A stretch of DNA of 24,430 nt from a virus (taxonomy: Duplodnaviria; Caudoviricetes): positions 1 through 24,430 of the IMG/VR virus record IMGVR_UViG_3300008007_000061; one strand, given 5' to 3'. Every line of letters starts with the position of its first letter. Positions within the stretch are counted from its first letter, which is position 1. Made by a program: the position numbers and the translations under genes. The notes beneath the pieces were generated by a model. It was not told the origin of the DNA, did not search any database, and saw only the letters and a list, made by a program, of their open reading frames with translations. This document shows positions 1 to 24,430 of the stretch, in pieces.

Positions 1-411
1 CGACTTTCCCAGCACGGTCATGGCTGAGGCGACAGATTCAAAAATGGCCTTGCTGTCGGTGCTTGCGATCCCGGCACCTTTGGTGGCGGCGGAAAAACCG
101 ACATAGGCATCGGCGGTGCTTTGCAGATCTAGCCCCAGGCGGTTGGCAAGCTGCTGAATGTATTCCAGTTCGGCGGCGGCGCTGGTGCTGTCGCCGGTAA
201 TGGCCTTGAGGGCGTTTTGATAGCCCTCCCAAGCGGTGGTGGCTTCAACAACTTCGCGCACGGCAATGGCACCAGCCAAGGGGCCGAGGATAGAAATCAG
301 TTTGCGCCCGGCTTCTTCAACTGCCGACATTGAGCTGCCAACGCTTTTTAGCGCGGGGCTGGCATCGTCTTTGCCGTTGAGAATAATACTGATGATTTTA
401 TTGATGGACAT
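1..411 (-). CDS. Tail tape measure protein, N-terminal 137 aa (runs off window edge; not in ORF track)
   Basis: ATG at 411, open to position 1: MSINKIISIILNGKDDASPALKSV...AWEGYQNALKAITGDSTSAAAELEYIQQLANRLGLDLQSTADAYVGFSAAT. Tape-measure-like, Ala-rich helical sequence directly after the tail chaperone. Confidence 0.85.
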   Translation of the reverse strand, partial: MSINKIISIILNGKDDASPALKSVGSSMSAVEEAGRKLISILGPLAGAIAVREVVEATTAWEGYQNALKAITGDSTSAAAELEYIQQLANRLGLDLQSTADAYVGFSAATKGAGIASTDSKAIFESVASAMTVLGKS

Positions 412-424
412 GTGTGCCCCTGGG

Positions 425-592
425 TTAGGCTTTTGTTTTTATTTCGTCCATGTAGCGCGCCCATAAAAACCGCTCAATGTCGCTGAGATAGGGCGGGAAC
501 ATATCGGGCAGCAGCTCAAATAGCATCCGTTTATGTAAATAAGCCAGGCTCAGTGCGTCGCGGACGCGGGGGTCGCGCCAGAGCCGTTCGAC
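425..592 (-). CDS. Tail assembly chaperone -1 frameshift extension (gpT-like part of gpG-T)
   Basis: The -1 frame is open from slippery G GGA AAG (598-592) for 55 codons (VERLWRDPRVRDALSLAYLHKRMLFELLPDMFPPYLSDIERFLWARYMDEIKTKA) to TAA at 427-425, just before the tape measure ATG. Confidence 0.75.
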   Translation of the reverse strand, partial: VERLWRDPRVRDALSLAYLHKRMLFELLPDMFPPYLSDIERFLWARYMDEIKTKA

Positions 593-1014
593 TTTCCCGG
601 CTGCTGTCCCAACCCCGATAGAGACAAAATTTCATCGGTGAGCTTATACAACACCACCGGAAATGCCGATCCCAGTTTTACCGCTGTCGGCCGGTCGATT
701 TTTTCGACCGAACCGGCCAGCAGGGTTTCAATGCGGCGCTCATAGTCAGCAGGCAGGCTGTGATCCAGGCCGAACAGTTCTTGAACGGCGGCAAGCTTTT
801 CTTTGGCTTCACCACCAAGGGCCCCGGCCAGGGCATTCAGGGCACTGGTTTTTTCCCCGGCGGCGCGCACTGTCGCCAGTTCGGGCCCGGTCAACCCGCG
901 TACCGCCCACACCGGGCTTTCTTCGCCGTAATAGCTCGCCAATTCTGGAACCTCAACCAGGGCGGTGCGCGGAGTAAATTTTTCGCGATTAAACGCAGTG
1001 CTGTTGAATGCCAT
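550..1014 (-). CDS. Tail assembly chaperone (lambda gpG-like), 154 aa
   Basis: Lies between the major tail gene and tape measure gene; GGGAAAG heptamer near the 3' end. Confidence 0.75.
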   Translation of the reverse strand: MAFNSTAFNREKFTPRTALVEVPELASYYGEESPVWAVRGLTGPELATVRAAGEKTSALNALAGALGGEAKEKLAAVQELFGLDHSLPADYERRIETLLAGSVEKIDRPTAVKLGSAFPVVLYKLTDEILSLSGLGQQPGKSNGSGATPASATH

Positions 1015-1024
1015 GGGTTATCCC

Positions 1025-2050
1025 TTAACTGGAAAATTCGGCGCTTTCGGTTTCGGCAGAAATTGTCACTGTGGCCTGAATTTGTCCGGCCACGGGAAAG
1101 GTGCGCGCCAGCCCGATAGCGCCTTGCGTTAAAACGTAGGGGGTGGCATTGCGGTTGGGGAAAAACTTAACGGTCAGCACTTCGTCTTTGTCGGCCACAA
1201 GGGCATCGGTGACGCCATCGCTGAGCAGGGCGGTAAACTGGCCCTGCCCTAAGGTTTTGCTGCGGCTGCCGATAGTGCCGTTATAATATTGGGTGGAGGA
1301 TACGCTGTGGCTGTTTTCCGCAGGCTGAAAATCCATGCACTTTGCCATTTCACCGAAAATTGGCGCGTAATATTGTACATAAATGCCCTTGGTTGCACCG
1401 GCGGCGTGGCTTGCGGGCAAAGCGCTTGAAAATTTGATGTGAGCGTTGGTTTCAGCGGACACATCGGCAGACTGCCCCAGCCCGATGTTGTTAATCGTCC
1501 AGGTGGGAAAGTCGCTGCGCTCGCAATGCTGACCCACGATTTGAAAGATTTCACTGGCGGTGATGGCGGCGGCGGCTGAACTTGTCATGCGCACCTGGGC
1601 GATTTCGACCGAATCGGCCGGAATGACCGGCGGGCCACCGGCGGCCCCGCGAGTTTCGCTAAAAGCGGTGGTTGCCCCCGAGGTACCTGCAACTTCGGCC
1701 AGGGCGCCAGTACTGGTCATGGTAATACTGGAAATTTTGGAGACGTTGGTTGCGGGCCGGGTGATGGCAAAATCGGCATCGGCGATCACGCTAAACAGGG
1801 TGCCTTGTGAATAGGCGGTAAACGCGGCGACATCAACGACATCGTTACTTTCGCTGGCAGCGACGCTGACCAGGTTGCGACCAGTGACCACGCCGTTGGG
1901 ACGCAGATCGGGTTCTTGTCCACTTTTGCCGCTGAAAACATCGTCGGCAGCGGTGAAATATTGGTGATCTCCGCTATCGGTGGCAGCGGTGTAATTTTGC
2001 AGGGTCGCGCCCTGCTCCAGGTAAATGACAGCTTTTTCGGCGGTGGCCAT
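1025..2050 (-). CDS. Probable major tail (tube) protein, 341 aa
   Basis: Ala/Ser/Thr-rich beta-type sequence, strong RBS (AAAGGAG), position upstream of chaperone and tape measure genes. Confidence 0.6.
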   Translation of the reverse strand: MATAEKAVIYLEQGATLQNYTAATDSGDHQYFTAADDVFSGKSGQEPDLRPNGVVTGRNLVSVAASESNDVVDVAAFTAYSQGTLFSVIADADFAITRPATNVSKISSITMTSTGALAEVAGTSGATTAFSETRGAAGGPPVIPADSVEIAQVRMTSSAAAAITASEIFQIVGQHCERSDFPTWTINNIGLGQSADVSAETNAHIKFSSALPASHAAGATKGIYVQYYAPIFGEMAKCMDFQPAENSHSVSSTQYYNGTIGSRSKTLGQGQFTALLSDGVTDALVADKDEVLTVKFFPNRNATPYVLTQGAIGLARTFPVAGQIQATVTISAETESAEFSS

Positions 2051-2062
2051 GAGAAGACTCCT

Positions 2063-2845
2063 TTATTTTTTGAGTTTGGCGAGCTGGATTTCCAGGGCAT
2101 CGCTGATATTTTTTAAATTATCGCGGTCAACGACGCGATTGATGATAGCGTAAAAGGGATAGCGCTCTTTGTATTTTGGGCGGTCAACAAAAAACAGCAT
2201 GGGGCGGATGCTGTCGTTGGCCATGCGTTCAAAAATCCCGACATTCTGACCGTTCTTTGTTAGAGCAAAAAATTTAATCTGATCTCCGCCCATGCCATTG
2301 TTACTGGCCGAGCCACTTTTGACGCCAGTGTAAAGAATTTTGTTCATCGTGGCCCCGGTGACGTTGCCATACTGATTTTTTTTCACAACCTTTGACGGCA
2401 CCAGGTATTGACGATTCGCTGGCATAATGCCTGAGCGCTGCAAGGTTTTTTCGCTGGATTTAAACGGGCGGGGCACGCCGTAGACCTGCGAACGCATACT
2501 CGCCGGAGCTTCGGTTGTCCCCATCAGGTGGCGTGGAACGCGGCCAAAATCCCATTTAAACTGCACGGACGCCTTGACCGGGTTTTCTTCTTTTTCTGCC
2601 GGAAACACAAACAGGCTGTTTTTAATAAAGGGTGTCGGGCGGTCGAGGTAGCGCGGCATATCGGCCACGGCCTGATTTTTGGCAGCATAGGCGGTTTTTG
2701 TCAGGCCAATCGCCAGCACTTTGGGCAGCGATTCCCCCAGATCTTTCAGGCCCAGACGCACCAGCTCCACGGCGCTGAGATCGTTGGCAGTGATCGTGCC
2801 GCGGTTATCGGCGGAAAATAAAATATTCCAGTTTCGGTCAGCCAT
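2063..2845 (-). CDS. Neck/tail completion protein, 260 aa
   Basis: Basic protein with a LTKTA...DRPTPF motif typical of phage neck/minor tail proteins; synteny. Confidence 0.5.
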   Translation of the reverse strand: MADRNWNILFSADNRGTITANDLSAVELVRLGLKDLGESLPKVLAIGLTKTAYAAKNQAVADMPRYLDRPTPFIKNSLFVFPAEKEENPVKASVQFKWDFGRVPRHLMGTTEAPASMRSQVYGVPRPFKSSEKTLQRSGIMPANRQYLVPSKVVKKNQYGNVTGATMNKILYTGVKSGSASNNGMGGDQIKFFALTKNGQNVGIFERMANDSIRPMLFFVDRPKYKERYPFYAIINRVVDRDNLKNISDALEIQLAKLKK

Positions 2846-2846
2846 G

Positions 2847-3245
2847 TTAGTACCCCAGCGCGGTGGTCATATAGACCAGCTCAAAGGTCAGCTGCTGGTG
2901 GTTGATCTGCTGAGCCACCTGTTCGGCATCTTCGCTGATGCCAGACAAGGCCACACTTTCAATAACACTGGCCAGGCTGGTATCGGAATCAATCGCGGTG
3001 ATCAGTTCCGTACCGGCGGCTTCAACTTCGGTGATGGTTTCAGCGATAATCATAACCACAATTTGCAGGCGGTTTTCGACCAGGTTGTATGCCTGGCGAG
3101 CCCGCCGGACATCTCCAGCAACCATCATGGCCACGGGCAACTGATCGACACTGGCCGGGCGCAGGCGGCGCGGCAGCACGGTGACGCTGCCTACGGCGCT
3201 GGCGGCTGAGACAAAGGCCTGGAAAACGGTTTCGCGCTGACTCAT
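2847..3245 (-). CDS. Tail terminator-like protein (gpU-like), 132 aa
   Basis: Size, MSQRETV start, LPV motif, C-terminal strand FELVY; synteny. Confidence 0.5.
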   Translation of the reverse strand: MSQRETVFQAFVSAASAVGSVTVLPRRLRPASVDQLPVAMMVAGDVRRARQAYNLVENRLQIVVMIIAETITEVEAAGTELITAIDSDTSLASVIESVALSGISEDAEQVAQQINHQQLTFELVYMTTALGY

Positions 3246-3535
3246 ATTGCCTCGCTCAGATACAGCATGGTGATACCGATACCGGTTTGTACGACCGGGC
3301 CGATGACGTTATAATTTTTGGTGCCGATAACAACTAGGTTTCCTTCTTCAACGCCAGCGGTAGCGGCGTCGGTGTCGGTAATATGCAGCACCGGCGCGCT
3401 GGTATTGATGACCCCTTCCCCGACATTGACTTGATGAAACTGATCGATAAACCAGCCATAAATTCCCGTTATTCCATTGAGGCTAATTTGCAGCCCATCG
3501 CCAGCCATTTTAATGGTTTCCAGTGCGTCGCTCAT
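3242..3535 (-). CDS. Head-tail joining protein (gpFII-like), 97 aa
   Basis: Small beta-rich protein (..GVEEGNLVVIGTKNYNVIG...GITMLYL); ATGA overlaps with both neighbours. Confidence 0.55.
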   Translation of the reverse strand: MSDALETIKMAGDGLQISLNGITGIYGWFIDQFHQVNVGEGVINTSAPVLHITDTDAATAGVEEGNLVVIGTKNYNVIGPVVQTGIGITMLYLSEAI

Positions 3536-4146
3536 AAACTCCAGGCCTCATGTCGCCGGGGGATGTTTTCGTCGGCGAGGAGTTGGGAATATTTGGCTTC
3601 GATGTGGTGGACGTAATCGATGATTTGTTTCCAATCGGGCGTTTTGCCGTTGACGTGGCATTGGTGGTTGCGCAACTGCTTTTTGGCGGCTTCCCAGGTT
3701 TGCCACCAGCCGGGTGTGCTGCCGGTGCGTTGCCACTGGACAAAGTCACTCGGCAGGTTTTCAGCGGCCCGGGCGAGTTGCAGGGCGCGGTTGATGTAAC
3801 CTTTGCCCCCGTTGTAGCTGGCAAAGGCAAAGCGCAGGCGCTCACGGTGGTTGGGAATTTCGGAAAAATCGCCATAAAGCTTGGCCAGATAGGTGATTCC
3901 CGCGGCCAGGTTTTTAAGCGGGTCGAAGGGGTCGGAACACCCGAGCTCGCGGGCGGTGGCGGGCATGAGCTGCAAGAGCCCCTGGGCACCGCAGGGTGAG
4001 GTGGCGTCAATTTGATAACTGCTTTCTTTCCAAACTTGCGCTTTGACCCACAACCACCCAAACTCGGTGAGATCATCGAGCAGAGCGGGGAAATAGTGCT
4101 CGACCATGTAATAGAGGGTTTCGTTGTCATCAAAAAATTTAGCCAT
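3532..4146 (-). CDS. Lytic transglycosylase (SLT-domain) endolysin, 204 aa
   Basis: SLT motifs ES, GAQGLLQLMPATA, DPLKNLAAGITYL, ASYNGG. Start moved to ATG 4146, which overlaps the upstream stop. Confidence 0.85.
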   Translation of the reverse strand: MAKFFDDNETLYYMVEHYFPALLDDLTEFGWLWVKAQVWKESSYQIDATSPCGAQGLLQLMPATARELGCSDPFDPLKNLAAGITYLAKLYGDFSEIPNHRERLRFAFASYNGGKGYINRALQLARAAENLPSDFVQWQRTGSTPGWWQTWEAAKKQLRNHQCHVNGKTPDWKQIIDYVHHIEAKYSQLLADENIPRRHEAWSL

Positions 4147-4435
4147 GGCGTAAGACTCCGCTGGTGATGGACCAAACAATAAGGGCAAAGATTGCGCCGA
4201 TGCCACTGGTGTAGAGCACCACCCACATACGGATGGCGGCGGCGCCGGGGGCTTTTTCGAGTTCGACGACCCGGCGTTCAATTTTTATCATCCAGTCGCG
4301 CAGCCCGTTGAGGCTGGTGGTTAGGTGGGTGATATCGTTTTGCTGCACCGCGATTTGTGAGACAACGTCGGTCAAGCGGTCGACTTTGGTTTCCATGCGG
4401 TGGATAGTGGGCGCCTGCTGGCAAGGGTCGGTCAT
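4139..4435 (-). CDS. Putative holin (coiled coil plus one C-terminal TM helix, XhlA-like architecture), 98 aa
   Basis: Heptad-like N-terminus, hydrophobic MWVVLYTSGIGAIFALIVWSI, directly upstream of the SLT gene; RBS GAGG. Confidence 0.55.
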   Translation of the reverse strand: MTDPCQQAPTIHRMETKVDRLTDVVSQIAVQQNDITHLTTSLNGLRDWMIKIERRVVELEKAPGAAAIRMWVVLYTSGIGAIFALIVWSITSGVLRHG

Positions 4436-4495
4436 GGTTTTACCTCGTCACGTAATGCGGGTGTGAAGCCTTACGCCCCTACGGGTTGTTTTTTT

Positions 4496-4542
4496 GAATT
4501 TTTCAAAAACGCTGATCCGGGATCAGAAATTTTGAAAAATTC
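4496..4542. repeat. 47-bp nested inverted repeat upstream of the lysis genes
   Basis: Perfect 13-bp arms gaatttttcaaaa/ttttgaaaaattc enclosing ctgatc-cgg-gatcag. Confidence 0.8.
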
Positions 4543-4583
4543 CCCGGCGGCGAGGAGGGAGGGCGCCACCGGGGCATGAGGGT

Positions 4584-4823
4584 TCAGGATTTGGTGCGAC
4601 CTCCCCCCTGGGTGGCGGGGAGATCGTCGGTTTTAGTGCCGTTTTTGGCGGCCGTTTTTTTTTGGATGATGCCTTTTTTTTGGATGATGCCTTTTTTTGC
4701 GGCACTGATGGCTTTGGCATCGGCCAGGCTGATGTGCCGGGGGATGGAAAAGCGCAGACCTTCGGCGAGGTAACGCCCCCGGCTGTCGTAGGTTCCGCAG
4801 GTGATGAGCAGACTATCAGCCAT
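4584..4823 (-). CDS. Small basic head-module protein, 79 aa
   Basis: ATG 4823 overlaps the end of DUF2190; Lys-rich tail. Confidence 0.55.
   Translation of the reverse strand: MADSLLITCGTYDSRGRYLAEGLRFSIPRHISLADAKAISAAKKGIIQKKGIIQKKTAAKNGTKTDDLPATQGGGRTKS
4656..4698. repeat. 18-bp tandem duplication (KKGIIQ x2) with poly-T tracts
   Basis: ttttttttggatgatgcc at 4656-4673 and 4674-4691. Confidence 0.85.
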
Positions 4824-5148
4824 TGAGCTTGACCTGTACGGTAGTGGTAGCGGTTGCCGAAGCGGCGGTGGCGTAGCCCGCCAGGGTTTGCGCGGTGGCG
4901 GTTTTGTCGAGCTCGCCGCTGGTGGCGTCGCAATAGAGCAGATCACCTTGTTCGACGGCCAGGGAGGCTTCTTTGGGGACTTCAAAAACGCCGGAGACGG
5001 CAACGGCCCCGCTGGTACCGTTGGCAATAGCGACACTGGCGACGCCAACGCGCTGCCCGATGATGACCAGGTCACCCGCGGCAATGGCGCTGCCGGTGGC
5101 GTTGGTATAAGTGAGGGTGTTGCCCTCTTGGATAAAGTTTGTAGACAT
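4816..5148 (-). CDS. DUF2190-family capsid cement/decoration protein, 110 aa
   Basis: MSTNFIQEG..., GVASVAIA, GVFEVPK, GDLLY, VQVKLN motifs; follows the capsid gene. Confidence 0.85.
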   Translation of the reverse strand: MSTNFIQEGNTLTYTNATGSAIAAGDLVIIGQRVGVASVAIANGTSGAVAVSGVFEVPKEASLAVEQGDLLYCDATSGELDKTATAQTLAGYATAASATATTTVQVKLNG

Positions 5149-5178
5149 GGTCTTTTCTCCTTTTTTTCGTATGGGGTG

Positions 5179-5204
5179 AGGCGGGCTAAGTTTTCAGCCC
5201 GCCT
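5179..5204 (-). terminator. Stem-loop after the major capsid gene (no U-tract; mRNA stabiliser or weak terminator)
   Basis: aggcgggct-aagttttc-agcccgcct, 9-bp perfect stem. Confidence 0.45.
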
Positions 5205-5214
5205 GGATCATTGC

Positions 5215-7197
5215 TTAGGCACCGGCGTTTTTGACCAGGGCTTTCCAACTGAGGGCTTTGGCCCCGGCATCGATGCGGGTTTTGAATTCAACCCCGTCGA
5301 TAGTCCAACCGTCGCGGGTTTCGAGGTAAGGCACGCGATTACCGGCCAGGAAAAAGACCTTGACGGTTTTGCCTTTAGGCCCGGCGAAGTAGTAGGCGGT
5401 GGCGCTATCGTCGTCGAGGCGGGCGTCGAAAACGCGCTCGAAGCGGCTACCGGCATAGGGGTTGGCTTGCTGGCTGCCGGTGGTGACGTCGAGCATTTGG
5501 CTGCCGAAGAAAATTTCGGCGCTACCTTGCAGGGCCTTGGGCAAGAGGACATAGCGCGGGTTGATGTTGAGACGGCGCTTATCGCCGATGTCTTTTTGCA
5601 GGCCCATCTTTTTAATGGCTTCGGCAACGGTGGTGGCAGAGAGTGCGCCGCCGGTGCCGAGGTTGGCATGGGTGGAATGGAACAGGGCCACGCCGTCGCC
5701 CATGGCGCTGTTGGCGGTGAGTACGGCATAAACCAGGTCGCCGACTTTGCGCGCGGCGGCTTCACCCCGGCGGGCAAAGGCATCGGTGATGGCGCCCATG
5801 TCGTCATTGATGAGGGCCTGGCGGGTGATTTTGTTGAGCTTGCCGTACGTGGCGATTTTGAAGCTTTCGCTTTGCTCGGCCAGACTGCCGTATTTGTATT
5901 CGTCGTCTTCGCCGATTTCGTCGAGATCGTCGGTTTCCCCGGCGCGGGCCAGGGTGTGGGTTTTGAAATCACTGACGCTACCCGAACCATCGGCCCAGGT
6001 TTCCCAGGTTTCTTCGGTGCTTTCCCAGCCGGTGAGCATGGCGAGGTTGGCGGTGTTGCCGAGTAGCACGGGGAAATCGGAACTGGTGAGGGCACGGCCA
6101 ACCATTTGCATGGCATCGCCGTTGGTGGGCTGACCGGCCAGGCGTAAGGACTCGCGGGCCAGTTCGCACAGGGTGTAACCGCGCAGATCTTGACTTCCCG
6201 CAGCGAGCTTGGCGGGATCGTGGCGCAGCCCGGCGCGCAGGATGAGGGCGCCTTCGGCGGCGGCACGAAACTTGTCGCGCTCGTCGGCGATGACGGCGCT
6301 GCCACGATGGGCGACAGCCGGAGCGGCCTTCATGTGCTTGGCCATGACGGCGGCGCGGGCGGCTTCAATGGGTTTGTTGCCGTCGATCAGCTCGCGGGCG
6401 AGATCGGCAAAGCCGTAAAAATCGCACATGCTTCGGATTTCTTCGCGGCGGGCGATTTCGGTGCGGGTTTGCTCATCGGCCATGCGTTTGACGTCGGCTT
6501 CGGTGAGGCTGCGGGTTTGCTCTGGAACTTCGGCTTTTGCGGGGGCGGTGGTTTGATTGTCGCCACGGCCCGTGTCGGTTTTTTCTTCTGACATGGTGCG
6601 GATCTCCTTTTCAGGGGTTTGGGGGGGCTGCGTGGCAGCGGCAAGTGATCGTGCTTTGGCAAATTCGTCGGCGCCGATGGGACAGGTAGAGAGCTCGCGG
6701 ACTTTCCACCGGGTGGCGACTTTTAAGGGGCCAGCGTATGTGCGGCCCTGGATGAGTTGAGATTGACCCGCGGGGATATGCGTTGATTCGAGGACGCGAT
6801 ACCCGATGCTGTAATCGGTAAGGTGGCCTTGCCGGGTTTTGTTCCAGGCGGCTTCGGCGGTGGGGTCACCGTCGGCATAATGGGCGCGGCCGACCAGCTC
6901 GCTATTTTCAACCCGCAGGGCGCGGCAGCTGCCGAGGACGCTGGAAACGTCGCCGCGATAGTGGGTATCGAGCAGAGGGATTTGACGCGATTCTGGCAAC
7001 TGGCACCCGCTCATGAGCAAAATTTCCGGGATGATTTCTCCGCGTTCCCAATCAAAAACATCAACCGGGTTTTCGGTGCTGCACACCACATCGACTGCGC
7101 GGGCGGCGGTGTCGAGGCTTTGGGGGCGCCCGTCGCTTTGCAGGCGCAGGGACAGGCTGCGGGTGCAAAGTCCGGTGGGAAAATTGCTATTGGGCAT
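5215..7197 (-). CDS. Prohead protease-major capsid protein fusion, 660 aa
   Basis: N-terminal HK97-type protease motifs (PLLDTH, YSIGY, ELSTCPIGAD), acidic linker, C-terminal capsid motifs (TSSDFP, TYGKL, ITRQALINDD). Confidence 0.9.
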   Translation of the reverse strand: MPNSNFPTGLCTRSLSLRLQSDGRPQSLDTAARAVDVVCSTENPVDVFDWERGEIIPEILLMSGCQLPESRQIPLLDTHYRGDVSSVLGSCRALRVENSELVGRAHYADGDPTAEAAWNKTRQGHLTDYSIGYRVLESTHIPAGQSQLIQGRTYAGPLKVATRWKVRELSTCPIGADEFAKARSLAAATQPPQTPEKEIRTMSEEKTDTGRGDNQTTAPAKAEVPEQTRSLTEADVKRMADEQTRTEIARREEIRSMCDFYGFADLARELIDGNKPIEAARAAVMAKHMKAAPAVAHRGSAVIADERDKFRAAAEGALILRAGLRHDPAKLAAGSQDLRGYTLCELARESLRLAGQPTNGDAMQMVGRALTSSDFPVLLGNTANLAMLTGWESTEETWETWADGSGSVSDFKTHTLARAGETDDLDEIGEDDEYKYGSLAEQSESFKIATYGKLNKITRQALINDDMGAITDAFARRGEAAARKVGDLVYAVLTANSAMGDGVALFHSTHANLGTGGALSATTVAEAIKKMGLQKDIGDKRRLNINPRYVLLPKALQGSAEIFFGSQMLDVTTGSQQANPYAGSRFERVFDARLDDDSATAYYFAGPKGKTVKVFFLAGNRVPYLETRDGWTIDGVEFKTRIDAGAKALSWKALVKNAGA

Positions 7198-8746
7198 GGT
7201 CTTGGGTCTCCTTGATCAGTTCGCGCCGGTCAATGGCATCTTCAACGGCGCGGGTTATGAGCTGGGCCAGCCCGCGTTCGTCGGCGCCATTGGCGGCGGG
7301 GTTGTTGGCTAAGGCGGTGCTGCCGGTTTCGAGGTACAGCCCGCGTTCTTCAACCATTTGCTGAAATTCGCCGAGCTCATCAAGGATTTCTTCGATATCG
7401 ACCCCGCGGCGGGCGGCGATGCGCTGGGGCGAGTTGAGACCGGCGGTCATGTCGTCGCGGTTGGCTTTGGATTCGCGCAAGGGATCGATGGGCTCCATGC
7501 CTGGCGGCAGGTACATGGCCCGCCAGTAGCGGCGCGGATCGGCGAAATAGCCAGGCAGATTGAGGCGGCCGGCGGTGACGGCGGCGGTGATGATCTCGCG
7601 CACCACCGGCTGCACGAACTGGCGAACGTGGCGGGCCTGATGCGGGGCGAAGCTTTTGAGGGTGTCTTGACGCTCTCCGCGCAGGCTGGTGTAGTTGTAA
7701 TCGGCGTGATTGCCGGACAGGGCCGAAAACGGTACGCCGCAGGCAATGGCGACGGTGCGCAGCACAAATTTGGTAAAAGGGTCAAAGGTGTCGCCGGGGT
7801 TATCGTTTTTGGCAAAGCTGATTTTTTCTCCGGGGCGAAGATATTCAATGATGGCGTTTTCGAGGTTTTCGATTTTTTTGCCTTCGTCTTCGCCGCTGCC
7901 GGGGACGGTGCGAAGGGCCTGAAAGCCGGCGGCGTCGCCGGTTTCAACCATGGCCAGATATTTGGCGGCGAGCTTGGCGGTGTCAATGGTGGCATCAAGA
8001 TAATCGGCCAGGTCGTGGGCAATGAGCACGGCGGTGACAAAGGGCGAGATGCCCCGCAGCTGCCCGCCCCGGCGGGTGTCGTATCCGCGCAGCACGTAAT
8101 CGGCCGGGATGCGCTGGGGCGGGCGGATGCTTTCAGGATCGGCGATATGATAGGCGACAATACGCCCGGTGGCCGGGTCGTATTCGACCCCGTTGTCGAT
8201 GGCCATGCCTGTGGCCGACGCGGCGTTGTAGCCGGAGAGCCATTCGGCTTCGATAGGCTGCAGGCAGAATGGGACGTAACGGCTGCGGTCGTTGAGGTAG
8301 CGTTTGACAAATAGAAATTCGCCGGATTCAACTTCTTCCATTTTTGCCAGGCGCTCGAGGTCGGTACCGTGCAGGCGGCCGGCGGCGTCGAGTTCTTCCA
8401 TGCCCCAGGCAACGGCGTCTTCAATTTTCTGGCAGGTGAGGCGGTCGAATTTGGGAACGTTTTTGGTACCGGGGTGCCAGTCGGGATTGAGGACGCGGCT
8501 TTGAAAGGTGGTTCCGGTGCCGACGGTGAAGTCAACCATGATGTTGGCGGCGCGGGCGAAATAGGGGAAGTCGCGCACCAGCTGGCGCACACGGCGGGTG
8601 ACGGCCGGGGCGCTGGTGCGGAGCAGCTGGTTGACGTTATCGCCGACGGGCAACCAATCGCCGGTAATGCGGCTGACTTTGGCGGCGGCATATTGGCGCT
8701 GCTGTAAGTGCCTGGGAACGGGGTAGCTTTTGCCGATACGCGCCAT
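7187..8746 (-). CDS. Portal protein, lambda family, 519 aa
   Basis: Motifs NGVEYD, GQLRGIS, NYTSLR, IDPLRE. Start moved to ATG 8746 (TAATG overlap with the gpW stop). Confidence 0.9.
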   Translation of the reverse strand: MARIGKSYPVPRHLQQRQYAAAKVSRITGDWLPVGDNVNQLLRTSAPAVTRRVRQLVRDFPYFARAANIMVDFTVGTGTTFQSRVLNPDWHPGTKNVPKFDRLTCQKIEDAVAWGMEELDAAGRLHGTDLERLAKMEEVESGEFLFVKRYLNDRSRYVPFCLQPIEAEWLSGYNAASATGMAIDNGVEYDPATGRIVAYHIADPESIRPPQRIPADYVLRGYDTRRGGQLRGISPFVTAVLIAHDLADYLDATIDTAKLAAKYLAMVETGDAAGFQALRTVPGSGEDEGKKIENLENAIIEYLRPGEKISFAKNDNPGDTFDPFTKFVLRTVAIACGVPFSALSGNHADYNYTSLRGERQDTLKSFAPHQARHVRQFVQPVVREIITAAVTAGRLNLPGYFADPRRYWRAMYLPPGMEPIDPLRESKANRDDMTAGLNSPQRIAARRGVDIEEILDELGEFQQMVEERGLYLETGSTALANNPAANGADERGLAQLITRAVEDAIDRRELIKETQDHAQ

Positions 8747-8991
8747 TAACCACGGCCCCCTTGTTTTGCATAGGTGCGACCGGCCACGGCGGCGCTGCCG
8801 GTTTCGAGGCTGTCGCGCTCGGCCTGTAGCCAGGTGAGGGTGTTGCGGACTTCGGGAAGGTCGACCCGGCGCAGGGTGCGGCGCGAGCCGTTGCACTCAA
8901 TGGTGTATTCCTCCGCGGTGGCCAGCCCCAGCAGGGCGGCTTTATATGCTGCAATCTGGGGGTCTAGTTCGGCAATGGTGAACAGGGCCAT
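8746..8991 (-). CDS. gpW-like head-to-tail joining protein, 81 aa
   Basis: EYTI..GSRRTLRRVDL motif, immediately upstream of a lambda-type portal gene. Confidence 0.75.
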   Translation of the reverse strand: MALFTIAELDPQIAAYKAALLGLATAEEYTIECNGSRRTLRRVDLPEVRNTLTWLQAERDSLETGSAAVAGRTYAKQGGRG

Positions 8992-9113
8992 GCGCGCGGT
9001 CTCCGGGGTTTTGGGAACGCGCTCAGGATAAGGGGGAGTTTTGGTTGATTTTGAAGAATGGTGGAAAAACGGGCAAAGATACTGGTCTTTGCTGGAGGAT
9101 GCGGGTCTTTAGG

Positions 9114-9133
9114 GTTGACAGGTAACTGTCAAC
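9114..9133. promoter_or_regulatory. Palindromic site GTTGACAG-GTAA-CTGTCAAC upstream of the head operon
   Basis: Perfect 8-bp arms carrying TTGACA on both strands; ggtcttt direct repeats nearby (9084-9090, 9104-9110). Confidence 0.5.
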
Positions 9134-9162
9134 ACAAATAATCAACTAAATTGTTGTTTTTC

Positions 9163-9192
9163 AAAAAAAGCCCCGGCCGCCCGCCGGGGCTT
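9163..9192 (-). terminator. Rho-independent terminator
   Basis: AAGCCCCGGC/GCCGGGGCTT stem running into a T-tract on the minus strand, right after the 9198 stop. Confidence 0.85.
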
Positions 9193-9197
9193 GGGGA

Positions 9198-9626
9198 TTA
9201 CTCTTTTATGATGGCGCCGGATGCGTGGAGCTGTTCGGCGATGGTCAGGTTTTCCTGGTGGTCGCCCTTCCAGAAGCGCAGGACGACATCCAGCAGGGCG
9301 CAGCGCTCGGCGTGGCTCATGGCGCGGACCTGCTCGGCAAATTGGTCCGCATCAAGTTCCCATTTTTTGGCGAGGCCGTCGAGCTTTCCGGATTCGGCGA
9401 TATCGGCCCAGAGGTAATCGCCGGTGTTATCCTCAACGAACGTTCCATTGAGCATGTCGGCCAGGAAAGACCACTGGCCGGTGGTGAGGGCCGGGCAGGC
9501 TTCGGCGGTGATGCGGCCGTAGTGGCTGATGATGCCGTTGACCCGGCCGGCGCGGTTTTCGGCGGGGCCGATGATTTGCATCGACTTCGCCGTGAGGTAA
9601 AGGGTGTGTCGTTTTGATTTTGACAT
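9198..9626 (-). CDS. Hypothetical protein, possible N-terminal ribbon-helix-helix DNA-binding region
   Basis: MSKSKRHTLYLT alternating strand followed by helices; start could be 9626 or 9638. Confidence 0.6.
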   Translation of the reverse strand: MSKSKRHTLYLTAKSMQIIGPAENRAGRVNGIISHYGRITAEACPALTTGQWSFLADMLNGTFVEDNTGDYLWADIAESGKLDGLAKKWELDADQFAEQVRAMSHAERCALLDVVLRFWKGDHQENLTIAEQLHASGAIIKE

Positions 9627-9771
9627 GGAGGATTCCATTTTTATTGTGCCCCCGCAGCAGATACGGGGGACTTTTCGGCGGGGGCTGGGTGCCAGTCTCT
9701 GCTAACCCGCTATCCGTAGCCGGGGGCTGGTAGTGCCTGCGAGTGGGTGCCATCTCGCTACGCCTGCATGT

Positions 9772-10104
9772 TTAACGATCCCCGTTGGCGATTCGGGTGA
9801 CCGGCCATTTTGCCCCATGGCTTCGGGTGAAGCGTACTGACAGCCGTTCAGGCGGTACGCCGTACTTAGCTGGCTTTCCCCTTCATTCTGCTGGCGTCGC
9901 GTCACAACTCCAGCAGATTTGTTTTCCGTGCGACTGGTAGCCGTAGAAGGTACCGGTCGCAGCGTCGCGGCAGACCTCACCACAATAATCACAGGTCAGG
10001 TCGGACTGGCGCATCCACGAGGATGCGCAATCACAACCCTGTGGTTGGTCAAGATGCCCCCTGCTGCCACATTTGCAGCAGAAGGTGACTGCTTGCGGGC
10101 AGTC
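9772..10104 (-). pseudogene. Cryptic Cys-rich (zinc-finger-like) reading frame lacking its start, with an in-frame TGA at 9885-9883
   Basis: DCPQAVTFCCKCGSRGHLDQPQGCDCASSWMRQSDLTCDYCGEVCRD...ICWSCDATPAE*: 11 Cys in 73 codons with three CxxC motifs; frame stays open 36 more codons after TGA. Confidence 0.45.
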
Positions 10105-10168
10105 CTATGTATGATTGCAAGGGGAAAATGATAAAAAATTGCTTTTTTTTGCTGATGGTGCTTTTTTT

Positions 10169-10208
10169 CATCCGTCCCATAGGCCCGATGAGAACCATGG
10201 GACGGATG
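10169..10208. repeat. REP-like inverted repeat after the radical SAM gene
   Basis: 12-bp perfect arms catccgtcccat/atgggacggatg; followed by an A-run, not a U-run, on the coding strand. Confidence 0.6.
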
Positions 10209-10211
10209 GGG

Positions 10212-10940
10212 TTATGCGGCGGTGGCCAGGTACTTGCGCAGATCGTCCTTGATGTAGTAGCGGCAGCCGAAACGATCGAGCAGGGCGACGGCTTCGGCTG
10301 CGAACTTGGCCCAATCGATGGCGTTGGCGGCTTTATCATAGTTCCAGCGGCCGACCTTGTAAGTATCGACAAAAGTGTGTGTCTGGCGGATGATCTCCAG
10401 CGTCTGTTCGGGATCGATGACCGGCTCCAGGCTGGCCCAGGTTTCAACACCGGCGGCCTTAAGGGCGCTAAGCGTCATGATCCGATTTAACGGCAGCATG
10501 GCGCCGGGTTCCCAGGCACGCGAATCGGCGTCGCTTATAAAGGTGAGCGTAGCACCGACGATGGCACGATTGGCTTTGATCTGATCGAGATCGTCGAGGC
10601 AGCGGTGCCCACCCTTGGTGAGGATCCGGGCGCGGATATTGTGCCTGGTGAATATCTCCAGTGTCTGGCGGGTGAGGCGGAACTCGCGCTCGATCGGCTG
10701 GTAGGGATCGCAAGTGAAGCAGAGATGCACTTCTTGCCCGGCATAGGCGGGGGCTTCTTTTTCGATCTGGCGCAGGACATCGACCGGGCGAATTGCGGCC
10801 CGGTGGAAGGCTTCGGGCTTGCGGCGCAGGGCGGCCGGGGCGTAGCAGTAGCTGCAGCCGTGGCTGCAGCCGGCGTAGAGGTTGGCGGCGAGGTCGCAGT
10901 ATTCGCGGGCTTTTCCGGACGGTTGGTAGATGATGGACAT
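10212..10940 (-). CDS. Radical SAM protein (spore-photoproduct-lyase-like group), 242 aa
   Basis: NLYAGCSHGCSYCYA (CxxxCxxC), CDPYQPIE, ILTK, WEPGA, SLEPVI motifs; RBS AGGAGG. Confidence 0.9.
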   Translation of the reverse strand: MSIIYQPSGKAREYCDLAANLYAGCSHGCSYCYAPAALRRKPEAFHRAAIRPVDVLRQIEKEAPAYAGQEVHLCFTCDPYQPIEREFRLTRQTLEIFTRHNIRARILTKGGHRCLDDLDQIKANRAIVGATLTFISDADSRAWEPGAMLPLNRIMTLSALKAAGVETWASLEPVIDPEQTLEIIRQTHTFVDTYKVGRWNYDKAANAIDWAKFAAEAVALLDRFGCRYYIKDDLRKYLATAA

Positions 10941-10969
10941 GATGTGCCTCCTTTGGTTGATTTTATGAA

Positions 10970-10978
10970 ATTATATCA
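10970..10978 (-). promoter_or_regulatory. Extended -10 promoter for the radical SAM gene
   Basis: TGATATAAT (TGn-TATAAT) about 30 nt upstream of the ATG; poor -35. Confidence 0.45.
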
Positions 10979-10994
10979 CAACTACTTGTTTTTG

Positions 10995-11585
10995 CTACAC
11001 TTTTTTTAAAATAATACCATAATACCGCATATTGCCTCGGGGGTTTTTGCCCTGCAGGGCCAGGTTGATTTGCAAGCCGTAGCGGGCAGCGGCTTGGGTG
11101 ACGACTCTGCAATTTATGAAATCGTGGTGGAGATGCAGGTTGGGGATGTTGAGGCCGGGCGGAAGATTTAACCCGGAACGCAGGCCAGCGGGAAGGCTGG
11201 ACATGCGCATTTTAAAATCAAGACCCTCGGTGAGGGCAACGGCGATCTTCTCACCCTCGGCGAGTTTTCGCCGATGCATGACAATCAGGAACTGGTGCCA
11301 TGGTGAACCGTAAGCGTCAAGATCAAAAAAGTTGAAATCGCTCAGATCGGCGGCGCGCAGAAACTTACGGTTGTCGACTTTGAGCAAGGTTCGTCCGTCA
11401 TCCAGCGGCTTGAGGTCAAGACCGAGATAGGGCAGCCCATGGTAGCATTCGCGCCAGATGTGGCCACTACCGGCGAAGGCTTCCAGGACAGATGGCTTTG
11501 CAATCTCGGCAAGCAGGCGCTGGCGAATAACGATCTTTTCCCCGCGATCGGTGTTGTCGGTGGGTTGCCATGCTTTAACGCTCAT
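10995..11585 (-). CDS. Class I SAM-dependent methyltransferase-like protein, 196 aa
   Basis: VLEAFAGSG (motif I), LGLD, FFDLDAYGSP (DPPY-like motif). Start moved to ATG 11585 (ATGA overlap). Confidence 0.65.
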   Translation of the reverse strand: MSVKAWQPTDNTDRGEKIVIRQRLLAEIAKPSVLEAFAGSGHIWRECYHGLPYLGLDLKPLDDGRTLLKVDNRKFLRAADLSDFNFFDLDAYGSPWHQFLIVMHRRKLAEGEKIAVALTEGLDFKMRMSSLPAGLRSGLNLPPGLNIPNLHLHHDFINCRVVTQAAARYGLQINLALQGKNPRGNMRYYGIILKKV

Positions 11586-12199
11586 GCTTCGCCACCCGCT
11601 ACCACAACCTTGTCGGTGCTGGCCTGGGTGATGGCAGCGCGGATCTTGTGCAGCTCGGAAAGTGGACCCCGCACCACTAGCCAGAAAGGTTCGTAACTTT
11701 CGGAAAGATCCCACTCTTTGATTTCTGGAGGATCGGGCGGGGCGGTGAGTTTATCAACGACGGCGGTGTCAAAACCGGTCAACTCAAGCGGCGCGCCAAG
11801 ATCGGAGAGATCGACAAGCAACGCTTTAACCATTGCGTTGTCGAAATCCCCGGCCTGGTTGTTGGCGGCGAGGTTGGCAAGTTTTTCTTTTGTCTCGGGC
11901 CAGTCAACTTCACGATAGGCAAGCCGGCCATGCGGTGTGTCAATGTGTCCGGTGGCGACGGTTCCGGCCTGGTCGGCGTGGGGCTGCTTGTCGATTGGCC
12001 AGGAATCTTGCAGGGCGGCGATGCGCTGATGTCCACCGACGAGACGGCCGGTGCGGATGTTGAATACAATTCCGCCAAGGTCTCCGAATTCCTGCAGCTG
12101 CTGACGCAGGCGCGTAATGGCGCCGGGGGAGACTTTGCGGGGGTTGTACTCGGCTGGGGTGAGATCGGCGGTGGTTGACTTGTGGACGGCGGTCGGCAT
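11582..12199 (-). CDS. ParB/Srx-like N-terminal domain protein, 205 aa
   Basis: LTPAEYNPR, FGDLGGIVFN, LVGGHQRI, ANLAAN, LTGFD motifs. Confidence 0.85.
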   Translation of the reverse strand: MPTAVHKSTTADLTPAEYNPRKVSPGAITRLRQQLQEFGDLGGIVFNIRTGRLVGGHQRIAALQDSWPIDKQPHADQAGTVATGHIDTPHGRLAYREVDWPETKEKLANLAANNQAGDFDNAMVKALLVDLSDLGAPLELTGFDTAVVDKLTAPPDPPEIKEWDLSESYEPFWLVVRGPLSELHKIRAAITQASTDKVVVAGGEA

Positions 12200-12228
12200 G
12201 GCGGTGACTCCTGTGGGCTTGGTGGACG

Positions 12229-12903
12229 TTATGGACAGATTTCGAGTTCGGCGGTGCCGGAGAGATAGTCTTTGATTTCGGCCATCCAGCGGGCGGTGAA
12301 CTGGTAAATAACGGGGTCGTTGTCGATGACATACTGCTCGACGCGGGAGTTATAGGCGTGGTTTCCGCTGCCCTCGATGGTGTAGTGGTTGCCCTGGTCG
12401 GTGCGGCAGCTGATGAGCTTGGCATGGGATGAGCAGAACCAGAGGGTGACGGCGGGGTGCCCGGCGAACTTGTTTTTGACGATTTCTTCTTTTTCGCGGT
12501 GGGCCTTGTTGCGCAGGTTGGACATGAGGATTTCAGCCTGAAGAATGCGGCCGGTGTCGATCATCTCAAGCAAAAGCAGGGCGGCGTGTTAGTTGATGGA
12601 GTAAACGGCCATGCGCAGATCAACGATCACTTCGCGTTGGGCGATGTGGTGCAGCAACTCTATGGCGTTGAAGCTGCGCCGGGTGACGAGGCGGAATTGT
12701 TCGCCGGGCGCTGGCAGGCCGACATCAGCAAGGCGCTCGATGACGGCGGCGACCTTGTGCTTGTAGGCGCGGTAAAGGGAATCTTCCATTTCTTCCAGCC
12801 CGGAGGTGCGCGGGTCTTTTTCGCGGGTGCGCCAGGTGAGGGGCTGACCCTCGTCGAGGCTGGCGAGAGCGCCAAAGTCGGGCATGGGGAGCAGGCCGGT
12901 CAT
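12229..12903 (-). pseudogene. Phospholipase D-like nuclease interrupted by one in-frame TAA (12591-12589)
   Basis: Two track ORFs in the same frame: ...AVYSIN*HAALLLLEMID...SHAKL...GSGN...EQ (HxK...GSxN PLD signature). Confidence 0.7.
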
Positions 12904-13112
12904 CACGCGCCCCCGACAAATTCGGCGGACCATTCGTCGAGTTTGCGGCGGCTGCCGATCCAGATTCCGGCAGTCCCGTTTTTTCCGCCTTTGCGGATGG
13001 GCAGCGAGAGTTCACGGTGCCATTTGAGGGCGGTGGCTTCGCTGATGCCGTGCAGGTACTGGCAGATTGCTTTCATGCCGACCAGCAGGTCGCCGTGTTC
13101 GTCTTTTTTCAT
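12903..13112 (-). CDS. Small excisionase/MerR-type HTH DNA-binding protein, 69 aa
   Basis: LLVGMKAICQYLHGISEATALKW..LPI...W...LDEW; TAATG coupling to terminase, RBS GGAGG. Confidence 0.65.
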   Translation of the reverse strand: MKKDEHGDLLVGMKAICQYLHGISEATALKWHRELSLPIRKGGKNGTAGIWIGSRRKLDEWSAEFVGGA

Positions 13113-15055
13113 TACCACCTCCGTGATTTGTGCGGTTTACGGTTGTCGTCGGTTTTTGGTTTATCGGCTGTGCCCGGGTCAGTGCCGGGGCGGCGGGCGT
13201 GCTGCCAGCCGAGGTACATGGCCAGGGCCAGACCCATCTGGGCGCAGTCCCATAAATGATTGGCTTTGCCGTCGGGGCATTGCCAGAGTCCGCGTTCGTC
13301 GCGGCCTTCGGCGCACATCTGCCGGGCGTAGGCTTCGAGGTTGTGGCTTTGCTGGGTGCCGGGGTCGCGCTTTAGGGCGGCGAGTTGTTCGGCGGTGAAT
13401 CCGCTGTGTAACACCCAGGCGCCGGGATCTGTAGGATCGATGGCCAGCTTGTTGGCGATGATGTCTTTGTGAAAATGGCTGTCGATGCTGTAAAGGTTGA
13501 GTCCGCCGGGGATGGGGCGGCCGCTGCCGGGGTAGCGGTCGAGGCGGCTGACAGTGACCGGCTGGGTTTTGCGGCTGCTGGCGCCTTTGGCGGCGCAGGC
13601 TCCAGTACGGCGGCACCAGGCGTAGACTTCGGCGGCGCGGTGCCCGCCGGAATCGATGACGCAGGCGGTGACGCGGTGGGGCTCGCCGTTTTCGTCGGGA
13701 TATTCGCCGGCCAGCAGGGCATCGGGGCCGGTGAAATCGGCGGCGGCGCTGCTGTGGATAAATCCGGCTTTGACCAGCCAGCTTTTTAGATCGAGCCCGT
13801 AGCGCCAGGCGCGCAGTTCGTACCAGAACCCGGAATCCTGGGTGTCGATGGAGAGCAGCAGGGCGTCGGCTTCTGAGGGCATCTGCCCGGCGGGGCGCTG
13901 ATCGCGCAGGCGCAGGATGGCGTCTTCTTTGCGGTCGGAGATTTCGGCGGTGTAGTCTTCGACCCGGTAGCCATTGGCGTAGGCGATTTTGGCGCTCAGA
14001 CCGCCGGTTTCGGCGCGGAGTTTGGCGGCGACGATTTCGGCGAGGGGTACGGTGGGAAAAACCCAGGCGGGGGCATGCCAGCCGATGGAGTCGGGGCGCG
14101 GTTGATCGGCACCTTGTAAAATGTGCGGGCGGCCTGACTGGTAGGCGGCGGCGCGCTGGGCTTCGTCCCAGATTGACCCGCAGGCGGGGCAGGCAAGGCC
14201 GAGCTCGGCATGGGCGGCGCTGGCGACGGTGGTGCCCTGAGGGATAACCAGATGCTCATCACCGGGCAGGACATATTCAAAACAGGCCGGGCAGTGCATA
14301 GCCCAGGTTTTAAGCTGAGCGCAGGCGAGGGTTCCGGCGTGAATGAAGCGCCCGGCCGGGGTGCTGGCAAAGACATACTTGGAGCGGTGGCGGTCGTCGC
14401 GGGCGCGTTTGAGGAACAGGGTGATGGGGTCGCTGCCCTCGCTGGTGCGCTCGGGGAATTTGTCGCATTCGTCGGCAATGTTGAGACGGCCGAAATAGGC
14501 GGCCATACTGCCGGGCGAGTTGGCCCAGGCGGGAAACAGGCGGATGCCGTGGTTAAAGCGGATGGTTCCGCGCGCAGTGTCGTCGGCACTGCTGGAGAGA
14601 TAGCGGGCGATGCGGCCGGGGCGGCCGTGGTCGTCGCTGGCGCGAAAGACGGGGATGATGCGCTCCCCCATGGCTTTGCGGGCGTCGTGTTCGGTGGGCA
14701 TGAGCCAGAAGATATTCCCTGATTGGGCTCCCTGGTCGATGGTGTGGCAGACGGTGTTGAGCAAAATTTGGGTTTTAGCGCCACGCTCGGGCAAACAGAT
14801 CCAGACCTGGCGTACCCAGGGTTTACCGATATCATCCATGATGGGCAGGGTGTGCGGGACCATATCACCGCGCCAGCGGCCGGGTTTAGCATCGATTTCG
14901 GTGACGCGCCGGTACTTCTCGGCCCATTGGCTGATGCTGAGCGGCTCGGGTGTGCGCATGCGCTGCCGCAGGGCGCGGCTGGGCTTGGTGGTGACGCTGC
15001 GCCCGGCCAGGTGCGCGAAGAGCGGCAGCGGGCGGATGGTCGGGGTGATCAGCAT
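13112..15055 (-). CDS. Terminase large subunit, lambda gpA family, 647 aa
   Basis: ISQWAE, PGRW, Walker B IADECDKFP, STP, CPAC..CPAC, IDTQ, IDSGG, NHLWDC. Confidence 0.92.
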   Translation of the reverse strand: MLITPTIRPLPLFAHLAGRSVTTKPSRALRQRMRTPEPLSISQWAEKYRRVTEIDAKPGRWRGDMVPHTLPIMDDIGKPWVRQVWICLPERGAKTQILLNTVCHTIDQGAQSGNIFWLMPTEHDARKAMGERIIPVFRASDDHGRPGRIARYLSSSADDTARGTIRFNHGIRLFPAWANSPGSMAAYFGRLNIADECDKFPERTSEGSDPITLFLKRARDDRHRSKYVFASTPAGRFIHAGTLACAQLKTWAMHCPACFEYVLPGDEHLVIPQGTTVASAAHAELGLACPACGSIWDEAQRAAAYQSGRPHILQGADQPRPDSIGWHAPAWVFPTVPLAEIVAAKLRAETGGLSAKIAYANGYRVEDYTAEISDRKEDAILRLRDQRPAGQMPSEADALLLSIDTQDSGFWYELRAWRYGLDLKSWLVKAGFIHSSAAADFTGPDALLAGEYPDENGEPHRVTACVIDSGGHRAAEVYAWCRRTGACAAKGASSRKTQPVTVSRLDRYPGSGRPIPGGLNLYSIDSHFHKDIIANKLAIDPTDPGAWVLHSGFTAEQLAALKRDPGTQQSHNLEAYARQMCAEGRDERGLWQCPDGKANHLWDCAQMGLALAMYLGWQHARRPGTDPGTADKPKTDDNRKPHKSRRW

Positions 15056-15786
15056 GGGGTGTCCTCCAGAGCTTCGATGGTGACGGTGATTTCTCCGTTG
15101 TCGGCGATTTCGTTGGCGGCGGCGGCCAGGGCGGAGTCGATGATTGACTGAACCTCGGCAAGCCGACCGGGGTGACCGCCTGCGGCGTGGATGATGGCGG
15201 TTAGGTTTTTGCCCAGGTGATAGGCAACGGCGTCACGTAAACGGCTAGTCCAGACGCAGATTTCTTCTTCAGCGTTTTCGCGCCGGATCCAGTCACGGTC
15301 GAGCTCGCGGGCTTCGCGTTCGTCCTGGCGCTCTTTGATGCGGGCTTCGGCTTCGGCTTTAAGGGTGTCGGCGAGTTCTTTGCGCGCGGTGAGGTCTACA
15401 CCGCTGCTGCTGGCGGGGCGCTCTTTGCGCAGCATTTCGCTCACAGCGAGGCGGCTAACTTTTTTGCCGTCGGCAGGGACGCTGGTGTAAAAGCTGGATT
15501 TTTGGCGCTGGCCGCCGTTTTCGGTGTACCAGGAAAAGGCGGCGGCTTTGTCTTTAAAGACGGGGCCGACGGCTTTTGCGGCGTCATGGGGAAAGGCTTG
15601 CGGCCAGAGACGATCAACGGCTTGGCTGAGGGCAGCGCGTGCGGCGCTCCATTCTTTGCGGTTTGCGGCGGTTTTTTCGCGCCCGAAGGTGTGCGTCCAC
15701 TCAATATAGGCGTCATGAAGCAGCCCTAGCTCTGCTTTATCGGCGCCGGTGAGGGCATCATGGAGTTTTTTCACGCGTTCGAACAT
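15049..15786 (-). CDS. Probable terminase small subunit, 245 aa
   Basis: Overlaps the large-subunit start; C-terminal coiled coil (KAEAEARIKE...WIRRE) as in Nu1-like proteins. Confidence 0.55.
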   Translation of the reverse strand: MFERVKKLHDALTGADKAELGLLHDAYIEWTHTFGREKTAANRKEWSAARAALSQAVDRLWPQAFPHDAAKAVGPVFKDKAAAFSWYTENGGQRQKSSFYTSVPADGKKVSRLAVSEMLRKERPASSSGVDLTARKELADTLKAEAEARIKERQDEREARELDRDWIRRENAEEEICVWTSRLRDAVAYHLGKNLTAIIHAAGGHPGRLAEVQSIIDSALAAAANEIADNGEITVTIEALEDTPC

Positions 15787-15897
15787 GGGCGGTGTCCTTT
15801 TGCGACTAGAGGTAGTAGTCGCGGGCTGTGTTTTTTACAGTTGGCTAGCTTCTTGTTCTGATCTCCTCATCATCCGCGCCAGATCAAGGCGCTTAGC

Positions 15898-16092
15898 TCA
15901 ATTATTGGCATCTCTTTTTTGCATTGCTCTATAATTATCGCTTGAACCAGAAATATAAGAATCGGACATAATTTTCCGCATTGCGTTTCGCAGGTCATCA
16001 AGCGTTTTTTGCAGAGTGTGGTATTTCAGAGACGATCCTGCTGCTTTTAAAATTGAATCGATGTTCGCGTCTATTTTTTGTTCTGATGTCAT
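15898..16092 (-). CDS. Hypothetical protein, 64 aa
   Basis: ORF with RBS AAAGG, on the phage coding strand. Confidence 0.55.
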   Translation of the reverse strand: MTSEQKIDANIDSILKAAGSSLKYHTLQKTLDDLRNAMRKIMSDSYISGSSDNYRAMQKRDANN

Positions 16093-16123
16093 GGCTTGTG
16101 CCTTTTGGTTCTTTTAAGGGTTT

Positions 16124-16291
16124 TTATTTGTTTGCTATGTTTTCTCGCTTGCTGTGTTCTTCGGCTTTTTCGATGGCCTGGAGCAGGGCTCGGGTGGCGC
16201 CCTGGGTGGTTTTGTGGGCGTTGGCGAGCAGGAGCAGCCCGGCAATTTCTTCGAGACGGTGGTATGTGTGGATGTTGACAAGTGTTTTCAT
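16124..16291 (-). CDS. Hypothetical protein, 55 aa (below track cutoff)
   Basis: AAAGGAC RBS, MKTLVNIHTYHRLEEIAGLLLLANAHKTTQGATRALLQAIEKAEEHSKRENIANK. Confidence 0.5.
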   Translation of the reverse strand: MKTLVNIHTYHRLEEIAGLLLLANAHKTTQGATRALLQAIEKAEEHSKRENIANK

Positions 16292-16306
16292 GCGGTGTCC
16301 TTTTGT

Positions 16307-16510
16307 TTAATTATTCATCTCGTCGTCAGCACCCAAGACTTTTTTCGCTTTTGCTTTCTTTTTAAACAATCTGGTTCTCGCATTACAGTGCTGACAAGCA
16401 TAGGGATACCGCTCTCTTCCAGCAGAATCCACCATCTTTCTTAATGTCCAATCAGGCCCATTTCCACAATTTTGGCAAGGTTCATTTAGCTTTTCTTGAT
16501 GATTAAACAT
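16307..16510 (-). CDS. Zinc-ribbon protein, Lar restriction-alleviation-like, 67 aa
   Basis: PCQNCG...CQHCNART...KAKAKK pattern resembles Lar-family proteins. Confidence 0.45.
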   Translation of the reverse strand: MFNHQEKLNEPCQNCGNGPDWTLRKMVDSAGRERYPYACQHCNARTRLFKKKAKAKKVLGADDEMNN

Positions 16511-16655
16511 TTCATTACTTCAACATAACAGGTGGATTCTGTTCTTGTGGTTATAACAGGACATCAATTATCCTCTCTCTTCGTTAATAACAATCTGAAG
16601 ACACAGGTTTTACTGCGTAGACTTTTTATTTCGTATCCTCTATCCCTTTTTTAAA

Positions 16656-17630
16656 TCAGGTTTTTGTGTTGTTTTTTTCAGCTATTCTCTCTCTTTCTTT
16701 GAGGAGCTGAATCACTCTGTTATAACTTTCACAACTATCGCCATACTTTTCATTCACCGCTTCAATAAAAGCTTCCAACGTATCATGAAAACATCCGGCA
16801 CAGATTGAACCGTCCGGTTGAACAGTTATAAATCTGTGAAATTCACCGACTGGGCCTAACATTAAAATTTCACCGTCTCCGGTATCTGTTCCAGTACAAT
16901 GAAGCATACCAACAACTTGTCGGCTATTACCCGTTTGTTGGCTATCACCAAACTGTCGGCTGTCACCGTACTGCTGGCTATTTCCAAACTGTTTGCTGTT
17001 TCCAAGCTGTTGACTCGTATCAAACTGTCGACTATTCCCGAATTGCCGACTATCCCCGTACTGGGTGCTATCCCCGTGCTGGCTGCTATTGCCAAATTGT
17101 CTGCTATCACCAAACTGTTGGCTGGTACCAAACTGTTTACTACTACCGAATTGGTGGCTATTAGAAAACTGTTGGCTGTTACCAAACTGCCGACTATGCC
17201 CGGACTGTTTGCTATTCCCAAACTGACGACTGTTCCCGTGCTGTTGACTATTCTCGAACTGCCAACTATTCCCGTACTGTTTGCTGTTACCAGCTTGTTG
17301 ACTGGTATCAAACTGTCGGCTATTATCACACTGTCGACTGTCGCCAAACTGTTGACTATTCCCGTATTGTTTGCTATCACCAGATTGTTGGCTATTACCA
17401 AACCCAACAGAGTTCCCCGATCTATTGGAATTTTGGTAACCAACTGCTTCATCAAAAAGCCAACAATTCCCTTTTTGACTTAAATTCTTTTCTAACTGCA
17501 CCCAACCACCGAGGTCTCCGGCCTTAACTGGTAAATGAATGGTTTCAAAATCTTTTAAAGCTCTGATTCTAAAAACTGTTTCACCGGTTGGCATTACCTT
17601 ACTTTCATTCGTCAATTTATATTTCTTCAT
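16656..17630 (-). CDS. Phage hexapeptide-repeat (beta-solenoid) protein, 324 aa
   Basis: N-terminus KKYKLT...FRIRALKDF..VKAGDLGGW..EKNLSQ.GNCW and C-terminus AGCFHDTLEAF are typical of a phage family with central hexapeptide repeats. Confidence 0.85.
   Translation of the reverse strand: MKKYKLTNESKVMPTGETVFRIRALKDFETIHLPVKAGDLGGWVQLEKNLSQKGNCWLFDEAVGYQNSNRSGNSVGFGNSQQSGDSKQYGNSQQFGDSRQCDNSRQFDTSQQAGNSKQYGNSWQFENSQQHGNSRQFGNSKQSGHSRQFGNSQQFSNSHQFGSSKQFGTSQQFGDSRQFGNSSQHGDSTQYGDSRQFGNSRQFDTSQQLGNSKQFGNSQQYGDSRQFGDSQQTGNSRQVVGMLHCTGTDTGDGEILMLGPVGEFHRFITVQPDGSICAGCFHDTLEAFIEAVNEKYGDSCESYNRVIQLLKERERIAEKNNTKT
16914..17435 (-). repeat. About 29 tandem 18-bp (6-aa) units, consensus G-N/D-S-Q/R-Q-F
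   Basis: Direct count from the translation; Ser at position 3 in all units, Gln at position 5 in 27. Confidence 0.92.
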
Positions 17631-17872
17631 CTGTTCTCTTTATTATTCGGATCATCCGTTAACTCAAGGTAAATTTGTAATGTGTGAATGGCCTTTTTAA
17701 TATCAAGCGTTCCGCCCTTGTCACGCTCACGTGCGAGGTAGGCAATTGCCGTTCCCTTAGCAAATCCGCGGAGTTCGTCTCGCGTTAACCACTTTTCCAA
17801 AACTTTCCATGGTTGATAGTCACCGAGTTTCGCATAATGGTCTCCGCCTTCTTGTTGGTTCAGCGCACTCAT
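17627..17872 (-). CDS. DUF3310-family protein (T7 gp1.7/SaV-like), 81 aa
   Basis: QEGGDHY, GFAKGTAIAYLAR..KGG..DIKKAIH motifs. Confidence 0.8.
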   Translation of the reverse strand: MSALNQQEGGDHYAKLGDYQPWKVLEKWLTRDELRGFAKGTAIAYLARERDKGGTLDIKKAIHTLQIYLELTDDPNNKENR

Positions 17873-17895
17873 GCAACCTCTTTCTCCGGCAAGGT
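17832..17895. repeat. 64-bp direct repeat, copy 1 (copy 2 at 18930-18993, 2 mismatches)
   Basis: gcataatg(g/a)tctccgccttcttgttggttcagc(g/a)cactcatgcaacctctttctccggcaaggt. Confidence 0.9.
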
Positions 17896-18066
17896 GCTTG
17901 TAGGATAGATTATTTCAGCGTAGCAATTTTTGGCCATACATAGCATCCGATCATAATCAAAACCGCATCCATAAATTGGGAACATGCGTTTACCGCATAA
18001 ATCACATAGAATATGACTATTGCAGGCCAGTGAAAACTGTGTAATTTGGGAAGCATCTTTTTCCAT
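17869..18066 (-). CDS. Small Cys-rich hypothetical protein
   Basis: CDLCG...CGF...CMAKNC; ATGA overlap with the DUF3310 gene; start 18066 or 18072. Confidence 0.55.
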   Translation of the reverse strand: MEKDASQITQFSLACNSHILCDLCGKRMFPIYGCGFDYDRMLCMAKNCYAEIIYPTSTLPEKEVA

Positions 18067-18086
18067 TCCCACACCTTTCTTATTTA

Positions 18087-18110
18087 TTCTACTTATCAGT
18101 AATGTTGTGC
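18087..18110 (+). other. attC right-half/attI-like recombination site, copy 1
   Basis: ACTTATC-AGTAAT-GTTGTGC matches L'-6bp-R' spacing; 20 bp identical to 18998-19017, with identity ending exactly at GTT. Confidence 0.5.
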
Positions 18111-18141
18111 CGAAACCCCGCTTTTGCCCGCGGGTACAAAC

Positions 18142-18167
18142 AAAAAAAGCCCACTTAAATGGGGGCT
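18142..18167 (-). terminator. Probable rho-independent terminator
   Basis: AGCCCCCATTTAAGTGGGC-TTTTTTT after the 18175 stop. Confidence 0.55.
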
Positions 18168-18174
18168 AAGGGAA

Positions 18175-18474
18175 TCAAAGGTATGCACGTAGCGCCTTCA
18201 AGAGCAGCTCTCGAAGTGACGACCCCTCGTCAACGGCCTTGTGTTTTGCTTGAGTCCAGAGGTCTTCCGGGATGTCGCGCAACAGGTAGTTTCCCGCCGA
18301 GTGGGTTTCGCGGGAAAGTCGCCTCGCAATCTCCGTGGCGCTTACCTGTTTGCCCTCTGCCCGCAGGGCGTCAATCTCAATTTGCACATCCTCGGCGCAG
18401 GGTGCGCAGAGCAGCGCCCCGCCAATACCACGGCCACCTTTCAGGGGTTTTCCGCATGCGTCGCAATCTCTCAT
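18175..18474 (-). CDS. Zinc finger plus ribbon-helix-helix (Arc/CopG-like) protein, 99 aa
   Basis: RBS AAAGGAG, ATG 18474; CDAC..CAPC; C-terminal NYLLRDIPEDLWTQAKHKAVDEGSSLRELLLKALRAYL. Confidence 0.75.
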   Translation of the reverse strand: MRDCDACGKPLKGGRGIGGALLCAPCAEDVQIEIDALRAEGKQVSATEIARRLSRETHSAGNYLLRDIPEDLWTQAKHKAVDEGSSLRELLLKALRAYL

Positions 18475-18590
18475 GGTCGTCTCCTTTTTGTAATGTGGGG
18501 GGAGCACTCGACGCCAGCAAGGCGGAAAGCCTGAACCCAGAAGCCATACCCTCCTGTGTTTTTGGGTTAACTCCCCGTCTCTTGATTATA

Positions 18591-18618
18591 AGCATACTCT
18601 TGATAATCAAGATGTCAA
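18591..18618 (-). promoter_or_regulatory. Sigma70 promoter with an operator palindrome in the spacer
   Basis: TTGACA (18618-18613), 16 bp, TATGCT (18596-18591); spacer holds perfect TCTTGAT-n-ATCAAGA; extra half-site at 18580-18586. Confidence 0.7.
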
Positions 18619-18627
18619 CAGAAAAGA

Positions 18628-18834
18628 TCACAAATGAAGCAATCCGCCAGCTATTTTCCTGGCCTCATCGGCAAACCATTGCATACCGCGATGTTCAGCC
18701 ATGTCGGCTAGGATATGCAGCTGCCCCTTTGCCCAGGCATTAACCGTGTGCGAGTTCGCGGCAGTCACCCAGATAAAGTTCAGCTTGTCCAATCGTCTCT
18801 TTGTGCATATTGTTCCTGTCATACGGTGGCGATG
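18628..18834 (-). pseudogene. 3' remnant of an unknown gene fused to duplicated DNA
   Basis: The 5' part of track ORF 18628..18933 is made of repeat copies; only 18628-18834 is unique. Confidence 0.35.
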
Positions 18835-18924
18835 ATGTTTGATCCGTTCTAAAGCCAACCGCGTAAAATCTAAAACAGCTTCTGCTGCGCAGTCTCTCTT
18901 AGTATCCTGGCAAGCGCGGCCTCG
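18835..18924. repeat. 90-bp perfect direct repeat, copy 1 (copy 2 at 19706-19795)
   Basis: atgtttgatccgttctaaagcc...gcaagcgcggcctcg identical in both copies; includes the methyltransferase 3' end. Confidence 0.95.
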
Positions 18925-18929
18925 GCTTA

Positions 18930-18993
18930 GCATAATGATCTCCGCCTTCTTGTTGGTTCAGCACACTCATGCAACCTCTTTCTCCGGCAAGGT
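18930..18993 (-). pseudogene. Truncated second copy of the DUF3310 gene start
   Basis: MSVLNQQEGGDHYAK then runs into the 90-bp repeat and stops. Confidence 0.75.
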
Positions 18994-18997
18994 TTTT

Positions 18998-19021
18998 TTC
19001 TACTTATCAGTAATGTTAAGG
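18998..19021 (+). other. attC right-half/attI-like recombination site, copy 2
   Basis: ACTTATC-AGTAAT-GTTAAGG; the HTH gene stop codon lies within the GTTA. Confidence 0.55.
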
Positions 19022-19213
19022 TGATTCGAGCCGTTTCAGCTTGGCGTAGAGTTCGACCCAGGCAAAAGCAATCGCCCTCGGTGGTCTGCCGTTCGGCCCG
19101 TCATCCTCCCACGTCTGCCAAGTGCGGTAGGGTGTCCCCGTCAACCTGGCGGCTTCTGCCATCGAGAGGCCCGACTTCTGCCGGGCCTCTCTCAGTTCCT
19201 GTTGGCGGGTCAT
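19016..19213 (-). CDS. XRE/Cro-type helix-turn-helix protein, 65 aa
   Basis: LREARQKSGLSMAEAARLTGTPYRTWQTWE; ATGA overlap with the upstream gene. Confidence 0.85.
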   Translation of the reverse strand: MTRQQELREARQKSGLSMAEAARLTGTPYRTWQTWEDDGPNGRPPRAIAFAWVELYAKLKRLESP

Positions 19214-19461
19214 TCCGTCTCTTCCCACTGAAGGTCCCAAGGTCCCCGCCCCCAGCTCAACCCGATAGCCTCTTCAACATCTTCCATCGTTTTTTGATGG
19301 GCGATGGCCGGATCTTCAATTTCTCCGTCCGGCAGTTCGACGCGGATGACGTAGGCTTGCCCGCCGTCCTCGTAATAGTCGCTGTTTTCCAGTTCAGCGA
19401 AAATCTTTCCCCGACCTTCCGTGCCGTCCAGTTCGATGGTGACAATGATTTTCTTTTCCAT
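19210..19461 (-). CDS. Acidic hypothetical protein, 83 aa
   Basis: RBS AGGAGG, first gene after a consensus promoter. Confidence 0.75.
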   Translation of the reverse strand: MEKKIIVTIELDGTEGRGKIFAELENSDYYEDGGQAYVIRVELPDGEIEDPAIAHQKTMEDVEEAIGLSWGRGPWDLQWEETE

Positions 19462-19508
19462 GATGTTCCTCCTGGTTTTGGGTTAGTTTCTCCGCCCTCT
19501 TGATTCTG

Positions 19509-19559
19509 ATTATACGCGCATTGTGCGTTGTGTCAACAATAAAAATGCACATTGCGCGT
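19509..19559 (-). promoter_or_regulatory. Consensus sigma70 promoter with two quasi-palindromic operators
   Basis: TTGACA (19536-19531), 16 bp, TATAAT (19514-19509); acgcgcattgtgcgtt (19514-19529) and an inverted copy at 19544-19559 (14/16 match). Confidence 0.8.
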
Positions 19560-19583
19560 TTTTTTAAGGGCGGTGCAAAATTA

Positions 19584-19651
19584 CCCTAACCAGGCGGTCA
19601 AGCGGATCGGCGCGAAAGGCCGCGCCTCACCGCTTACCTTGATCGTTAGCC
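19584..19651 (+). other. Integron attC site (68 bp)
   Basis: R'' CCCTAAC, 5 bp, L'' GGTCAAGC, central stem (GGCGCG..CGCGCC), L' GCTTACC, 6 bp, R' GTTAGCC; L'' equals the complement of L' plus one extra base. Confidence 0.8.
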
Positions 19652-19705
19652 CTTATCACCAGCAATGAACTCATACTGCTCAAGAACCGTTCGCATCATC
19701 ATTGA

Positions 19706-19795
19706 ATGTTTGATCCGTTCTAAAGCCAACCGCGTAAAATCTAAAACAGCTTCTGCTGCGCAGTCTCTCTTAGTATCCTGGCAAGCGCGGCCTCG
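19706..19795. repeat. 90-bp perfect direct repeat, copy 2
   Basis: Identical to 18835-18924. Confidence 0.95.
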
Positions 19796-20382
19796 AAATA
19801 AGATTGTTCCCGCTCGATTCCGATGAAATCAAAACCAAATCTTTCTGCTGCAATCGCCGTTGATCCGCTCCCTAGAAAAGGATCCATGATTCTCCATCCC
19901 GGCTTTGCGTACTTTTCCAAAATCCATTCAAACAGCCGTACAGGTTTTTGTGTCGGGTGGATCCTCGCCTCTTTGTTCTTCATGTCCTGCTGCAGCATCC
20001 CATTCCAACGAAATTTAAACTTGCGTACCGCCGATGAGAAGCTACACCAAGCAAGTTCACAGTCGGCAAAATCATTTTCTCCATTGTCCTTATCCCACAC
20101 GATCTAACAGGGTGAATTTCTCAGGTGTTCAACAAAGTAATTTCCTCCAAAAATGACTTGATGCTGACTTATCCGCATGATCTCGCTGAAATACTCTGCG
20201 GTTGGTATTGCGTTGTCCCAATCCAAGCAACTATAATCCTTTGCTTTAGCCAGTTGGCCCCTTGACTTGTTCTTTCCTGAAGCCTCGCCAATACCATACG
20301 GCGGGTCAGTGATAATCAAATCAATAGACTTGTCAACCATGAGGCGCATAACGTTCAGGCAATCATCATTGTAAAGTTGCAT
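19741..20382 (-). pseudogene. Beta-class N6-adenine/N4-cytosine DNA methyltransferase interrupted by one in-frame TAG (20106-20104)
   Basis: TDPPYG ... RNSPC*IVWDK ... HPTQKP ... DPFLGSGST; both halves are in frame and the stop sits where TGG (Trp) would be expected. Confidence 0.85.
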
Positions 20383-20392
20383 CTTATTTCCT

Positions 20393-20567
20393 TTACGTAA
20401 ATAATTCTTTCAGGCGGTCTATGACATTTTTATAACTTCCGTATCCTATGCCATATTTATTCGCTATGCCCAAACTGACGACTATTCCAATACTGTTGAC
20501 TATCCTCGTACTGTCTGCTATGCCCAAACTGACGACTATTCTCAAACTGATGGCTATTCCCATACTT
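20393..20567 (-). pseudogene. Relic paralogue of the hexapeptide-repeat gene
   Basis: GNSHQF ENSRQF GHSRQY EDSQQY WNSRQF GHS, then in a shifted frame NKYGIGYGSYKNVIDRLKE (compare EKYGDSCESYNRVIQLLKE). Confidence 0.8.
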
Positions 20568-20795
20568 TTAAAACAACTCTTCTTTCCTCAGCATGAGGCT
20601 CTTCCTGCCAAATTTGGGGTAAATCACATTGTCAGCCAGAATTAAATAAGCGCTGAGCTTTCCCGGCTCATCAAAGCGCTTAACGATTTTACCCTCCAGC
20701 CACACATACGATCTAGTTACGTTGTCCCATGCTTGGAATCCAACGATCTCGCCGATTTTCACCGGCGGGTCTAAAATCTCGTGCTCCATTGCCAT
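20568..20795 (-). CDS. Hypothetical protein, about 73-75 aa
   Basis: RBS AGGAG; start 20795 or 20789. Confidence 0.6.
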   Translation of the reverse strand: MAMEHEILDPPVKIGEIVGFQAWDNVTRSYVWLEGKIVKRFDEPGKLSAYLILADNVIYPKFGRKSLMLRKEELF

Positions 20796-20820
20796 CTCCT
20801 GTTAGGTGCTAACCAGTCAA

Positions 20821-21171
20821 TCAACCATTTTTTTTTGGTGGCCGGCCAGGGTAACAAACCAGCTCGGCCAGATAGTAATTTCGTGAGTGGTTTTTGATTT
20901 TAATCGCGGCGATTAGGCGATCTGGCTGGGGCAAGTTGGGTTTTTTTTCAAGCATGCGACACAGGGTTTCGATGGCGTGATAAACGTCCATGATTTCGCA
21001 AAGGATCTGCGTGAAGGCCCGGTCGATTTCGCCGTTTGTGCTGTCGTCGGGCAGGCTAGCGTAATCGGTCAGGGCTTCGAGAACTTCATCAAATTCGCTG
21101 GTGATGTGGTAGATTTGTTGAGAAATGGTATTTTTCCCAGCAAAAATGGTTGGCGGAAAATTGTAAATCAT
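20821..21171 (-). CDS. MazG-like nucleotide pyrophosphohydrolase-fold protein, 116 aa
   Basis: SEFDEV.EA ... EIMDV ... KNHSRNYY acidic motif spacing. Confidence 0.5.
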   Translation of the reverse strand: MIYNFPPTIFAGKNTISQQIYHITSEFDEVLEALTDYASLPDDSTNGEIDRAFTQILCEIMDVYHAIETLCRMLEKKPNLPQPDRLIAAIKIKNHSRNYYLAELVCYPGRPPKKNG

Positions 21172-21257
21172 GTGCAGGCCTCGCGTTTAGGGTGGATGAT
21201 GTTTTCGCGCTTTACGGTTCCTGGCCGGGTTTCGGGCGCGACGGGATCTATTTTTGT

Positions 21258-21350
21258 CTAGCCGCACATGGCGCAGGTGTTGTGCCATTCAAAAAGTTTT
21301 CCTGCGAGTATTCCTCCTCCAGCGCCTGCGAAAAGAGCCAACTCATTCAC
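21258..21350 (-). pseudogene. N-terminal 30-codon fragment of a C5-cytosine DNA methyltransferase
   Basis: RBS GGAGGA, GTG start, (M)NELALFAGAGGGILAGKLFEWHNTCA then an early stop; motif I FAGxGG. Confidence 0.75.
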
Positions 21351-21453
21351 TTAATTCCTCCAGGGATTCGATGGTGGCGGTGGTCTGCGCTGGCGGCCAG
21401 GTGCAACTGATGATGACCCAGGCAAGAATGAGGGCTGCGATGGTGCGGGTCAT
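21343..21453 (-). CDS. Small membrane/signal-peptide protein, 36 aa
   Basis: ATGA overlap; MTRTIAALILAWVIISCTWPPAQ... Confidence 0.4.
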   Translation of the reverse strand: MTRTIAALILAWVIISCTWPPAQTTATIESLEELSE

Positions 21454-21788
21454 ATTATCTCCACGGTTTCGAGGTTACTTCCTTCAAAGATTCGTGAAAC
21501 TAAATCAACCCCAGGGATCTGTTGTGCTAAAAGCTCTGGGTAAAGTTCTTGCAGGCGGATGATGGCCTGCTGGAAGCTGGCGGTTTTCCCTTTTTTTTGC
21601 ATGCGCTCGATCCAGTGTGGTGTTCCACACAGATAACAGTGGATATTGTTGACTTCGATTTCGGCGACGATTTCTTTGCCGTGGCAGCTGTCAAAAAACT
21701 GCTGCATAGTTTTTCCGGCCAGATCAGCGGTGGTGACGGGTATCCATTCGCCGCTGACGGTGCGTTTTTTCGCCGAAAACTTGATCAT
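21450..21788 (-). CDS. Hypothetical protein, 112 aa
   Basis: ORF in the coupled operon downstream of the helicase. Confidence 0.65.
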   Translation of the reverse strand: MIKFSAKKRTVSGEWIPVTTADLAGKTMQQFFDSCHGKEIVAEIEVNNIHCYLCGTPHWIERMQKKGKTASFQQAIIRLQELYPELLAQQIPGVDLVSRIFEGSNLETVEII

Positions 21789-21918
21789 TTTTTAGCGTTC
21801 CTGTGGCTTCTGGGTTTGGACAGTTTTCCAACCCATCGCTAAAGGCCATGCATCCGCGTTTTTTGTGATAGGCGCAGCACTGATGGCAGTGTTTTTTATC
21901 GACATTGTTTTTGTGCAT
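21724..21918 (-). CDS. Small Cys-rich hypothetical protein
   Basis: TAATG coupling; CHQCC..C..C; overlaps the next gene by 65 nt, so the end is uncertain. Confidence 0.35.
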   Translation of the reverse strand: MHKNNVDKKHCHQCCAYHKKRGCMAFSDGLENCPNPEATGTLKNDQVFGEKTHRQRRMDTRHHR

Positions 21919-22169
21919 TAGCAATTATTTTTTTTGTATTTAATGCGTATTCCGATATCACCAGGTACACCATGTGTTGTCGCAAGGAACTGCGCGTGTT
22001 TTTCTCCTTCTTGAAGATAAATTTCTGGTAAAACGTAGAATCTTAGAACCTTCATTAACCGCCAATAGGTGCCTCCAGCCTGCCAATTCCCCCCGTTTGC
22101 GTTTTTCTGCTCATTGATAATGCGGTTTAACGCCTCCGATATAAGCTGAATGGCTTCGTCTCGTGTCAT
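21918..22169 (-). CDS. Hypothetical protein, 83 aa
   Basis: RBS AAGGGA then ATG 22169 just after the helicase stop. Confidence 0.6.
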   Translation of the reverse strand: MTRDEAIQLISEALNRIINEQKNANGGNWQAGGTYWRLMKVLRFYVLPEIYLQEGEKHAQFLATTHGVPGDIGIRIKYKKNNC

Positions 22170-22182
22170 ATCAATTCCCTTT

Positions 22183-23553
22183 TTAATACGGCTCACAATC
22201 AAAAACCGCTGAGTTGCGTAGCTCTCGGGCTTTTCGGTTTTTGTTGCGTTCAACGTTTTTTGCGCAAATTTCGTTATAGGGCTCAAGTGATCGAAATTTT
22301 AGGTGTTTGAGCTCTACTTGAGCGATGAATTTATAGTTTGCATCGCCGCTGCGGTTTTTAAGCAGGTCAATGATGATATCTTTTTGTTCGTTCCGCACCA
22401 GGCTGAGCATATAGTCAGCGCTGGCTTCAATGGCCCCGCTGCCCTTGGCGCTGGTCATGTCAACTTTCCCGTCGCGGGCGCTGGCGCGGTTGATTTGGGT
22501 GAGGATGACAACGGGCAGTTTCAGCCGCTTGGCGAGGTTTTTTGATTGTTCGGCGCAATAACTGATGCGTTCGTATTCGCTTTTTGCACCGGTGGCGCTC
22601 ATTAGACCTAAATAGTCGATGCCGATAACTCCGATATTACCGTGTTCGGCACGGGCAACGCGGGCGTAGTGTTCGACTTGCTCGATCGTGAGGGCTGGTT
22701 TTTGACAGATGAGCATATTTGCGTATCCAAGGCGGTCGAGTTCTGACAGGGTTTGTTCTTGATAGCCGGGTTTTGTTCCGGCATAGCCGCTTTCAATATA
22801 ATAGGTCGCCTGCTCCAGGCCGATTTGCACGGTGCGTTGATAAACGAGGTTTGCGGGCATTTCCATACTGTAAAACAGGCTTTTTTTTCCGGTTTTTTTG
22901 GCGCTGTTCATCAAAATATTTTGCATAAACGCGCTTTTGAATGTGCCGCTAAAGCCCATGATCATCATGACTTCGCCTGGGGCAACGCCGCCGAGCAGCA
23001 CGTCGAGTTCGGGGTATCCGGTCTGAAAGCATTGTTCGGCCTTGCTTGCAATGAATTGCTGATAATCGGCGGCCATATCGCCGGTGGTAAGCCAGATTTT
23101 CTCAGCGTTGTTTTCTTGGCCGATGGCCTGGAGTAGGCCAAAGGCTTCGCTGATGAGCTGGTTCATATCACTGCTTTCGGCGGCGGCGGCCTGGATTGCT
23201 TTGCCCGCGGCGATGACTTGACGCTTAACACTGTTTTCGGTGACGATATTGGCGTAGTAGCGGATATTTTCTGCGGTTGGGGTGTAGTCGACGAGCTCGC
23301 ACAGTAAATCTTTACCCCCGCTTTTTTCAAAATCTCCGTTTTTGCGCAGTTGGTCTGAGACGGTGACAATGTCTGGAGATATCCCGGCAGTGATGAGTTG
23401 TTGCAGGGCGCGGTAAATCCGCCGGTGTGCATCTATATAAAAATCACTAACTTGTATTCGCGTCAGTTTGTGGAAGCTGGTAGGGTCAAGCAAAATTGCG
23501 CCAAGGATTGATTTTTCGGCATCGATATTGTGGGGAGCTGATTTGGTGGTCAT
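22183..23553 (-). CDS. dnaB: Replicative DNA helicase, DnaB family (phage-encoded), 456 aa
   Basis: APHNIDAEKSILGAIL, TGYPELD, SMEM, IDYLGL, LTQINR, GSGAIEASAD, KNRSG. Confidence 0.92.
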   Translation of the reverse strand: MTTKSAPHNIDAEKSILGAILLDPTSFHKLTRIQVSDFYIDAHRRIYRALQQLITAGISPDIVTVSDQLRKNGDFEKSGGKDLLCELVDYTPTAENIRYYANIVTENSVKRQVIAAGKAIQAAAAESSDMNQLISEAFGLLQAIGQENNAEKIWLTTGDMAADYQQFIASKAEQCFQTGYPELDVLLGGVAPGEVMMIMGFSGTFKSAFMQNILMNSAKKTGKKSLFYSMEMPANLVYQRTVQIGLEQATYYIESGYAGTKPGYQEQTLSELDRLGYANMLICQKPALTIEQVEHYARVARAEHGNIGVIGIDYLGLMSATGAKSEYERISYCAEQSKNLAKRLKLPVVILTQINRASARDGKVDMTSAKGSGAIEASADYMLSLVRNEQKDIIIDLLKNRSGDANYKFIAQVELKHLKFRSLEPYNEICAKNVERNKNRKARELRNSAVFDCEPY

Positions 23554-23572
23554 TTTCTTACCGTCCTACCTC

Positions 23573-24001
23573 TTAAAAAGGGATATCATCAGCGGCGAAA
23601 GGGCTGTCTGGATTGTCGAATTTTTGCTGGTTCGGATTGCTTTTTGATGGTGCTGGTTCAGGTGGGTTTGTTCTTTTGCTCCCGAGCATAGTCATTTGTT
23701 CTGCGACGATTTCGGTGATGTAGCGGCGATTTCCCTCGCGATCATCGTAAGTTCGAGTTTGAATGCGGCCTTCAAGATACACCTGCTTTCCCTTGTGTAG
23801 GTATTTTGTGCAGATTTCTGCAAGTTTTCCCCAGGTGACGATATTGTGCCATTCGGTTCGTTCTTGCTGCTGTCCGTCGCGGTCTTTGTATTTCTGGCTG
23901 GTGGCAACGCTAAATGTTGTGACGGCGGTGCCGTTGTTTGTGTACCGCGGTTCTGGATCTTTGCCGAGGTGTCCGATGATGATGGCTTTGTTGATGCTCA
24001 T
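23573..24001 (-). CDS. ssb: Single-stranded DNA-binding protein, 142 aa
   Basis: INKAIIIGHLGKDPE, TEWHNI, KGKQVYLEGRIQTR, C-terminal DDIPF; ATGA overlap at 24001. Confidence 0.95.
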   Translation of the reverse strand: MSINKAIIIGHLGKDPEPRYTNNGTAVTTFSVATSQKYKDRDGQQQERTEWHNIVTWGKLAEICTKYLHKGKQVYLEGRIQTRTYDDREGNRRYITEIVAEQMTMLGSKRTNPPEPAPSKSNPNQQKFDNPDSPFAADDIPF

Positions 24002-24430
24002 TGTGTTCCCCATGGTTGGTGGCTGATGAGTTTTGTTCCGGTTTTTGGCAGCAGTCCAGCTTTGATGTATTTGTCAACGGTGGCGTCATCGAGATGTGAG
24101 ACTTCGTTGATTTGGCAGAGCAGCCCGCCAATTGTCGGCGATCCGCGTGGGAATCGCTGTTGTGGAGACAGGCTCAAATAGACGCAGCTGCGGGCGACGA
24201 TTTCACCCAGGCCGAGCAGGTCAAGCAGCTGTTTGACCTGTCCGGCGTCTTTTTTGGTGAATGCGTATTTTTCACCGATGATCTGCTGGTAAGCGTGGCA
24301 CCACCAGCGGACAAACCAGCTGTGGGTGAGTGCTTTTTGTTTTTTAAGATCTGGGCGCGGCGACGGCGCTGAAAGCGTCGGCAGTGTTTTGGTTCTATGA
24401 TGGTTCTTATACACCGGAACTGTGGTTCCG
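23998..24430 (-). CDS. C-terminal part of a probable phage replication initiator (truncated by window edge)
   Basis: Frame is open to the window edge; lies upstream of ssb and dnaB; repeated GAACCA elements. Confidence 0.45.
   Translation of the reverse strand, partial: GTTVPVYKNHHRTKTLPTLSAPSPRPDLKKQKALTHSWFVRWWCHAYQQIIGEKYAFTKKDAGQVKQLLDLLGLGEIVARSCVYLSLSPQQRFPRGSPTIGGLLCQINEVSHLDDATVDKYIKAGLLPKTGTKLISHQPWGTQ

Follow-up and report, generated by a model that had tools for sequence, protein, structure and literature searches.

Phages likely trade accessory genes with the integron, a gene-swapping machinery of bacteria

A 630-bp segment (positions 19016-19645) of a tailed-phage contig is an integron cassette whose genes lie on the bottom strand of its attC site, and it is probably inserted, excised and displaced at G|TT by an integron integrase (IntI) acting on the folded attC. 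The contig, hereafter the window, is the 24,430-nt stretch covering positions 1 to 24,430 of IMG/VR record IMGVR_UViG_3300008007_000061, with an estimated completeness of 57% (CheckV). PHROG and Pfam searches identify, on the minus strand throughout, genes for a lambda-like terminase and portal, a capsid-protease, DnaB and SSB. A weak pointer to a possible host is a 3.6-kb contig, binned with a Desulfuromonas MAG, whose terminase is 81% identical. Positions 16656-17630 encode a 324-aa protein made of 6-residue (18-nt) repeats; around 20393-20563, a related 18-nt repeat is found near 20424-20587, read in another frame.

The attC site occupies 19584-19651 on the top strand, and its canonical nature, including the extra L″ base claimed in the original prediction, is confirmed by the boxes in place, hairpin folding, a structural scan and a covariance match. 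Its inverted boxes follow the geometry R″-5-L″…L′-6-R′ with the conserved AAC and GTT: R″ CCCTAAC (19584-19590), a 5-nt spacer, L″ GGTCAAGC including the extra C, the stem-loop, L′ GCTTACC, a 6-nt spacer, and R′ GTTAGCC (19645-19651), where the crossover would fall at G19645|TT. Folding of the bottom strand gives a hairpin in which the R box is paired, the spacer is open and the L box has a bulged (extrahelical) G, closed by a terminal loop; its folding energy by itself is modest (z -1.9). This is the sole site in the window for a structural scanner, and an equal site arose in 0 of 100 second-order Markov shuffles. The covariance-model check proposed at the outset likewise returns a single match in the window (48.7 bits, E = 7e-9); the model is our own, not that of IntegronFinder, and was trained on 31 of 34 candidate attC sites beside intI in other contigs, chosen for the same geometry, so that the test is not fully independent. 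An Rfam search gave no match, and neither did the exact left arm in the genome contig collection.

The cassette carries its own promoter and two genes, and the claim that both run antisense to the attC holds: everything is encoded on the minus strand, so that the coding strand of the cassette genes is the recombining bottom strand of the attC. The usual cassette polarity, with the gene on the attC top strand, is thus absent, as is expression from a Pc-type promoter at attI, since the genes face attI and the cassette is self-promoted. The promoter (TTGACA-16-TATAAT, 19536-19509, minus strand) matches the sigma-70 consensus at 12/12 positions and lies in a region conserved in homologous cassettes; short repeats around it may be operators of the HTH protein. 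The latter, 65 aa and XRE-like, is encoded at 19016-19213 (minus strand), matches Pfam HTH_31 with an E of 3e-5, under the family cut-off, and has close relatives in three other viral contigs (76-86% identity) and in a few metagenome contigs. Overlapping its start is an 83-aa passenger gene (19210-19461, minus strand), a stretch that does not align among homologous cassettes, in which unrelated genes replace it; it has no PHROG, Pfam or Atlas match and no credible PADLOC match. In part of the population (L210, run X23), another insertion occurs inside this gene at 19377, a non-GTT position. On the left, the core GTTAAGG (19015-19021) agrees with R″ at 3/4 variable positions, in keeping with the near complementarity first noticed, and the homologues in L050 and L052 agree at 4/4. 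The HTH gene and a relic ORF beyond the attC (19646-19702, minus strand), the start of a probable second, decayed cassette, each have their stop inside the TTA of a core, the left core and R′, respectively, as had been described, the relic ORF being just 18 aa long.

The segment had been described as a self-contained cassette; its boundaries stand, but it is not alone, being the first cassette in a small array that has partly decayed and lies at the far end of a phage operon, a locus with one complete attC, one half site and no intI. The left docking site (18994-19017, top strand; crossover probably at G19015|TT) is attI-like, attG-like or a leftover attC right half. It is not classed as attI because, scored with a profile built from 26 candidate phage attI sites, it ranks only 105th among 759 GTT sites, and it resembles the attI of phage contig L206 only if a 2-nt gap is allowed. 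A dif site was rejected by eye, no XerC arm being present. A second copy of the docking site (18083-18106, top strand) is identical at 23/24 nt, differs in the next core (GTTGTGC), and leads into an alternative module (18105-18627, minus strand) with a promoter (18618-18591), an Arc-like gene (phrog_6506, E = 9e-4) and a terminator (18163-18150) but no attC left, so that each docking-site copy is followed by a different promoter-plus-regulator module. Next to it, 18628-18830 is a relic with a methyltransferase-like N-terminus in one frame and the end of another ORF in a second. Duplicated blocks fill 18835-18993: 18835-18924 equals 19706-19795 (90 bp) and 18927-18993 resembles 17829-17895 (67 bp), an arrangement also present in assemblies L001 and L210. 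The pair of docking sites and the duplications probably arose when illegitimate recombination brought two alleles of the locus together. A joint between 19017 and 19706, tried as an excision product, was rejected, as the duplicated blocks explain it. To the right, a DNA methyltransferase gene in two pieces (19741-20382, minus strand), each matching phrog_67, lies inside the probable second cassette, and the left half of a second attC (20807-20826, top strand), read by eye, retains R″ TGCTAAC, the spacer and L″, with the right arm lost. This half site gives no covariance-model match; 18 nt of it are identical to the attC of L050, and its R″ fits the core at 19645 at 3/4 positions. The presence of a half attC here points to the methyltransferase stretch being another cassette, now decayed.

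Homologous cassettes in other contigs share these boundaries. In L050, L051, L052 and L214, similarity to the window starts at the GTTA of the left core beside unrelated neighbours and extends through the HTH gene; it breaks off at the passenger and resumes over the promoter and R″ CCCTAA, which all four retain. To the left lies a full attC in L050 and L052, attI in L051/L206, and unrelated DNA in L214. The cassette is a scaffold of attC, promoter and HTH gene, a predicted autoregulator, around an exchangeable passenger gene. In the phage L046, the 62-nt core of the attC is identical but accompanies a different gene, and the sequence diverges directly after GTTA; L209, a GTDB record, holds a related HTH module between attC sites; L215 and L216 have related HTH modules with no attC match, meaning that the module also exists without the site; and in L045 one gene is present twice, both copies between attC sites. 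The expected alignment of relatives at G|TT is borne out in part: homologous cassettes begin at the same GTTA, but no empty site is seen, the relatives at 42 DUF3310 loci being too distant to display one and only L001, the same phage, aligning across the region.

Junctions share just 3-5 nt (GTT to GTTAG), and R″ varies with the core at the left end of its cassette, not with the one downstream of it. Across 21 cassettes at 8 array loci (one interval at a contig end dropped), R″ and the left-end core match at 73 of 84 variable positions, perfectly in 15 of the 21, whereas R″ and the downstream core match at only 38 of 84; shuffling gives a mean of 45 of 84 and reached the observed value in 0 of 20,000 trials. 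Such tracking is the signature left by excision and re-insertion at G|TT. Paired stem positions of the attC sites covary (119 double changes vs 38.5 shuffled), a partly circular result since the sites were picked for pairing.

Several further features of these loci were noted. Cores resembling attI recur inside arrays (L051, ~2640-2655; L207, ~800-815), and the HTH cassette of L051 ends in an R″/attI hybrid instead of a full attC, resembling the delta-attI cassettes described in PMC12901181. In L390 (2496-2622) and L052 (2280-2365), the start codon of the next gene lies inside the attC loop, and part of the attC would therefore be translated. DNA methyltransferase or Mom-like genes occur within 1.5 kb of an attC in 12 of the 27 viral loci scanned (L057-L097).

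The window arrangement is recovered in Logan contigs of seven runs, in which unitigs branch at the cores, specifically at 19015, 19017 and 19649. It should be noted that these branches are 30-nt overlaps of short contigs, from which full alleles are not readable. In run X1, a branch exits after 19017 into the core GTTGGGC; in X1 and X2, which may be the source samples of the window, a branch enters at 19015 and ends in an attC right arm (in X2, depth 8.7 vs 24.6). This arm is the same as that of the 126-nt attC of phage L390, where a different cassette follows. Given that the cassette unitig 19015-19735 is unbroken in both runs, the branch molecules likely share the right flank of the window. 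In run X23, a branch exits after 19649 into GTTAGGC, and the junction unitigs have depths of 23.6 and 20.3, about half those of the cassette and flanks (40-44). No joint of an empty site or an excised circle occurs in the contigs of the seven runs, which drop rare forms. Branches at both cores, one of them ending in another attC, point to ongoing cassette turnover. The suggestion that this phage lineage exchanges reverse-oriented attC cassettes is accordingly supported by the homologues beginning at the same GTTA, the complementarity of R″ and left core, and these branches.

Cassettes of reversed polarity predominate in phage loci but are seldom seen in bacterial ones. A single degenerate attC pattern was run on both collections, with viral duplicates and short loci dropped. 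By the strands of neighbouring genes with PHROG hits, 17 viral loci are reversed, 1 forward and 2 mixed, with 7 lacking a hit (27 of 41 loci); by those of Pfam hits, 2 bacterial loci are reversed, 20 forward and 3 mixed, with 14 lacking a hit (39 of 58 eligible loci). The ratios, 17:1 versus 2:20 (Fisher p = 4e-8), should be read bearing in mind that the neighbour is not always a cassette gene, that the PHROG and Pfam libraries differ, and that the loci may not all be independent. The published TJE1 array, used as a control, was scored forward by our covariance model, in agreement with its description (PMC9892861). A test based on stop codons (viral: 11 reversed, 4 forward, 7 both, 8 none, 8 short; bacterial: 10 reversed, 31 forward, 4 both, 27 none, 45 short) was noisy, and the strand of family hits was used instead. 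A rule based on ORFs with a ribosome-binding site, which sometimes errs (L284 is called forward yet has a methyltransferase on the reversed strand), gives 37 reversed, 7 forward and 9 unclear viral intervals, or 22 reversed, 5 forward, 1 mixed and 5 undecided by locus, and 6 forward, 2 reversed and 5 unclear intervals at eight bacterial loci. The attC itself lies upstream in normal polarity to intI in 33 of the 61 viral intI loci examined (three plus 58 of 80 that had enough upstream DNA), and promoterless reversed cassettes occur in phage arrays of four to six.

Related phages encode the enzyme. L051/L206 has a 361-aa intI gene near a portal gene, with attI ~50 nt upstream of intI, and the homologous cassette heads the array at this attI. 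The L206 integrase scores 335 bits against the TIGR02249 model (cut-off 265) and has all six catalytic residues, which are invariant in 26 relatives. Its attI core, TAATCAGTAGTTA, is common to L206, L207, L230 and L231, whose sequences differ after the core, L206 and L207 diverging after its GTTA. Integrases above the TIGR02249 cut-off are present in 20 of 22 viral loci with reversed cassettes, and the other two integrase ORFs, with no hit, were probably picked in the wrong frame; many of these intI genes are near terminase, portal or primase genes. In a tree of 39 of 47 sequences (8 dropped for internal stops), 19 phage enzymes form one clade (support 0.81), with five reversed-locus enzymes outside it, three of them among bacterial IntI; the tree is only suggestive, as the genome scan with the integrase alignment covered 1 of 64 parts and yielded few bacterial IntI, just 8 being included. 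A distinct IntI group (proteins P0001-P0017; L206 = L051, 3637-4722), with 65-85% identity, the motif GLRVEVDCL and a C-terminal CPHCG tail, is encoded close to terminase or portal genes in phage contigs. Six contigs (L250, L255, L267, L269, L270 and L302) have a tyrosine- or serine-type phage integrase downstream of intI on the same strand, so those temperate phages carry both enzymes. The GenBank phage Rctr41k (L391; KX853513.1, 4680-5678) has an IntI-like gene annotated as xerD inside an operon, with no attC-model match upstream and two weak matches downstream. For the window, the original prediction had invoked a host or distant IntI, none being encoded. No match to the TIGR02249 integron integrase model is indeed found anywhere in it, but the enzyme need not come from the host, given the integrases of related phages, and because the contig is only 57% complete, intI may lie elsewhere in this phage genome.

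How such a system would operate can be outlined from what is established for integrons (PMC8946536): the bottom strand of attC folds, more readily when it is the lagging-strand template, and IntI recombines this folded form either with attI as double-stranded DNA or with a second attC. In the intact layouts of L206 and about twenty viral contigs, the geometry of intI, attI and attC is normal and only the genes are turned. Operon transcription would cross the cassettes in the direction of attI and then continue into intI. A new cassette would join the array at its promoter-distal end, while a self-promoted one, such as that at 19016-19645, would be independent of position. The window copy, having a docking site without an adjacent intI, would depend on an enzyme supplied in trans, whether by the host, by a co-resident phage or from the portion of the genome that the contig lacks. 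If the operon is co-directional with the replication fork, the coding strand would be the lagging-strand template, and turnover may exceed that of chromosomal integrons. We propose, giving the idea an even chance of being right, that temperate phages run mirror-image integrons of their own, in which a phage-adapted IntI lineage, encoded behind its attI where an operon ends, shuffles a shared pool of reversed cassettes whose folding strand is the coding strand, and that integrase-less phages like that of the window are served in trans, with cassettes turning over in present-day populations.

The window shares with classical integrons, both class 1 and sedentary chromosomal, the attC anatomy, the G|TT crossover and the complementarity of R″ and left core, and in its relatives, as in those integrons, intI points away from the top strand of attC and has attI 30-80 nt upstream. 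Unlike in those systems, phage cassette genes point toward attI and intI rather than away, so that Pc at attI could not express them, and the stop codon in the window lies in the left core, not in R″. Many self-promoted toxin-antitoxin cassettes are antisense to attC. Like the self-promoted toxin-antitoxin cassettes of chromosomal integrons (PMC13108822), that of the window has two genes, its own promoter and an HTH second gene, but its 83-aa gene has no toxin family hit and is freely replaced, and adjacent promoterless phage cassettes are reversed too. Clusters of attC sites (CALINs) and integrons in phages are already known from Qi et al. (2023; PMC9892861), who report recombination of five phage attC sites by IntI1. 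As in the window, the CALINs described there combine attC in a tailed phage with no adjacent intI, often beside DNA methyltransferase genes. In that study, the complete integrons are captured chromosomal or class 1 ones, single sites were excluded by the screen, and the TJE1 array has normal polarity, whereas the genes of the window are on the bottom strand and the intI of its relatives is co-directional with phage operon genes. No account of reversed phage cassettes or of intI within phage operons was found in the literature covered, in which subscription papers are thinly represented. The present locus contributes a family of cassettes that leads to the attI and integrase of a phage, together with population branches at both cores.

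Other explanations have to be weighed against these. A host IntI may have placed a self-promoted cassette one way into an attG-type GTT site of the phage, selection against head-on transcription having retained just those insertions that run with the operon and no phage-level system existing, a scenario we regard as improbable. It draws on the insertions known as SALINs/attG, for which 10.1101/2022.09.11.507474 reports that attG insertion by IntI occurs and that single attC sites are common, and to which the window is similar in its single intact attC, the lack of an integrase nearby and a left junction that is no clear attI. The poor rank of the left site on the attI profile, the self-promoted cassettes of chromosomal integrons (PMC13108822) and the HTH module between attC sites in the GTDB record point the same way. 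Compared with the SALIN/attG cases as described there, however, the left site of the window is reused, as shown by its two copies with different modules and the population branches, and another phage carries the cassette family at a true attI. Moreover, the direction of a gene relative to attC is fixed within the cassette, whichever way the cassette is inserted, and bacterial loci are mostly forward; the promoterless reversed phage arrays and the integrases of the 20 reversed viral loci also argue against capture alone.

An even less probable account holds that the attC sites are fossils reused as homology patches, terminators or translation signals, with modules moving by homologous or illegitimate recombination without IntI. 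Rearrangement of neighbouring DNA at non-GTT positions, namely the duplications and the L210 insertion at 19377, counts against the cassette reading, the local duplications and the half attC show that rearrangement other than by IntI has occurred, and Qi et al. (PMC9892861) suggest off-target and illegitimate recombination for phage CALINs. Against this, junctions sharing so few nucleotides, an R″ that follows the left core instead of its own R′, and the partly circular stem covariation favour IntI. An assembly artefact or chance hairpin is barely credible: the 90-bp and 67-bp duplications could mislead an assembler, but the same arrangement is present in L001, L210 and the unitigs of the seven runs, and the shuffle test and covariance match complete the refutation.

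Thus, phages likely trade accessory genes with the integron machinery of bacteria. Integrons have been treated as bacterial devices, and phage mosaicism is usually credited to homologous or illegitimate recombination; if the proposal is true, a site-specific and reversible system would be a defined route by which methyltransferases and small accessory genes pass between phages. The polarities of attC and gene, coupled in bacteria, come apart in phage cassettes, and the role of strand exposure by replication or transcription in cassette turnover therefore becomes testable. The locus supplies a cassette family that can be traced, a candidate for the cognate integrase together with the attI of that enzyme, and populations with varying junctions.
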